From assembly GCA_902619265.1 (NCBI GenBank), contig CACNDL010000004.1, forward strand, positions 2,513 through 66,512: a stretch of DNA of 64,000 nt, written 5' to 3'. Below the pieces are notes generated by a model that saw only the letters and a list, made by a program, of their open reading frames with translations, made no database searches and had not been told where the DNA came from. This DNA comes from an uncultured SAR86 cluster bacterium (lineage in GTDB: Bacteria; Pseudomonadota; Gammaproteobacteria; Magnimaribacterales; TMED112). Position 1 is the stretch's first letter. The number at the start of each line of letters is the position of its first letter. Made by a program: the position numbers and the translations under genes. Shown piece by piece: positions 1 through 64,000 of this stretch.

Positions 1-868
1 CGTTTATCTTTCTTCCGGCTAGAATTATTTCCGGATTGTATCCTACCTGCTGAGCTTTATGAGTAAGATAATATGGGTCTACTCCAATGCAATGGCCACC
101 AACTAAGCCTGGTTTAAATGGTATAAAGTTCCATTTAGTTTCTGCAGCTCTGAGCACTTCACTAGTGTCTATGTCTAGAATATTAAAAATTTTGGACAGC
201 TCATTTATTAAAGCTATATTTACATCTCTTTGAGTGTTTTCAATTACTTTAGCTGCCTCTGCAACTTTGATACTTGAAGCTTTGTATGTGCCTGCAGTTA
301 TTATTGAGCCATAAAGATCATCGATAAATAAAGCAGCTTTCTTGCTTGAGCCAGAAGTAATTTTCAGTATTTTTGTAATTGTATGAACTTTATCACCCGG
401 GTTAATCCTTTCTGGCGAATATCCAACAAAAAAATCGTCATTTAATTTTAATTTTGAAATTTCTTCTAGTAATGGGACACATACTTCTTCTGTCGTTCCA
501 GGATAAACTGTTGACTCATAAATTATGAAGCTACCGTTCTTTACATACTTAGAAACAGTTTTTGTAGCCTCAACAATTGGTGAAAGATTTGGCTCTTTAT
601 CATCATTTATAGGTGTCGGAACAGTTACGATAAATACATTACAGTGAGATAAGTCACTTTCATTGTATGAAAAATTCATTGATGATTTTTTTAATTCATC
701 ATTTTCGACTTCATTAGTATTATCTTTCCCTGAAATGAGTTGCTTTATTCTTTTTGAATTTACATCAAATCCTATGACTTCATACTTTTTTGAAAATTCA
801 ATAGCGAGAGGAAGCCCCACATAACCAAGACCAATAACACCTATTTTAATTTTTTCTTTAGGTATCAT
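1..868 (-). CDS. Nucleotide-sugar dehydrogenase (WbpO/TviB-like UDP-HexNAc 6-dehydrogenase), 3' end outside window
   Basis: Not in the ORF track; translated by hand from ATG at 868: [22 protein letters not shown]..., with [31 protein letters not shown] and catalytic [12 protein letters not shown] motifs. Confidence 0.9.
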
Positions 869-1181
869 GCTTGTTTTGGTCTCCTAAGATTTTGTTAATT
901 TTTTGATATTCCTTATATTTAATAGTCAAAAAATTTCTAGCAAGTTTAGCTTTTTCGGATATTCCTTTTGGGGTAAGCACATATAAGTAACCAAACTTGT
1001 TATCAGAATTAATAAAGTTTTTAGTTTTTACTAGGCCCTTATCTATCAGTTTGTTTAAAGCATAATTTACTGCTCCCAAGCTAATATTAGCTTTTTTTGC
1101 AAGATTTCTCTGAGATATGCTTGGATTCCTTTCAATCTCATCAAGAATATATAAATGTTCTTCTTTATCTTTCTTACTCAT
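858..1181 (-). CDS. MarR-family EPS-associated transcriptional regulator
   Basis: wHTH signature [18 protein letters not shown] and [13 protein letters not shown]; heads a polysaccharide operon. Confidence 0.85.
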
Positions 1182-1206
1182 AATAAATCTGTTTTCAGCA
1201 TTATGC

Positions 1207-1221
1207 GTTCAATGGTTGAAC
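1207..1221. promoter_or_regulatory. Palindromic operator GTTCAA-N3-TTGAAC upstream of the MarR regulator
   Basis: Perfect 6-3-6 inverted repeat 25 bp upstream of the start codon, abutting a putative -10. Confidence 0.6.
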
Positions 1222-1250
1222 AGTGTACAGTTTTTAGACAAAAAAGTGAA
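1222..1250 (-). promoter_or_regulatory. Putative sigma70 promoter of the marR-dehydrogenase operon
   Basis: Minus strand TTCACT-17 nt-TACACT. Confidence 0.4.
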
Positions 1251-1268
1251 TAAATAAGTTTAGATTAA

Positions 1269-1355
1269 TGGTGCCCAGGGCCGGACTTGAACCGGCACGA
1301 AGTTTCCTTCGAGGGATTTTAAGTCCCTTGTGTCTACCAATTTCACCACCTGGGC
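1269..1355 (-). tRNA. tRNA-Leu (TAA)
   Basis: Reverse complement GCCCAGGTGGTGAAATTGGTAGACACAAGGGACTTAAAATCCCT...GGTTCAAGTCCGGCCCTGGGCACCA; long variable arm, anticodon TAA, encoded CCA. Confidence 0.97.
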
Positions 1356-1365
1356 GTAACAAGCA

Positions 1366-2229
1366 TCAAATTTTATCATCGAACGAAACATTTTGCTCAG
1401 ATTCGCGTTCATCAAGGCCTTTATATCTAGACCTAATTCTATTATTTTTTTTGATTACAGATTTTAAAACTGAAAGATCGATATTTAAACTTTCTCCAAG
1501 TTTAGCTAATGCCAAGCTATCTTTTGGGAAACATGCTCCTCCGAAACCTTTTTTTCCATCATGGCCAGGAACATTCATGTGGCTAATACCCAACCTGTTA
1601 TCACTAGATATAATTTTTATTATTGACTCCCAAGAATCGTTTACATTAAGCTTTTGATAAACCTCATAAAGCTCATTAAAAAATATTACTTTTGAAGCTA
1701 AAAAAGTATTTATTGCATATTTAATCAATGAGGCAGTTTCTGTATCAGTAAATATATGATCTTTTGTGACGCAACGCGAATGATCATAGTATGCTTGAGA
1801 GACCACTTTTGATATATTTTTTTTACCCCCAAATATCAAAAATTTAGAATTGATAAAATCTTCATTAGCATGCTTTTCCCTGAGAAATTCGGGATTATAG
1901 ATAAGGTTTTGATCTAATTTTTTTAATTCATTTAGTATTGATGGTAATACAGTACTCTTTACAACTTTGATGCTTGATGAGCATTTGCAGACTAATTCTT
2001 TTACAACACTTTTTAAAATCGATGCATCTTGATCACCATCATTGCCCATTGGAGTTGGAACACATATGAAAATTATATCTGGCATAAATTTACTGAGGTC
2101 CGAGATAGTAGTGTTTAACTTTGGATCAACTATGAATCTTTCAACATTTTTATGAAAGCCCCAGTCAGTAGCCTTACCAACGAAACCATGTCCAACAATG
2201 CCTAATTTTAGTTGTTTATTTTCTTTCAT
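1366..2229 (-). CDS. UDP-glucose/GDP-mannose dehydrogenase family protein, short form without the C-terminal domain
   Basis: GHGFVG Rossmann motif, CVPTP, KSTV, YNPEFLRE, catalytic GFGGACFPKD; only 287 aa. Confidence 0.85.
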   Translation of the reverse strand: MKENKQLKLGIVGHGFVGKATDWGFHKNVERFIVDPKLNTTISDLSKFMPDIIFICVPTPMGNDGDQDASILKSVVKELVCKCSSSIKVVKSTVLPSILNELKKLDQNLIYNPEFLREKHANEDFINSKFLIFGGKKNISKVVSQAYYDHSRCVTKDHIFTDTETASLIKYAINTFLASKVIFFNELYEVYQKLNVNDSWESIIKIISSDNRLGISHMNVPGHDGKKGFGGACFPKDSLALAKLGESLNIDLSVLKSVIKKNNRIRSRYKGLDERESEQNVSFDDKI

Positions 2230-3163
2230 ATTTTTTACACCATTCCAAGAATTTTTTCATACCAATATCAATGGATGTTTCTGGCTTATATCCTAATATT
2301 TTTTTTGCTTTAGTAATATCTGCGTGAGTATATTTTGACTCATTATTTGTATGTGCATGGATAACAGCAGCTTTCAAAGATAATTGCTTTTCAATTTCCT
2401 TAAGGAGATCAACTACCATAACTGGAGAATCATTACCAAGATTAAATATTTCATTTTTAAATTTAGTTTTTTCTTCAGTTATCAATTTAAAGCTACTTAT
2501 AACTCCAGAAATAATATCGTCTATGTATGTCATATCTCGAGCCATTGTTCCATAATTATTCAGTATTATTTTTTCATTATTCATTAATGATCTTGCGAAG
2601 GAATAATATGCCATATCAGGTCTGCCAAAAGGACCATAAACAGAAAAAAACCTCAACCCTATGATTGAAATATCCTCTTTATAAGCTAAATATGATGCAT
2701 ATTTTTCATTTTCTAATTTTGACTTTCCATATAAGCTCTTAGGTCGAAGTAGAGTATGACTTTCTTTGAACTTTTCTTCTCCATCATCTGAATAAACAGA
2801 GCTACTTGAAGCATAAATAATTTTTTTGATGTTTCTTTCAATGCAAAAATTGCAAAATTTTATAAAACCCTCTTCATTTGTTTCTCTATAAAGATACTCT
2901 TTAGATTTATCAACCCTCACTCCAGGTTGAGCGGCTAGATTAATAGCTAAATCAAATTTAACATTTGGCAGCTTAATATTTCGAATGTTTTGCTCAAAAA
3001 AGAAATAATTATCCTTAACTGTCTTTTGATATCTTTCCTTTTTTAATGAGATGTCATAATTATTAGAATAACTATCAATTCCATATACTTCATGGTTTTT
3101 TAATAATTTGTTAATAAGGTGAAAGCCAATGAAACCTGACGCTCCTGTAATAAGAATTCTCAT
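2216..3163 (-). CDS. NAD-dependent epimerase (UDP-glucuronate 4-epimerase-like)
   Basis: GASGFIG, LAAQPGVR, YASSSSVY, YGKSK, LRFFSVYGPFGRPDMA. Confidence 0.88.
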   Translation of the reverse strand: MRILITGASGFIGFHLINKLLKNHEVYGIDSYSNNYDISLKKERYQKTVKDNYFFFEQNIRNIKLPNVKFDLAINLAAQPGVRVDKSKEYLYRETNEEGFIKFCNFCIERNIKKIIYASSSSVYSDDGEEKFKESHTLLRPKSLYGKSKLENEKYASYLAYKEDISIIGLRFFSVYGPFGRPDMAYYSFARSLMNNEKIILNNYGTMARDMTYIDDIISGVISSFKLITEEKTKFKNEIFNLGNDSPVMVVDLLKEIEKQLSLKAAVIHAHTNNESKYTHADITKAKKILGYKPETSIDIGMKKFLEWCKKYERK

Positions 3164-3370
3164 AACTATAAAATTAAATTAAATTTACATTAAGTAAACA
3201 ACTGATTTCAAAGTTTACTTTTCATGTCAATTTATTTTGAAATACTTATTATTAAATCAATGTATATAATGAACACAGGATATTTTAAATTTTACTTTTT
3301 AGATTAATGAGCTTTAGGAAATTATGTCATACAAATTTTTAATAGCTGTTGAAAATTTTCGTAGAGAATA

Positions 3371-4855
3371 ATGAGTGGATTTAAGAATCTTATTGGGGGA
3401 ACATTTATTTTGGGATCCTCAAGATTTATTGAATTTTTTTTTAGCCTTTTAAGAACAAAGGTAAGTGCAGTTTTCTTGGGATTAACTGGAATAGGAATTT
3501 TAAACCAAACTAACTTCCTCTCAAATAAATTAGGTGCTCTCACATTATTAAGCATGAATGAGGGCCTTGTTAAACAGATAGCTGAAAACTCTTCATCAAA
3601 GAAGACAGTTAACCTAATTCATTCCTCTTTAAAGATTTATATCAAATTAAGTATTCTATTTATGGCAATAGCAACCTTGATCCTTAGTCTTTTTGCAGAG
3701 GGTATAACAATGTATGTTTTTGGAGACAATAAGTATGGTTATGCTTTTTGGGTATGTTTGCTATCTTTGCCAATTCTTATATTTAATAGCATTCCCTATT
3801 CCATATTACTCGCTTTTCAAAACGTAAAGCTTATCGCAAAACTTAGGATAATATCCTCAATTACAACATTGCTTTTGAGCATATCTCTAATATATTTTTT
3901 CGGTCTTAAAGGAGCAGTATTTTCAATTCTTCTGTCTCACGCTTTTAATCTAATTATTCATTATTATTTTGCAAGAAAAGCTTACTTCTCAGAAATTAAT
4001 ATTACTTCAGGCACAATTCTGCACGCAAAAAATGACTCTAAATTACAAAAGGAACTCATAACATTCTCAGGGTTTGGTTTAACTATAGGGACTTATGTAA
4101 TTTTGAGTGAACTTGTATGCAGAGCTATAGTTATTAACCAGTTAGGTATTGATACTTTTGGTTTATATAGTCCTGCAATTCTTTTTGGCACTTTTCTAAC
4201 TGGGTTCATGGCGCCTGCTTTAACAACTTATCTTTATTCAAGCCTTTGCAAAGCAGATGGAAATAATGAAATCACTGAACTTTTGAATGATGGGCTAAGA
4301 GTTGGGACATTTGTCTTAGTTGTTTTTTTCACTATTTCTGCTTCTTTCAGCGAACAACTTATATATTTAGTTTTTTCAAAAGATTTTATACCTGCAGCGA
4401 AATATGTTCCTTATCATGTGTTAGGTGTATCTTTTTATATATGGTTTGCAATTCTTGCAAAATCTCTCCCAGCAACTGGAAAAGTCAAGGATCATGGTTT
4501 TTTTAGGTTTTTTTACTTAACTTTAGATATATTAATAACTTATTTTCTTGTTTTAGAATTTGGTCTATGGGGATGGACAGCTAAATATATATTTAGCCCT
4601 TTGCTATTCTTTTTTATATATTTTCTTTACTGTAAATTTAATTTTAATCTCAGAATCAAAAGAGAGAACCTTTTATTGATGAGTTATTTCTTATTAACGG
4701 TTTCTGCAGTAATCGCAATAAATAAATTTATGGCCGATATGTTAATTTTAAAAATGTTATCAGTATTAATTATTTTAGTTATATTGATTGTATTTCTTTC
4801 TAGAGAAGAGAGGGTATTTATTAATAATTCTATTAAAAGGAGAATAGTGCAATAA
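3371..4855 (+). CDS. Oligosaccharide flippase (Wzx/MOP family)
   Basis: 494 aa, about 12-14 hydrophobic segments, N-terminal LLRTKVSAVFLGLTGIG typical of WzxE-like translocases. Confidence 0.75.
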   Translation: MSGFKNLIGGTFILGSSRFIEFFFSLLRTKVSAVFLGLTGIGILNQTNFLSNKLGALTLLSMNEGLVKQIAENSSSKKTVNLIHSSLKIYIKLSILFMAIATLILSLFAEGITMYVFGDNKYGYAFWVCLLSLPILIFNSIPYSILLAFQNVKLIAKLRIISSITTLLLSISLIYFFGLKGAVFSILLSHAFNLIIHYYFARKAYFSEINITSGTILHAKNDSKLQKELITFSGFGLTIGTYVILSELVCRAIVINQLGIDTFGLYSPAILFGTFLTGFMAPALTTYLYSSLCKADGNNEITELLNDGLRVGTFVLVVFFTISASFSEQLIYLVFSKDFIPAAKYVPYHVLGVSFYIWFAILAKSLPATGKVKDHGFFRFFYLTLDILITYFLVLEFGLWGWTAKYIFSPLLFFFIYFLYCKFNFNLRIKRENLLLMSYFLLTVSAVIAINKFMADMLILKMLSVLIILVILIVFLSREERVFINNSIKRRIVQ

Positions 4856-4880
4856 TCAATAACTTATTTTCAAAATAATC

Positions 4881-5702
4881 ATGATCTACAAAAAATTTAA
4901 AGATAAATATTTCCAACTATTCGTTAAAGGTGCTCTAAATGGTGTTTTTGAAAATGATCTAGATCTCATTAAAAAGTCTGTTAATAAGCATTTAGTTATC
5001 GTTTGTTCTCCTAAGTCTGGGAGTACCTGGTTAACTCGATCGCTACAGGAAATAACAAGTTTTAAAAGACTTGATCTTATCGCAAGCTTTGAGCGCAGGG
5101 AACAAGAAATTGATTTTTATCATTTGTTGCAACAAAAACCATCTGGAGAAATATTATCACCTCATATTCATCTCAAATATAGTGAATTTTCGGAAAATTT
5201 ATTCATGTCTATTGGCTCAAAGATTATCTTACAAGTACGAGATATTTTTGATTCTGTAATAAGCCTTGTTGATCATGTTGATAAAGAAGGTGTTAAATTT
5301 CCAAGCGCATTTATTGATCATGAGTCATGGATTAGTTTTTCAAGATTTGAAAAAATTGAGTTCATAATTGATATGGCAATTCCTTGGTATATATCCTTTT
5401 ATGCTGGATGGTATAATTCAAAAATTTTTCAATCGGGAGGAGTTTATCTAATCACATATGAAGAATTGTTAAAAAGTACTGCAGAAGAAATAAAGAATAT
5501 CCTTGATTGGGCAGACATAAAAAAGGATAAAAGTGAAATTATTCTAGCCCTTAAGAACACTTCAAAAATAAATACTAGAAAAAATGTTGGCCGAGCAGGT
5601 CGTGGATCGGAAATACCAGTACCACTGAAAAAAAAGATAATTAAAATGGCTGCTTATCATCCAAATGTTGACTTTGGGCCCTTAGGAATTGGTTTAGATT
5701 AG
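4881..5702 (+). CDS. PAPS-dependent sulfotransferase
   Basis: 5'-PSB loop SPKSGSTWL, 3'-PB motif VRDIFDSVIS, ITYEEL, C-terminal RKNVGRAGRG. Confidence 0.8.
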   Translation: MIYKKFKDKYFQLFVKGALNGVFENDLDLIKKSVNKHLVIVCSPKSGSTWLTRSLQEITSFKRLDLIASFERREQEIDFYHLLQQKPSGEILSPHIHLKYSEFSENLFMSIGSKIILQVRDIFDSVISLVDHVDKEGVKFPSAFIDHESWISFSRFEKIEFIIDMAIPWYISFYAGWYNSKIFQSGGVYLITYEELLKSTAEEIKNILDWADIKKDKSEIILALKNTSKINTRKNVGRAGRGSEIPVPLKKKIIKMAAYHPNVDFGPLGIGLD

Positions 5703-6470
5703 ATCATCCGATTGGGATCTAAGACCCCTTGCTAAAAAGTTTGGATTAAGAAGATTAGATTTATTATATTTTAGGTTTTGTTTTTTTACAGATATAAGCT
5801 CACCGCCGGCTTCTTGTAAAATTAAATCAGCTGCAGCGGTATCCCATTCCATCGTTGGCCCATATCTAGGATAAAAATCTGCAATGCCTTCGGCAACCTT
5901 ACATATTTTCAATGAGCTACCATACTGCAACACATTAATATCATATCTTTTTGAAAGCTTAACAATAAAAGCTTCAGTTTCTTTATTTAAATGAGATTTA
6001 CTAGCTACAATGTTTATTTTTTCTTCAATTGATTGATTTGAATGTATCTGTACTCCATTTTTATATGCTCCCTTATCCTTTTCAGCGTAAAATAATTCAT
6101 TTCTTCCAGGTACATATACAATTGAAAAAATCGGATATTCATCAAAGCATAGTGCTACATTTAACGTGTAATCGTTACTTTTATTTAGGAATTCTTTCGT
6201 CCCATCAATAGGATCAACTAGCCAAAACCAGTTCCAGCTTTCTCTTTCAATGTAATCAATATTCTTATTCTCTTCAGAGATTATATTTTGGTAATCTGTT
6301 TTCTTTATGAATTCATTTAAACTTTTATTTACTAAATTATCTGCTTCTGTAAGTGGTGATCCATCTTCTTTTAGTTCATATCTAATCTTTCGTTTTTTTA
6401 TATTCTCAGCCTCTTTGCCAAGATCTTTCAAAAGACTAAATAAATAATTTTTTTCTTTTGTACTAATCAT
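5694..6470 (-). CDS. cysQ: 3'(2'),5'-bisphosphate nucleotidase
   Basis: KEDGSPLTEAD, ISEE, WLVDPIDGTKEF, ASKSH, GSSLK, YPRYGPTMEWDTAA. Confidence 0.92.
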   Translation of the reverse strand: MISTKEKNYLFSLLKDLGKEAENIKKRKIRYELKEDGSPLTEADNLVNKSLNEFIKKTDYQNIISEENKNIDYIERESWNWFWLVDPIDGTKEFLNKSNDYTLNVALCFDEYPIFSIVYVPGRNELFYAEKDKGAYKNGVQIHSNQSIEEKINIVASKSHLNKETEAFIVKLSKRYDINVLQYGSSLKICKVAEGIADFYPRYGPTMEWDTAAADLILQEAGGELISVKKQNLKYNKSNLLNPNFLARGLRSQSDDLI

Positions 6471-6697
6471 CAGCTACGACCTATTTTTATGTAACGGAAC
6501 CATATTCTTTCGTGAATGTAATATAAAACCATTTTTGTAAGAATTTCGAAAGTTGCGATTCCTGCTGCCCAATCGACTTTCCCTGTTATTAACAGAGAAA
6601 TAATGAAAGTATCAGTGGTAGCTATTACACGCCAGGAAATAGTTTTATAGAGATGTCTTAATTTAAGGTTGTTTTCTTTTTCAGAGTTTGCCTTCAT
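6470..6697 (-). CDS. DUF2061 small membrane protein
   Basis: RHLYKTISWRVIAT...KMVLYYIHERIW signature; two hydrophobic helices. Confidence 0.8.
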   Translation of the reverse strand: MKANSEKENNLKLRHLYKTISWRVIATTDTFIISLLITGKVDWAAGIATFEILTKMVLYYIHERIWFRYIKIGRS

Positions 6698-7070
6698 CTC
6701 GCATTTTTTTTCTTATGTTTGTTGCGCTTATATTATGTATTTCATCTTCAAAGACTTCTTCTTCAAAGACATAACCAACACCTCTTCCATATGTGATATT
6801 TACTATGTTTGGCACAAGCATAATTTCGTATTCTTTCCCTCTTCTAAAACCATCTTTTGCTAATCCATTTTCAATATTTTTGCACACAGTTTCCCAGTCA
6901 AATGGGTTATCATCTTGACCAGCACCCCCTGATGCCCCTTGAACATCTCTTACTTGTATTGCTACTTGACCTGTCTTTGCAACACATCTTTTAAAAAGTG
7001 CCTGGTGGCCATCATGCCATGGCTGCCATCTTCCAAGCATCTGTACAGTTGGTTTTTTCCAATCAAACAT
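6681..7070 (-). CDS. Small HxGH nucleotidyltransferase; candidate minimal ATP sulfurylase
   Basis: GRWQPWHDGH, YGRGVGY and ISATNIR motifs; overlaps its neighbours, the APS kinase and DUF2061. Confidence 0.7.
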   Translation of the reverse strand: MFDWKKPTVQMLGRWQPWHDGHQALFKRCVAKTGQVAIQVRDVQGASGGAGQDDNPFDWETVCKNIENGLAKDGFRRGKEYEIMLVPNIVNITYGRGVGYVFEEEVFEDEIHNISATNIRKKMRDEGKL

Positions 7071-7470
7071 TTTTTAACTCCTTTAAAATAATTTTTGGCG
7101 TGTCCTCTTTCCACTCAGTTATATGAAAGTTTACTTTTTTGGGTGGTTCAAAAATTTTATTTGTGTCATCAAATCTACCTTTTTCAATTGTATCCATCCA
7201 AATGATTATATCTGGATTAAATATCTCTCTTGTTCTTTCTGTAGGACAGACAAAATCGCATATTACATATCTTCCATGAGACTTTTCAAACTCTGCAAAG
7301 GTATTCATGCGCTGGCTTTGTCTTGATCTTCCTTCATCAGAAAAATCCCAATCCCCAGCCATTTCTCTAACATTGTCTGCGTTATACCAAGCACACTTCA
7401 TAATTTCTTTTAATTTTTTTGCTAGATAAGTTTTTCCACTGCCGGGAAGACCCATAATTAGTATTTTCAT
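7063..7470 (-). CDS. Adenylylsulfate kinase-like P-loop kinase (short form)
   Basis: MGLPGSGKT, NADNVR, DWDFSDEGR, CDFVCP and FEPP align with CysC motifs; 135 aa. Confidence 0.75.
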   Translation of the reverse strand: MKILIMGLPGSGKTYLAKKLKEIMKCAWYNADNVREMAGDWDFSDEGRSRQSQRMNTFAEFEKSHGRYVICDFVCPTERTREIFNPDIIIWMDTIEKGRFDDTNKIFEPPKKVNFHITEWKEDTPKIILKELKNV

Positions 7471-7536
7471 TATTTTATAAAATGTGTAGAGCTATTATAG
7501 ATAATTCTAATTCAATTGCTATAAATCCCTTTTAAT

Positions 7537-7610
7537 TGGAGGCTGAGAACGGAATCGAACCGATGTACACGGAGTTGCAGTCCGCTGCATAACCACTCTG
7601 CCACTCAGCC
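7537..7610 (-). tRNA. tRNA-Cys (GCA)
   Basis: Reverse complement GGCTGAGTGGCAGAGTGGTTATGCAGCGGACTGCAACTCCGTGTACATCGGTTCGATTCCGTTCTCAGCCTCCA; anticodon GCA, discriminator U. Confidence 0.96.
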
Positions 7611-7655
7611 AGAAATTTATTATCTCATTAAATTAGAATTAATTTTCTTTAATGC

Positions 7656-8477
7656 TTACTTTTTGAAAACTTTTTTTGCTGCCCTAAGAATTATTGGAGG
7701 ACATACATCTTTAACAAATGCATTAAAGTTAAAGGGGTTCTCAAACTTCTCATTTTCTCTTTCTCTAAATAAAGTACTATGTTTAGATTTATTGCTAAGC
7801 ACCTCATTAGCTGGCCTTCCCCTGGAAAAATAATAATATGCTAAAGATTTTCTACTTCTATCTTCTGGACACATTAATGCGTCAGGGTGTCCATGATAAG
7901 TAAACGATGTCGTCGTAAATATTACGCATTTATTAAAATTTGGAAGAATTGATTGAACAGGACTTCCCATTGAATCATTAAAAAGCTCAAGTCTCCCTCC
8001 CCAAGACTCATCCCAATCTTTATTTAAGTATATTAATAAATTTAATCTTCTGTCTAAATCTAAACTTGGATGCTTATTAAAATCTGCGTGAACCTTTAGA
8101 AGACCTCCTTTTTTAATTTCATGGTAACCTCCTCCTGCAAGGTAAGGGTCTGAAATCAAAGGCTCTTTGATACCAGTTAGCGTGTTAAGCCAATTAAGCA
8201 TTAAATCTGATTGCATGTAACTATTTAACTCTAGTGCACTTTTACTAATATGACGCATTCCTTTACTAGCAAGTTTAATTTCTTTTTCATTCTCAAATTG
8301 AATTTTAGAGTCTTTTAGTTTTGATAAATCTGGAAACTCATCCTCAACTCTAGATAATAAGTCGCCAATGAAAAAGTCTTCCATAACAATGTGAGGAAAT
8401 GGATCAGCTTTTAAGTAATCTTTTTTGTGCTTTTCAGCATCAAGCCATTTTTTATTTATAATATCTGATAATTCCAT
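7656..8477 (-). CDS. 2OG-Fe(II) oxygenase family protein
   Basis: PFPHIVMEDF, HADFN (HxD), RRLNLLIYLN, HGH, RKSLA. Confidence 0.85.
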   Translation of the reverse strand: MELSDIINKKWLDAEKHKKDYLKADPFPHIVMEDFFIGDLLSRVEDEFPDLSKLKDSKIQFENEKEIKLASKGMRHISKSALELNSYMQSDLMLNWLNTLTGIKEPLISDPYLAGGGYHEIKKGGLLKVHADFNKHPSLDLDRRLNLLIYLNKDWDESWGGRLELFNDSMGSPVQSILPNFNKCVIFTTTSFTYHGHPDALMCPEDRSRKSLAYYYFSRGRPANEVLSNKSKHSTLFRERENEKFENPFNFNAFVKDVCPPIILRAAKKVFKK

Positions 8478-8527
8478 TTTTAAATATAAGTATATAAAAA
8501 TTACATAGTTTTAGTTATTTATTGATT

Positions 8528-9877
8528 CTAATAATTATAAGAATCTCCTTTGAAAGGGCCATTCTCCTTAACGGAAATATATTCTTGTTGATGTTTTGTT
8601 AACTTTGTTAATGTACCTCCAAATCCTTGAACCATAAGAGCTGCAACTTCCTCATCAAGCTTCTTTGGAAGAACTTTAACATAAAGCTCTTTTTCTTCTG
8701 GTCTTTTTGAAGCATAACCATCTTTAAATAATGCTATTTGTGCTAAAACTTGGTTACAAAATGATCCATCCATAACTCTGCTTGGATGTCCAGTAGCTAA
8801 TGCTAAATTAACAAGCCTTCCTTCACCTAATAATAATAAATAGTCCTCATCAGATCTTTTAACTTTATGGACACCCGGCTTAACTTCATACCATTCAAAA
8901 GTTTTAAGATGCTTGATATCTATTTCATTGTCAAAATGGCCAATATTGCATATGACACAGCCTGACTTTAAAGCATCAAGCATAAATTTATCTAGAACAT
9001 TAATATTACCTGTTGTTGTAACAACTAAATCATATTTTTTTAGTAATTCTTTATTAAGTTTTGTTCCATCACTAGTAACTTCACCTTTCTGATAAGCTGA
9101 AACTACAGAAAAACCGTCAAAACACGCCTGCATAGCGCATATTGGGTCCACTTCTGTAATATCAACAATCATTTTTTGCTGGGCGAGAGAGTCTGCAGAG
9201 CCTTTGCCAACATCTCCGTATCCTATTACAAGCGCTTTTTTACCGGCTAACAGCATGTCTGTGCCTCTTTTTATCGCGTCATCAAGACCATGCCTACAGC
9301 CGTACTTATTATCATTTTTGGATTTAGTCAAAGAATCATTAACGTTGATTGCTGGCACCTTAAGCTCTCCAACTTCGAGCATTTCTTTAAGCCTCTTAAC
9401 ACCTGTTGTTGTTTCTTCAGAAATACCATGAATTTTTTCTAGCATATCAGGATATTCCTTGTGAACTTTGACAGTTAAATCGCCTCCATCGTCTAGAATC
9501 ATATTGGCATTCCATGGTTTGCCATCTTTATTAATTGTTTGATCAAGACACCACTCATATTCTTCTTCTGTTTCACCTTTCCAAGCAAAAACTGGAATTC
9601 CTTTTGCAGCAATAGCTGCAGCAGCATGGTCTTGGGTAGAAAAAATATTGCATGATGACCATCTCACTTCTGCACCTAAGTCAATTAGTGTTTCTATAAG
9701 AACTGCTGTTTGAATAGTCATGTGAATACAACCCATAATCTTTGCACCTTTAAGAGGCTGCTCGTCACGATAATTTTCTCTCAATTGCATAAGAGCTGGC
9801 ATTTCATCTTGTGCGAGTAAAATTTCTTGTCTTCCAAATTCTGCTAACGAAATATCTTTTACTTTATAATCATTCAT
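8528..9877 (-). CDS. ahcY: Adenosylhomocysteinase
   Basis: [55 protein letters not shown]; start placed at MNDYKV. Confidence 0.97.
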
Positions 9878-10649
9878 CTTTATTGCCTTCATAAAACTCT
9901 AATCTTTCAATATCATCTTCAGAGGTCTCATCACCATATTGAATCTCAATTATTCTACATTCTTCAGTGTAAGGATTATATATTTGATGCCAATCTTCTT
10001 TGCCTACTTTGAATACATCATGCAAATCTAGTTTTTCAACATGCTTATCTTTTTGTTTAGCCCTCTGATACTTAACATCACATCTGCCTTTAGAAACAAA
10101 CCAAATCTCATCTCTATTAAAATGTCTTTGCAAACTCATACCTTTTCCGGCATGAATTATTAACTCTTTTAATTTAATTTTTTCATTCTTGTAAAGATTA
10201 AAAAATTTTCCCCAAACCCTATCTTCAGCTTCGCCAAGCCAATTTTTAAGAATCCAACTGCTTGAATTCTTTTTATCGTCACCACCAACTCCAAATTCAA
10301 ATTCTATATTTTCAACAATCATTTCTGGTATATTAGTTTTATCTCGATCGCCACCATTACAAAAAATTATTTGGTTTTCAGGATAAGAAAGCTTGATTTG
10401 TTCTAATGCATTACAACAACTTCCATCACTATCATCAAAATCTATAACCTCATTAACTGCTTTCAGATTTTCTAAAATTTCTTTTCTTTCATTAAAAGAC
10501 ATAAATGGTTGTCCTTTTTTTTCTGTTAGCCAATTATCAGAATTTAAAGCTACTATCAGGTGATCTCCAAGTAAGCTAGCCGTATTGATATATGCAAGAT
10601 GACCAGAATGTAAAGGATCAAAACCTCCACTTACAACGATAATTTTCAT
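9870..10649 (-). CDS. Cytidylyltransferase (HxGH) fused to a mannose-6-phosphate isomerase-type cupin
   Basis: [16 protein letters not shown] and NSSSWIL, then RVWGKF, MSLQRH, WHQI and IIEIQYG..EDDIER; ATGA overlap with the metK stop. Confidence 0.8.
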
Positions 10650-11767
10650 AGTTTTTTTGCTTTTTCCCACTCAAAACCAATATTTTCTCTGCCAAAGTGT
10701 CCATAAGAAGCAGTTTTTAAGTAAATTGGGGTTAAGAGGTCTAAGTTTTTAATCAGGCCAGATGGTGATAGATCAAAGTTTTCATTAACAATTTTATTGA
10801 TTTTATCTAAACCTAATTTTTCAGATTCAAATGTGTTGATATAAATTGATACAGGTTCAGAAATGCCAATGGCGTAAGATGCTTGTACTTCACAATAATC
10901 GCAAAGATCATTCTTTACTAATGACTTAGCTACTTGCCTAAGCCCATAAGCAGCTGAGCGATCAACTTTTGTTGGGTCTTTGCCTGAAAAACCTCCACCA
11001 CCATGTCTAGCCATACCACCATAGGTATCTACAATAACTTTTCTTCCAGTTAAGCCACAGTCACCAACTGGACCTCCTATAACAAAACGGCCAGCAGGGT
11101 TAATTAAATATTTAGTTTTATTGTCTAGAAGTTTTTTAGGTAAACATGAATCAATAATTTGTGTTTTAACGATTTCTCTTAAGTCCTCCAAATCCAGATC
11201 ATCACTATGCTGTGTTGATAGAACAATTGAATCAATTCGTTTTGGTTGATAATTTGAATCGTATTCTATAGAAACTTGAGATTTTGCGTCTGGTCTTAAT
11301 CCAAGGCCCTTAGATTTTCTTATTTCTGAGTGTTTGAGCACTAATTTATGAGCTAAAGCAATTGGTAATGGCATAAGTTCTGGGGTCTCTTTGCAGGCAT
11401 AGCCAAACATCAAACCCTGATCTCCTGAGCCTAAAACCGCATCTCCTGAGATACCAGCATCAATATCTTTGCTCTGCTCAGATATTAGATTTTGAAATTC
11501 AAAGCTAGCGCTAGTAAATCCAAGATCATCTTCGATATACCCTATATCTTTAACTACATTTCTCGCTACAGTTTCATAATCTACATTAGCGATAGACGTA
11601 ATCTCTCCAGCAACAACAACTGTATTATTTTTTATAAGAGTCTCACAAGCTACTCGAGAGTTTGGATCTGATTTAAGACATTCATCTAATATTGCATCAG
11701 AAATTTGATCACAAATTTTGTCAGGATGCCCTTCTGAAACTGATTCAGACGTGAAGATATAAGACAT
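10646..11767 (-). CDS. metK: S-adenosylmethionine synthetase
   Basis: FTSESVSEGHPDK, GDQG, GLTGRK, GGGGFSGKDPTKVDRS. Confidence 0.97.
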   Translation of the reverse strand: MSYIFTSESVSEGHPDKICDQISDAILDECLKSDPNSRVACETLIKNNTVVVAGEITSIANVDYETVARNVVKDIGYIEDDLGFTSASFEFQNLISEQSKDIDAGISGDAVLGSGDQGLMFGYACKETPELMPLPIALAHKLVLKHSEIRKSKGLGLRPDAKSQVSIEYDSNYQPKRIDSIVLSTQHSDDLDLEDLREIVKTQIIDSCLPKKLLDNKTKYLINPAGRFVIGGPVGDCGLTGRKVIVDTYGGMARHGGGGFSGKDPTKVDRSAAYGLRQVAKSLVKNDLCDYCEVQASYAIGISEPVSIYINTFESEKLGLDKINKIVNENFDLSPSGLIKNLDLLTPIYLKTASYGHFGRENIGFEWEKAKKL

Positions 11768-13704
11768 TACAAGCCCTCAATATTGATACCATCAATTTGT
11801 AAAGATTCTTTAATTAATGGATTCATGACAGCTTCAGTTTCTTCATCAGTTATATTATTTTCAAGAGCTTGGAATTTAAATCTATATCCAACCTTTAAAA
11901 GGTTTTGTTTTTTATTTTCAAATAAATCAAAGACAAAACAGTCTACCATCAATTCAGATGATTCTTTGTACTTTTTAATAAGTGTGGCAAGCTGCTCAAG
12001 ATTTTCATGGTTATCAAGGCTGAACGATAGATCACGGTAAGAGGCAGGATAGTCTGAAATTCTGCTTTGCTTCTTGGTAGGCAATTTCAAATTGTTGGTG
12101 GCTATTTCAAAACTGAATACAGGTGTTTTCGTTTTAGAGCCAACGAATTCTTTAGATAGCTTACCAATTCGTCCAATATGTTCGTCATTACAATAGACTT
12201 TTTCATATAGATCATAGTTTTGAGACTGATCCAGTTCAAAATTTAGTTCCCTACCCAAGATCTCTGAAAAAATTGTTTTAATTAGCCCTTTCAAATAAGA
12301 ATAATCTAGCTGGGCATTAAATTCTTTGAAATTTTTATTGGTTTTACCACTAACAATAACAGCTAACTTATTCTCATTACCATCTTTAGTGTAAATATCG
12401 GAAAATTCAAATAACTTTATTGAATCTTTTTGTCTGTTTTGATTGAAGACCACATTTTCTTTGATTGATTTCGTTATGCAAACCCTCATCTTTGATCTTT
12501 GCTTATCTAGCGGGTTATCCACTGAAATAGCAGAATCATCTTGATTATCGTTGAAAGGAAAATTTACTACTTCAAAAAAACCATTATTTACAAGGTAATC
12601 TCGACATAGTTCCTCAAAGTTTGCTTCTATTCTCTTCGCTTTAACAGGCAAGGCTAATGCTTCCGGGGCAATATTGTCATAGCCAATCATTCTGGCAATC
12701 TCTTCTGCAAGGTCATTTAGTTGATCAACATCTGATCTATGTGATGGAACCTCAACTTTATCATCTGTCATGAAGTAGAGAGAGTTTAGATAGTTTTTTT
12801 GTTCTTTTTCAGTAAGCTCTGTGCCAATTATCTTATTTAATCTTTCAGAATCGAACTCTACTTCAGTTCTGTCCACTTTTCTTTGCTCTGTTTTTAATGC
12901 AAGTGATTTAATCTTTGCATGATCAGCTACTACAGCAATAAACCTTCTTAAAACTTGTTCTTGCGCAAGAAAATCAACCCCTCTCTCAAATTTGTAGGAT
13001 GCCTCTGAGTTAAGATTATATTGACGAGCTTTACCAAGAATCACCTCAGGTTCGAAATAGGCACATTCAACTAAAACTTTCGTTGTGTCTTCACTGCATG
13101 AAGTACTTTCGTCACCCATGGTACCAGCTAAATCAACGGCAACATCGTTGATAGTAAAAACTAAATTTTCACCATTAAGTTCTATTTCAGAACCCAGAAG
13201 TGTTTTAAATTTTTCTTGTTTATTTCTTTTCTCGAGTACCAAAGGACCATCAATCTTCGTAGCGTCATAGCAATGAGTTGGCTGGCCAGTTTCATAGGCA
13301 AGATAGTTTGAAATATCGGTAAACAAATTGTTTTTATTCAGCTTTAGGTCTTGAAAGTAATTCTCCAGGTAAGGTGCATAATCTTTAATCTTTCCCTCAA
13401 TTTCAATTTCAACAAAACTGATATTTGGACATAGATCTTCTGCTTTATTCTCAAATACTAAACTTGATTCTGGTATTCCAGCATCATAGACCTCTTTTTC
13501 CAAAGCAGCTTTATAGAAATGGTTCAAATCTCTGGCAATACCTTTGAGCGATAAACAATCACCTCTATTAGGTGTGATTTCTAAGTCCAGGACTTCTCCC
13601 TCTATCTCATGCTCATGGCCCAATTGAAATAATTTATCGGAAAGCTCTTCAAGAGATGGTTTTTTTTCCAAGAAATTGAGCAAATGTGAATAAACTATTT
13701 TCAT
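11767..13704 (-). CDS. pheT: Phenylalanyl-tRNA synthetase beta subunit (no B2 domain)
   Basis: ITPNRGDCLS, GQPTHCYD, ASYKFERGVD, DLAEEIARMIGY, C-terminal YPASYRDLSF ferredoxin-fold anticodon-binding domain; 645 aa. Confidence 0.93.
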   Translation of the reverse strand: MKIVYSHLLNFLEKKPSLEELSDKLFQLGHEHEIEGEVLDLEITPNRGDCLSLKGIARDLNHFYKAALEKEVYDAGIPESSLVFENKAEDLCPNISFVEIEIEGKIKDYAPYLENYFQDLKLNKNNLFTDISNYLAYETGQPTHCYDATKIDGPLVLEKRNKQEKFKTLLGSEIELNGENLVFTINDVAVDLAGTMGDESTSCSEDTTKVLVECAYFEPEVILGKARQYNLNSEASYKFERGVDFLAQEQVLRRFIAVVADHAKIKSLALKTEQRKVDRTEVEFDSERLNKIIGTELTEKEQKNYLNSLYFMTDDKVEVPSHRSDVDQLNDLAEEIARMIGYDNIAPEALALPVKAKRIEANFEELCRDYLVNNGFFEVVNFPFNDNQDDSAISVDNPLDKQRSKMRVCITKSIKENVVFNQNRQKDSIKLFEFSDIYTKDGNENKLAVIVSGKTNKNFKEFNAQLDYSYLKGLIKTIFSEILGRELNFELDQSQNYDLYEKVYCNDEHIGRIGKLSKEFVGSKTKTPVFSFEIATNNLKLPTKKQSRISDYPASYRDLSFSLDNHENLEQLATLIKKYKESSELMVDCFVFDLFENKKQNLLKVGYRFKFQALENNITDEETEAVMNPLIKESLQIDGINIEGL

Positions 13705-14423
13705 TTAAATTGCCTCAAGAAATCTAAGTTGGATTTGTAAAAATCTCTTATATCAGACACACCGTACTTGAGCATAGCAATCCTTTCAATGCCTAGACCA
13801 AAAGCTAAGCCTGAATATTTTTTAGAATCAACTTTGCAATTTTCTAAAACTTTTGGATTAACTACACCACAACCAAGTATTTCTAACCATTTATCACCAA
13901 ATAAGACATCTACCTCTGCAGATGGTTCAGTAAACGGAAAGTAAGATGGTCTGAATCTTAATTTTGCTTCCTCACCGAATAATGAGTGGCAAATTTTATA
14001 GATAAGGTCCTTTAAATGGGCAAAACTTACATCCTCATCAATAAATATGCCTTCAATCTGATGAAACATAGGAAGATGAGTCGCATCATCATCTTTTCTA
14101 TAAACTTTGCCTGGTGATATAAACGCCATTGGACCTTGCTCCTCTAGCATGCATCTTACTTGAACTGGTGAAGTATGCGTTCGAAGAACGCTTTTCATAC
14201 CATCCACATAAAAGGTGTCGTGCATTTCTCTAGCAGGGTGAGTTGCAGGAATATTCAGCATATCGAAGTTGTATTCTTCGCTTTCAATTTCAGGGCCCTC
14301 AGCAACTTCAAAGCCAAAAGATGTAAGCAATTTTACTAATTCAAACTTTACTTGATTAATGGGGTGAACTGCCCCGATCTCTCGATCTAGACTAGGTAAG
14401 AATATCTCTTTTGGTTTTGACAT
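13701..14423 (-). CDS. pheS: Phenylalanyl-tRNA synthetase alpha subunit (no N-terminal coiled coil)
   Basis: HPAREMHDTFY, LRTHTSPVQ, FHQIEG, RPSYFPFTEPS, GLAFGLGIERIAML; 240 aa. Confidence 0.95.
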   Translation of the reverse strand: MSKPKEIFLPSLDREIGAVHPINQVKFELVKLLTSFGFEVAEGPEIESEEYNFDMLNIPATHPAREMHDTFYVDGMKSVLRTHTSPVQVRCMLEEQGPMAFISPGKVYRKDDDATHLPMFHQIEGIFIDEDVSFAHLKDLIYKICHSLFGEEAKLRFRPSYFPFTEPSAEVDVLFGDKWLEILGCGVVNPKVLENCKVDSKKYSGLAFGLGIERIAMLKYGVSDIRDFYKSNLDFLRQFK

Positions 14424-14770
14424 TAATCTATAGCAGTTTTCACAACTTTCTCAAAAGCTGCTTTATCCTGTATAGCTAACTCTGACAGCATCTTTCTGTC
14501 AAGTTCTATGCCTTTTTTGTTCATGCCAGCGATGAACTTAGAATAGGTATGCCCAAGATTTCTAACTTCTGCATTAATCCTAGTAATCCATAATCTTCTG
14601 AAATCTCTTTTTCTATTTTTTCTATCCCTATAGGCATATTGCAGGGATTTAATTAATGATTGTTTGGCCGTTTTGAATAAACGAGAACGAGCGCCATAAT
14701 GGCCTTTTGTTCTAGCTAGAACAGCTTTATGTTTTTTAGCGGCTAAATTTCCTTTTGTTGTTCTTGGCAT
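14423..14770 (-). CDS. rplT: 50S ribosomal protein L20
   Basis: [23 protein letters not shown]. Confidence 0.97.
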
Positions 14771-14771
14771 T

Positions 14772-14963
14772 TTATGCTTCCAATAGTTTATTCACTACTT
14801 TAAGGTTTGCACCTTCAAGATGTGATGTCCCTCTAGCGTGTCTTTTCTTTTTTGTCTTATGCTTAGACAAAATATGGTTTCTGCCAGCGGACCTCATCTT
14901 CAGGCCTGAACCAGTTACTTTAAATCTCTTTTTTGCACCGGAGTGATTCTTTAATTTACTCAT
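14772..14963 (-). CDS. rpmI: 50S ribosomal protein L35
   Basis: [20 protein letters not shown]; lies between infC and rplT. Confidence 0.95.
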
Positions 14964-15499
14964 TTTACCTTCTTAGGTGTCAGTAGCGCGCTATAAGTTC
15001 TATTTTCAAACTTTGGTTCCACTAACACAGATGCAATATCTTCCGTTTCTTTAATGATGCTGTCAAGTAAAGTTTTACCAAAACTCGTGTTCCCAAGCTC
15101 TCTTCCACGGAAGGTAACCGAGATTTTAACGTTAGCTTTTTTCTCAATAAAGCCCATAATCTTTTTTAGTTTCGTATTAATATCGCCTGTATCAATATTA
15201 GGACGCATCTTAATTTCTTTTTGTTCTATCTTTTTCTGTTGTTTTTTTGCCGCAGATTGTTTTTTCTTTTGATCAAATTTGTGTTTGCCATAATCCAGAA
15301 TTTTCGCCACACAAGGTTCCTTATCGAAGGTGATTTGCAACAAGTCCAAGCCCTTATCCTGAGCAATTTTTAAGGCATCATCTTTACTGTAAACGCCAAG
15401 TTTTTCTCCGTTATTATCGATCACTGTTAATTTTTGTGCTTTAACGTATTTGTTAACAGGTGCCTGGGGTGGTCTTCTTCTTTGTCTTTGTGGTCTCAA
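14960..15499 (-). CDS. infC: Translation initiation factor IF-3 (non-AUG start)
   Basis: [24 protein letters not shown]; no in-frame ATG before the conserved region, TTG at 15499. Confidence 0.93.
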
Positions 15500-15601
15500 A
15501 TTATTATGGGTTGTAAAGATTTAATGTGCATAGAATTAGCACTGCTGATAAGTCTTAAGTAATGTCATAGAATGCAAATATTATACGATTTATGGATTTA
15601 A

Positions 15602-16033
15602 TCAAGAGTTTGTATCCCACAAAGATTCCGGCACTTTCATAGTTTTAATTTCTATGGCATTGCCACTTGGATCACGAATAAAAAATGTTTCTTGTTCACG
15701 ATAACCTCCTTTAAATCTTAAAAAAGGTGCATCCAGGAAATTATATTCATCGCTATTGTGAATTCTTTTCTTAACTTCCTGAAAATCGTCATTTGAAAGA
15801 TGTATACCAAAATGTGGCACACAAACATCAGCCATATCTACGTGATGTCTGTGACTATGAGTTAATTCATCTTCACCAGCATTATGTAGAGTAAGTTCAT
15901 TGCCCCAGAAATTAATGTCTTGCCATTTACCTTTTTCACAATTACCTTCCTCGCAACCTAAAAAATCACAATAAAATTCTTTTGATTCTTCAATTGATCT
16001 GACTGGAATAGCTAGGTGAAATCTTGAACTCAT
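15602..16033 (-). CDS. VOC/glyoxalase family protein
   Basis: FHLAIPV, FYCDFLGC, VPHFG, FFIRDPSGNAIEIK. Confidence 0.85.
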   Translation of the reverse strand: MSSRFHLAIPVRSIEESKEFYCDFLGCEEGNCEKGKWQDINFWGNELTLHNAGEDELTHSHRHHVDMADVCVPHFGIHLSNDDFQEVKKRIHNSDEYNFLDAPFLRFKGGYREQETFFIRDPSGNAIEIKTMKVPESLWDTNS

Positions 16034-16036
16034 CAA

Positions 16037-17782
16037 CTAATTATAAAACTCTTTTGTAAGACTTTGAATCTCCTTAGCCAAATCTATTTTTATACTCAAG
16101 TCTTTTGAAATTTGTTGTAGGCTCAGTTTTGCAATAGGTTCTATTGAATTGTATTTAGCATAGATTCGTTCAACTATTTTTGGTCCGACACCATTAATAT
16201 CAAAAAGAAAATGTTTCTTCATATCCTTGCGTTTTTTGCTTCTAAAATTCTTAAGCGCAAATCTATGTGCCTCATCCCTAATATCTAAAAATAGTTTTGA
16301 GATATCTTCTGAATTACGAAATTCATAATCACCAACATTGGTATGTAAGGTTTCAAGACCGTATTTTCTCTTAACGCCTTTAGATACTGATACACATTGA
16401 ATGTCTATATCTAATCTTTCTGATATGTAATTCAAGTGGGTCTTGCCACCGTCAATTAAAATTAGATCTACTTCAGGTATTGATTTTAGATATTTATTAA
16501 TTCCAAATAACAATGAGTCTAAATCGGACTCAGAAATTGTAATGGGCACTCGAAAAAATCGGTATTTGCTTTTATTGAACGAATTTTCTGAGAAATTTAC
16601 ACATGAGACTGTTTTTATATCTCCACTAACGCCACTAACGTCAAATCCTACGATAGTTGGCTCCTCGATTGTATTAAGATTTCTGCGCAGAAAATCTAAA
16701 GATTGAGCATATTTTTGATATTTCGTAGCTTGGTTTAATAGACCTTCATTAGCATTTTTGTTAGCAAGCTCAATCCACTCAGCTTTTTTTCCTTTCTGTG
16801 GTTTAAGAAATTTTACATTTCCAAATATATCATTCTCATCAACTTTAAATTCTGTGATGATCTTACTAACAGAGGGGTATTTTTGAATCAAACTTGGAAT
16901 AAATTCTAATAAAGCGTCGTAATCGTTTTTTTGAAGATGGTTTTTAAAAATGAATTTTTGTAAATTAACAAACCTGTCTGATTCGACTTGTATTACTGCA
17001 ACTGAAATAAGTTTTTCATTTGTTCGAATACCAACTACTCTTGTATTGCTACCTTTTGAAAAAATAATTTGTTTTTGATTGATTTTGTTTAATTGCTCTA
17101 GTCTGTCTCTTATAGCTGCTGCTTGTTCAAATTTTTCAAGATTAGCTGCTTGCACCATTTCTTCCTTCATTTTCTTTTCTAGATGTTTGAAATTGCCCTT
17201 AAGAATTGTTTTGGTATCTTCAATGTCTTTTCTATACTCTGTTTTATTAATTTCACCGACACAGGGTGCAGTACACCGACCAATTTGATACTCCATGCAT
17301 GGCCTTGATCTATTTTTAAAGTAGTTATCGCTACAAGTTCGTATCTTAAAAACTTTTTGAATTTGATTTACAGCTATTCGTGTTGCATAAGCACTTGTGT
17401 ATGGACCATAAAGACCTTCGTGACCTTTCAGAACTCTTTTAGTTTCAATTTTGGGGAAGTCATGATTTTCGTCTAGGTGAATGAAAGGATAACTTTTATC
17501 GTCCCTTAATAAGATATTGAATCTTGGTTTTTCTGATTTAATCAGGTTTTGTTCCAAAAGTAATGCGTCAACCTCATTATTTGTTGTAACAAAATCTAAT
17601 TTGTTTGCCAAAGACACCAGTCTTTTCGTTTTATACGTTTGTGTGCCAGAAAAATAACTTCTAGCTCTTTTTTTAAGATTTTTTGCCTTACCGATATATA
17701 AGACTTCATCGTTATTGAAAAACTTATATATGCCTGGCTCTTCGGGAAATTTGGCGGTTAAGGCTTTTAGATCTTTATTCAA
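16037..17782 (-). CDS. uvrC: Excinuclease ABC subunit C
   Basis: GIY-YIG domain (PGIY...LYIGKAKNL), Cys-rich region, UVR motif, IDGGK, IRDEAHRFA, HhH. Confidence 0.95.
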   Translation of the reverse strand: MNKDLKALTAKFPEEPGIYKFFNNDEVLYIGKAKNLKKRARSYFSGTQTYKTKRLVSLANKLDFVTTNNEVDALLLEQNLIKSEKPRFNILLRDDKSYPFIHLDENHDFPKIETKRVLKGHEGLYGPYTSAYATRIAVNQIQKVFKIRTCSDNYFKNRSRPCMEYQIGRCTAPCVGEINKTEYRKDIEDTKTILKGNFKHLEKKMKEEMVQAANLEKFEQAAAIRDRLEQLNKINQKQIIFSKGSNTRVVGIRTNEKLISVAVIQVESDRFVNLQKFIFKNHLQKNDYDALLEFIPSLIQKYPSVSKIITEFKVDENDIFGNVKFLKPQKGKKAEWIELANKNANEGLLNQATKYQKYAQSLDFLRRNLNTIEEPTIVGFDVSGVSGDIKTVSCVNFSENSFNKSKYRFFRVPITISESDLDSLLFGINKYLKSIPEVDLILIDGGKTHLNYISERLDIDIQCVSVSKGVKRKYGLETLHTNVGDYEFRNSEDISKLFLDIRDEAHRFALKNFRSKKRKDMKKHFLFDINGVGPKIVERIYAKYNSIEPIAKLSLQQISKDLSIKIDLAKEIQSLTKEFYN

Positions 17783-19103
17783 TTTCTTTCTTCGTATTTA
17801 ATTTACCTAATTCAACCCCCCATTGATCGAATGGATTAATGTTCCAAAACATACTCATTAATATGGTTTTATTTTCCCAAATTGCAATTAACTCTCCTAG
17901 AGATTCTGGTGATATATTTTTTAAAAGTACTGTTGTATATCTCTTAGGTAAAACTCTCTTTTGTAAGTCAGATTCGTTTAGTGTGCCATCTCTAAGAGAT
18001 TTAGTTTGTCCTTTGAATTGTTTGAAATTCAAATCGTCATTTTCTGAAGCAATAAAGTAGCTATTGGTTTCCCTATTTCCTTGAAATAAATGCTGAAAAA
18101 AGGAGTGTTGAGATCTTGGGCCATACCCACCCCAAATAATTGATCCAGTATTAAAATCCAATAGTTCATTTGTATCTCTATCCACTGATTTTCCGAGGGA
18201 CTCCATTTCAAGCTGTTGGGCATAGGCATAGAAATTTCTCAACTTATAGTCGTAATTAAGGATTAATGTCGTATCAAAATTTAATAAATTATTGAAAACG
18301 ATATCTTGTATAGCTAATGAAAGCGCTGGATTTAACCCAGGCTTCTGTGAACTTAAAATATCTATACTAATTGCACCAGATAAGAATTTTTCAAAAGCGG
18401 TTCGACCATTGGATAAAAAGAATCCTATGTTTATTCCAGTCCATATTGAAAATCTGCCACCAGTACCAACGTCAAAATCTAGAATGTTGTTTGCATTGAT
18501 TCCATAGTCAATTGCTGATTTTCTCGATGCCGTTACAGCAAATGTGTTGTTAAGATATTTATTTTTAGTAATTACTTCATAACTTCTTAAAGTTTCAAGA
18601 GTTGAAAAAGATTTTGAAGCAATGACTAAGCCGTATTCAGACAAATCTAAATTTTTAAACTTTTCAAACTCTGCTGGGTCACTGCCTGTAACAAAATTAA
18701 TTTCGATTTCATCATTTGAAAAAACATCGTGCATAAGTTTTGGTCCTAGGTATGAACCTCCAATACCAAAAATTATTATTTTTTTAAAATTGGTTTTAAT
18801 TAATTTCGCTAAAACTTCAATTTCATCTAAACTTTTTGAATATAAATCTGATTCTGGGTCCCTATATTTAAAGTGTGTGACTGCTCTATTTTCAGTATTA
18901 TTTAGTCTGGCTCCAGACTTGAGATCCTGAAATTTTTTTGTAAATTCATGTTTTTCAGCGTAATTTTCAAAATAATTAAAAGTTGCTTCGTTGATTAATG
19001 TTGTGGATTGGTCAATTGACAAAAAGCCTGTTGAAAACTTTCGTTTACATACTCCACGAGTTTGTTCAGCAGAAATATTATTTAATAAATCTTGAAACTT
19101 CAC
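17775..19103 (-). CDS. pgi: Glucose-6-phosphate isomerase
   Basis: GIGGSYLGP, SKSFSTLET, GGRFS, QQLEMESLGK, INPFDQWGVELGK. Confidence 0.92.
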   Translation of the reverse strand: MKFQDLLNNISAEQTRGVCKRKFSTGFLSIDQSTTLINEATFNYFENYAEKHEFTKKFQDLKSGARLNNTENRAVTHFKYRDPESDLYSKSLDEIEVLAKLIKTNFKKIIIFGIGGSYLGPKLMHDVFSNDEIEINFVTGSDPAEFEKFKNLDLSEYGLVIASKSFSTLETLRSYEVITKNKYLNNTFAVTASRKSAIDYGINANNILDFDVGTGGRFSIWTGINIGFFLSNGRTAFEKFLSGAISIDILSSQKPGLNPALSLAIQDIVFNNLLNFDTTLILNYDYKLRNFYAYAQQLEMESLGKSVDRDTNELLDFNTGSIIWGGYGPRSQHSFFQHLFQGNRETNSYFIASENDDLNFKQFKGQTKSLRDGTLNESDLQKRVLPKRYTTVLLKNISPESLGELIAIWENKTILMSMFWNINPFDQWGVELGKLNTKKEIE

Positions 19104-19753
19104 GAGTAATCCTTTATGGCTTCTTCAATGTCTTTTGCCTGTGTAATCGGTCTACCAACTACAATGTAATCGGCACCTTTAGAATATGCTTCACCCGATG
19201 TCATTACTCTTTTTTGATCATCGAATGTGTGTTGATTTCTTATACCTGGCACAACTTTTATCAATGAAGTGTCTTTAATGAATTCAAGCTCTTGTGAACT
19301 ACATACAATTCCATCAATTTTCGTCTCCATTGCAACATTGATTAAGTTATCAAATTGTTTTTTGAAATCATTGTTATAAAGTTCTCTGGTATCACTATCA
19401 TCAAGACTTGTGAGCAAACTAACACCAAGAATCTTTGTATCTCCCTTAGATTCATTCGCAGCTTGAATCATATCTCGACCACCTTGAAGATGTATTGTTG
19501 TTAGTTTGACATTATATTGAGATATTTCTTCAACCGATTTTTTGACAGTATTTGGTATATCATGCAATTTCAAATCTAAAAATATCTCAAAACCCTTATG
19601 AGACAAAAATTCTAAAACCTTTGGTCCTTCTGATATAAATAGCTGTAAACCTACTTTGGCAATACATTTTTGAGGATCAAGCTTAGAAATGAAATTAGAC
19701 ACTTCATCGATGTTTTTAAAATCGAGGGCAATAATTAGTCTTTTGTTCGACAT
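19100..19753 (-). CDS. pyrF: Orotidine-5'-phosphate decarboxylase
   Basis: FLDLKLHDIPNT, VPGIR, VVGRPI. Confidence 0.96.
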   Translation of the reverse strand: MSNKRLIIALDFKNIDEVSNFISKLDPQKCIAKVGLQLFISEGPKVLEFLSHKGFEIFLDLKLHDIPNTVKKSVEEISQYNVKLTTIHLQGGRDMIQAANESKGDTKILGVSLLTSLDDSDTRELYNNDFKKQFDNLINVAMETKIDGIVCSSQELEFIKDTSLIKVVPGIRNQHTFDDQKRVMTSGEAYSKGADYIVVGRPITQAKDIEEAIKDYS

Positions 19754-19786
19754 AACTTGAATTGTATTTAAAAGATTTGATATTTA

Positions 19787-21100
19787 CTAGGAAACAAGGG
19801 TAAGAGAGATTCTCTCTCTTTCAGAATCCATGCCACTAATAGAAACTGTAACTTCTTCACCAGCTTTATATAAATCTTGTATTGTTTGAGAGCCTACTTC
19901 GATCTCTGAGTGGTGTATTAATCCATCAATACCACCATCTAATTCAACAAACACACCAAAATCGGTCACTGATTTAATTTTAAGTTTCTCAAGAATATCA
20001 CCATTGTTATGTTTATCTTCAAACTCTTTCCATGGATTTTCTGTGGTATGTTTTCTACTCAACGAAACTTTCCTTTCTTCAAGATCAATTTCCATAACTT
20101 TCACATCAATTTTATCGCCTTTCTCTAGAATTGAAGCTGGGTTGATGTTTTTATTTTTCCAATCAAGATCGGTGATGTGTACTAGTCCTTCGATATCATC
20201 ATCAAGTTTAACGAAGCATCCATAATCTGTAGTTAAAGCAACTTCTCCGTTCACAACTTGGCCAACATGATACTTACTTTCAATATCTTTCCAAGGATCC
20301 TCAGAAAGTTGTTTTAGACCTAAAGAAACTCTCATTTTTTCTTCGTCAAAGGAGAGAACCATGAATTCCATTTTATCACCAACTTTAAGTACTTCTTTTG
20401 GATGCATTACTCTTTTCCAAGATAAATCGGTAATATGAAGTAGGCCGTCTAAACCGCCCAGATCAACAAAAGCACCATAGTCTGTCAGGTTTTTGATGGT
20501 GCCCTCAATTTTTTCGCCTTCTTTGATGATTCCTAGCAATCTTTCTCTCTCTTCAGAATTTTGTTCTTGCAATACTGCTTTTCTGGAAAGAACAATGTTT
20601 GATCTTTTCTTATCGAATTTCATTACTTTGAAATCAAGAGTTTGGCCTGTTAAGTCTGGATAATCCTTACCTCCTTTTGGATCTATAAGAGAGCCAGGTA
20701 AGAATGCTTTGACGACATCAACGAATACTGTAAAGCCACCCTTAACTTTATTAACGACTTTACCTTCGACGTAGACACCGTCATTATGGGCTGTTTCCAA
20801 CTTATCCCAAGTTTCTTGTTTTCTTGCTTTATCTCGAGAAAGTCTGATCTCACCGTATCCATCATCGAGTGCATCAAGCATGACTTCGACCTCATCGCCT
20901 ACCTCAACAACTAATTTACTTGCGTGATCTTGAAATTCTTCAATGGATACAAGCCCGTCAGATTTGAAACCAATGTCTAATGTGACCCACTTCTTACCAA
21001 TTTCTACAACATTGGCTTTAACCAATGATCCTTGCACAAGATTAAACTCGCTAAAACTTTTATCTAGCAAATTTTGTAATGTGTTATCAGTATTTTTCAT
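19787..21100 (-). CDS. rpsA: 30S ribosomal protein S1 (five S1 domains)
   Basis: Repeats TDYGAFVDLGGLDGLLHITD, TDYGCFV, TDFGVFV; follows cmk. Confidence 0.95.
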   Translation of the reverse strand: MKNTDNTLQNLLDKSFSEFNLVQGSLVKANVVEIGKKWVTLDIGFKSDGLVSIEEFQDHASKLVVEVGDEVEVMLDALDDGYGEIRLSRDKARKQETWDKLETAHNDGVYVEGKVVNKVKGGFTVFVDVVKAFLPGSLIDPKGGKDYPDLTGQTLDFKVMKFDKKRSNIVLSRKAVLQEQNSEERERLLGIIKEGEKIEGTIKNLTDYGAFVDLGGLDGLLHITDLSWKRVMHPKEVLKVGDKMEFMVLSFDEEKMRVSLGLKQLSEDPWKDIESKYHVGQVVNGEVALTTDYGCFVKLDDDIEGLVHITDLDWKNKNINPASILEKGDKIDVKVMEIDLEERKVSLSRKHTTENPWKEFEDKHNNGDILEKLKIKSVTDFGVFVELDGGIDGLIHHSEIEVGSQTIQDLYKAGEEVTVSISGMDSERERISLTLVS

Positions 21101-21728
21101 CAATCAATTTTTTTATCAAATTTGTAATTTCTCCAACAGTCTTCTCTGAACTGTCAATGAAGATTGAATCCTCAGTTTGTTTTAATGGTGATTGAGTTCT
21201 TTTAGTGTCTCTATCATCCCTGAGCACAATCTCATTTTTGAGTTCGGAAATATTAACCTTTTGTCCAGCATTTCTCAACTGATTTGCTCTTCTCATTACT
21301 CTTTCTTCTAAATTTGCGGTTAAAAAAATTTTTACGAGTGAATCTGGAAAAAGTTTAGATGACATATCACGTCCTTCAGCGACTAAACCCGGTGCTTTTC
21401 GATAGGTTTTTTGAATCATGGTTAATTTATCTCTTACCGCAGATAATTGAGATAGCTCTGATGAAAGTTTTGTTATTGCAGGACCTCTTATTTCATCAGT
21501 GATACTCTTATTTCGGTATGAAATAGTTTCATGTTCGAGATCATATTCGTGATCTATATTGTTTATCTCTTGCGTTATATCTGAGACCCCTATTGAATGC
21601 AGAAAAGCATAACATCTATATATCAGACCACTATCTAAGTAATTCCAATTTAAATCAATTGCTAAGGCTTTTGAGATAGTTCCTTTACCAGAACCAGAGG
21701 GTCCATCAATTGTAACTATTGGTACCAT
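21087..21728 (-). CDS. cmk: Cytidylate kinase
   Basis: TIDGPSGSGKGT, LDSGLIYR, VAEGRD, RDDRD. Confidence 0.95.
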   Translation of the reverse strand: MVPIVTIDGPSGSGKGTISKALAIDLNWNYLDSGLIYRCYAFLHSIGVSDITQEINNIDHEYDLEHETISYRNKSITDEIRGPAITKLSSELSQLSAVRDKLTMIQKTYRKAPGLVAEGRDMSSKLFPDSLVKIFLTANLEERVMRRANQLRNAGQKVNISELKNEIVLRDDRDTKRTQSPLKQTEDSIFIDSSEKTVGEITNLIKKLIDEKY

Positions 21729-22897
21729 GCTTTTATCACCTCAAAGAAACCTGGAAATGAAGTTTCCACTGATTCAGTTTCATCAAAATTAATTTTTTTA
21801 CCTGTTACTAGCGCTGCAATCACAAAACTCATAATAATCCTATGATCGCCACCTGTCTCTAAATCTACACTATCATTATCATAATTTTTCGACGGGATGA
21901 TTTCAAAACCGTCTTCAAATTCTGTTAGACCAATATTTGGATTAAACTTTTTCATGTTATCCAGCAATAAACTAATCCTGTCAGATTCTTTATATCTCAG
22001 TTCTTTAGCATCTCTAATTGTAGTTTTCCCCTCAGCAAACATTGCCAAAATTGCAATCAAAGGTATTTCATCTATTAAATTAGGAATACTTTGTCCTGAA
22101 ATTGAAACTCCTTTTAAATTTGTATCAAGCTTGGCGGTTAGGTCTGCTCTAGGTTCATTGGATATTGTGCAAGCATTATGTAACTCAATTTTTGCGCCCA
22201 TCTCCTCTAAAACATTTAGAAAAGCTGTTCTGGTTTTATTCACTCCGACACCTTCTAGAGGAATATCTTTGTTTGTGAGAATATTTGCGGCAATAAGGTA
22301 TGCTGCGGAAGAAAAATCTTTGGGAACATCGATGAATTTCTTTGTTATTTCTTTGGTGCCATCAAAGATTATTTTATTTCCCTCTTTGAAAATTTCTGCA
22401 TCACATTCTTTCAATAAACGCTCTGTGTGATCTCTGGAAGGTATATTTTCGATTATTTCAATTTTAGTTTTTGATGAAAGAGCTGCTAATAGCAAACATG
22501 ATTTAATTTGAGCACTTGGTATTTCTAATTCATATACAAAATTCGATTGTAATTTTGATTCAGCTATTTCAATTGGTGGGTATTTATCTTCTCTCAAAAA
22601 AATTTTTGCACCCCAATTATTTAGCGGATCAGAAATTCTTCTCATTGGTCTTTTAGAAAGTGATTTGTCACCTATTAAAGTACATTTTTTTCCTGATCCA
22701 GCAATATATCCCGTCAAAAGACGAATACCTGTACCTGAGTTACCTAAATTAAGCGTAAGATTTTTACTGTATTGAGCAAATTGTTTTGCAGCCTCAAGGG
22801 TATTTTTTACGTCTTCTCCAATGAACCTTTCATCGAAATCTAAATTTAAAACAGCGCATCTTTGAGCAATAGATTTGTCTTTGGGCAGTTCAATCAC
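21716..22897 (-). CDS. aroA: EPSP synthase (class II, shortened N-terminus)
   Basis: DKSIAQR, GNSGTGIRL, SAQIKS, RDHTE, ELRYKESDRI, DHRI. Confidence 0.92.
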   Translation of the reverse strand: MIELPKDKSIAQRCAVLNLDFDERFIGEDVKNTLEAAKQFAQYSKNLTLNLGNSGTGIRLLTGYIAGSGKKCTLIGDKSLSKRPMRRISDPLNNWGAKIFLREDKYPPIEIAESKLQSNFVYELEIPSAQIKSCLLLAALSSKTKIEIIENIPSRDHTERLLKECDAEIFKEGNKIIFDGTKEITKKFIDVPKDFSSAAYLIAANILTNKDIPLEGVGVNKTRTAFLNVLEEMGAKIELHNACTISNEPRADLTAKLDTNLKGVSISGQSIPNLIDEIPLIAILAMFAEGKTTIRDAKELRYKESDRISLLLDNMKKFNPNIGLTEFEDGFEIIPSKNYDNDSVDLETGGDHRIIMSFVIAALVTGKKINFDETESVETSFPGFFEVIKAWYQ

Positions 22898-23616
22898 AAT
22901 AGTTTTTTCTTAAGCTTTTCTTTTATATATTCAAGATTTTCTTTATTATCCAAAAATATTTCACGCCAAAGATGTTCATCTGCTTCTGATAGCCTCAGTA
23001 TTTCTTTGAGGCTATCGCCCGAGAATCTTTTGTAGTCAATATTTTCTTCATCAAGTATTTCTCTGTATATAAAACTAAACAAATGAGGAAAATGGCTGAG
23101 AAAAGCGTAATTCTTATTATGTTCTGAAAAATTCATTACAGTGGTGTTTGCCCCCAGTGAGCTCCAAAATGATCTTAATTCAGATAACTTTTCTTGATAA
23201 GGTGTATCAATAATAATTACTTCTTTTCCCTTAAATAAATCTGGTTCAGCATCTACAGGTCCAACTTTATGACTTCCACAAATAGGATGTGATGAAATAA
23301 AATTTGGAGGCAGATCTGCTTCTTGCAAAAAGTTTTTAGAACTTGAAATATCAGTAATAAGGCTTTCAGGAAATTTGGAAGAAAAATATGAGATATGCTC
23401 AAGAACATCTTTTTGTCTTGTACAAATAATTATTAAATCAAACTCTCCTTTGATATCTGAAACATCTGAAAATATATTTTTATAGATATTAAGGTTTTTT
23501 AAAGTTGTAAGATAAGCTTCATGTGTTTCAAAACATGTAACATTATGGTTTTCTAAGGCATGAGCCATTGAAGTACCCATAAAACCTGAACCTGCTATTA
23601 ATATTTCTTTACTCAT
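22894..23616 (-). CDS. tyrA: Prephenate/arogenate dehydrogenase
   Basis: GSGFMG, DISSSK, HPICGS, SHFPH; synteny with aroA. Confidence 0.85.
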   Translation of the reverse strand: MSKEILIAGSGFMGTSMAHALENHNVTCFETHEAYLTTLKNLNIYKNIFSDVSDIKGEFDLIIICTRQKDVLEHISYFSSKFPESLITDISSSKNFLQEADLPPNFISSHPICGSHKVGPVDAEPDLFKGKEVIIIDTPYQEKLSELRSFWSSLGANTTVMNFSEHNKNYAFLSHFPHLFSFIYREILDEENIDYKRFSGDSLKEILRLSEADEHLWREIFLDNKENLEYIKEKLKKKLL

Positions 23617-23881
23617 TATTTTTTTGAGCGTTAAGTGATGTTTTCATAATCTCGACGAATATAGACTTTAAATCCTCTTTTGGATATAGGAGTGAAAGTT
23701 CTTCAATCTTTTTTAGGATTTCTTCTTCTCTAGAATCATCATGCATATTTTTATCTAAGTTTTTTTTAACTTTTCCTATTTGAAGTGAAAGATTTAGTCT
23801 AGATTCAAGTAAAGCAATAATTTCTGAGTCAATTGCGTCTATTTCTTCTCTAATAAATAAAAGTGCTTTTTCATCATCCAT
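23609..23881 (-). CDS. Stand-alone chorismate mutase (AroQ type)
   Basis: IREEIDAIDSEIIALLESR...IGKVK...DDSREEEIL; 90 aa, in the usual pheA position. Confidence 0.85.
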   Translation of the reverse strand: MDDEKALLFIREEIDAIDSEIIALLESRLNLSLQIGKVKKNLDKNMHDDSREEEILKKIEELSLLYPKEDLKSIFVEIMKTSLNAQKNNE

Positions 23882-24956
23882 AATTTTTCTCAAAATTTTC
23901 CATAAAATCTTTCAGAGCAGAAACTGATTCCATTTTCATTGAATTGTAAATGCTAGCTCGCATTCCACCAACTGTTCGATGGCCTTTCAAATATCTTAGA
24001 TCAGCTTTTTCAGCTTCATCTAAAAAAACTTTTTCTAGCTCGCTATTTACAATAGTGAATACCACATTATTAATAGATCTTTGTTCTGGATTTACTGGGT
24101 TCAGATAAAAATCTGATTTATCGATTAGATCGTATAACATGGCTGTTTTAGCTATGCTTTGTTTTTCCATTTCAGCTACGCCGCCGTTTTCCAAATACCA
24201 ATCAAACATTTTTCCGGCCACATACCAACCGAATGTATTAGGTGTATTAAGCATGGATCCTTCATTAGCATGCGCATCATACTTAAGAATATTTGGTAAA
24301 TCAGGGTTAGATTTTTCCATGAGTTCTTTTTTTGCAATTACTAAGGTTATCCCTGAAGGACCAAAATTCTTTTGTGCACAAGCGTAAATGAAGTCATATT
24401 TTGTGACATCGATATCCTCAGAAAATAAACATGAAGACATATCAACAAAAGAGTACGGAGAAAACTTAGGTTCTTGTGTAATTCTAATACCTTGAATGGT
24501 TTCATTTTTACAGTAATGAACAAGAGCAGAATTTTCCTTGATATTCCAATCAGAAATAAGGTCAATGTTCGTATAGTTATTTTCTTTAGATGATGTGCAT
24601 ATATTTACATTACAAATCTTTGAAGCTTCTTTTATTGCCTTGGCAGACCATGAGCCAACGTCTGCAAAGTTAGATATTTCACCTAAATGAGCAAAGTTCA
24701 TTGGAATGAGTGAAAACTGTAAGGTTGCTCCACCTTGCATAAAAATTACATCGTAGTCGACAGGTATGGAAAGCAATTTTCTAACTGAAATTTCAGCCTT
24801 GTTAGCTACTTCTTTAAAAACTTGATCACGATGACTGATTTCAATTATAGAAGATCCAATACCTTCATAATCGTACAACTCAGATTCAACTGCTTCTAAT
24901 ATTTCAACGGGCAATGTGGCTGGACCAGCACTGAAATTATGAACTCTCTTCTTCAT
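23874..24956 (-). CDS. serC: Phosphoserine aminotransferase
   Basis: NFSAGPATLP, QGGATLQF, AQKNFGPSG, GHRTVGGMRASIYN. Confidence 0.96.
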   Translation of the reverse strand: MKKRVHNFSAGPATLPVEILEAVESELYDYEGIGSSIIEISHRDQVFKEVANKAEISVRKLLSIPVDYDVIFMQGGATLQFSLIPMNFAHLGEISNFADVGSWSAKAIKEASKICNVNICTSSKENNYTNIDLISDWNIKENSALVHYCKNETIQGIRITQEPKFSPYSFVDMSSCLFSEDIDVTKYDFIYACAQKNFGPSGITLVIAKKELMEKSNPDLPNILKYDAHANEGSMLNTPNTFGWYVAGKMFDWYLENGGVAEMEKQSIAKTAMLYDLIDKSDFYLNPVNPEQRSINNVVFTIVNSELEKVFLDEAEKADLRYLKGHRTVGGMRASIYNSMKMESVSALKDFMENFEKNYG

Positions 24957-27486
24957 CAAGACTTTCTTTGAAGCCTACTGCATCAACAAGCATCTCTGCC
25001 TCTCTGGTTGTAACTACCTTCACTCCTTGTGTGTTTCTGCCGATTACACTTATTTGATCAACTTTTGTTCTAATCATGGTGCCTTTGTTTCCTATAAGCA
25101 TAACTTCGTCTCCGTCTAAAACTTGAACTGCAGCTACCATTTTTCCATTTCTAGTTGAGGTATTCAGAGCAATAACGCCTTTCCCGCCTCTTTTTTGTCC
25201 ACTAAATTCTGAAATATTAGTCCTTTTACCGTATCCGTTTTCACTTAGAGTAAGCAGCTTTGCATCTGGTATGACTTTAATCATTGAAATTACTCTGTCG
25301 GTTTTACCGATATTCATGCCTTTCACACCTCTGGTAGATCGACCCATTGCTCTAACATCAGATTCTTTGAATCTTATAGCTTTTCCTGTTTCAGATGCTA
25401 GACAAACCTCATCTTTGCCATCTGTAATTATAGTGCCGATTAATTTGTCACCTTCATCAAGATTGATTGCTCTTAAACCTGGCGCATATCTCTTTTGAAA
25501 TGCGGTCAGAGCAGTTTTCTTTACTACTCCATTCTTGGTAGCCATTATTATGAAATGACCTTCCTTGTATTCATCTACTGGCAAGAAAGAAGTAACTTTT
25601 TCATCTTCTTCAAGAGGTAGGACATTTGAAATAGGTCTGCCTTTTGCAGTTCTAGACATTACAGGCAACTTATAAATCTCCAGCCAATGTACTTTACCCT
25701 TAGTTGTGAAACATAAAACTTGAACGTGCGTGTTAAGAACCAAGACCTGTTTTATAAAGTCTTCCTCTCTTAAAGCAGAAGCAGTTTTTCCAACGCCACC
25801 TCTCCTTTGTGATCTATATTCCGCTAACTGTTGGGTTTTAACAAAACCGTTATTAGAAATTGTGAATACTCTTTCTTCTTCTGGTATTAAGTCAGCGTCA
25901 TCAATCGTTAATCTTCTTTCAATGATTTCTGTTCTTCTTTCATCTCCAAAATTTTCTTTGATTTCATTAAGTTCTTCTTTTACAACTTCAACCAATCTGG
26001 ATTTGTTCGAAAGAATTTCTTGCAGTTCTTTTATTTGTTTTACAAGCTCTTCGTATTCTTCGTTTAATTTGTCAGTTTCAAGTGCTGTAAGTCTGCTTAA
26101 TCTTAATTCTAAGATTGCTTTTGCCTGCACAAGGGAAAGCTTATATTCCTTTCCATTTAAACCAAAACCTTCCTCTAATCCTTCGGGTTTACAAATATCA
26201 GGATCAGCAACTTTGTCTAATAGCGGTTTGATAGTTGATGCTGACCAATTTCTTTCGCAAAGTTTATCAGCAGCAACTTTGGAATTTTCTGATTTTTTTA
26301 TTATTTCGATTACTTCATCAATATTAGCAATTGCAACGATTAGACCTTCAACAATGTGTCCCCTTTCCTTCGCTTGACGAAGCTCATAAAGAGACCTATT
26401 AGTAATAACATCTTTCCTATGATCTAAGAAGATATTAAGTAGCTGTTGTAAATTGCATAATTGTGGTTTGCCATCAACAAGAACAACATTATTAATACCA
26501 AAAACTTGCTCCAACTGAGAATGTTTTATGAGATTATTTAAAACCACTTCTGGGACTTCACCTTTTTTTAGCTCCACAACTACCCTCATTCCATCTTTAT
26601 CTGATTCATCCCTAATTTCACCTATGCCTTCAAGTTTCTTTTCCTTGACGAGTTCAGCAATTCTTTCAAGCATTCTTGCCTTATTAACCATAAATGGTAT
26701 CTCGGTAATAATTATTGCTTCTTTCCCACCTTTCATTTCCTCGATAGCAGTCTTACCTCTTACATAAACTTTTCCTTGGCCTGTTCTGTAAGCTTGTTCA
26801 ATGCCATCTATGCCTGTTACTATTCCACCTAGTGGAAAATCTGGTCCTTTAACAATTTTTATTAAGTCATCAACTGAAGCATCAGGATTATCTAAAATAT
26901 GCAAACAGGCATCCAATACTTCGGTCAGATTATGTGGCGGAATATTAGTTGCCATACCAACTGCTATGCCTGAAGAACCGTTTATCAACAAATTAGGAAT
27001 TCTAGTTGGCAGAACATCAGGAATGTCTTCAGTCCCGTCGTAATTTGGAGAGTAACTTACTGTTTCTTTTTCAATGTCTGCAAGTATTTGATCAGTAATT
27101 TTTTGCATTCTGATTTCTGTGTATCTCATCGCTGCAGCTGAATCACCATCAATGCTACCAAAGTTCCCTTGTCCTTGTATTAGTGGATACCTGAGAGAAA
27201 AGTCCTGTGTCATTCTTACTATGGCGTCATAAACTGCAGTATCACCGTGTGGATGATATTTACCAATCACATCTCCTACGACTCTCGCTGACTTTTTATT
27301 AGGTTTATTGTAGGTGTTGGACAGTTTGTGCATGGCAAACAAAATTCGTCTGTGAACTGGTTTCATGCCATCTCGAGCATCAGGTAAAGCTCGCCCAACT
27401 ATGACACTCATAGCGTAGTCCAAATAGGACTTTTTTAACTCTTCTTTAATGTCAACAGAAAGGACTTCTTTAGCAAACTCTTGCAC
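24937..27486 (-). CDS. gyrA: DNA gyrase subunit A
   Basis: GKYHPHGD, AAMRYTE, GyrA-box QRRGGVG, C-terminal pinwheel repeats. Confidence 0.98.
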   Translation of the reverse strand: MQEFAKEVLSVDIKEELKKSYLDYAMSVIVGRALPDARDGMKPVHRRILFAMHKLSNTYNKPNKKSARVVGDVIGKYHPHGDTAVYDAIVRMTQDFSLRYPLIQGQGNFGSIDGDSAAAMRYTEIRMQKITDQILADIEKETVSYSPNYDGTEDIPDVLPTRIPNLLINGSSGIAVGMATNIPPHNLTEVLDACLHILDNPDASVDDLIKIVKGPDFPLGGIVTGIDGIEQAYRTGQGKVYVRGKTAIEEMKGGKEAIIITEIPFMVNKARMLERIAELVKEKKLEGIGEIRDESDKDGMRVVVELKKGEVPEVVLNNLIKHSQLEQVFGINNVVLVDGKPQLCNLQQLLNIFLDHRKDVITNRSLYELRQAKERGHIVEGLIVAIANIDEVIEIIKKSENSKVAADKLCERNWSASTIKPLLDKVADPDICKPEGLEEGFGLNGKEYKLSLVQAKAILELRLSRLTALETDKLNEEYEELVKQIKELQEILSNKSRLVEVVKEELNEIKENFGDERRTEIIERRLTIDDADLIPEEERVFTISNNGFVKTQQLAEYRSQRRGGVGKTASALREEDFIKQVLVLNTHVQVLCFTTKGKVHWLEIYKLPVMSRTAKGRPISNVLPLEEDEKVTSFLPVDEYKEGHFIIMATKNGVVKKTALTAFQKRYAPGLRAINLDEGDKLIGTIITDGKDEVCLASETGKAIRFKESDVRAMGRSTRGVKGMNIGKTDRVISMIKVIPDAKLLTLSENGYGKRTNISEFSGQKRGGKGVIALNTSTRNGKMVAAVQVLDGDEVMLIGNKGTMIRTKVDQISVIGRNTQGVKVVTTREAEMLVDAVGFKESLDEEESS

Positions 27487-27513
27487 GTACCTATTTTATC
27501 ATAGGGATCTCAA

Positions 27514-28911
27514 CTAATCTTTAAATTCAGCGACTAATTTAGAAATACTTTCCTTCGCATCGCCAAAAAGCATTCGAGAATTTTCTTTGAAAAATAATGG
27601 GTTCTGAACCCCTGCAAAACCTGAAGCCATTGACCTTTTCAAGACCATTACCGTTTTAGCTCTATGTACTTCAAGAATAGGCATACCATAGATTGGGCTA
27701 CCTGGCTCTTCGGTTGCTGATGGGTTTACTACATCGTTTGCTCCAATCACAATTGCAATATCAACAGTTTCCATTGTTGGATTTATATCTTTTGGTTCAA
27801 GAAGATTGTCATATGAAACATTAGCCTCAGCCAAAAGTACATTCATATGTCCCGGCATTCTGCCTGCTACAGGATGAATGCCATAAGAAACTTCACAACC
27901 ATTTTCCTCCAGCAAATCACCTAATTCTTTTACAACATGTTGAGCTTGAGCAACTGCCATACCATAACCAGGTACTATTAGTGCTGATCTTGCTGCTTCA
28001 ACAACAAGATATGCATCCTCAGCAGAGATTGGTTTAATTTCTCCATCAATTTCTGCAGCACTTGAACCTGAACTTTCATAACCTACAAAAAAGATGTTGT
28101 ATAAGGTTCTATTCATTGATTTGGCCATAATTAGCGTCAGGACTAATCCTGAAGCACCAACTAAACAACCAGCAACTATCAAAGCAGTGTTTGTTAACAA
28201 AACACCAGCAGAGGCTGCTGCTATACCTGAGAATGAGTTAAGCAAGGAAATAACAACTGGCATATCTCCTCCTCCAATTGGTAGAACGAAGGCTAATCCT
28301 GCAAACAAGGATATGATAAGAAGAGCTATAAATATTTTTTGTATCAGGGCTAAATCTATGAATTCATAGCCCAGACCTCCAGCTATTACTTGAATAACTG
28401 CGATGATTACGAATAAAAAGCTAAATATTAAAAACCATCTTGAAGCTTTATTAAGAAAATTATTATTCCCTTTTAAGATTTCCGAGAGCTTGAAAAATGC
28501 AACGACGCTGCCGCTGAAAGTAATGCCACCAATAAGCACAGTCATAAAAGATAAAACCATTATTAAACTAATTGCAGAAAGATTATTGAATTCTGACCAA
28601 GCTAAAAAGAAAGAAGATAAACCACCAAACCCATTAAATAGTGCAACCATCTCAGGGATTGAAGTCATTTTTACTTTCAAAGCAAAAGCAGAACCAATTA
28701 AAGCGCCAAGCAGCACGGCTGAAAGCACAAGTACTGGATTTACGATTTCAATGACAGTGACAAGCACTGCAAAAAGCATCCCTATGGAACTCACAACGTT
28801 GCCTCTCGCAGCAGTACTCTCATTAGAGAGCATTTTTAAACCATAGATGAATAATATAGCTGAGAATATATATCCAAGCTGTTGCAGTAAATTTAAATCA
28901 AGTTCCATCAT
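27514..28911 (-). CDS. pntB: NAD(P) transhydrogenase beta subunit
   Basis: IGGGDMPVVISLLNS, VPGYGMAVAQAQ, HPVAGRMPGHMNVLLAEA. Confidence 0.96.
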   Translation of the reverse strand: MMELDLNLLQQLGYIFSAILFIYGLKMLSNESTAARGNVVSSIGMLFAVLVTVIEIVNPVLVLSAVLLGALIGSAFALKVKMTSIPEMVALFNGFGGLSSFFLAWSEFNNLSAISLIMVLSFMTVLIGGITFSGSVVAFFKLSEILKGNNNFLNKASRWFLIFSFLFVIIAVIQVIAGGLGYEFIDLALIQKIFIALLIISLFAGLAFVLPIGGGDMPVVISLLNSFSGIAAASAGVLLTNTALIVAGCLVGASGLVLTLIMAKSMNRTLYNIFFVGYESSGSSAAEIDGEIKPISAEDAYLVVEAARSALIVPGYGMAVAQAQHVVKELGDLLEENGCEVSYGIHPVAGRMPGHMNVLLAEANVSYDNLLEPKDINPTMETVDIAIVIGANDVVNPSATEEPGSPIYGMPILEVHRAKTVMVLKRSMASGFAGVQNPLFFKENSRMLFGDAKESISKLVAEFKD

Positions 28912-29180
28912 TTCTTTTTAAACATTCTCAACATTCGATTTGTAACTAGGTAGCCACCGAAAACATTAATTGAAGCAAAAGTAATTGCTGAAAAGGCCAG
29001 GATCATCTGTAAGTTGCTGCCTGTATCAAGACTTAACGCGCCGACTAAAGTGATGCCACTAATTGCATTTGCTCCAGACATTAAAGGAGTATGTAGAGTG
29101 CTTGGGATTTTAGAAATCAATTCCAAACCTAGAAAAATTGCTAAAATTAAAATAAAAAATAATAAAAGTATAATTTCCAT
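28908..29180 (-). CDS. pntAB: NAD(P) transhydrogenase alpha subunit part 2 (membrane)
   Basis: LHTPLMSGANAISGI, INVFGGYLVTNRML. Confidence 0.92.
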   Translation of the reverse strand: MEIILLLFFILILAIFLGLELISKIPSTLHTPLMSGANAISGITLVGALSLDTGSNLQMILAFSAITFASINVFGGYLVTNRMLRMFKKK

Positions 29181-30298
29181 TATTTAAACGCTCCATTTAG
29201 TATTTCGCCATCATGAACAAGCAATGCAGATTTTATAATTTCATCTTCAAGGTCTAATTCAATACACTTTTTCTCTGTGCAATAGAAATCAGATATAAAA
29301 TTTGTAAAGTTATTACTTAAGGCATATGATGCATGATCTGAAACCATAGATGGTAAATTTGAAAAGCCCATTACTTTCACACCATTTATTACATTTATTT
29401 CGTCCAGAATAGAGCCCTCAACGTTGCCTCCACTTTCAACAGCCATATCAAAAATTACACTACCTGGCTTCATTTTTTTAATAGTTTTATCATCGATCAG
29501 TTTTGGGGCTGGTCTTCCAAAAAGTTGTGCAGTTGTAATCACAATGTCTGATCTTGCACAAACTTCACTTTGTAGATCTTTCTGCAGTTGAATTTGTTCT
29601 TTAGTGAGTTCATTTGCGTAGCCTTGTTCGGTTTGGCCGGTATCCCCCAAATCTATTTTTACGAACTTAGCTCCCAATGATTTAACTTGTTCTTCAACAA
29701 CTGGCCTGGTATCAAATGCTTCAACTTTTGCACCTAGCCTTTTTGCAGTTGCAATTGCTTGCAAACCTGCCACTCCAACTCCAATTACAAAAACTGTAGC
29801 TGGTTTCAATGTCCCTGCTGCTGTCATCATCATTGGTAAAGCCGACTTTAACTCTTTAGCTGATTCAATGACTGCAACATATCCAGCTAAATTGGATTGG
29901 CTACTTAACACATCCATTTTTTGTGCTCTAGTAATTCTTGGTATGAACTCCATACTTACTGCTGAAATATTATTTAGTTGAAACCCAGAAAATTGCTCCT
30001 TATTTGAAAAAGGTTCCATTAGGCCGAGAAATAGAGCTTTGTCTTTCATTGCTGTAATCTCATCGACTGAAATTGGTGACGTTGACATAAGTACGTCTGA
30101 TTTGGATAGACATGCTTCCCGACTAACTGACTTCGCACCAAGGCTTGTTAAAACTTCATCATTTACATCTATACCTTCACCGAGACCACTTTCAAATATA
30201 ATATCTATACCCATATCTAAAATTGGCTTTATCGTGTTTGGATGTAAACTCGATCTAAGATCTTTTTGGTTTTTTGGTGTGACGGCCCCTAAAATCAT
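29180..30298 (-). CDS. pntAA: NAD(P) transhydrogenase alpha subunit part 1 (domain I)
   Basis: PRITRAQKMDVLSSQ, GVGVAGLQAIATAKRLG, GGNVE. Confidence 0.93.
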   Translation of the reverse strand: MILGAVTPKNQKDLRSSLHPNTIKPILDMGIDIIFESGLGEGIDVNDEVLTSLGAKSVSREACLSKSDVLMSTSPISVDEITAMKDKALFLGLMEPFSNKEQFSGFQLNNISAVSMEFIPRITRAQKMDVLSSQSNLAGYVAVIESAKELKSALPMMMTAAGTLKPATVFVIGVGVAGLQAIATAKRLGAKVEAFDTRPVVEEQVKSLGAKFVKIDLGDTGQTEQGYANELTKEQIQLQKDLQSEVCARSDIVITTAQLFGRPAPKLIDDKTIKKMKPGSVIFDMAVESGGNVEGSILDEINVINGVKVMGFSNLPSMVSDHASYALSNNFTNFISDFYCTEKKCIELDLEDEIIKSALLVHDGEILNGAFK

Positions 30299-30332
30299 AA
30301 AATATTTAATGTCTAAAGATATACTTTAACTT

Positions 30333-31025
30333 ATGGAAAATTTTGATCAATTAGAATTAGAAAAATTCTCAAAGCTTGCTGACCAGTGGTGGGATCCAAA
30401 TGGAAAATTCAAACCGCTGCATTTAATAAATCCATTACGAACAAGTTACATTGAAGACAAGGTAGACATAAAAAATCTAGAAATTTTAGATATTGGTTGT
30501 GGCGGTGGTATTCTTGCTGAACTTTTGGCACAAAAAGGAGCAAATGTAACAGCTATTGATTTAGCTGATGGCCCATTAAACGTAGCCAAAATAAGACAAA
30601 AAAAATCCAAGCTTGATATAAATTACAGAAAAATAAGTACGACTGAAATAGTAAAAGAGAAAAAAACATTTGATGTAATTACATGTTTAGAAATGTTAGA
30701 GCATGTTCCAGACCCAGCAGAGGTTGTAAAAGAATGTGCCCAACTTTGTAAACCAGGTGGAAATTTATTCTTTTCAACGATCAATAGAAATTTAAAGTCT
30801 TTTATTTTTGCAATTTTAGGTGCTGAATATATTCTTAATATTCTTCCTCAAGGAACACATGAATTTGAGAAACTTATTAAGCCTTCTGAAATGAAAGATT
30901 ATATTGACCGAGCAAGTTTAGATTTTGAAGAGGTTAAAGGTATGTCATATCTACCATTTTTGGATATTGTTCGCCTTACTGACGATCCTTCAGTTAATTA
31001 TATTATTCATGCAACCAAAAAATAA
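30333..31025 (+). CDS. ubiG: Ubiquinone biosynthesis O-methyltransferase
   Basis: WWDPNGKFKPLHLINPLR, LDIGCGGG, CLEMLEHVPDP. Confidence 0.95.
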   Translation: MENFDQLELEKFSKLADQWWDPNGKFKPLHLINPLRTSYIEDKVDIKNLEILDIGCGGGILAELLAQKGANVTAIDLADGPLNVAKIRQKKSKLDINYRKISTTEIVKEKKTFDVITCLEMLEHVPDPAEVVKECAQLCKPGGNLFFSTINRNLKSFIFAILGAEYILNILPQGTHEFEKLIKPSEMKDYIDRASLDFEEVKGMSYLPFLDIVRLTDDPSVNYIIHATKK

Positions 31026-31656
31026 CGCTGTATTATTTGATCTTGATGGCACATTGATCAATTCAGGTCTTTCGTTTTTAAAAATTGTTAATGAATTAAA
31101 GGAAAATGAATCCCAAGCTCCTGTTAATTTTGAAATTGTGAGAGAATTTTCCTCTCGAGGTGCTTCGCTAGTTTTAAGAAATGCTTTCCCAGACGCCAGT
31201 GATGAAAAAATTGACGCGTTAAAATCAAAATTTTTAGAAAGATATACTCAAATAATGACAACTGACATTCATTTGTATAACGGTGTTGGAGAATTATTGA
31301 ATTATTTAAATGAAAATAGCATCTCCTGGGGAATTGTTACGAATAAATCGGCTAAGTATACTCTTCCTATTATTGAGACACTAAACTGGCATAAAGAAAC
31401 TAGTGTAATTATTTGTCCAGAAGATGTTCATCAAACAAAACCTGATCCTGAGGGAATTCTTAAAGCACTAAATTCATTGAATGCCAGCATTGAAACATCT
31501 TTTTATGTTGGAGACCATGAAAGAGATATACAAACTGCAAAAAATGCTAATGTTAAATCTATTGCTTGCACTTATGGGTATTTTCAGTCTGATCCGCTGA
31601 AATGGGGTGCAGACTATATTATTGATTCGCCAAATGAAATAAAAAATATATTATGA
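31009..31656 (+). CDS. HAD-IA phosphatase (Gph/MupP-like)
   Basis: FDLDGTL, VTNK, KPDP, YVGDHERDI; ubiG-HAD-yciK synteny; start moved to ATG at 31009. Confidence 0.85.
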   Translation: MQPKNNAVLFDLDGTLINSGLSFLKIVNELKENESQAPVNFEIVREFSSRGASLVLRNAFPDASDEKIDALKSKFLERYTQIMTTDIHLYNGVGELLNYLNENSISWGIVTNKSAKYTLPIIETLNWHKETSVIICPEDVHQTKPDPEGILKALNSLNASIETSFYVGDHERDIQTAKNANVKSIACTYGYFQSDPLKWGADYIIDSPNEIKNIL

Positions 31657-32396
31657 AACATGTTCCTTCTATAAGCTTTTCTGAAGACTCTCTTTCTAAT
31701 AAAAATATCCTTATTACAGGAGCTGGTTCAGGAATTGGCAGGGCTGTAGCTAAAATTGCTGCTAAGAATCAAGCAAATCTAATATTGCTCTCCAAAGACA
31801 TAAAAAAACTTTATTCACTGCAGGATGAAATTTGCGATGAGGGTGGGAATGAGCCCTTAATAGTTGAATTTGATTTTTTGAAAGCCAGTGAAAAAGATTA
31901 CAAGAAATTGGCTGACAGCTTATATGAAAATTATGAAAAATTAGATGGTTTAGTGCATATAGCTGGGGTTCTGGGATATTTGTCGCCAGTAATAAACACC
32001 TCATTTAATCAACTTAAAACAGTAATGCAGGTAAATTTTGAAAGTAATTTTTTACTGACTCAGTTATCGTTGCCTCTATTGCTCAAAGCCAAAAAACCAT
32101 CTGTTGTTTTCACATCATCCGGAGTTGGAAGAAAAGCTCGAGCATTTTGGACAAGTTACTCTATTTCTAAATTTGCCGTTGAAGGTCTTATGCAAAGTCT
32201 TGCAGATGAGTACGAGAAAGATCTGAGAGTTAATTCCTACAATCCTGGTCCAACAAGGACGCAAATGAGGGCTCAGGCTTTTCCAGCTGAAGACCCAAAC
32301 ACTTTAAGAACACCTGATGAAATTGCTGTGGATTATTTATGGTTATTGTCAGATGAATGTCAGGAAACAGGTATTATGTATAACTATCATGAATGA
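31653..32396 (+). CDS. yciK: YciK-family short-chain oxidoreductase
   Basis: TGAGSGIG, FTSSGVGRK, YSISK, NPGPTRTQMRAQAFPAEDP. Confidence 0.85.
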   Translation: MKHVPSISFSEDSLSNKNILITGAGSGIGRAVAKIAAKNQANLILLSKDIKKLYSLQDEICDEGGNEPLIVEFDFLKASEKDYKKLADSLYENYEKLDGLVHIAGVLGYLSPVINTSFNQLKTVMQVNFESNFLLTQLSLPLLLKAKKPSVVFTSSGVGRKARAFWTSYSISKFAVEGLMQSLADEYEKDLRVNSYNPGPTRTQMRAQAFPAEDPNTLRTPDEIAVDYLWLLSDECQETGIMYNYHE

Positions 32397-32628
32397 ACTA
32401 ATTACTGCTTTAAAGAGAGGTATCGTCGTAATCAGTTTTAAAAAAATTGATTCAGGTGAAATAAGGGTTATGCCCTCCACACTCAATGAAGAGTTAATGC
32501 CTGAAGGTGTTAAAATTATGAATATTTCTGCAGAAAGCGAAACAATAATGGTTTGGTCGCTCGATAAAAATGCTTGGAGGGATATAAGAGTCAACACAAT
32601 AACTGAATGGAGAGTTGAGAATGAATAA
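32389..32628 (+). CDS. Small SH3/Sm-like beta-barrel protein (WYL_2/DUF2693-like)
   Basis: LKRGIVVISFKKIDSGEIRVMPSTL...VWSLDKNAWRDIRVNTI; 79 aa from ATG at 32389. Confidence 0.6.
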   Translation: MNELITALKRGIVVISFKKIDSGEIRVMPSTLNEELMPEGVKIMNISAESETIMVWSLDKNAWRDIRVNTITEWRVENE

Positions 32629-33619
32629 TTTACTTAAAATATTTGCAGCGTTATTTTTTTCTGTTTCTTTATATGCTGAAACTGTGTCAGTGATGACATT
32701 TAATGTTGAAAATCTTTTTGATAATAAAAATGATGCTTATAAAACAGATGAAACTTATCTTGAATTTTCAAAAAAACAAACACCTTTACATATAAAAAAC
32801 TGTGAAAAAATTTCTACAAAAAGATGGAGAGACGATTGCTTGTATATTGATTGGACAGATGAGGTGATTGAACATAAATTAAATTCCATTGCTTCAGTTA
32901 TTTTATCTTATGGATCTAATGGTCCAGATATAATTGGCTTACAAGAAGTAGAGAATAAAAGAATTCTAAAACAACTATTCAAAAAACTAGAAGAAGCTGG
33001 ATATAAGCATAGTGTCCTTCTCGAGGGTAGTGATAATAGAGGCATAGATACAGCTTTTATATCAAAATATAAAATCATTAAATCAAAATTACATAAGATT
33101 CAATTTAGTGGCGGCACGAAACAACAAATTGGTGATACAAGAGAAATCCACGAAAGTGTTTTTTCTGTCAAAGATAAAAAAATAACTGTTTTCAATGTAC
33201 ACTTTCCTGCGCCCTATAATCCAGTTTTTATGAGAAAAGATGCCTTTTCAACATTAGAAAAACTAGCCTCAGCTACTGAAGGTCCTGTCTTAGCTTTAGG
33301 TGATTTTAACGTCACTAAAACTGAGGATGATAAAGAAGGTACTTTTAAAAATGCCAATAAGGATTGGTATGTATCTCATAGGGATCAATGTTCAGAATGC
33401 AACGGAACAAGCTACTGGTTCACAGGCAAATCGTGGAGTTTTCTCGATGTAATTATGATAAGAAAAAATAGAGAAACAAATTTTGTTACAGATGGAGTAA
33501 GTATTGTGAATCATCCGCTTCAAACAAGGAAAGATGGAACACCCATCAGGTACGATGCAAAAAATTTAATTGGAGTATCAGATCATTTTCCTGTTGTCGG
33601 AATAATCAAACTCAATTAA
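32621..33619 (+). CDS. Secreted endonuclease/exonuclease/phosphatase family protein
   Basis: Signal peptide ending SLYA, TFNVENLFD, GLQEVEN, RGID, GDFN, SDHFPV. Confidence 0.85.
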   Translation: MNNLLKIFAALFFSVSLYAETVSVMTFNVENLFDNKNDAYKTDETYLEFSKKQTPLHIKNCEKISTKRWRDDCLYIDWTDEVIEHKLNSIASVILSYGSNGPDIIGLQEVENKRILKQLFKKLEEAGYKHSVLLEGSDNRGIDTAFISKYKIIKSKLHKIQFSGGTKQQIGDTREIHESVFSVKDKKITVFNVHFPAPYNPVFMRKDAFSTLEKLASATEGPVLALGDFNVTKTEDDKEGTFKNANKDWYVSHRDQCSECNGTSYWFTGKSWSFLDVIMIRKNRETNFVTDGVSIVNHPLQTRKDGTPIRYDAKNLIGVSDHFPVVGIIKLN

Positions 33620-34376
33620 TTTCTAGAATATTTTTTAACTTTGAAACTTCTTTTTTGGAAAACTTTTTCCATCCACCAGGTTTTAAATTATCAGGCAATA
33701 AAATTGGCCCAAACCTTAGCCTTATCAATCTATTAACATCTAATTTTTGTGTTTTCCAAAGCTTTCTAACTTCTCTATTTTTTCCACTAAATAAACAGAC
33801 ATAGAACCAATGATTTTTTGATTTTGAAGTTTTCTTAACTGCTACGATATCAGAGAATTGAGCTAGCTCATTATTTACCTTTACTCCTTTGAGTAAATTT
33901 TCAATCTTTTTGTCTGATACATCACCGTAGACCCTGCATAAATATTCCCTATCAATATTGCTGCTTGGATGTGCTAAGAGATTTACTAGATTTCCATCGT
34001 TAGAAAAAATTAAAAGTCCGGATGTATTTACATCAAGCCGCCCAACCATAATCCACTTGCCTTTTTTTCTTGCTGGCAACCCCTGAAAAACACTATCATT
34101 CTTATCTGTTGGAATATTTGAACATACCTGACCAATGGGTTTGTGATATATAAGCACCTCAGTTTCAGGGTTCAACTCAACAACCAGATCCTCGCCATCA
34201 ATATTTAAAATATCGTCATTTTGAACAAATGTATCTTTTTTAACTTTTTTAGAATTTAGTGTAACTTGTTGTGTCTTTAGAAATTCATTTACATTACGAC
34301 GAGATGCAAAACCCAAATTTGCCAGGTATTTTTCAAGCTTTTCTTTATTGTTTTGGAGCTTCTTGCTCAATTGCAT
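33612..34376 (-). CDS. rluB: rRNA pseudouridine synthase (RluB-like)
   Basis: S4 domain, GRLDVNTSGL, GKNREVR; follows scpAB. Confidence 0.85.
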   Translation of the reverse strand: MQLSKKLQNNKEKLEKYLANLGFASRRNVNEFLKTQQVTLNSKKVKKDTFVQNDDILNIDGEDLVVELNPETEVLIYHKPIGQVCSNIPTDKNDSVFQGLPARKKGKWIMVGRLDVNTSGLLIFSNDGNLVNLLAHPSSNIDREYLCRVYGDVSDKKIENLLKGVKVNNELAQFSDIVAVKKTSKSKNHWFYVCLFSGKNREVRKLWKTQKLDVNRLIRLRFGPILLPDNLKPGGWKKFSKKEVSKLKNILEIN

Positions 34377-34926
34377 CTTCCTGAAGACTTAATTCCGGCG
34401 AAATATTTTCTATTTCAGGTAAATCAGGTAAAACCGGAAGATCATCTAATGTTTTCATAGAAAAATCATCCAAGAATTTTTGCGTAGTTATAAAAAGAGC
34501 TGGTCTTCCAGGCACATCTCTGTAACCTTTTATTTTAATCCAACCTTGATCCATCAAAACTTTAATCACGTTGGTTGCTACGTTCACTCCTCTTATATCC
34601 TCAATGTCTCCTCTTGTAACTGGCTGCATGTATGTGATTATTGAGAGTGTCTCCAATGTAGCTCTAGAAAGTCTTAATGGCTTCACTTCCCATAGCTTGG
34701 CAATATCTTTTGAATAATCTTGATTCAATTGGATTCTGTAACCGCTTGAAACTTCAACTAAATCATAAGGCTTATCTGCATAATCTTCTTTAAGAGATAC
34801 AACTGCACTTAAAACTTCAGATTCTTCCTCAGCAGATTGAGTTTCTAATAACTCTACAATGTCTTTCACAGATAAAGCTCTGTTTGCTGCTAGCAATAAT
34901 GCCTCTGTTCTTTTTTTAATATCCAT
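34345..34926 (-). CDS. scpB: SMC-Scp complex subunit ScpB
   Basis: LSRATLETLSIITYMQPVTRGDIEDIRGV, PGRPALF. Confidence 0.95.
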   Translation of the reverse strand: MDIKKRTEALLLAANRALSVKDIVELLETQSAEEESEVLSAVVSLKEDYADKPYDLVEVSSGYRIQLNQDYSKDIAKLWEVKPLRLSRATLETLSIITYMQPVTRGDIEDIRGVNVATNVIKVLMDQGWIKIKGYRDVPGRPALFITTQKFLDDFSMKTLDDLPVLPDLPEIENISPELSLQEDAIEQEAPKQ

Positions 34927-35723
34927 TAATGAACTACCTCTTCTGACCCCTTAAAGTAAATCTCTCCAAACTGCTCTGCTTGTACGATTTCAATGTAACC
35001 TTTTCTGTTTAATTCCAAAGCAGCAGACAAAATAACTGAAACTGCCAGTTTAGATTCACCTTTAAGAATAAGCTCTGGCAAAGATATAAAATCTCTCTCT
35101 TTCAAACTATCCAATAAGAGTTTCATTTTTGATTCAAGAGTTATATTTTCGAGTTTGATTTTATGACTTGATAATCTCACCATTTCATCAAGCATTGATC
35201 TAAGCGCAAATGTTAAATCATTTTTATCATAATTATTCTTTGGTTTAGGTAGTTCAAATTCTGGCAACTTTCCTGCCGCAGGGAATATATCTCTATCTAT
35301 TCTTGGCATTTCATCTAACTTAAAAGATACTTCTTTAAATCTTTTATATTCTTGCAGCCTTCTAAGAAGTTCTGCTTTCGGATCCCCGTCTTCCTCTTCA
35401 TTTTCTTCTTCTCGTGGTAATAGAATTCTAGATTTGATTTCAGCTAAATACGCAGCCATTGCTAAATAATCCCCTGCCAACTCATACTCAAAATCTTCCA
35501 TCATTTCAATATAGGCAATATATTGATCTGTAATTTCAATTAAATTAACTTCTAAAATATCTAAATTTTTGCGTTGTATGAGGTACAACAAAAAATCCAT
35601 CGGCCCGGAAAAAACATCTAACAGCAAAAGCAGTGCTTTTGGAGGTACATAGAGGTTTTCTGGTAACTGATCTACCGTACTACCTTTAACTTTTGGTAAT
35701 GCTATTTCCTGAACGGCTTCCAT
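34926..35723 (-). CDS. scpA: Segregation/condensation protein ScpA
   Basis: FSGPMDFLLYLI, ITDQY, YLAMAAYLAEIKSRILLP. Confidence 0.93.
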   Translation of the reverse strand: MEAVQEIALPKVKGSTVDQLPENLYVPPKALLLLLDVFSGPMDFLLYLIQRKNLDILEVNLIEITDQYIAYIEMMEDFEYELAGDYLAMAAYLAEIKSRILLPREEENEEEDGDPKAELLRRLQEYKRFKEVSFKLDEMPRIDRDIFPAAGKLPEFELPKPKNNYDKNDLTFALRSMLDEMVRLSSHKIKLENITLESKMKLLLDSLKERDFISLPELILKGESKLAVSVILSAALELNRKGYIEIVQAEQFGEIYFKGSEEVVH

Positions 35724-35866
35724 ACACTAGATATTGTATATAAAAAAGAAAATAAATACTAAATATTGTGTTTATTAATAAAAAAATTATTTCTTGCTAA
35801 ATGTTTGATTTTTAAAGAGAAACTTTAGCTTCGATGATGTAAAATTTACAGCTCTGTTTAAATAAT

Positions 35867-36910
35867 ATGATGTATATAACTGACAACAGTAGAATTCTCT
35901 CAAGAGAGGAACTTTCTACACCTGAAGAAATAACTAATGAAATACCATTAGATAAGGAATCTTCAAAATTAATTTTTGGAGCAAGAAGAAGTATTAGCCA
36001 AATATTACATAGGCAGGATGATAGGGTTATAGTAGTTGTTGGCCCTTGTTCAATACATGATCCAAAGGCTGCTTTAGAATATGCAAAACTTTTAAAAGAT
36101 TTCTCTTCATCCGTTGAGAATGAACTTATGGTGGTTATGAGGGTTTATTTCGAAAAGCCTAGAACCACAATTGGTTGGAAAGGCCTCATCAATGATCCTA
36201 GGCTTGATAATTCTTTCAAAATTAACGAAGGCCTCAGAATTTCTAGAAAGTTATTAAAGGATATTGCTGATTTAGGCATGCCAACTGGAACAGAATTTTT
36301 AGATTTAATTTCACCTCAATATGTCTCAGACCTTGTTTGCTGGGGAGCAATTGGAGCACGAACAGCAGAAAGTCAGGTTCACAGAGAATTAACATCTGGG
36401 CTCTCATGTCCAATGGGTATCAAAAATTCTACTAAAGGAGATATTCAGATAGCAATTGACGCAATTAAATCAGCACAATATCAACATGTCTTTCTAGGAA
36501 CAACCAAAAAAGGAAAAGTAGCAATATTTAAAACATCAGGAAATGATGATACTCACATTATTTTACGAGGAGGCCTCGAACCAAATTATCATGCGTCAGA
36601 TATTGAAAATTGTCGTGCTGACCTAGAAAAAAATGAGGTCAACGCCAATATTATGGTCGATTTTAGCCATGGGAATAGTCAAAAAAATCATGAAAATCAA
36701 AAAAAGGTATCTGCTTCTATATGTGATCAAATTGCAAGTGGTAACAAAGACATTATAGGTGTAATGATTGAAAGTCATTTAAAAGAAGGTAATCAGAAAA
36801 TTTCTGAAAATATGGAATATGGTAAAAGTATTACTGACGCTTGTGTAGACTGGGAAGAAACTAAGAAATTACTGAATGATTTAGCACAAGCAGTTAAAGC
36901 CCGAAGATAG
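35867..36910 (+). CDS. DAHP synthase, class I-alpha (AroF/G/H)
   Basis: GPCSIHD, MRVYFEKPRTTIGWKGL, IGART, DFSHGNS, SITDAC. Confidence 0.95.
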   Translation: MMYITDNSRILSREELSTPEEITNEIPLDKESSKLIFGARRSISQILHRQDDRVIVVVGPCSIHDPKAALEYAKLLKDFSSSVENELMVVMRVYFEKPRTTIGWKGLINDPRLDNSFKINEGLRISRKLLKDIADLGMPTGTEFLDLISPQYVSDLVCWGAIGARTAESQVHRELTSGLSCPMGIKNSTKGDIQIAIDAIKSAQYQHVFLGTTKKGKVAIFKTSGNDDTHIILRGGLEPNYHASDIENCRADLEKNEVNANIMVDFSHGNSQKNHENQKKVSASICDQIASGNKDIIGVMIESHLKEGNQKISENMEYGKSITDACVDWEETKKLLNDLAQAVKARR

Positions 36911-36916
36911 AAATAT

Positions 36917-37723
36917 ATGGAATTTAAATTCAAGCGTGAGATAGCAGAAACATTAGGTCTGAATACTGCAGTTCTGTTGGAGTACATAACAAATTCTGAG
37001 TTGCAAAAATGTAAAATTGAATTTCTGCTGAAAGAATTGAGTTTTTGGGACGAGAATGAGTTAATGAGTTTACTAATTGACTTAAATGTCAGGGGCCTAA
37101 TTGACCTGGATACAGAAAAAAAATTAGTTTCACTCACAAAAGGGCAGCCAAAAACAAAACTTCAAACTCCAAAGAAAATTAAAAGATCAAACATTGCTTC
37201 TGATTGGAGTCCTACGGACGACGTTCTTGAAATATTAGTGCGGTCTGGTATGGAAGAATCATTCATAAAGGAACTTATTCCTGAATTTGTTATTTATTGG
37301 TCAGAAAGACCTGATGTTTTAATTTCTTATAATTCAAAATTTATCGAACATGCAAGATTAAAGTGGGCGCAATTTAATGCTGAAGTAGATACGAAAAAAT
37401 CTCCTACTGTTATTGATAATTCTTGGACACCATCTGACGATTGCATGGACATAATTAAAATGACAGGTATAGATATAGAGTTTGCAGAAAAATATTTACC
37501 TGAATTCATACTTTATTGGAAAGAAGATGGCAGAGCTTTTACATCTTGGGACATTAAATTTCTAGATTTCATAAAGAAAAAATGGAATTTTAATGTTGAA
37601 GATTCATCTAATGGACATAAAGAAGAATTTGACTTTTTTGATCCTTATAAGGAGACTGTAGGATCTCCAGACAAAAGTAATAGTGATACTTTAGCTAATT
37701 TGAGAGAGAAATATAAAATTTAA
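36917..37723 (+). CDS. Protein with two tandem DnaT-like ssDNA-binding domains
   Basis: Internal repeat W[ST]P..D...I....G.......PEF..YW.......KF; wHTH-like N-terminus IAETLGLNTAVLL. Confidence 0.6.
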   Translation: MEFKFKREIAETLGLNTAVLLEYITNSELQKCKIEFLLKELSFWDENELMSLLIDLNVRGLIDLDTEKKLVSLTKGQPKTKLQTPKKIKRSNIASDWSPTDDVLEILVRSGMEESFIKELIPEFVIYWSERPDVLISYNSKFIEHARLKWAQFNAEVDTKKSPTVIDNSWTPSDDCMDIIKMTGIDIEFAEKYLPEFILYWKEDGRAFTSWDIKFLDFIKKKWNFNVEDSSNGHKEEFDFFDPYKETVGSPDKSNSDTLANLREKYKI

Positions 37724-38722
37724 ATGAACAAGAAAAATTTAAGAGCTTCAGGTGTAATACTTTTTTTTACAGTTATATGGATGATTTCTGGTTATTTTGC
37801 GCAAACAGAGCCGGAAGAATACGTAGCACCAGTTTCTAAAGAAGTTGTTCTAGTAAATAACTCAAAAGCAGTCGACTATAGACTGCCAGTCACTGTGAAA
37901 GCTGAATCCCAAGCTTTTTCAAAAGTAGATGTTAAATCTCAAACTTCAGAAAAAGTTGTTGAAGTTGGTTTTGCTGATGGTGATTATGCCAAGAAAGATG
38001 ATGTAATTTGCAAACTTGACTCAGGCCAAAGAGAGGCTAACTTTAAGAAAAGTAAAATTGATTACGATTCTTCTATTGAGCTAAAGAAAAAAGGATTAAT
38101 TTCAGAATCAGCTTTAGTAACAACTGAAACAGTATTCGAGAGTGCAAAAATAGAATTAGAAAGAACTGAAATTAAAGCGCCCTTTGATGGCTTCGTCGAA
38201 AATCTAGCTAAAAAAGGACAACTTCTTCAAAATGGACAAAACTGTGCTTCGATAATTTCTCTGACACCATTGAAAATAGTGGGAAATGTGTCCGAAATGA
38301 TGGTGGCAAAAATTAAACCTGGGCTAGATGCTGAGATTAATTTTATATCAGGTGAAAAATATAATACTGAGGTTTCATTTATAAGTTCTGCTGCAGACAC
38401 TAGGACTAGGACATTTAGGGTTGAGGCTGAGTTAGATAATGCAGATCTAAATATCAAAGATGGGTTGACTGGAGAATTAATAATCTATACTGAGCCAGTT
38501 AAAGCACACTTTATTCCGACTTCAGCCTTCTTGCTTGGGGACCAAGGTAATGTAGCACTTGCTACTGTTTTAAATGATGTGGTGCAGATTATGGATGTAC
38601 AGATACTAATCGATACTGTCCAAGGTGCCTGGATAACCGGTATCCCTGATGAAACTAATGTTATCGTTGGTGGTCAAGGCTTTGTCAAAGATGGTGATGA
38701 AGTAATTTCAAAATATAGATAA
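37724..38722 (+). CDS. RND efflux membrane-fusion protein
   Basis: N-terminal TM helix, IKAPFDG, TRTFRVE; coupled to the RND permease. Confidence 0.88.
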   Translation: MNKKNLRASGVILFFTVIWMISGYFAQTEPEEYVAPVSKEVVLVNNSKAVDYRLPVTVKAESQAFSKVDVKSQTSEKVVEVGFADGDYAKKDDVICKLDSGQREANFKKSKIDYDSSIELKKKGLISESALVTTETVFESAKIELERTEIKAPFDGFVENLAKKGQLLQNGQNCASIISLTPLKIVGNVSEMMVAKIKPGLDAEINFISGEKYNTEVSFISSAADTRTRTFRVEAELDNADLNIKDGLTGELIIYTEPVKAHFIPTSAFLLGDQGNVALATVLNDVVQIMDVQILIDTVQGAWITGIPDETNVIVGGQGFVKDGDEVISKYR

Positions 38723-41700
38723 TGGGAATTGTTAAAACAGCGGTAAGCAAGTTTAGAACCACTCTCCTTGTAATGATTTTCTTAATTATTATGGGTATGT
38801 TTGGAAGAGCAGCAATGCCTATTGCCTCTAACCCTAATATTCAATTTCCATTTGTGAATGTTTCAGTATTTTTAGAGGGTGCTGCACCTGAGGATATGGC
38901 ACGAATTGTTGCAAAACCATTAGAAAACAGATTTTTACGTCTCGAAGGCCAAGAACAAGTAAGATCGATAAATACACAAAGTTTCACTAATTTAACCATT
39001 CAATATGATGTTGATTATGATATGGATCAAGCAATTTTAGACGTAGAAAGAGCTATTGGTGAAGTAAGAAATCAATTACCCCCAGAAGCAAATGATCCTA
39101 TTGTAAGAGAAAGATCTGACAATGATTGGCCAATATTAATTTATAGCATATATGGTTTTTCAAATCTCAGATCTGGATACGCCGTCGCCCAAGAAATTCA
39201 AGACAGATTTGAAAAAGTCCCAGGCGTTTTGGGCGTCGAAATTGGTGGTGTACCTGAAGAGCTTTTAGAAGTTGAAGTATCACAAGCAAAATTAGAAAGC
39301 TTGGGTGTTAGTCTCACTGAAATTTACAGCGCTGTGCGAAATAATAACGTTTTAATACCTGCAGGCTTTCAAGATACAGGTTCGGGAAAATTTGCAGTAG
39401 AAATTCCAAGTATATTTGAGACAAGACAGGATGTTTTTGACCTTCCAATCAAATCCGATGGCAATAAAGTCGTGAAAATGGGTGATGTTGCCGATATTAA
39501 AAGAACATTTAAAGACCCAAGTAGTTTTTCTAGGATTAATGGTTTTGATGCAATTTCTCTTTCAATAACTAAAAGAGTTGGTTTTAATGAATTGGATATT
39601 GCTCAAGCTGTGCAAGCAGAAGTTGAAAAAATTAGAGAAGATTTCCCAGATGACTTAATCATACAGCCTGGACTAGATACAACAAAATTTGCTGGTGATA
39701 TGGTTTCTGAACTTGAAGGAAATATAATCACAGCTGTAATACTTGTAATGGTCCTAGTTGTGGCAACGCTTGGTCTGAGAAATGGACTTATTGTTGGTAT
39801 TGCCATTCCCTTCTCTTTTCTGGTTGGTTTTGGAATTCTACACTTCTTTATAGGATACGAATTTAATTTTCTCGTAATGTTCGGGATGTTGCTAGGTTTG
39901 GGTATGCTTATTGATGGCGGGATCGTGATTGTTGAGTACGCCGACAAATTAATCGACAAAGGTCTGTCTCGAAAAGAAGCATATACGAACGCTGCTGAAA
40001 GAATGTTTACACCGGTTTTTGCTTCAGTTCTAACAACACTAGCAGCCTTTTCACCACTTATGATTTGGCCAGGAATATCAGGCAAATTTATGCGTTACTT
40101 GCCAGTAACAGTTTTTGTTATCTTGGCGGCTTCATTAGCATACGCATTAATCTTTGCACCAGTTATTGGATCTTTATTAGGAAGAAGAAAAAAAGCTAAT
40201 GACACAAATAATGATAGTGATGACACGCCTTTAAAAAAATCATATAGAAAAGCAATAAATTTTGCGGTTAAAAATCCAGTTGAGTCAGTTGCTTACACTT
40301 TTTTAACTATGTTTTTAATCTTAGGAAACATCGTTCCAAATTATGGTAAACAGTTTGTATATTTCCCTTCAGTTGAACCTTGGTTGATTGAGGCTGATAT
40401 TCAAGCTAGAGGAAACTTATCACCGTACGAAGCCAGGGACTTTGCAATAGATGCTGAACAAAAATTGATTGCAGTAAAAGGAGTGGATGATCTTAATATT
40501 AGCGTTTCCGGTGGCGGTGGAAGTGGTGACGGAGTTGGAAGAGGTTATATAGTCTTAGAAGATCCTAAAGAACTAGACATCACAGGTTTTGAGGTATTAG
40601 CCCTATTAAGAGAAGCAGTCTCTGATATATCAGGATATAAACTTAGCATAAGAGAAGTTCAGGAAGGGCCTGGTCAATTCAGTGCACCCGTAGAAATACA
40701 GCTAATGAGTGAAGATTTAGGTCTTATTGAAAGAAAGACACGAGAACTGAGAAATTATATTGATCAAAATATTGAAGGTCTCACTGGGGTTAATGACACG
40801 TTACCTAAATATAAAATTGAATGGAAAATTGATGTAGATAAAGAGAGAGCCTTTCAATCAGGCATAAGCCTATATGATATAGGGTCGACCATCCAAATGG
40901 TTACAACAGGCATAATGCTTGGAGAATATAGACCAGATGATTCTAAAGAAGAGATCGATATAAGAGCTAGATTTGCCAAAGATAAAAGAACATTGTCGAA
41001 TCTTGAAAATATAACCGTTAATTCCAGAAATGGAGCAGTACCTGTATCAAGTTTTGTTGATGTCGAAGCTCGCCCAAATGCAGCTAGTCTTGTAAGAAGA
41101 GACGGCCAGTTTTTTTATGAAATTAATGCTACTAATGTGCCAGGTTTTAACTTAAATGGTGAAATCAACAAGATTCAACAATGGATAGATGATACTGGTT
41201 TTGATGATCCTAGAATGGATATAACATTCGGTGGGTTAACTGAAAGAGGTGCAGAAGCAACTGACTTTCTAATTCAGGCATTCTATGGCGCTCTATTCTT
41301 AATGTTCATAATTTTAGTTACCCAGTTCAATAGTATTTCTCAACCAATAGTTATTCTTTTGTCGGTATTATTTTCAACAGCAGGAGTATTTTTGGGTTTA
41401 ACTGTCACTGGATCAGAGCCGTCAACCATTATGACTGGAACTGCCTTAGTTGGTTTGGCCGGGATAGTTGTGAATAATAATATTGTATTGATCGATACCT
41501 TTAATAAATTAAGATTAGATTTTCCAGATAAGCCAGCAACTGAGTTAATAGCAGAAACTTGTATGAGTCGACTTAGACCTGTGCTTTTAACAACTGTTAC
41601 TACTATCTTTGGACTAATGTTTTTATCATTCGGGTATAGTATCGATGTAATAAATAGAGCTATTTATGAGGGAACATCGACAGTTAAATGGTACCAAGTG

Positions 41701-41865
41701 TTTGGAATAAGTATTTGTTGGGGCTTAGGTTTTAGCACTATTATTACCTTGTTAGTAACCCCATCATTCTTAATGATTCTTGAAAATCTCAAAGAGTACA
41801 GAATGAGTGCGAGGAATTTTGTTACATCAATACCTAATAAAATAGGCACGCTTTTTAAAAGTTAA
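38722..41865 (+). CDS. RND efflux permease (AcrB/D/F family)
   Basis: 1047 aa, GMLIDGGIVIVE, GIVVNNNIVLID, RLRPVLLT. Confidence 0.93.
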   Translation: MGIVKTAVSKFRTTLLVMIFLIIMGMFGRAAMPIASNPNIQFPFVNVSVFLEGAAPEDMARIVAKPLENRFLRLEGQEQVRSINTQSFTNLTIQYDVDYDMDQAILDVERAIGEVRNQLPPEANDPIVRERSDNDWPILIYSIYGFSNLRSGYAVAQEIQDRFEKVPGVLGVEIGGVPEELLEVEVSQAKLESLGVSLTEIYSAVRNNNVLIPAGFQDTGSGKFAVEIPSIFETRQDVFDLPIKSDGNKVVKMGDVADIKRTFKDPSSFSRINGFDAISLSITKRVGFNELDIAQAVQAEVEKIREDFPDDLIIQPGLDTTKFAGDMVSELEGNIITAVILVMVLVVATLGLRNGLIVGIAIPFSFLVGFGILHFFIGYEFNFLVMFGMLLGLGMLIDGGIVIVEYADKLIDKGLSRKEAYTNAAERMFTPVFASVLTTLAAFSPLMIWPGISGKFMRYLPVTVFVILAASLAYALIFAPVIGSLLGRRKKANDTNNDSDDTPLKKSYRKAINFAVKNPVESVAYTFLTMFLILGNIVPNYGKQFVYFPSVEPWLIEADIQARGNLSPYEARDFAIDAEQKLIAVKGVDDLNISVSGGGGSGDGVGRGYIVLEDPKELDITGFEVLALLREAVSDISGYKLSIREVQEGPGQFSAPVEIQLMSEDLGLIERKTRELRNYIDQNIEGLTGVNDTLPKYKIEWKIDVDKERAFQSGISLYDIGSTIQMVTTGIMLGEYRPDDSKEEIDIRARFAKDKRTLSNLENITVNSRNGAVPVSSFVDVEARPNAASLVRRDGQFFYEINATNVPGFNLNGEINKIQQWIDDTGFDDPRMDITFGGLTERGAEATDFLIQAFYGALFLMFIILVTQFNSISQPIVILLSVLFSTAGVFLGLTVTGSEPSTIMTGTALVGLAGIVVNNNIVLIDTFNKLRLDFPDKPATELIAETCMSRLRPVLLTTVTTIFGLMFLSFGYSIDVINRAIYEGTSTVKWYQVFGISICWGLGFSTIITLLVTPSFLMILENLKEYRMSARNFVTSIPNKIGTLFKS

Positions 41866-41886
41866 AAACTTAAGTAAAATTTTATA

Positions 41887-42099
41887 ATGGCAAAATTTGA
41901 AGAATCTATAAAAGAACTCGAAAAAATTGTTAAGGCTCTTGAAGATGGTGAGCCTAGCCTAGATGAATCATTAAAGAGTTTTGAAAAAGGCATATCGTTA
42001 ATTAAGGTGTGTCAGAAAGAGCTTGAATCAGCTGAAAACAAAATAAAAGAGTTAACTGAAGACGGCGAAACAAAAACTTTTGAAAGTGACGAATCTTAG
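41887..42099 (+). CDS. xseB: Exodeoxyribonuclease VII small subunit
   Basis: [18 protein letters not shown]...FEKGI; xseB-ispA-dxs synteny. Confidence 0.93.
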
Positions 42100-42955
42100 T
42101 TTAGATAACTTTGAAGTAGAGCTTCAAAAAAGAATAAATAATCAACTTAATTCTTATTTAAATTCAAATAATCAAATCCAAGAAGCAATTAAGTTTGCAC
42201 TTTCAGCTCCTGGAAAACGTGTAAGACCGACTTTAATATACCTAGTAGGTGATCTTTATAATGTAGCGTTGGAAGATTTAGATTCACTTGCTCTAGCAGC
42301 AGAAATCATTCATACCTACTCTCTTGTTCATGATGATCTGCCCTGCATGGATGACGATGATCTTCGAAGAGGCCAACCAACTCTTCATAAAAAATATTCA
42401 GAGGCAACTGCTGTGCTCGCTGGTGATGCTATGCAATCATTAGCAATCCAGATCATTCTTGATGATCACAAACTATCAGACGAACTTAAAGTTTCAATAG
42501 TAAAGCTTTTGATGGAAAAAATTGGCTATGAGGGCATGATACTTGGACAAGCATTAGACATAAGTTTTGAGCAAGAATCTGCAAATAAAGATGAGATAAT
42601 TCAAATGAATTATTTGAAAACCGGCCTACTTATTGAATTTTGTATATTAGCACCCTTAATGATTGCTAAACAGTCTGAGAAAGAGTGGACTGGAATTGCA
42701 AGAAATATTGGTATAGCTTTTCAATTAATTGATGACTTGCTTGATTTAGAGGAGTCAGAAGAAAGTTTGGGCAAAGCAACCAATAAAGATCATTCTAAAA
42801 ACAAAAAAAATCTTCCTTTATTAGTGGGCCCATCAGAAACTATGAATGAGATTAAAAAATTTCAACATGAAACATTGGAATCATTATCAAAATTGAGTTT
42901 AAATAATCACCCATTTAAGTTTTACGTAGAAAACTTATTTAATAGAAGAAATTAA
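42080..42955 (+). CDS. ispA: Farnesyl diphosphate synthase
   Basis: [30 protein letters not shown]. Confidence 0.92.
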
Positions 42956-44811
42956 TGAAAATTTTTAAAGAGTTTCCCAAAGATAAACCAAAGAGCATTC
43001 TACTTGATAAAGTAAATTTTCCTGCTGATTTAAAACAACTAAATTTAAGTGAGCTAGAGGTTTTGGCTGACGAATTAAGAGAATTCTTGCTTTATTCTGT
43101 GAGTCAGTCTGGAGGCCATTTTGGTGCAGGATTGGGCGCCATTGAACTAACTATTGCATTGCATTACGTTTTGGATCTGCCGAACGATAAAATTGTATGG
43201 GATACAGGACATCAAGCCTATCCTCATAAAATTCTTACCGGCAGGAAAGATAAGATGCATAAAATAAGACAACTAGATGGCTTAGCTGCATTTCCATCAA
43301 TCACAGAATCTGAATACGATGCCATGAGTGTTGGTCATTCCAGTACATCCATAAGTGCATCATTAGGCATGAACGAAGCTAATCAATTATTGAAAGGTAA
43401 CAAAACTATATTTTCAGTTATTGGGGATGGCGCTATGACAGCTGGTCTTGCATTTGAAGGTCTTATGCATGCCGGCCATCTTGGCAGGGACCTAAATATC
43501 ATTTTGAATGATAACGATATGTCTATTTCAAAAAATAAGGGGGGCTTATCAGATTATTTAGCTAAAGTATGGGCATCAAAAAGTTATAAAAAACTTAAAT
43601 CAAGTGGTAAGAAAGTTCTTAAAAACTTACCTTTTGGATTACATATTTCTCGATCACTCAAAGATGGTTTGAAATCAGCTGTAATGCCAGGAAATTTATT
43701 TGAAGATCTTGGCATGCATTATATAGGACCAATTGATGGCCATGATGTGAAATTGCTAGTCAAGACTCTTGAAAGAATGAAAGAAAAGTCAGAGCCTTAT
43801 TTGCTTCACATTATTACAAAAAAAGGTGCAGGGTTTGAACCTGCAGAAAACGAAAGAATAAAATTCCATGCTATTTCAAAAATTGAGAAAAATCCCTCTA
43901 AATCACAAATAAAATTTCAAGATATTTTCGGTGAGTGGCTTTGTGATAAAGCTGAGATAGAAAAAAAATTAGTTGCCATCACTCCTGCAATGACAGAGGG
44001 TTCTGGTATGGTAAATTTTGAGAAACAGTATCCTGAAAGATTTTATGATGTTGCAATTGCAGAGCAACATGCAGTGACATTTGGGGCTGGTTTAGCCTTA
44101 GGCGGCATGAAGCCAGTGGTTGCAATATACTCAACTTTTTTACAAAGGGCATATGATCAACTTATCCATGATGTATGTTTAGAAAATATTGATGTTACAT
44201 TTGCTTTGGATAGAGCTGGGATCGTAGGTGAAGATGGCCCTACTCATTCTGGAAGTTTTGATATAAGTTTTATGCGCTGTATCCCCAATTTAGTAATTGC
44301 AACACCCTCTGACGAAGATGAAACAAGAATCCTGCTGAATACATGTTTTGAATACGAAGGTCCAGCTGCAGTAAGGTACCCGAGAGGTAGTGGCTGTGGT
44401 GCTCAAGTGAATAAAGAGTTATCAACAGTGGAAATTGGTAAAGGCAAAAAAATAAATGAGGGTAATGATGTATGCATTTTAAACTTTGGGGTGCTGATTG
44501 ACAGAGCTTTGGAAATTGTTCAGGAAACAAATTATGGTTTATGTGATATGCGATTTGTAAAACCACTGGACGAAGAATTAATCGATGAAATATGTAATAA
44601 ATATTCGAAAATAGTAACGCTTGAAGATCATACCACTAAAGGTGGCTGTGGAAGTGCAGTAAATGAATACCTTTTAAGCAAAAAAATTACTATACCAGTG
44701 TTAAATCTTGGTTTAGATGATGCTTTTCCAGAACATGGAAGCAGAAATGAAATTCTAAAAATCAATGGCTTAGATATTGATTCCATTAAGGAACAGATTT
44801 CGAATTTTTAG
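42955..44811 (+). CDS. dxs: 1-deoxy-D-xylulose-5-phosphate synthase
   Basis: GHQAYPHK, GHSSTSIS, GDGAMTAG, DRAGIVGEDGPTH. Confidence 0.97.
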   Translation: MKIFKEFPKDKPKSILLDKVNFPADLKQLNLSELEVLADELREFLLYSVSQSGGHFGAGLGAIELTIALHYVLDLPNDKIVWDTGHQAYPHKILTGRKDKMHKIRQLDGLAAFPSITESEYDAMSVGHSSTSISASLGMNEANQLLKGNKTIFSVIGDGAMTAGLAFEGLMHAGHLGRDLNIILNDNDMSISKNKGGLSDYLAKVWASKSYKKLKSSGKKVLKNLPFGLHISRSLKDGLKSAVMPGNLFEDLGMHYIGPIDGHDVKLLVKTLERMKEKSEPYLLHIITKKGAGFEPAENERIKFHAISKIEKNPSKSQIKFQDIFGEWLCDKAEIEKKLVAITPAMTEGSGMVNFEKQYPERFYDVAIAEQHAVTFGAGLALGGMKPVVAIYSTFLQRAYDQLIHDVCLENIDVTFALDRAGIVGEDGPTHSGSFDISFMRCIPNLVIATPSDEDETRILLNTCFEYEGPAAVRYPRGSGCGAQVNKELSTVEIGKGKKINEGNDVCILNFGVLIDRALEIVQETNYGLCDMRFVKPLDEELIDEICNKYSKIVTLEDHTTKGGCGSAVNEYLLSKKITIPVLNLGLDDAFPEHGSRNEILKINGLDIDSIKEQISNF

Positions 44812-45698
44812 AGAGAATCCCAGCCTAGATTTTTAAAATTAATATTTTTTCCAGTCTTGTCCGTCACTAAAATTTCTTTTTCTTGAGTAATGCTTCCCAA
44901 CTTGATTGAATTTGGCAAAATTTTCTTTACAAGCTCGTTGTGTTTTGAAGGACACGTAAAAAGTAATACATAATCATCTCCCCCAACTATATCTTCAATT
45001 GAATTTGTGAATACATGATCATTTATACTTACAACTGCACCCTTTTGAGATTGTTCACAAATTCTATTTAAATCTAAAAGTAAGCCATCAGACACATCAA
45101 TAGCAGAATTCAGAATAGGATTTAATGCTTTAATAGCTTCTTTTGAAAGCAATTTAGGTTTGAGATACTGATTTGGTAAATCAAATATTTGTTTTTTATA
45201 GAGCTCATACCCCTGTTTTCCATGTCCTATTGCATTTGAGACATATATTTCATCATCAACTTCAGCGCCTCCTCGTTTAATAATATTTTTGAATTTTTTC
45301 CCAAATACTGTGACAGAAATATTTAATTGTCCTTTCGTTAGATCCCCTCCAATTAAATTAGTCCCATAATCATTATTGAAATCACTAATGCCGTTAGAAA
45401 ATTGTTTAAACCATTGGTCTGAAGGTTCCGGAAGCGTAATGTTAAGCAAATAACCTTCTGGGTAAGCACCCATTGCAATAATATCTGATGCTGCAATTGC
45501 TACAGATCGATAAGCTATAAAATAAGGGTCAAAAGTGTTAGGAAAATGAACATCTACTACGGAATTATCTGAAGAAATTAATAAGTCCTCAGAGAAGGTT
45601 ATAACAGCACAATCATCCCCAATTTCAAGAGGAAACTGTTTATTTACACCGGCGCAGGGTTTTAAATATTTTTCTAGAAAATATTCTTCTTTATTCAC
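44808..45698 (-). CDS. thiL: Thiamine-monophosphate kinase
   Basis: IGDDCA, VHF, SDIIAMGA, GGDLT, IDVSDGLLLDL, GGDDY. Confidence 0.9.
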   Translation of the reverse strand: MNKEEYFLEKYLKPCAGVNKQFPLEIGDDCAVITFSEDLLISSDNSVVDVHFPNTFDPYFIAYRSVAIAASDIIAMGAYPEGYLLNITLPEPSDQWFKQFSNGISDFNNDYGTNLIGGDLTKGQLNISVTVFGKKFKNIIKRGGAEVDDEIYVSNAIGHGKQGYELYKKQIFDLPNQYLKPKLLSKEAIKALNPILNSAIDVSDGLLLDLNRICEQSQKGAVVSINDHVFTNSIEDIVGGDDYVLLFTCPSKHNELVKKILPNSIKLGSITQEKEILVTDKTGKNINFKNLGWDSL

Positions 45699-46888
45699 TA
45701 AGAGGGATATCGCTCAAACAGACCTGCTGCTCCCATACCACCACCAACACACATTGTCACAACTCCAAATTGTTGTTCTCTATTTTGAAGTTCACGCACA
45801 ATATGTCCAGTAAGTCTTGATCCTGTCATACCAAATGGATGACCAATTGCTATTGATCCACCATCAACATTCAATTTATCCATTGGAATTCCTAATTCGT
45901 CTCTACAATAGACTACTTGGACAGCAAAAGCTTCATTTAGCTCCCATAGACCAATGTCTTCTATAGTTAGATTGTTTTGAGCCAATAATTTTGGAATAGC
46001 AAAAACAGGTCCTATTCCCATTTCATCTGGATTGCAACCTACAGTTGTGAAACCTCGAAAATAAGCTTTAGGTTTCAAGCCTAATTCTAAAGCCTTGTCT
46101 TCAGACATTACTAATGTAATTGATGCTCCGTCAGACATTTGTGAAGAATTCCCAGCTGTGACACTACCGTTCTCATCAAAAACAGGTTTCAGAGCAGATA
46201 AACCTTCCATTGTTGTTGTTGGTCTATTACATTCATCTTTGACGCATTCAGCATCAACTACTTTTTGCTCTCCAGTTTCTTTGTTGGTTAAAAGCATTTG
46301 GGTTTTCATTGGAACAATTTCATCATCGTACCTGCCAGCTTCTTGTGCTTCAGCTGTTCTTAATTGGCTTTGAAGAGAATATTCATCCTGTGATTCTCTG
46401 GAGACGTTGTATCTTTTAGCTACAACTTCAGCTGTTGTCCCCATAGGAAAATATATGCCTGGATTTTCTGCATTTATTTTGTCATTAACAAATCCATTCA
46501 TGTTGATGTTTGGTTGTGTCATAGAGATAGATTCTACACCGCCTGCAATGACAGTATCATAACCTCCTGCCATAATTTGACCGGCAGCCATAGAAACAGT
46601 CTGTAAGCCTGATGAACAATACCTGTTAACGGTTGTACCGCCTACTGTAATAGGTAATTTAGATAAAATTACAGAATTTCTTCCGATATTATGGCCTGTG
46701 GCACCCTCAGGATTACCGCATCCCATAATGACATCTTCTACTGCATCTGCAGGAAGATTAGGATTCCTATTTAACATTTCATCTATGAGGTGGGAGAGCA
46801 TATCATCTCCTCTGGTCATGTTAAATGTACCTCTAAAAGATTTAGCTAAACCTGTTCTTACACTATCTACAATTACGACATTTTTCAT
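45698..46888 (-). CDS. Acetyl-CoA C-acyltransferase (thiolase)
   Basis: NRYCSSG, NEAF, GHPFGMTG, TMCVGGG; GGAG ribosome-binding site upstream. Confidence 0.95.
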   Translation of the reverse strand: MKNVVIVDSVRTGLAKSFRGTFNMTRGDDMLSHLIDEMLNRNPNLPADAVEDVIMGCGNPEGATGHNIGRNSVILSKLPITVGGTTVNRYCSSGLQTVSMAAGQIMAGGYDTVIAGGVESISMTQPNINMNGFVNDKINAENPGIYFPMGTTAEVVAKRYNVSRESQDEYSLQSQLRTAEAQEAGRYDDEIVPMKTQMLLTNKETGEQKVVDAECVKDECNRPTTTMEGLSALKPVFDENGSVTAGNSSQMSDGASITLVMSEDKALELGLKPKAYFRGFTTVGCNPDEMGIGPVFAIPKLLAQNNLTIEDIGLWELNEAFAVQVVYCRDELGIPMDKLNVDGGSIAIGHPFGMTGSRLTGHIVRELQNREQQFGVVTMCVGGGMGAAGLFERYPS

Positions 46889-46905
46889 ATTTATCTCCGA
46901 AAAAA

Positions 46906-47220
46906 TTATTTTAACTTGTTTTCTTCATCATTTAAATCAAGTTTCTTATACCAGGCTGGGATAATATCAATACCAAGCTTTTGTGCTCTTTTGAGTAGAT
47001 ATGGAATAGTTATTGGTGAAAATGGTAGGACCAAAAGTATCCCAAACCCTGCACCTTTCAATATTTCTCTCAGTTGATTATTTGCTAACTTCAGGTATTT
47101 CTTATCGTCCGTCTCTAGATAAGTGTAAAAATTATCTAACATCTCAGTATTAGCTTCGTTTTCTTCTCTTAAAGCATTTACTAAGTTTTCAAGATATTTA
47201 TTGATTGTTTTAAATTCCAT
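46906..47220 (-). CDS. Hypothetical protein (possibly LETM1-like helical hairpin)
   Basis: 104-aa ORF filling the gap; ANNQLREILKGAGFGILLVLPFSPITIP hydrophobic segment. Confidence 0.6.
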   Translation of the reverse strand: MEFKTINKYLENLVNALREENEANTEMLDNFYTYLETDDKKYLKLANNQLREILKGAGFGILLVLPFSPITIPYLLKRAQKLGIDIIPAWYKKLDLNDEENKLK

Positions 47221-47249
47221 AAAAAAACCTCTGCCGAAGCAGAGGTTTT
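47221..47249 (-). terminator. Intrinsic terminator downstream of the TonB-dependent receptor
   Basis: Minus strand AAAACCTCTGC-TTCG-GCAGAGGTTTTTTT: C(UUCG)G tetraloop hairpin plus U7. Confidence 0.9.
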
Positions 47250-47269
47250 ATTATATAAAATCTTATGTA

Positions 47270-50245
47270 TTAGAAGTTATATTGTATGGATATACCTCCA
47301 TTCATTGGTTCCTGCAAATAAAGGTTATAACCACCTCCATTTGATTGAGAACCTATGAAAGCACCCGTAACAATATCTTTATCTTCAATATTATGCACAT
47401 AAAAATCTACCATCCATTTTCCGTCAGGAGATTGATATGTTAAATCAACGTTCATGAAATCGAACTCCTCAACTTGTTCATGTTCGTTGTTAAATACTGT
47501 TAGATAGAAGTCACCTCTATAGATATAGTCCAATCTAGCTGTAAGCAAGCCATTATCGTTATTCATTAGATCAACTTCACCACCGATTGAGAAAGACATA
47601 TCTGGCACACCAGGTAACTTTCTACCGGAAAGATCTTGAATATTGAAGCCAGTGTTTGGACAAGCTGGCCCAAGCAAAGCATTAAATGGTTGGTTACACG
47701 TACTACCTAAACTTCTGTAGATCATACCCACATTCGTCATACCAAATACAACCCCTTGTGATTCGCCAATTGTACTTAAATCAACAGATGTAACACCATA
47801 TGGGTTTCTTGGATCATAATCTTCATAACCATCAAGCTCAGATGTATTAATAGCTCCAGTGAAATTAAATCTGGAATACTCATTTGGCACAAACACTGCT
47901 TCAAGCTCAAATCCAGATACATTCACATCTGAATTAAAAGTTTGTGATGCTAGACCAATAATTTTATTAAGTTGCATATCTGTTACAGAGTTCCAGAAAA
48001 CAGCAGAGTTTAGTGTCAATGCACCACCCAAATATGAACCCTTGGTACCAATCTCAAAGATGTTGTGAATTTCTTCATTAACTAGAGACTGATTTTCACC
48101 CGGCAACAAGTTTAATGTTGGGTTGAAACCACCTGATTTAAGACCTCTATCAAATTTGAGGTATAAAAGTGTGCCGTCATCTAGTTTTTTATCCAATATA
48201 GCTCTTCCAGTAAATTCATCTAAATCTACTGTTTGTGCTGGTGGATTTGGGAAACCTTGAATTGATCCATTATATCCAGCTAAGGATTGAGAAATATCTG
48301 TAATACCTGAGAAAATGAAGTCAGTTTTTGTAACTCTATTGAATCTACCACCTAAGGTTAGATTATCAAACCAACGATCCTCGGATAACTCAGTATTAGT
48401 TTCTACGAATAACCCAAAGGTATCATTTTCTGATTTATTCCATGATTGAAACTGTTGCTGCCATTCAGGTAAAGCTGGGAGAACAGGGAACAATCCAGCT
48501 GCTAAAACAGTTGATATTGGAAGTCCTGCTACAAACCTAACTTGATTAGCTGCATCTACGTGAGATTGATTCACACCAGCAACTGTTCCTGCTCCAACAA
48601 TTTGAGGTAATTGTGCAGCATTTCCAACAAGCACTTGTTGCGCTAAAGCAACACAGTCACCTGCTGGGTCTGTACATTGTCCAGCTGCTAATAACTGAGG
48701 TATTAGAGCCGCAATCTGTGCTGGGGTTGTTGGATCATTGGCTACATAGTCAGTTGCTGCTGAAATAACGCCATTAGTAATGTTATCCAAAGCAACATTG
48801 CCGTAAGTGACAAAATATGTTGCCCAAAAACCCAGACCACCATAAACACCCAAATCTGGGAATAAATTACCTATTGGTCCCAAGCTAACATCAGAGTAAT
48901 ACTGCATACCAGGAGAAGTAACTTTATAGTTTGTTTGAGAAACTGTATCCTCAAAATATATACCACCAGTACCGTTAGTAGCACTATCAAGCATAGATTG
49001 AATTCTGATCTCAAATTGTTTACTCACATAATTTGATTCTGATTCATCTGCTGTTTCTGTTGTTGTGAAATTACGCTGTGTTCCAAAAATATTACCTTGA
49101 ATTGGTCCCATTCTGTAATCTCTTGTTGCTGCACCACCATTTAATGATTGACTGTGTGTGTACTCTTGGTCTATCCAAGCGTAAGTAACAAACATTCTAT
49201 AATCGTCATTAATCATATGATCGAGTACTAAACTAGCACTATCATCAAATCTCTTTAACTTAGGATTTAAAGTTTGAAAAACTTGATTTGGATCTTTCGG
49301 AACAACTGCACCGTCAGAGAAACCTAGAAGTAAGCTAGGCTGAACGATATTACCAGGATAGTTAAGTGTAAGGAAATCAATAGACGCAAAAGCACCAACA
49401 CCTGAGAACGGTATACCTCTATCAGGTAGGCCATCGCCCCACTGATCGCACCCTAATAAAGGGTTTGGATTACAAGCTGCATTTTGATGTCTTAACCTAG
49501 CATCTTCTTCTTCGTTATGCATCATTGTAAGTTTTAATGAGGTTTCATCAGATATATCCCAAATTGTCTTTAGCCTAACGCCAAGATAATCTCTATCGTC
49601 AATGTCTGAGCCATCGTATAAGTTTTCAACGTACCCATCTCTCATAGTGCTTCTGAATGACAATCTTGTTCGCAAGCTTTCACCTGCACCAAAAGTCATA
49701 CCACCTGAATATCTTTCAAGGTTTTTATCACCAAATTCTGCTTTAAGGTAAGCATCTGCATCGTCTCCAGGATCAATACTTTTGATCAAGAAAGTTCCAC
49801 CAGGGTTATTACCACCATATAGCGTACCTTGAGGACCCCTTAAGACTTCAAAACTTGCTAAATCAAATAGCTCGTTTTGTGCCATTTGAAGTGTGCCCAT
49901 ATTGATGTCGTCCTGTCTCGGAACTGCGACAGCTGAAAAGGAACCACCAACAGCATAGTTGGAAATACCTCTAATTTGCACACCTGCTCCTGAGAAGTTT
50001 GTTTTGTTAAAAAGAACACCTGGAACATTAAATTGAAAGTCATAAAATTCCTTTAAGTTCTTCGATTCGATATCTGACGCAGATATAACTGTGACAGCAA
50101 GACCCGTATCCTGCAGTGCTGTATCCTTTCTCAAAGCTGATGTAACAACTTCCTCAATATTTTCTGTATCAACTGATTCAGAATCTTCTTGAGCATAAGA
50201 AAAAGAACTGACTAGCAGAACTAATAATAATAGTATGTATCTCAT
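47270..50245 (-). CDS. TonB-dependent receptor
   Basis: Signal peptide, TonB box EEVVTSA, plug EVLRGPQGTLYG, GLKSGGFN, C-terminal QYNF; GGGAGAG ribosome-binding site before ATG at 50245. Confidence 0.95.
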   Translation of the reverse strand: MRYILLLLVLLVSSFSYAQEDSESVDTENIEEVVTSALRKDTALQDTGLAVTVISASDIESKNLKEFYDFQFNVPGVLFNKTNFSGAGVQIRGISNYAVGGSFSAVAVPRQDDINMGTLQMAQNELFDLASFEVLRGPQGTLYGGNNPGGTFLIKSIDPGDDADAYLKAEFGDKNLERYSGGMTFGAGESLRTRLSFRSTMRDGYVENLYDGSDIDDRDYLGVRLKTIWDISDETSLKLTMMHNEEEDARLRHQNAACNPNPLLGCDQWGDGLPDRGIPFSGVGAFASIDFLTLNYPGNIVQPSLLLGFSDGAVVPKDPNQVFQTLNPKLKRFDDSASLVLDHMINDDYRMFVTYAWIDQEYTHSQSLNGGAATRDYRMGPIQGNIFGTQRNFTTTETADESESNYVSKQFEIRIQSMLDSATNGTGGIYFEDTVSQTNYKVTSPGMQYYSDVSLGPIGNLFPDLGVYGGLGFWATYFVTYGNVALDNITNGVISAATDYVANDPTTPAQIAALIPQLLAAGQCTDPAGDCVALAQQVLVGNAAQLPQIVGAGTVAGVNQSHVDAANQVRFVAGLPISTVLAAGLFPVLPALPEWQQQFQSWNKSENDTFGLFVETNTELSEDRWFDNLTLGGRFNRVTKTDFIFSGITDISQSLAGYNGSIQGFPNPPAQTVDLDEFTGRAILDKKLDDGTLLYLKFDRGLKSGGFNPTLNLLPGENQSLVNEEIHNIFEIGTKGSYLGGALTLNSAVFWNSVTDMQLNKIIGLASQTFNSDVNVSGFELEAVFVPNEYSRFNFTGAINTSELDGYEDYDPRNPYGVTSVDLSTIGESQGVVFGMTNVGMIYRSLGSTCNQPFNALLGPACPNTGFNIQDLSGRKLPGVPDMSFSIGGEVDLMNNDNGLLTARLDYIYRGDFYLTVFNNEHEQVEEFDFMNVDLTYQSPDGKWMVDFYVHNIEDKDIVTGAFIGSQSNGGGYNLYLQEPMNGGISIQYNF

Positions 50246-50314
50246 ATACTCTCCCATAAGATATTTATCCCAATATAATATAACAATTAACTTGGTAAGC
50301 AAACATTTGAAACA

Positions 50315-50968
50315 TTGAGAAAAAGCGAGAAAAGAGAAAAAATTATCAGTCTATTAAATAGACATTTTCCTGATCCGGACGTACCACTCGATCATAAGGA
50401 TGCGTATACCTTATTGATAGCTGTTTTGTTGTCCGCACAATGTACCGATGAAAGAGTAAATCTCATAACTCCTAAACTCTTTAAAAAGGCTGCAAATCCT
50501 TTAAAAATGAGTAGATTAAGCCAAGATACAATCTATAGAATTATTAAGCCATGTGGCTTAGGGCCGCAAAAATCAAAAGCTATAAAAAAACTTTCCGAGA
50601 TTTTAGTAAAAGAATATCAGGGCGAAGTACCTCAAGATATTACGCTTTTGGAGCAATTACCCGGTGTTGGTCATAAAACTGCATCTGTGGTAGTTGCACA
50701 AGCATTTGGCATTCCATCCTTTCCAGTTGATACGCATATTCATAGATGTGCTCAGAGATGGGGATTAACGTCAGGAAAGAATGTTGCAACGACGGAAAGA
50801 GATTTAAAAAAGTTTTTCCCTATTGAAGAATGGAATAAACTTCATATACAAATTATCATGTATGCGAGGAAATATTGTTCTGCAAGGAGTTGTTTCGGTC
50901 TAGAGTGTCCAATTTGTACGAGCTGTTACCCAAATAGAAAATCGAAATTTATACATAAAAAACCATAA
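50315..50968 (+). CDS. nth: Endonuclease III
   Basis: [24 protein letters not shown], 4-Cys Fe-S motif. Confidence 0.93.
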
Positions 50969-52233
50969 TGAATGAGTTTATAAAAACACAAAATCAGAAA
51001 ATATCAGACTACGATGCTGATCTATCTAAATTCTTAGAGGCTGAATCTAATAGACAAGAAGAACACATTGAATTAATTGCTTCTGAAAACTATGCCTCAA
51101 AAAGAGTATTGGAAGCACAAGGTAGTGTTTTAACCAATAAATATGCTGAGGGCTATCCAAATAAAAGGTATTACGGCGGATGTGAGCACGTTGATGGTGC
51201 CGAAACTCTAGCTATTGAAAGAGCAAAAACACTTTTTAATGCAAAGTTTGCAAACGTCCAACCACATTCAGGTGCTTCAGCTAATGCCGCAGTTTTTCTA
51301 GCTCTAATGGAGCCTGGAGATACTTTTTTAGGCATGGCTTTAGATCAAGGAGGCCATTTAACTCATGGATCGAAAGTAAATTTTTCCGGCAAAAATTTTA
51401 ATGCAATTCAGTACGGTTTAGATCAAGTAACCGGCGATATTGATTATGTAGAAATAAGGAAATTGGCGCATGAACATAAACCTAAGATGATTGTAGCTGG
51501 ATTTTCTGCTTTTATGGGGATTGCCAATTGGAAACTATTTAGAGAGATTGCCGATGAAGTTGGAGCGTTTCTCATGGTCGATATGGCTCATGTATCAGGT
51601 TTAGTTGCTGGAGGAGTTTATCCCAATCCTGTGGAATTTGCTCATGTTGTCACAAGCACAACACATAAGTCTTTAAGGGGACCAAGATCAGGTATTATCT
51701 TGTCTAACGAAGACGAGGAATTTCAGAAAAAATTAAATTTTGCGGTCTTTCCCGGATCACAAGGTGGACCATTAATGCATGTGATAGCTGCTAAAGCTGT
51801 GTGTTTTAAAGAAGCAATGACAAATGATTTTAAAGAATACCAAAAACAAATTATTTCAAACGCTAAGACCATGTGTGAACATTTCATATCTAGAGGATTT
51901 AATTTAGTCCAAAAAGATACAGATAATCATCTAATTTTAATGGATCTTAGAAATAAAAACGTTACTGGAAAAGAAGCTGAAGAACTTCTAGGCACTGTAA
52001 ATATTACAGTAAATAAGAATTCAATTCCAAATGATCCTGAATCTCCGTTTGTAACGTCTGGTATTCGTATTGGTACACCAGCTATGACAACACGAGGCTT
52101 TAAGAACGATGAGGCAAAACAGGTAGTCGATTTAATTTGTGATGCGATAGAAAATAAAGAAAACTCTGATGAACTTGGTATAGTAAAGGATAAGGTAAAG
52201 GAGTTATGCAGTAAATTTCCTGTTTATAAATAA
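50968..52233 (+). CDS. glyA: Serine hydroxymethyltransferase
   Basis: [31 protein letters not shown]. Confidence 0.98.
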
Positions 52234-52685
52234 TGTTTTGTCCATTTTGTACACATGAAGAAACAAAAGTAGTCGATTCAAGATTAGTAGCCAATGGTTC
52301 TCAAATTAAAAGAAGAAGGGAATGTTTAAACTGTGGAGAGAGGTTCTCTACTTATGAAGAAGCAGAACTTGTAATGCCCAGGATCATAAAATCTAATGAA
52401 AGGCGCGAACCATTTGACGAAGAAAAACTAAGAGCAGGCCTGCATAAAGCCCTTGAAAAAAGACCAGTATCTTCTGATCAAATTGAAAATGCCCTACAAA
52501 ATATTAAAGACTACATAAGAAAAATAGGAGAAAGGGAGATACAAGCTCAAGTGATAGGAAAGCAAGTAATGAACCAATTAAAAGATCTTGATCAAGTCGC
52601 CTATGTAAGATTTGCCTCTGTATATCAAGATTTTCAAGATATAAAAGACTTCGCCGATGAAGTCTCCGAACTTTCAAAAAATTAA
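52233..52685 (+). CDS. nrdR: Transcriptional repressor NrdR
   Basis: CPFC...KRRREC..C zinc ribbon, ATP cone, [10 protein letters not shown]. Confidence 0.97.
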
Positions 52686-53674
52686 TGAATTATACATCGC
52701 TCATGGAAAGAGCTATAGAGATTTCTATGCCTTTCAAATATCTTGTAAAACCAAACCCAATGGTTGGTGCTTTAATTCTTAAAGGCGATCAAATAGTTTC
52801 AGAAGGTGCGCATCAAAAATATGGTGAAGCTCACGCGGAAATTAATTGTTTTCAGGCATTAAAGGAACCAATTACCAATGAACATGTGATGGTTTGTTCT
52901 CTTGAACCATGCAATCATCAAGGTAAGACTGGTCCATGTACAGAAAAAATCATTGCTTCAGGAATTAAAAAGATAATTATTGGTAGTTTAGATCCGAATC
53001 CTAAAGTAGCTGGAATGGGAATAAAAAAACTTCAGGATGCAGGCATAGAAGTAATTCAAGGCATTCTTGAAGATAAGGTAAAAAAATTGAATAAGTTCTT
53101 TTTTTTCAAGCACTTAAATGGAAGACCATTTATAACCATTAAAATTGCTAGTTCAGCTGATGGCAAATCTCATAGTAAGGATGGAAGTACTACATGGATT
53201 ACATCGAAGAAATCTAGAAAAGATGTCCAATTAATCAGAGCAGAACATGATGCTATTTTAACTGGCGGAAATACAGTAAGAAACGATCAACCCAGAATGA
53301 ATGCCCGCGTTGACTTCGCATTAAACCAACCTAAAAAACTTCTTCTAACTTCTCAAAATGAATGGAATAGAGATATGGATTTTTTCCAAACATCTGAAGT
53401 TGAGTTAATTGCAGAAAAAAATCTTCATACAGTTATAAATAACATAGCTCAGCAGGATATAAATTCTGTTTTAGTTGAAGCTGGACCAAAATTAGTAAGA
53501 GCATTTCTAAAAGAAGATTTATGTGAGGAATTAATTGAATACAAATCACCAAATAATTTAGGAGATGACGGTGTCCCCTGGTTTGAAGATAACGAGGGAA
53601 TTGATAAATTTAATTTTAATCTTAAATCTTCGTATACAATTGACCGAGATTTAAAAAGTATTTTTACAAAATGA
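52685..53674 (+). CDS. ribD: Riboflavin biosynthesis deaminase/reductase
   Basis: PNPMVG, HAE, LEPCNHQGKTGPC, WIT, VEAG. Confidence 0.92.
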   Translation: MNYTSLMERAIEISMPFKYLVKPNPMVGALILKGDQIVSEGAHQKYGEAHAEINCFQALKEPITNEHVMVCSLEPCNHQGKTGPCTEKIIASGIKKIIIGSLDPNPKVAGMGIKKLQDAGIEVIQGILEDKVKKLNKFFFFKHLNGRPFITIKIASSADGKSHSKDGSTTWITSKKSRKDVQLIRAEHDAILTGGNTVRNDQPRMNARVDFALNQPKKLLLTSQNEWNRDMDFFQTSEVELIAEKNLHTVINNIAQQDINSVLVEAGPKLVRAFLKEDLCEELIEYKSPNNLGDDGVPWFEDNEGIDKFNFNLKSSYTIDRDLKSIFTK

Positions 53675-54750
53675 ACAAAGATGAGATAAAGGATGTAATT
53701 GCCGATTTAAAAAAAGGCAAAATGGTTATCATTTTAGATGATGAAGATCGAGAGAATGAGGGCGATCTAATTTGTGCCGCTGAAGCAATTACACCTGAAA
53801 TTGTGAACTTTATGGCAACAAATGGTCGAGGCCTAATATGTTTAGCTTTAGATGCTGAAAAATGCGAAAAACTAAACTTACGACCGATGACTAACAATAA
53901 TAAGGCAAGTAATCGCACAGCCTTCACAGTTTCAATTGAAGCCAAGGAAGGTATAACTACAGGAATTTCAGCAAAGGATAGAGCTCATACAATTTTAACT
54001 GCTGTAAATGCTGATGCCTCAAAAGATGACATCGTCCAACCAGGTCATGTGTTTCCATTACAAGCTATGCGAGGAGGAGTTCTCGCTAGAGCCGGGCATA
54101 CTGAAGCTGCTTGTGATTTAGCTGCTTTAGCTGGCTTTTCAGCAGCTGGTGTAATCTGCGAAATAATGAACGACGACGGTACTATGGCTCGAAGGGACGA
54201 TCTACTTAAATTTGGAGAAAAACATAATTTAAAGGTTGGCACTATTGCCGACCTGATTGATTACAAACTCTCCAAAGAATCTACTATTGAAAATGTTCAT
54301 ACAAAAGACGTAACAACAGAATTTGGAGAATTTAAGTTAAACGTTTGGCGGGATGTAATCTTTGATGAATATCATTTTTCTCTAACAAAAGGGTTTCCAG
54401 AAAAGGTTGATGTGCCAATGGTTAGAGTCCAGACACAAAGCGTACTTCAAGATACTTTGGGTATAGATGAAATTGGCAAAAAATGGTCAATTAGAAAATC
54501 TTTACAAAAGATAGCTGACGAAGGTACTGGAGTTTTTGTCTTAATCAATCATAGAGATGCAAAAACTTATTGGCTTTCTAGTTTGAAAGATGAAAATATT
54601 GAGCCAAAAAGAAATCGAAGAGTTATTGGTATTGGTTCACAGATATTAAGAGCCATAGGTCTAAACAAAATTAAAGTTTTGGGAACTCCCACAAAATATA
54701 GTGGACTATCAGGATTTAATATTGAAATAGAAGGATTTATTGATGAATAA
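53671..54750 (+). CDS. ribB: DHBP synthase with degenerate GTP cyclohydrolase II domain (RibBX type)
   Basis: DDEDRENEGD, TGISAKDR, RAGHTEA; C-terminal domain lacks the Zn-binding cysteines. Confidence 0.9.
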   Translation: MNKDEIKDVIADLKKGKMVIILDDEDRENEGDLICAAEAITPEIVNFMATNGRGLICLALDAEKCEKLNLRPMTNNNKASNRTAFTVSIEAKEGITTGISAKDRAHTILTAVNADASKDDIVQPGHVFPLQAMRGGVLARAGHTEAACDLAALAGFSAAGVICEIMNDDGTMARRDDLLKFGEKHNLKVGTIADLIDYKLSKESTIENVHTKDVTTEFGEFKLNVWRDVIFDEYHFSLTKGFPEKVDVPMVRVQTQSVLQDTLGIDEIGKKWSIRKSLQKIADEGTGVFVLINHRDAKTYWLSSLKDENIEPKRNRRVIGIGSQILRAIGLNKIKVLGTPTKYSGLSGFNIEIEGFIDE

Positions 54751-55198
54751 CGCACCAAACTTTGATGCTGAATTAAAAAATATAGCTAATAAAAAAATTC
54801 TTGTAGTTACCACAGCTTGGAATAAAGATTTTCTGGCCCCTGCAGTCGAAGAAATTACTCAACATGCAAAAGCAGAGGAAATAGATGTTTCACTCAAATT
54901 TTGTCCAGGTTCACTTGAATTAGCTGCAACCATCAAAAGAACAATTAAAAATGCTGAATTTGATGGTGTGATAGCATTGGGCCTTGTCATAAAAGGAGAT
55001 ACTCCTCACTTCAAACTAGTTTCTAGACAAACGTTCCATGATCTAGGTAAAGTTGCATTAGATTTTGAAGCCATTCCCTTGGTAAATGGAGTTTTAACTG
55101 TTGATAATAAAGTTCAGGCTGAGGAAAGAATTAATCCTCAAAAAATGAACAAAGGAAGAGAATTTTCAAGTTCCTTATTTCAGATGATGTCTGCTTGA
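54743..55198 (+). CDS. ribH: 6,7-dimethyl-8-ribityllumazine synthase
   Basis: PGSLEL, IALGLVIKGDTPHF, NGVLT, NKG. Confidence 0.88.
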   Translation: MNNAPNFDAELKNIANKKILVVTTAWNKDFLAPAVEEITQHAKAEEIDVSLKFCPGSLELAATIKRTIKNAEFDGVIALGLVIKGDTPHFKLVSRQTFHDLGKVALDFEAIPLVNGVLTVDNKVQAEERINPQKMNKGREFSSSLFQMMSA

Positions 55199-55199
55199 T

Positions 55200-55619
55200 A
55201 TGAAAAATCTTAGTCAGCATAAAGAGAAGGTAAATGCTCGAGAACTTTTAGTCCAAGCTTTGTACGAATATTCATTTGGTCATAATGAAGCTAAATCAAT
55301 TGAAGAGTCTTTTAGAAAAGATTTTACTAAAACAAAGGTAGATTACATTTTCTTTAGGAATACTTTCAATTACATAGTTGAAAATATCGTACAACTTAAA
55401 GAAACTATCCTAGAATCGGCAGAATTAGAAGTCTTTGGCATAAAATCAATTGAGATTATGGAAGAGAATATTCTTTTAATAATAATGGCTGAAAATACAC
55501 TAGATGAAACACCGAGAGAGATTTTGATAGATGAAGGAGTAAGATTAAGTAAAAAGTTTTGTTCTGAAAACTCTTATAAATTTATCAATGCAACATTAGA
55601 AAAAATATTAGAATCCTAG
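55200..55619 (+). CDS. nusB: Transcription antitermination factor NusB
   Basis: ARELLVQALY, ILIDEGVRLSKKF, KFINATL; follows ribH. Confidence 0.85.
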   Translation: MKNLSQHKEKVNARELLVQALYEYSFGHNEAKSIEESFRKDFTKTKVDYIFFRNTFNYIVENIVQLKETILESAELEVFGIKSIEIMEENILLIIMAENTLDETPREILIDEGVRLSKKFCSENSYKFINATLEKILES

Positions 55620-55620
55620 A

Positions 55621-56394
55621 ATGAGTAAAATTGGTTTTATAGGTTGCGGCCACATGGCTAAGGCGTTAATTAAGGGACTAAAAAGCAATAAATCTTATGA
55701 GTTGTTTGGCCACGACAGAAACACTAAAAATTTAGCTTGGCTTGAGCAAGAAAAGATCCCTTTTTGTTCATTAAAAGAAATCTGTCAAGAATCTGATATT
55801 TTGATGATTTGTGTAAAGCCAAAAGACATGTATGACCTGTGCTCAGAAATGAGAACATATATTGGTAATGAATTAAAAATAGTAAGTGTTGCTGCTGGCA
55901 CAACATTAGAAAATTTAAAAGATGCTCTGCCTGGAGGAAAAGTGTATAGAGCAATGCCCAATATTGGTGCGAAACATAACCTTGGAATAACAAGTATTTT
56001 TTCTTATGAAGAACTAAATGAAATTATAGAAATTTTTAATTATCTCGGTAAAGCTATAGTTGTTGAGGATGAAGACAAAATAAACTTACATACATCGCTT
56101 ATTGGCAGTGCCCCAGCATTTTACTTTGAAATTATAAATGAATTTGAACATAGACTGAGTGAACTTTTACCCGATGATGTCTCAAAAAGAGATATAACTC
56201 TTTTATTTCTAACTAGTTTAATTAGTGCAATACAAAATGGGGAGAATTTGGAAGACTTAATTCAAAGCATTAAATCAAAAGGCGGAACTACCGAAGCTGG
56301 CCTTAACCACTTGTACGAAAAAGATTTTATAAATATTTTTTCCGAAGCTATTGATGCTGCTAAAAATAGAGCAGCAGATTTATCTATGGATTAA
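55621..56394 (+). CDS. proC: Pyrroline-5-carboxylate reductase
   Basis: IGFIGCGHMA, SVAAG, RAMPN, SKGGTTEAG. Confidence 0.9.
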   Translation: MSKIGFIGCGHMAKALIKGLKSNKSYELFGHDRNTKNLAWLEQEKIPFCSLKEICQESDILMICVKPKDMYDLCSEMRTYIGNELKIVSVAAGTTLENLKDALPGGKVYRAMPNIGAKHNLGITSIFSYEELNEIIEIFNYLGKAIVVEDEDKINLHTSLIGSAPAFYFEIINEFEHRLSELLPDDVSKRDITLLFLTSLISAIQNGENLEDLIQSIKSKGGTTEAGLNHLYEKDFINIFSEAIDAAKNRAADLSMD

Positions 56395-57642
56395 ATCTTC
56401 TCTATTTGGGCCATTAGAAATTAAACTGATCTTTACTCCAACAAAGTTTTCAATAAAGTTTAAAAAATCTTTTGCTTTATCTGGAAGCGAATCATAATTT
56501 TTACAATCTGCCAGAGAACAATTCCAGCCTTTGAAGTCCTTATAGATAGGTTCAGCTTTGTGAAGTAATCTAGATTTAAAGGGAGTCTCCTCACCATTTA
56601 CTTTATATCCTATGCAAGCTTTTATCTCATCAAAAGCATCTAGAACATCAAGTTTTGTAATACAAAGCTCAGTTAAATTATTTAATTTTGCTGAATATTT
56701 AAGTGCAACAAGATCAAGCCAACCGCATCTTCTTGGTCTACCAGTTGTTGCGCCAAATTCGTGACCAAGCTCCGCAATTTTCTGCCCCACATCACAAAAT
56801 AATTCAGTTGGAAATGGTCCTGCACCTACTCTAGTTGTATAGGCTTTTGCAACGCCAAGAACATCTGAATAGATGCTTTTAGGAAACCCTGAACCAATGC
56901 CTACAGAAGTAGCTAAAGTATTTGATGAAGTAACATATGGATAAGTACCATAATCAACATCTAACAAAGTCCCTTGAGCACCTTCATATAATATGTTTCC
57001 ACCTTGTTCGTATATGTTTTCAAGGGTATCTGTTACATCACCAAAATATTTTGCTGCCTTTTTATAGGATTGCATTAGCTCGCTATAAACTTCTTCATAC
57101 ACAAAAGGTTCTGAGTCATGAATGTTTTGAATTTGATAATTATAATATTCAACCAAACTTTTAAGCTTAGTTTCTAGTAGATCATTATCTTCAAGATCAA
57201 AAGCCTTGATGCTTCTTCTAGCTGTTTTATCTTCATAAGCAGGACCAATACCTCTTCGAGTAGTGCCTATCGAATTTTTGTTATCTTCCCTTAGCTGATC
57301 AATTTTAGCGTGTAGAGGCAACAGCAAACTACAATATCTACTTATTCTTAGCTTGTCCTCGAGATTGATACCTTTTTGCTCCAATTGTTCAATTTCTTCA
57401 AGCAATGAGTCGATAGATAAGATGACTCCTTGACCAATGAAGCATGACACATGGTCATAAAATATCCCTGATGGTATAAGATGAAGAACAAATTTTTCTT
57501 CTTCCTTATAAATTGTATGGCCAGCGTTATGTCCCCCTTGAAAACGACAAACGGCATCAAATTTTTTTGAATAAAAATCTACGATTTTTCCTTTTCCTTC
57601 GTCACCCCATTGAGTGCCTACAAGGATCAGGGATTTTTTCAT
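56380..57642 (-). CDS. purA: Adenylosuccinate synthetase
   Basis: QWGDEGKGK, GGHNAGHT, GTTRRGIGPAY, GATTGRPRRCGW. Confidence 0.98.
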   Translation of the reverse strand: MKKSLILVGTQWGDEGKGKIVDFYSKKFDAVCRFQGGHNAGHTIYKEEEKFVLHLIPSGIFYDHVSCFIGQGVILSIDSLLEEIEQLEQKGINLEDKLRISRYCSLLLPLHAKIDQLREDNKNSIGTTRRGIGPAYEDKTARRSIKAFDLEDNDLLETKLKSLVEYYNYQIQNIHDSEPFVYEEVYSELMQSYKKAAKYFGDVTDTLENIYEQGGNILYEGAQGTLLDVDYGTYPYVTSSNTLATSVGIGSGFPKSIYSDVLGVAKAYTTRVGAGPFPTELFCDVGQKIAELGHEFGATTGRPRRCGWLDLVALKYSAKLNNLTELCITKLDVLDAFDEIKACIGYKVNGEETPFKSRLLHKAEPIYKDFKGWNCSLADCKNYDSLPDKAKDFLNFIENFVGVKISLISNGPNREDLIHR

Positions 57643-58509
57643 TTACTTAGGTTCAGATTTATTTAGATACTTAAAGTAATCACTATCAGGATCTATTAAT
57701 AAGATATCTCCCTCGTCATTAAAGGTATTTCTGTAAGCTTTTAGGCTTCTTGTAAAATCATAAAATTCAGGATCTCTGTTATAAGCATCAGCATAAGTAG
57801 CTGTAGCTGTTGCGTCGCCCTCACCTCTGATTTTTTCAGCCTCTTTTGTAGCATTAGCCAAAATAATAGTTCTTTGCTTATCAGCATCAGCTCTTATCTT
57901 TTCAGCTGTTTCTCTACCTTCTGCTCTTAATTGCTCTGCAATTCGGTTTCTCTCAGTTTTCATTCTCTCAAAAACTGAAGCTCTGATCTCTCTTTCAAAA
58001 TCGATTCTTTTTACACGAAAATCTATTATTTCTACACCTAGCTGAGCTGAATCTTCGCCAAGAGAATTCTTTAACGCAAGCATCAGACCATCTCGATCAC
58101 CCGAAACAACTTCAATAAGGGTACGTTTACCAAATTCGTTTCTAAGTTTGTCTTTAATTCTTCTTTGCAATGTATCCTCGGCTACTCTACTTTGACCACC
58201 ATTAGTAGATGTGTAGTATGTTTCAGCATCTACAATTTTATATTTAACAAATGAGTCAACATTAAGAGGTTTTGCTTCACTTGAAAGTACTCTGTCAGGA
58301 GGAGTATCAAGTGAACGAATTCTTGCCTCGAATTTGGTTACAGTATCTATAAAAGGTATCTTGAAATTTAAACCAGGCTCCAATGTTCTCTCAAAAGCAC
58401 CAAGTTTCAATAAAATTGCTTTTTCAGTATCTCTAACAATTACAACAGATTGTACCAGTGCTGTTAAAACTAAGACTACTAGCAATGTAATAAAACCGTT
58501 TCTATTCAT
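57643..58509 (-). CDS. hflC: Protease modulator HflC
   Basis: SPFH domain, PGLNFKIPF, RMKTER, PEFYDFTRSL. Confidence 0.93.
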   Translation of the reverse strand: MNRNGFITLLVVLVLTALVQSVVIVRDTEKAILLKLGAFERTLEPGLNFKIPFIDTVTKFEARIRSLDTPPDRVLSSEAKPLNVDSFVKYKIVDAETYYTSTNGGQSRVAEDTLQRRIKDKLRNEFGKRTLIEVVSGDRDGLMLALKNSLGEDSAQLGVEIIDFRVKRIDFEREIRASVFERMKTERNRIAEQLRAEGRETAEKIRADADKQRTIILANATKEAEKIRGEGDATATATYADAYNRDPEFYDFTRSLKAYRNTFNDEGDILLIDPDSDYFKYLNKSEPK

Positions 58510-59533
58510 CTTCATCCTCCTGTTTTTTGATAAGTTGGTCTAGCGGAAGATATAGTAAATTATTGCCTCCCTCGACATCTATCATGACTTTTGTACTTGA
58601 AGAAAGCACCTCCTCAAGTGCATCTATATACAATCTCTCTCTAGTGACTTCCGGTGCTTTGTCATACTCAACTAAAAGTGCTTTGAATCTTTCAGCTTCA
58701 CCTTCAGCTACCGCAATTACTTTTTGTTTATAGGCTTCAGCGTCTTGGAGTTGTCTCTGGGCTTCTCCCCTAGCCTGTGGGACAATTGATAACTCATATT
58801 TTTCAGCTTCGTTTCTTAATCTTTCTTTGTCTTCCCTTGCTGCCACCACATCTCTGAAAGAGTCAATTACCTCTGCTGGTGGTTGTCTTTGCTCGATATT
58901 AACTTGTTGAACTGATATACCAGCATCATAAATATCTAAATATTCTTCAAGCCTGAGTAATATACCTGAACTTATTGCTGCTGCACCAGATGTAAGCAAG
59001 TTGTCCATATTATTTTCACCAACAACATGCCTTAGTGCACTCTCAGTTGCTTGCCTTATTGTTATTTCAGGATCTTCAACATTCAATGAGTATTTTACCA
59101 AATCACTGATCGTATACTGAACGTTAAGCTCGATATCGACGATGTTTTCATCTCTAGTTAACATATTTGTTGGCAATACAAATGTTCTAATCTTTGATAC
59201 ATTCTCCTCAGCATAAATTTCTTCAACTACTGGAAAATGAAACTGCAAACCAGGACCAAGAACTCTATTATATTTTCCTAGAGTAAGCACGACTAACCTG
59301 TCAGCCTCATTTACTATTCTTATTCCGAGAAAAACGTAAAGTACAAGCAAGCCCATTAGAAGATATGAGAAAAACTTGAAGTCAAACTTAAAGCTTGCGC
59401 CTCCCCCTTTGGAGCCGCCTCCGCTTGAATTACCAGAAAAAAACATTTTTCTTAGTTGTTTAATTGCATCATCTAAATCTGGGGGTGAATTTTTTCTGCC
59501 CCAAGGATCATTGTCATTTGGATTCCAACTCAT
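58502..59533 (-). CDS. hflK: Protease modulator HflK
   Basis: DPWG..PPDLD, MLTRDENIV, APEVTRERLY, LLYLPLD. Confidence 0.94.
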   Translation of the reverse strand: MSWNPNDNDPWGRKNSPPDLDDAIKQLRKMFFSGNSSGGGSKGGGASFKFDFKFFSYLLMGLLVLYVFLGIRIVNEADRLVVLTLGKYNRVLGPGLQFHFPVVEEIYAEENVSKIRTFVLPTNMLTRDENIVDIELNVQYTISDLVKYSLNVEDPEITIRQATESALRHVVGENNMDNLLTSGAAAISSGILLRLEEYLDIYDAGISVQQVNIEQRQPPAEVIDSFRDVVAAREDKERLRNEAEKYELSIVPQARGEAQRQLQDAEAYKQKVIAVAEGEAERFKALLVEYDKAPEVTRERLYIDALEEVLSSSTKVMIDVEGGNNLLYLPLDQLIKKQEDEDE

Positions 59534-60481
59534 TTATTTAAGCTCCTTAAGATAAGTTTCTATTGTATCAGAAAAAAACGTTGATTCATTTTGATTTTTA
59601 CCAATATTAGTTAATGAAATATCAAATTTTTTCATCCATGTTTGTTGCGTCTTAACCAATTTCTTTGTTGCACTTAATGCATCTAGGAAAGCTTCTTCAA
59701 GGTTTATTGAGCCTTCTACATATGGAAAAAATTGTTTGTAATTTATTGAGTTCATACTATGTGATTCTGAAGTTAATTTATAGGTATTTATTAATTTCTC
59801 AAGTTCATTTACTAAACCGTCTTCAATAATACTCCTCAATCTTTTCTCAACACTTATATCAAGATTATTTTTAGAGTCATTCATTCCTAGAATTAAGCAA
59901 TTTTCACTATTTAAGAATTTTTTGGATGGTTCTTTTTTTAATAAAGAGAGTTTTGTTTTAGTTAGTTTGATAATTTCTAGTGCTCTTTGCACACGCCTCG
60001 GATTTTTCTTGTCAATCAATTGGAAAGTTTCAGGATCTAACAACTCCAGCTCATTTAGGAGAAGCTGATAACCTTTATTTCTTCTTATGTGGTCAATTTC
60101 TTCTCTCAAACTATCATCACGCGGAAAATCATGTATTCCATCAAATAGCACTTTATGAAACATCATAGTGCCGCCAACAAATAATGGAATTTTTTTATTT
60201 TGAATTATTGTTTGAATCGCAGAGTCTACGTATCTAATAAAAATACCGACATCAAATTCAGCATCAGGTTGAAGTATATCTATTAAATGATGAGGAACAT
60301 TTTCAAGATTTTGCAATGAAGGTTTGCAAGTGCCTATGTTCATTTCCTTAAATACCATGGCGCTATCAACACTTATAATTTCTAGTGAGAATTCTTTAGC
60401 TAATCTTAATGAAGTCTCTGTTTTACCAGAAGCAGTTGGGCCAATTAGAAAAATTGCAGGAGTTTGGAATTTATACGTCAT
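59534..60481 (-). CDS. miaA: tRNA dimethylallyltransferase
   Basis: GPTASGKT, ISVDS, IGTCKP, VGGTM. Confidence 0.93.
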   Translation of the reverse strand: MTYKFQTPAIFLIGPTASGKTETSLRLAKEFSLEIISVDSAMVFKEMNIGTCKPSLQNLENVPHHLIDILQPDAEFDVGIFIRYVDSAIQTIIQNKKIPLFVGGTMMFHKVLFDGIHDFPRDDSLREEIDHIRRNKGYQLLLNELELLDPETFQLIDKKNPRRVQRALEIIKLTKTKLSLLKKEPSKKFLNSENCLILGMNDSKNNLDISVEKRLRSIIEDGLVNELEKLINTYKLTSESHSMNSINYKQFFPYVEGSINLEEAFLDALSATKKLVKTQQTWMKKFDISLTNIGKNQNESTFFSDTIETYLKELK

Positions 60482-61703
60482 TTAATGAGTCAATTATAAG
60501 TTCATAGGAACCAGACAGATCTTCTAGTGCTTTTTGTTGTGCAAATAATTTTTCATTACGCATTACAGAATCTTTGTATTTATCAACCAAAGCTCTCAAT
60601 TGATTTTTTGTCTCAAATGTCTCAATTTGATTTGTATCACATAAATCTTTTTTCAATTGTTTGTAATTATTCAATTTAGAGCCAGTAATGCATAAAGTAT
60701 TAGCAAATATTGGTTCCATAAAATTATGACCTTTGTCAAAGATAATACTTCCAGCAACAATAGCCAGGTCTACAACAGAGTATAAATTTATAAGATCTCC
60801 CACTTCATCAAATACTGTTATAGTTTTGCCATCAATCTCTTTTATCTGGCCATAATTTTCAACATCAGAAACTTTTATTGGTTTATATCCTTTTGACTCA
60901 GCAATTTGTAAAACTTTATTGATCCTTTCAGGATGTCTTGGAGCTAAGATTAAATTTATATTGAGCCCTTCTAATGCATCGATAACGAATTCTTCTTCAC
61001 CATTATGCGAACTTCCCAAAACAATGTTTAAAACATCAGTGGCTAAAATTTTTGCATATTTTTGTTTTTTCTTTTCATCAGTTGAGTAATTCTCAGGATT
61101 AATTTTCATATTTCCCAGAAGCTTGGTATTAGATGCCCCTAGAATGTTTAATCGATTAATTGTTTCTTTTGATTGAGCTAAAAAAAGATCAATTTTTGAA
61201 AATATATATGTTGTAAAAAATTTCATTGATTTATATCTAGAAAAGCTCCTATCAGAAATTGATGTATTCAATGAAATGATTTTTGCATCCGAAGATGAGC
61301 TCAGTAAATTAGGCCAAAATTCACTTTCAAATAAAACTATTTTTTTTACACCATAATTATTAATGATTTTTTTATGGACGAAATCTAAATCGTACGGAAA
61401 TGGCAAGAATTCGATATTGGAATCACTAAAGTTTTTCTCTAATTCTGCACGGCCTGTATTGGTGGTAGAAGTTATCAATACATTATGGCCTTCATGATCT
61501 AATCTTCTTGCTAATGTTGATAATATTTTAATTTCACCGAGGCTTACTCCATGCAACCATATTGATGCTTTATCCTGTTTTGTGTTGCTATAACCTAACT
61601 TTTGTAAAATTGTTTTTAGTTTATTCTTATCTATAGTGATTAAGTCTCTTAAAATTAAAAGAGGTAATAAAAAAATATAAATTAAGTTATATAAAATAAA
61701 CAT
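60471..61703 (-). CDS. waaA: Kdo transferase
   Basis: IWLHGVSLGE, ESEFWPN, LAPRHPER, GHNFMEP. Confidence 0.9.
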   Translation of the reverse strand: MFILYNLIYIFLLPLLILRDLITIDKNKLKTILQKLGYSNTKQDKASIWLHGVSLGEIKILSTLARRLDHEGHNVLITSTTNTGRAELEKNFSDSNIEFLPFPYDLDFVHKKIINNYGVKKIVLFESEFWPNLLSSSSDAKIISLNTSISDRSFSRYKSMKFFTTYIFSKIDLFLAQSKETINRLNILGASNTKLLGNMKINPENYSTDEKKKQKYAKILATDVLNIVLGSSHNGEEEFVIDALEGLNINLILAPRHPERINKVLQIAESKGYKPIKVSDVENYGQIKEIDGKTITVFDEVGDLINLYSVVDLAIVAGSIIFDKGHNFMEPIFANTLCITGSKLNNYKQLKKDLCDTNQIETFETKNQLRALVDKYKDSVMRNEKLFAQQKALEDLSGSYELIIDSLNDV

Positions 61704-61706
61704 CAC

Positions 61707-62567
61707 ATGAATAATATCATTCTTATAGCATTAATTTCTTTTACAAAATTTCTAAGCTTTCTGCCAAGATCACTTTTTACTAATAAAAAATCTCCCATAT
61801 GGAAATTACTGGGTAGTTTAATGAAAAAAAGGAAAAAAATTATTAGAGCTAATATAAATCATTGTTTTTCTGAAAAAGATACACAGTGGCGAGAAAATCT
61901 TATTGAAAAGATTTGGCAAGATACTTTTTTAGCTTTATATGAGAATAATTTTGCTTGGAATGCTGGGCCTCAAATTAAAAATTATGACTGCAAGTTTGAA
62001 AATGAAGAAATTTTAATCAATGCTCAAAAAAACGATGAAGGAGTTCTTCTTTTATTTAGACATAGTGTTTTTTTAGAGCTATCAGCAAGACTAATTTCAG
62101 AGAAATTTCCAATTTATGGAATGGAGAGACCCAATAATAATGAAGTAATACAGAAAATTCAGCAAAGAGGTCGGCTTAAAGCAATGAAGGGCCTAACCTC
62201 TAATGCTAATGTAAACCAATTAATCGATTGGTTAAAAGAAGGGAAAACAGTTCTTTATGGTCCTGATCAAGACTATAGAAATAAAAGATCTGTTGTCTCT
62301 AAATTTTTTAATAAAAAATGTTTAACCACAACTGTTCCATATACTCTAAAAAAGGTGACAGGATGCAAATTGATTTATTTAGATTTTTATAAGACATCCA
62401 ATGGCTATAAATTTATTTTTGAAGATATATCTAATATTGCTGATTCAAAAGAAAATTTTGCTGACAAAATTAACGAAATAATTGAAAGAAGTGTAACAAA
62501 AGCACCCGAGCATTATCTATGGCACCACAGACGATTTAAATCTCAAGCTCCTGAAATATATGATTGA
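61707..62567 (+). CDS. Lipid A late acyltransferase (LpxL/HtrB family)
   Basis: NINHCF, HSVFLE (HX4E), PDQDY, PEHYLWHHRRFK. Confidence 0.85.
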   Translation: MNNIILIALISFTKFLSFLPRSLFTNKKSPIWKLLGSLMKKRKKIIRANINHCFSEKDTQWRENLIEKIWQDTFLALYENNFAWNAGPQIKNYDCKFENEEILINAQKNDEGVLLLFRHSVFLELSARLISEKFPIYGMERPNNNEVIQKIQQRGRLKAMKGLTSNANVNQLIDWLKEGKTVLYGPDQDYRNKRSVVSKFFNKKCLTTTVPYTLKKVTGCKLIYLDFYKTSNGYKFIFEDISNIADSKENFADKINEIIERSVTKAPEHYLWHHRRFKSQAPEIYD

Positions 62568-63156
62568 GAAATTTTTTAAAATAAAGGGTTTTCTTAAACA
62601 TGAGGAAGGTATTGCACTCTATGAAGCATGTAAAAATTCATTTAAGAATGGTAACTGTGTTGAAGTTGGATCTTATTGTGGAAAATCTGCATGCTACATT
62701 GGTCTTGCCTGTAAAGAAGTAGGTTCAAAGCTTTTTTCGATTGATCATCATAAAGGTTCAGAAGAGCAACAATTTGGTGAGGAGTATTTTGACGAAGAGA
62801 TTTACGATTTTTCTAAGAAACAAGTAAATACACTTCCGATTTTCTTAAAAAATATCAAAAAATTTAACCTTGAAGATCACATTGAACCGCTGGTTATGAC
62901 TTCAATTGATGCATCTTTTCAAGTCCCAGATGATTTGGATTTAATTTTTATCGATGGAAGCCACACTTTTGAATCAGCTCGAAGTGATTACATGCATTGG
63001 AGACCAAAACTTAGAACGGGTGGGATTTTAGCTATTCATGATATTTATGATACGGAAGAAGAAGGAGGCCAAGCTCCTAAAGAGATATATTTAAAAGCAT
63101 TAACTGATGGTTTTAAATTAAGAGAAAGAGTAAATAGTCTTGTATTGTTAGATTAA
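62560..63156 (+). CDS. Class I SAM-dependent methyltransferase (Methyltransf_24-like)
   Basis: KGFL, VEVGSYCGKS, IDHHKGSEEQ, FIDGSH, GGILAIHD, GGQAP. Confidence 0.85.
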   Translation: MIEKFFKIKGFLKHEEGIALYEACKNSFKNGNCVEVGSYCGKSACYIGLACKEVGSKLFSIDHHKGSEEQQFGEEYFDEEIYDFSKKQVNTLPIFLKNIKKFNLEDHIEPLVMTSIDASFQVPDDLDLIFIDGSHTFESARSDYMHWRPKLRTGGILAIHDIYDTEEEGGQAPKEIYLKALTDGFKLRERVNSLVLLD

Positions 63157-64000
63157 AATGACTTTTTCTTTACCTGTTATATCGTACAAGCAATCAGCTG
63201 CCATAATTATTGCGGCATTAGTCCAAGTTGAATCTTCTTCAGGCCAATAAACATCCAGATCATACTGATATCCAGTCGGAAAATATCCTTCTGAATTTTT
63301 ATGTTTTAGAACCTCATTAAATATTTTTTTTGCTTGTTCAGATAGTCCAATTTTATGCAGAGCCATAATACACTCTGAGGATTCGGCAAATGTTACCCAT
63401 GGTTCTTCTTCAACACATTTAATACCTAAACCCTTCACATAAAATTTATTTAAGAGCTTATCTACATCTTGTTCTGTACCACAATTACACAAAATTGGGT
63501 AATAAGAATCCATAGAGAATCTTGCCCTGCTAATACCTCCACGATCAAATTTATTGGATTTCAACTTTGTAGGTGAAATTATTGCTTCTTGATCGATGAA
63601 TTCTTCATTGTTTATCAATACACAAATCGTGTTGTATGCCCTTCTTGATAATTCAAGAGAACATGAAGATGTAATTAAAGTATCGTCAGCCAAGCCATTT
63701 TCATCTAATGCCCAATGATAAAAGCCTTCTGCATCTTTGAACTTTAGTGTTCCTTTATATATTTGGTGTATTTCAGATTTAAAAGAACTTAAATAGTTTA
63801 AATCATGATCAATATAGTACTTTTGTAGAAGTGGTAAATAAATGTATGGGGCATGGTGCGCTTCAAAATAATCTTGAGTTATTACTCCATTTTTATATTG
63901 AGATTTAACTAGTCCTTCTTGGTTAATTTTGTTTAAACAAAAATCTAAGCCCTTATTGAATGCATCCCATTCTTCATAAATAGACAATGCAATTAAACAC
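63148..64000 (-). CDS. Prenyltransferase/alpha-alpha barrel-like protein, 5' end outside window
   Basis: Frame stays open to the window edge (CLIALSIYEEW); RFSMDSYYPIL, CVEEEPWVTFAESSE, WPEEDSTWTNAA motifs. Confidence 0.6.
   Translation of the reverse strand, partial: CLIALSIYEEWDAFNKGLDFCLNKINQEGLVKSQYKNGVITQDYFEAHHAPYIYLPLLQKYYIDHDLNYLSSFKSEIHQIYKGTLKFKDAEGFYHWALDENGLADDTLITSSCSLELSRRAYNTICVLINNEEFIDQEAIISPTKLKSNKFDRGGISRARFSMDSYYPILCNCGTEQDVDKLLNKFYVKGLGIKCVEEEPWVTFAESSECIMALHKIGLSEQAKKIFNEVLKHKNSEGYFPTGYQYDLDVYWPEEDSTWTNAAIIMAADCLYDITGKEKVILI

What the first reader, a model, noticed from the sequence alone, without database searches (positions are those of the whole stretch)
5694..7470. 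Candidate miniature PAPS-synthesis module: a 129-aa HxGH protein in place of ATP sulfurylase
Seen: four overlapping, co-oriented genes (135-aa APS kinase-like, 129-aa HxGH nucleotidyltransferase, DUF2061, cysQ) converge on a sulfotransferase, and there is no cysD/cysN or full-length sat in the window. The small protein carries three motifs in the same order as the Sat catalytic domain: GRWQPWHDGH (Sat QxRNPxHxxH), YGRGVGY (Sat GRDHAGVGxY) and ISATNIRKKMRDEG (Sat ISGTxxRxxLxxG). Established: sulfotransferases need PAPS, made by ATP sulfurylase plus APS kinase; CysQ removes inhibitory PAP; Sat belongs to the HxGH superfamily but is about three times longer. Inference: the gene usually labelled cytidyltransferase is a stripped-down ATP sulfurylase, giving sulfate to PAPS in under 270 aa.
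Basis: partly seen in the sequence, partly recalled or inferred. Interest (0 to 1): 0.9.

Follow-up and report, generated by a model that had tools for sequence, protein, structure and literature searches.

The report
Candidate third type of ATP sulfurylase
A 129-residue enzyme, paired with a miniature APS kinase, sits exactly where a close relative carries the standard sulfate-activating genes, so it is probably a new kind of ATP sulfurylase, and it may fill a long-noted gap in the sulfur metabolism of the ocean's most abundant bacteria.

Summary
Four overlapping minus-strand genes converge on a sulfotransferase: a 135-aa APS-kinase-like gene (KIN), a 129-aa HxGH nucleotidyltransferase (NT), DUF2061 and CysQ. 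The 89%-complete genome shows no Sat, CysD or AprB.

By profile search NT is related to NadM-type NMN adenylyltransferases (E 1e-8), and no Sat appears even at E ≤ 10.

- **In-situ displacement.** A same-genus genome carries CysD + CysN/CysC–DUF2061–CysQ in the same syntenic slot.
- **Pairing and fusions.** KIN lies beside NT or is fused to it in 71 of 80 loci. DUF2061–NT and DUF2061–canonical-CysC fusions also exist.
- **Exclusion with CysD.** 0 of 143 NT-positive genomes have CysD, against 10 of 99 NT-negative ones.
- **SAR86-like order.** 53 of 54 NT-positive genomes have no known APS source. A sulfotransferase lies within 1.5 kb of NT in 22 of 25 genomes of one family.
- **SAR11 order.** NT tracks APS reductase AprB (88 both, 1 NT only, 3 AprB only, 29 neither) and often lies beside aprMBA, where sat sits in sulfur oxidisers. 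Four genomes keep NT and AprB without KIN.

Caveats: nothing is biochemically shown, phage homologs sit beside NADAR genes, and four NT-positive genomes also have Sat. Confidence is about 0.72.

The parts
7063..7470 (-). KIN: miniature APS kinase (135 aa)
   Evidence: PF01583, 33.3 bits over the 21.1 cut-off. AF2 model pLDDT 93.6. Foldseek best matches are APS kinases with TMq 0.82-0.87, against 0.52-0.71 for gluconate and shikimate kinases. G7, G12, K13, D32, R35, F43, R48, F73, P76 and R81 are invariant with a canonical APS kinase domain, P0310. Lies next to NT or is fused to it in 71 of 80 loci.
6681..7070 (-). NT: 129-aa HxGH nucleotidyltransferase, proposed non-canonical ATP sulfurylase (sulfate adenylyltransferase)
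   Evidence: No Pfam family. Profile related to NadM-type NMNATs at E 1.2e-8, with no Sat. AF2 model pLDDT 89.7. Sits in the slot that CysD+CysN/CysC fill in congener G012. 0 of 143 NT-positive genomes have CysD. Co-occurs with AprB in 88 of the 92 SAR11-order genomes that have either.
6470..6697 (-). DUF2061 small membrane protein, conserved accessory of sulfate-activation operons; role unknown
   Evidence: PF09834, 75.2 bits. Also lies between CysN/CysC and CysQ in G012. Fused to NT in P0143 and to a canonical APS kinase in P0310. Lies between KIN and NT in L010.
5694..6470 (-). CysQ-type 3'(2'),5'-bisphosphate nucleotidase (removes PAP)
   Evidence: PF00459, 160.4 bits; TIGR01331, 222.7 bits, just under the 228.8 cut-off. 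58% identical to the CysQ at the syntenic place in G012. A CysQ lies within 8 kb of NT in 14 of 80 loci.
4881..5702 (+). Sulfotransferase, the presumed PAPS consumer, convergent with CysQ
   Evidence: PF00685 Sulfotransfer_1, 53.4 bits. Followed by a Polysacc_synt-like flippase, an epimerase and UDP-glucose/GDP-mannose dehydrogenase genes.

Best explanation
The 129-aa protein (NT) is a sulfate adenylyltransferase (ATP sulfurylase) of a third, previously unrecognised lineage. It derives from NadM-type NMN adenylyltransferases, not from Sat or CysDN.

Inferred mechanism:
1. The HxGH motif (H19-x-G-H22) and the ISATxIR motif hold ATP, as in other HxGH nucleotidyltransferases.
2. The roughly 40-residue acceptor segment of NMNAT is replaced by a short loop (P87-N88...Y94-G95-R96-x-V-G-Y100). 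Together with R41/D42 and N55-P56, this loop forms a pocket for the small acceptor, sulfate.
3. Sulfate attacks the alpha-phosphate, giving APS + PPi.

In the window:
- The overlapping 135-aa APS kinase (KIN) pulls the unfavourable reaction forward by making PAPS.
- The convergent sulfotransferase uses PAPS on a polysaccharide or glycan.
- CysQ destroys the by-product PAP.
- DUF2061 is a conserved membrane accessory of unknown role.

In SAR11-type genomes the same enzyme probably runs mainly in reverse, with AprMBA: sulfite + AMP -> APS, then APS + PPi -> ATP + sulfate.

Shown here: gene anatomy, family relationships, folds, fusions, synteny and phyletic patterns. Inferred: substrate, reaction direction and residue roles.
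For: **1. In-situ displacement.**
- Window: PheT-MetK-CT/cupin-AhcY-2OG-KIN-NT-DUF2061-CysQ.
- Same-genus G012: PheT-MetK-CT/cupin-AhcY-CysD (NF009214, 490 bits, cut-off 413)-CysN/CysC (NF004035, 853.6 bits, cut-off 715)-DUF2061-CysQ.
- KIN is the CysC equivalent, so NT stands in for CysDN.

**2. Canonical versus short kinases.** In the SAR86-like order, the only 2 full-length APS kinases among 41 PF01583 hits are the CysN/CysC fusions of G012 and G066. Those are the two CysD-positive, NT-negative genomes. The other 39 hits are short KINs beside NT.

**3. CysD exclusion.** CysD is in 0 of 143 NT-positive genomes and in 10 of 99 NT-negative ones across two orders.

**4. No other APS source.** 53 of 54 NT-positive genomes of the SAR86-like order have no Sat, CysD or AprB, yet they carry KIN and sulfotransferases.
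- Cross-tabulation of NT against Sulfotransfer_3: 51 both, 3 NT only, 10 sulfotransferase only, 57 neither.
- A sulfotransferase lies within 1.5 kb of NT in 22 of 25 NT-positive genomes of family f2, and upstream of KIN-NT in L016-L019 and L021.

**5. SAR11 order and AprB.**
- NT against AprB: 88 both, 1 NT only, 3 AprB only, 29 neither. Only 4 of 121 have Sat.
- KIN-NT lies directly beside an AprM-like/AprB/AprA cluster in 13 of 80 loci. That is the place of sat in sat-aprMBA (PMC3779200, passages).
- Four genomes keep NT and AprB with no KIN anywhere in the assembly.

**6. Fusions.** Eight of the 10 long hits scanned are KIN-NT fusions, one of them with an added DUF4118. DUF2061-NT also exists, as does DUF2061 fused to a canonical APS kinase.

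**7. KIN is an APS kinase** by family, fold and invariant residues.

**8. Not a housekeeping enzyme.** CoaD and RibF are present in the window's own genome. NT was found in only 1 of 29 other congeners sampled.

**9. The gap is known.** The literature treats SAR11 as having AprBA and 'cysC' but no sat or cysDN (PMC5069961 and PMC12636525, passages).
Against: - No enzymatic or genetic data exist.
- NT shows no detectable sequence relationship to Sat. Its nearest relatives are bona fide NMN adenylyltransferases.
- Sat's sulfate-binding QXRN loop and its GxxKxxD loop are absent, and equivalence of the GRD loop is unresolved (PMC3779200).
- Foldseek does not favour Sat: TMq is 0.36-0.45, against 0.63-0.64 for archaeal NMNAT.
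- The 12 phage records with a homolog are Sano/Salvo-like phages and DLP_6. In the two Sano/Salvo-like records inspected, the fusion sits right after a NADAR/COG3236 gene, with no annotated sulfation genes in the stretches viewed. That could point to NAD or ADP-ribose chemistry.
- Four NT-positive genomes also have Sat (G001, G187, G190, G218).
- Ten Sulfotransfer_3-positive genomes lack NT, and eight of those also lack CysD. They are MAGs and may be incomplete.
- In 32 of 80 loci (the Pelagibacteraceae core type), the immediate neighbours are C1, DMSP-like and CoA genes, not APS/PAPS genes.
- Four Bacteroidota loci have NT with no adjacent KIN.
- Genomes within an order are related, so the number of independent events behind the phyletic counts is small: at least two genera for the CysDN/KIN-NT alternation.
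- In SAR11, AprBA could itself supply APS to KIN, so the 'no other APS source' argument holds only for the SAR86-like order.
Confidence: 0.72

Rival explanations
1. KIN+NT is a split, miniaturised NadR-like NAD salvage pair. KIN phosphorylates nicotinamide riboside and NT adenylylates NMN to give NAD+. This would be useful to streamlined cells, and to phages countering NAD-depleting defences.
For: - The NT profile is significantly similar to NadM-type NMNATs and shares the GRxQPxHxGH, NPF and SxTxIR motifs.
- The best whole-chain fold match is archaeal NMNAT.
- In the two Sano/Salvo-like records inspected, the phage KIN-NT fusion directly follows a NADAR gene.
- A phage NadR-like RNK+NMNAT system (NARP3) has been shown to rebuild NAD+ (PMC13464706, abstract and passages).
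- KIN gives a weak AAA_28 hit (21.7 bits, cut-off 27). I recall AAA_28 to be the family of NadR's kinase domain.
Against: - KIN is APS-kinase-like by HMM (above cut-off), by fold (TMq 0.82-0.87) and by invariant residues.
- NT scores far below the NMNAT equivalog cut-offs: 22.8 against 181.2.
- Only NT residues 74-95 stand opposite MJ0541 residues 65-107.
- NARP3 has the opposite domain order, full-size domains and a PnuC partner (PMC13464706).
- The cellular contexts are all about sulfur nucleotides: CysD/CysNC displacement, CysQ, sulfotransferases, AprMBA and Xsc.
- Exclusion with CysD and covariation with AprB have no NAD rationale.
Confidence: 0.09
2. The pair makes a PAPS-like but different activated donor. 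NT joins a nucleotide to another small anion or phosphate ester, and KIN adds the 3'-phosphate. The precedent is CDP-phosphoramidate 3'-phosphate in Campylobacter capsule synthesis.
For: - Cj1415-Cj1418 make CDP-phosphoramidate 3'-phosphate from glutamine, ATP and CTP (PMC11800397, passage).
- That Cj1415 is a CysC homolog and Cj1416 a nucleotidyltransferase is recalled, not from a call.
- The window cluster lies in a polysaccharide locus.
- The NT acceptor pocket is uncharacterised.
Against: - The syntenic alternative in a congener is the true sulfate-activating CysD+CysN/CysC.
- The partners are sulfotransferases, CysQ and APS reductase, not glutamine-kinase or amidohydrolase-type genes.
- NT persists with AprBA without KIN in four genomes.
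Confidence: 0.07
3. NT acts on APS but not as a PPi-dependent sulfurylase. It could be an APS:phosphate adenylyltransferase (ADP-forming) or an APS-cleaving enzyme that disposes of the AprBA product. The APS source in SAR86-like genomes would then still be unknown.
For: - Tight NT-AprB covariation, and NT kept without KIN.
- No test here separates Pi from PPi as co-substrate.
Against: - HxGH nucleotidyltransferases use NTP/PPi chemistry (established knowledge of the superfamily).
- 53 of 54 NT-positive genomes of the SAR86-like order have KIN and sulfotransferases but no other APS source.
- CysDN displacement implies APS synthesis.
Confidence: 0.06

Closest known systems
Sat-type homo-oligomeric ATP sulfurylase (PF01747), e.g. 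Allochromatium vinosum Sat in sat-aprMBA
   Same: - Proposed reaction: ATP + sulfate <-> APS + PPi.
- HxxH-bearing nucleotidyltransferase alpha/beta fold, shared over about 80 columns.
- A C-terminal [IV]SG[ST]xxR-type motif.
- Placement next to aprMBA, and frequent pairing or fusion with an APS kinase.
   Different: - No sequence or profile similarity.
- 129 aa, against 335-355 aa for the four SAR11 Sat ORFs.
- No PUA-like N-domain.
- No QXRN or GxxKxxD loops (PMC3779200, passages).
- Nearest relatives are NMNATs.
CysD/CysN(-CysC) sulfate-activating complex
   Same: - Fills the same operon slot ahead of DUF2061-CysQ in a congener.
- Supplies APS/PAPS.
- No overlap in the genomes sampled.
   Different: - CysD is a PP-loop ATP pyrophosphatase-type protein driven by the CysN GTPase, about 920 aa in G012.
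- KIN+NT is 264 aa, has no GTPase and has an unrelated fold.
NadM/NadR-type NMN adenylyltransferases (e.g. MJ0541, Francisella NadM, phage NARP3 Bas30_86)
   Same: - Closest relatives by profile, E 1.2e-8 to 9.8e-5.
- Shared GRxQPxHxGH, NPF and SxTxIR motifs.
- Best whole-chain fold match.
   Different: - Scores far below the family cut-offs.
- About 40 residues shorter, with the segment between the fourth strand and the 'GY' position replaced by PNIxNIxYGRGVGY.
- Partnered with an APS kinase, not an RNK.
- Sulfur-gene contexts, not NAD-gene contexts.
Bifunctional PAPS synthases (metazoan PAPSS1/2; Aquifex Sat-APS kinase)
   Same: - Kinase and sulfurylase on one polypeptide.
- In the 630-aa PAPSS1 chain the kinase match lies at residues 56-139, so it is N-terminal. 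That is the same order as the roughly 260-aa KIN-NT fusions.
   Different: - The PAPSS sulfurylase domain is Sat-type.
- KIN-NT is less than half the size.
- The kinase lid region is shortened.
Campylobacter jejuni Cj1415/Cj1416 (CDP-phosphoramidate 3'-phosphate synthesis)
   Same: A nucleotidyltransferase plus a 3'-kinase make a PAPS-like donor for capsule decoration (PMC11800397, passage; the family assignments are recalled).
   Different: It uses CTP and a glutamine-derived phosphoramidate and needs two further enzymes. No such genes were seen beside KIN-NT.

Membership tests
Sat-type ATP sulfurylase (PF01747) | Match to the family HMM, or profile similarity to solved Sat structures | tested here: not met
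   No Pfam family at E <= 0.01. No Sat among PDB profile hits at E <= 10. hhalign against four Sat sequences gives 21% probability and is non-collinear.
Sat-type ATP sulfurylase (PF01747) | QXRN (RNP) loop just before HXXH, whose Gln and Arg bind the sulfate of APS (PMC3779200) | tested here: not met
   NT has G13-R14-W15-Q16-P-W-H19-D-G-H22. At the positions of Q/x/R/N it has G/R/W/Q.
Sat-type ATP sulfurylase (PF01747) | HXXH motif | tested here: met
   H19-D-G-H22. H19 is invariant in 16 sequences and nearly invariant in 30. The motif is shared by the whole HxGH superfamily.
Sat-type ATP sulfurylase (PF01747) | GRD loop and GxxKxxD mobile loop | tested here: inconclusive
   No GxxKxxD in the 129 aa (read). 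YGRGVGY contains G-R, but hhalign pairs Sat's GRDHAG with NT's V-R41-D42 instead, at low confidence. No residue-level superposition was available.
Sat-type ATP sulfurylase (PF01747) | Catalyses ATP + sulfate <-> APS + PPi | not testable with these tools
   Needs an enzyme assay or complementation.
NadM/archaeal-type NMN adenylyltransferase | Significant sequence or profile similarity, with the GRxQPxHxGH and SxTxxR motifs | tested here: met
   1f9a 1.2e-8, 4yp7 2.2e-7, 2qjt 3.9e-7. The motifs align.
NadM/archaeal-type NMN adenylyltransferase | Reaches the curated family cut-off (TIGR01527 / NF002243) | tested here: not met
   22.8 bits against 181.2, and 24.9 bits against 127. Only residues 11-85 match.
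NadM/archaeal-type NMN adenylyltransferase | Full acceptor (NMN-binding) segment between the core strands and the C-terminal motif | tested here: not met
   The profile alignment covers MJ0541 residues 5-64 and 108-135. Only NT residues 74-95 stand opposite MJ0541 65-107. That this segment binds NMN rests on PMC13464706 passages for a NadR-type enzyme and on recall.
APS kinase (CysC, PF01583), for KIN | Family HMM above the gathering score | tested here: met
   33.3 bits against 21.1, profile positions 5-90 of 152. Fused homologs reach 61.2 bits. The equivalog TIGR00455 is not reached, at 25.2 against 138.7.
APS kinase (CysC, PF01583), for KIN | APS-kinase fold | tested here: met
   Model pLDDT 93.6. 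TMq is 0.82-0.87 to plant, fungal, human and archaeal APS kinases, against 0.52-0.71 for gluconate and shikimate kinases.
APS kinase (CysC, PF01583), for KIN | P-loop and substrate-site residues shared with a canonical enzyme | tested here: met
   G7, G12, K13, D32, R35, F43, R48, F73, P76 and R81 are invariant across 11 KIN-family sequences and the canonical domain of P0310. The roles of these residues are recalled. The C-terminal lid region is shorter.
Sulfate-activation operon (sulfurylase + APS kinase + CysQ) | Interchangeable in situ with the canonical genes | tested here: met
   G012 has CysD-CysN/CysC-DUF2061-CysQ. The window has KIN-NT-DUF2061-CysQ, between the same flanks: AhcY/MetK/PheT on one side and UGDH on the other.
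CysQ (TIGR01331) | Equivalog cut-off | tested here: inconclusive
   222.7 bits against a cut-off of 228.8. The G012 orthologue beside CysDNC scores 226.4. PF00459 is clearly met.

The most novel reading that the evidence does not exclude
A third, NadM-derived class of ATP sulfurylase exists. It is the missing enzyme of the SAR11 AprMBA pathway, turning organosulfur-derived sulfite into sulfate with substrate-level ATP gain (APS + PPi -> ATP). It is also the only sulfate-activating enzyme of most SAR86-like bacteria. It spreads by horizontal transfer across phyla and into phages, and DUF2061 is a dedicated membrane partner of sulfate activation in general.
Probability: 0.5. Interest if true: 0.9.

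Novelty: new variant of a known kind. Interest (0 to 1): 0.82.

Why it matters
- **A new enzyme class.** ATP sulfurylase is the entry point of sulfate into biology, and I recall only two enzyme types (Sat and CysDN). A third, 129-residue type would be the smallest known. It would also be a clear case of an NMN adenylyltransferase scaffold re-tooled for an inorganic acceptor.
- **A gap in ocean sulfur metabolism.** Papers from 2016 and 2025 describe SAR11, the most abundant marine heterotroph, as having APS reductase and a 'cysC' but no sulfurylase, and call its pathway 'incomplete' (PMC5069961 and PMC12636525, passages). This gene pair would complete it. It would add an ATP-yielding step to the oxidation of sulfite from taurine, DMSP-type and sulfonate compounds, which bears on ocean sulfur and energy budgets.
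- **Annotation.** Thousands of metagenomic 'cytidyltransferase' or 'hypothetical' entries would be re-annotated. Pathway tools that score SAR86 and SAR11 as unable to make PAPS would need correcting.
- **Application.** A PAPS module of about 264 aa could be useful for engineered sulfation.
- **Testability.** The claim can be tested directly with standard assays.

Tried and rejected
**Structure as discriminator.**
- The NT model is confident, but Foldseek gave no hit at E <= 0.001 and only the generic HxGH fold. It cannot separate sulfurylase from NMNAT, PPAT or TagD.
- No residue-level superposition was possible.
- hhalign of NT against Sat was weak and non-collinear.

**Complex prediction.** KIN+NT returned 'no answer' (score 0.00). 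It is not evidence either way.

**Housekeeping roles rejected.**
- CoaD (TIGR01510, 184 bits) and RibF are present in the window's own genome.
- NT was not found in 28 of 29 congeners, nor in family f4 (0 of 30).
- The 373-aa CTP_transf_like protein in L084 got no NCBIfam name, so NadD in this genome is unresolved.

**DUF2061 fusions.** The 'longer' search gave 60 hits. Most are tandem DUF2061 of about 150 aa. One is fused to a canonical APS kinase.

**Neighbourhood search.** The window's own Sulfotransfer_1 sequence found no neighbour in the 80 loci. Sulfotransferases there belong to PF13469.

**Literature.** Ten searches found no paper that assigns this family a function.
- 'DUF2061' with 'sulfotransferase' gave 0 papers.
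- 'DUF2061' alone gave 6 papers, seen as a listing only.
- Supplements were closed. Fig. S13 of PMC12636525 and the supplementary tables of PMC5069961, which may list these genes, were not seen.

- Expression tools (look-up of sequencing runs, read laying) were not used.

**Unpublished genome.** The counts include the unpublished genome G236 (NT-positive, AprB-positive). Without it they would be NT 88 of 120, AprB 90 of 120 and both 87.

Full report
**1. What is in the window**

One search confirms four overlapping minus-strand ORFs:
- KIN, 7063-7470, 135 aa
- NT, 6681-7070, 129 aa
- DUF2061, 6470-6697, 75 aa
- CysQ, 5694-6470, 258 aa

Their tail overlaps by 9 nt the 3' end of a plus-strand sulfotransferase (4881-5702).

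Family scans give:
- KIN: PF01583 APS_kinase, 33.3 bits (cut-off 21.1), over the first two thirds of the profile.
- DUF2061: PF09834.
- CysQ: PF00459 and TIGR01331, 222.7 bits (cut-off 228.8).
- Sulfotransferase: PF00685.
- NT: no Pfam family, and only sub-threshold NCBIfam hits to archaeal NMN adenylyltransferase.

The cluster lies beside a Polysacc_synt-like flippase, an epimerase and two UDP-glucose/GDP-mannose dehydrogenase genes. Housekeeping genes flank it: AhcY, a cytidylyltransferase-cupin fusion, MetK, PheST, UvrC and PGI.

The genome is 0.97 Mb in 10 contigs, 89.1% complete, with G+C of about 33%. It has no Sat, no CysD and no AprB. Its only APS-kinase-like gene is KIN. Names on 87-88% identical proteins ('SAR86 cluster bacterium', 'Gammaproteobacteria bacterium') suggest a SAR86-like marine gammaproteobacterium.

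**2. What NT is related to**

The family is large:
- 8000 of 8000 scored candidates hit in the word-indexed search.
- 1029 50%-identity clusters at E <= 0.001, and 417 at E <= 1e-10.

It has invariant or near-invariant GRxQPxHxGH, GQV, R41-D42, N55-P56, P87-N88-I89, Y94-G95-R96-x-V-G-Y100 and ISATxIR.

A profile of 30 members matches NadM-type NMN adenylyltransferases in the PDB: MJ0541 at 1.2e-8, M. thermoautotrophicum NMNAT at 2.2e-7, and Francisella NadM at 3.9e-7. No ATP sulfurylase appears up to E = 10. The alignment covers NT residues 9-85 and the C-terminal motif. Only NT residues 74-95 stand opposite MJ0541 residues 65-107.

The AlphaFold model is confident (pLDDT 89.7), but Foldseek finds only the generic HxGH fold:
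- Archaeal NMNAT: TMq 0.63-0.64.
- PPAT: 0.48.
- Sat: 0.36-0.45 over 80-84 columns.
- Nothing at E <= 0.001.

hhalign against four SAR11 Sat proteins gives 21% probability and a non-collinear alignment.

Parey et al. (PMC3779200, passages) define Sat by the QXRN, HXXH, GxxKxxD and GRD loops. NT has HxGH, but G-R-W-Q where QXRN should be, and no GxxKxxD. NT is a shortened NadM-like nucleotidyltransferase with a remodelled acceptor region.

**3. KIN is a real, compact APS kinase**

- Its model (pLDDT 93.6) superposes on plant, fungal, human and archaeal APS kinases with TMq 0.82-0.87. Gluconate and shikimate kinases give 0.52-0.71.
- In an alignment with the canonical APS-kinase domain of P0310, residues G7, G12, K13, D32, R35, F43, R48, F73, P76 and R81 are invariant. 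The C-terminal lid region is shorter.

**4. KIN, NT and DUF2061 form one functional unit**

Of 80 related loci:
- 69 have KIN immediately upstream of NT, and two more (L076, L081) have them fused.
- Ten loci have NT without KIN.

Fusions:
- Eight of the 10 long database hits scanned are KIN-NT fusions of 259-395 aa, one of them with an added DUF4118.
- P0143 is DUF2061-NT.
- L010 has KIN-DUF2061-NT.
- P0310 is a tandem DUF2061 fused to a full-length APS kinase.

**5. The decisive comparison: in-situ displacement**

Across 121 genomes of the window's order:
- NT is in 54: family f1 has G000 plus 1 of 29 others, f2 has 25 of 31, f3 has 27 of 30, and f4 has 0 of 30.
- Sat is in 1 (G001).
- True CysD is in 2 (G012, G066).
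- AprB is in 0. The same search found 91 of 121 in SAR11, so the search works.

Of 41 PF01583 hits, only two are full-length. Both are CysN/CysC fusions beside CysD, in G012 and G066, which are exactly the NT-negative genomes. The other 39 are short KINs beside NT. Within two genera (g1 and g15), genomes carry either KIN+NT or CysD+CysN/CysC.

I fetched the G012 region and compared gene orders.
- G012: PheT-MetK-CT/cupin-AhcY-CysD (490 bits, cut-off 413)-CysN/CysC (853.6 bits, cut-off 715)-DUF2061-CysQ-(PseF-like)-UGDH.
- Window: PheT-MetK-CT/cupin-AhcY-2OG oxygenase-KIN-NT-DUF2061-CysQ-sulfotransferase-flippase-epimerase-UGDH.

KIN is the counterpart of the CysC domain, so NT is left as the counterpart of CysDN, the ATP sulfurylase.

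**6. Consumers and the lack of another APS source**

In the same 121 genomes, Sulfotransfer_3 genes track NT:
- 51 genomes have both, 3 have NT only (G000, G050, G096), 10 have sulfotransferase only, and 57 have neither.
- Per family, sulfotransferase is in 2 of 29, 30 of 31, 29 of 30 and 0 of 30.
- G000 has the Sulfotransfer_1 gene of the window instead.
- In family f2, a sulfotransferase of about 365-375 aa lies within 1.5 kb of NT in 22 of 25 NT-positive genomes. It lies just upstream of KIN-NT in L016-L019 and L021.

Fifty-three of 54 NT-positive genomes have no Sat, CysD or AprB. An APS kinase and PAPS-dependent enzymes would then have no substrate unless NT, or something unrecognised, makes APS.

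**7. The SAR11 connection**

In 13 of 80 loci, plus one cut by a contig end, KIN-NT lies directly beside a four-gene cluster:
- a 265-aa protein with four long hydrophobic segments (AprM-like),
- AprB (TIGR02060, 190 bits, cut-off 135.65),
- AprA (TIGR02061, 995 bits, cut-off 641.75),
- a 116-aa protein of no known family.

Three of these loci also have CysQ. In Allochromatium, sat is co-transcribed with aprMBA (PMC3779200).

Nine further loci read CysQ-KIN-NT. Six of them have a true Xsc (sulfoacetaldehyde acetyltransferase, 956 bits), a sulfite-releasing enzyme, a few kb upstream.

Across 121 genomes of the SAR11 order:

| Feature | Count |
|---|---|
| NT and AprB together | 88 |
| NT only | 1 |
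| AprB only | 3 |
| Neither | 29 |
| Sat | 4 |
| CysD (all NT-negative) | 8 |

In many genomes the two genes are hundreds of kb apart, so the co-occurrence is not just linkage.

Four genomes (G246-G249) keep NT and AprB but have no KIN anywhere in the assembly. This ties NT to APS itself rather than to the kinase.

Smith et al. 2016 (PMC5069961, passages and Table 3) and a 2025 ISME J paper (PMC12636525, passage) both describe SAR11 as having AprBA (and 'cysC', cysQ) but lacking sat and cysDN. They suggest that AprBA removes sulfite. NT would supply the missing APS <-> sulfate step.

**8. Evidence pointing the other way**

- Nothing is shown biochemically.
- NT's relatives are genuine NMNATs.
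- Atlas look-alikes are largely viral.
- Twelve phage records carry a homolog. In the two Sano/Salvo-like records inspected, a 246-aa KIN-NT fusion sits right after a NADAR/COG3236 gene, and in one of them before a DNA methyltransferase. No sulfation genes are annotated in the stretches viewed.
- A NadR-like RNK+NMNAT system does rebuild NAD+ in other phages (PMC13464706). It has the opposite domain order, full-size domains and a PnuC partner.
- Four NT-positive genomes also have Sat.
- Ten sulfotransferase-positive genomes lack NT.
- 32 of 80 loci (the Pelagibacteraceae core type) place KIN-NT among DmdA-like, MTHFR-like, Rieske, enoyl-CoA hydratase, SBP56/methanethiol-oxidase-like, CoA-binding, DMGDH and ETF genes, not among APS genes.
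- Four Bacteroidota loci have NT alone.
- The phyletic counts come from related genomes and overstate independence.

**9. Verdict**

The most likely reading (about 0.72) is that NT is a non-canonical, NadM-derived sulfate adenylyltransferase. It forms a minimal PAPS-synthesis module with KIN, and it works with AprMBA in SAR11.

Rivals:
- A miniature NadR-like NAD salvage pair (about 0.09).
- A PAPS-like but different activated donor (about 0.07).
- A non-PPi APS-converting enzyme (about 0.06).

Ten literature searches found no description of this function. The novelty is a new enzyme lineage for a known reaction and a known operon logic. If true, it would matter for marine sulfur cycling and for genome annotation.

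Noticed in passing
L090:4157-5333; L092:3157-4333; L091:4599-5330: Sano/Salvo-like phages of Xylella, Stenotrophomonas and Xanthomonas, and phage DLP_6, carry a KIN-NT fusion of about 246 aa annotated 'kinase' or 'Adenylylsulfate kinase'. In the two Sano/Salvo-like records inspected it overlaps an upstream NADAR/COG3236 gene. Its role in phages is unknown.
   Followed up: partly
L002-L004, L009, L012: NT proteins 81-87% identical to the window's occur in Marinoscillum/Bacteroidota and Neomarinimicrobiota MAGs. This suggests recent transfer between phyla. The Bacteroidota loci have no adjacent KIN and sit beside Exo_endo_phos and hydrolase genes.
   Followed up: partly
window 9870-10670 (-): A fusion of a cytidylyltransferase (RfaE domain II-like) with a mannose-6-phosphate-isomerase-type cupin lies between AhcY and MetK. 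It is conserved at 61% identity at the same place in congener G012.
   Followed up: partly
window 7656-8477 (-): A 2OG-Fe(II) oxygenase lies between AhcY and KIN and has no counterpart at that position in G012. An annotated Fe(II)-dependent oxygenase also lies about 1 kb upstream of the KIN-NT fusion in phage DLP_6 (L091:3072-3623).
   Followed up: no
L043:1524-1874 (-) and 13 other loci: A conserved, non-hydrophobic 116-aa protein with no Pfam or NCBIfam family ends the AprM-like/AprB/AprA cluster and abuts NT in the aprBA-type loci.
   Followed up: no
L046-L081 (32 Pelagibacteraceae loci): In the SAR11 core arrangement, KIN-NT sits among genes suggesting methyl-sulfur and C1 metabolism. These include a DmdA-like GcvT-family gene (below its equivalog cut-off), an MTHFR-like gene and an SBP56/methanethiol-oxidase-like gene.
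   Followed up: no
L029, L031, L033, L036-L038: A true Xsc (sulfoacetaldehyde acetyltransferase, which releases sulfite) lies a few kb upstream of CysQ-KIN-NT, with a Na/Ca-exchanger-family gene in between.
   Followed up: partly
L084:883-2004 (own genome, contig C1): A 373-aa protein with a C-terminal CTP_transf_like domain has no NCBIfam name. Whether it is this genome's NadD is unresolved.
   Followed up: no
P0124, P0271, P0145: These database entries show internal duplications of NT or DUF2061 segments, or NT joined to a chorismate-synthase fragment. They are probably assembly or gene-calling artefacts.
   Followed up: no
window 2-868 (-) and 1366-2229 (-): Two UDP-glucose/GDP-mannose dehydrogenase-family genes lie close together at the edge of the window. 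The second matches the N-terminal NAD-binding profile only from position 76.
   Followed up: no
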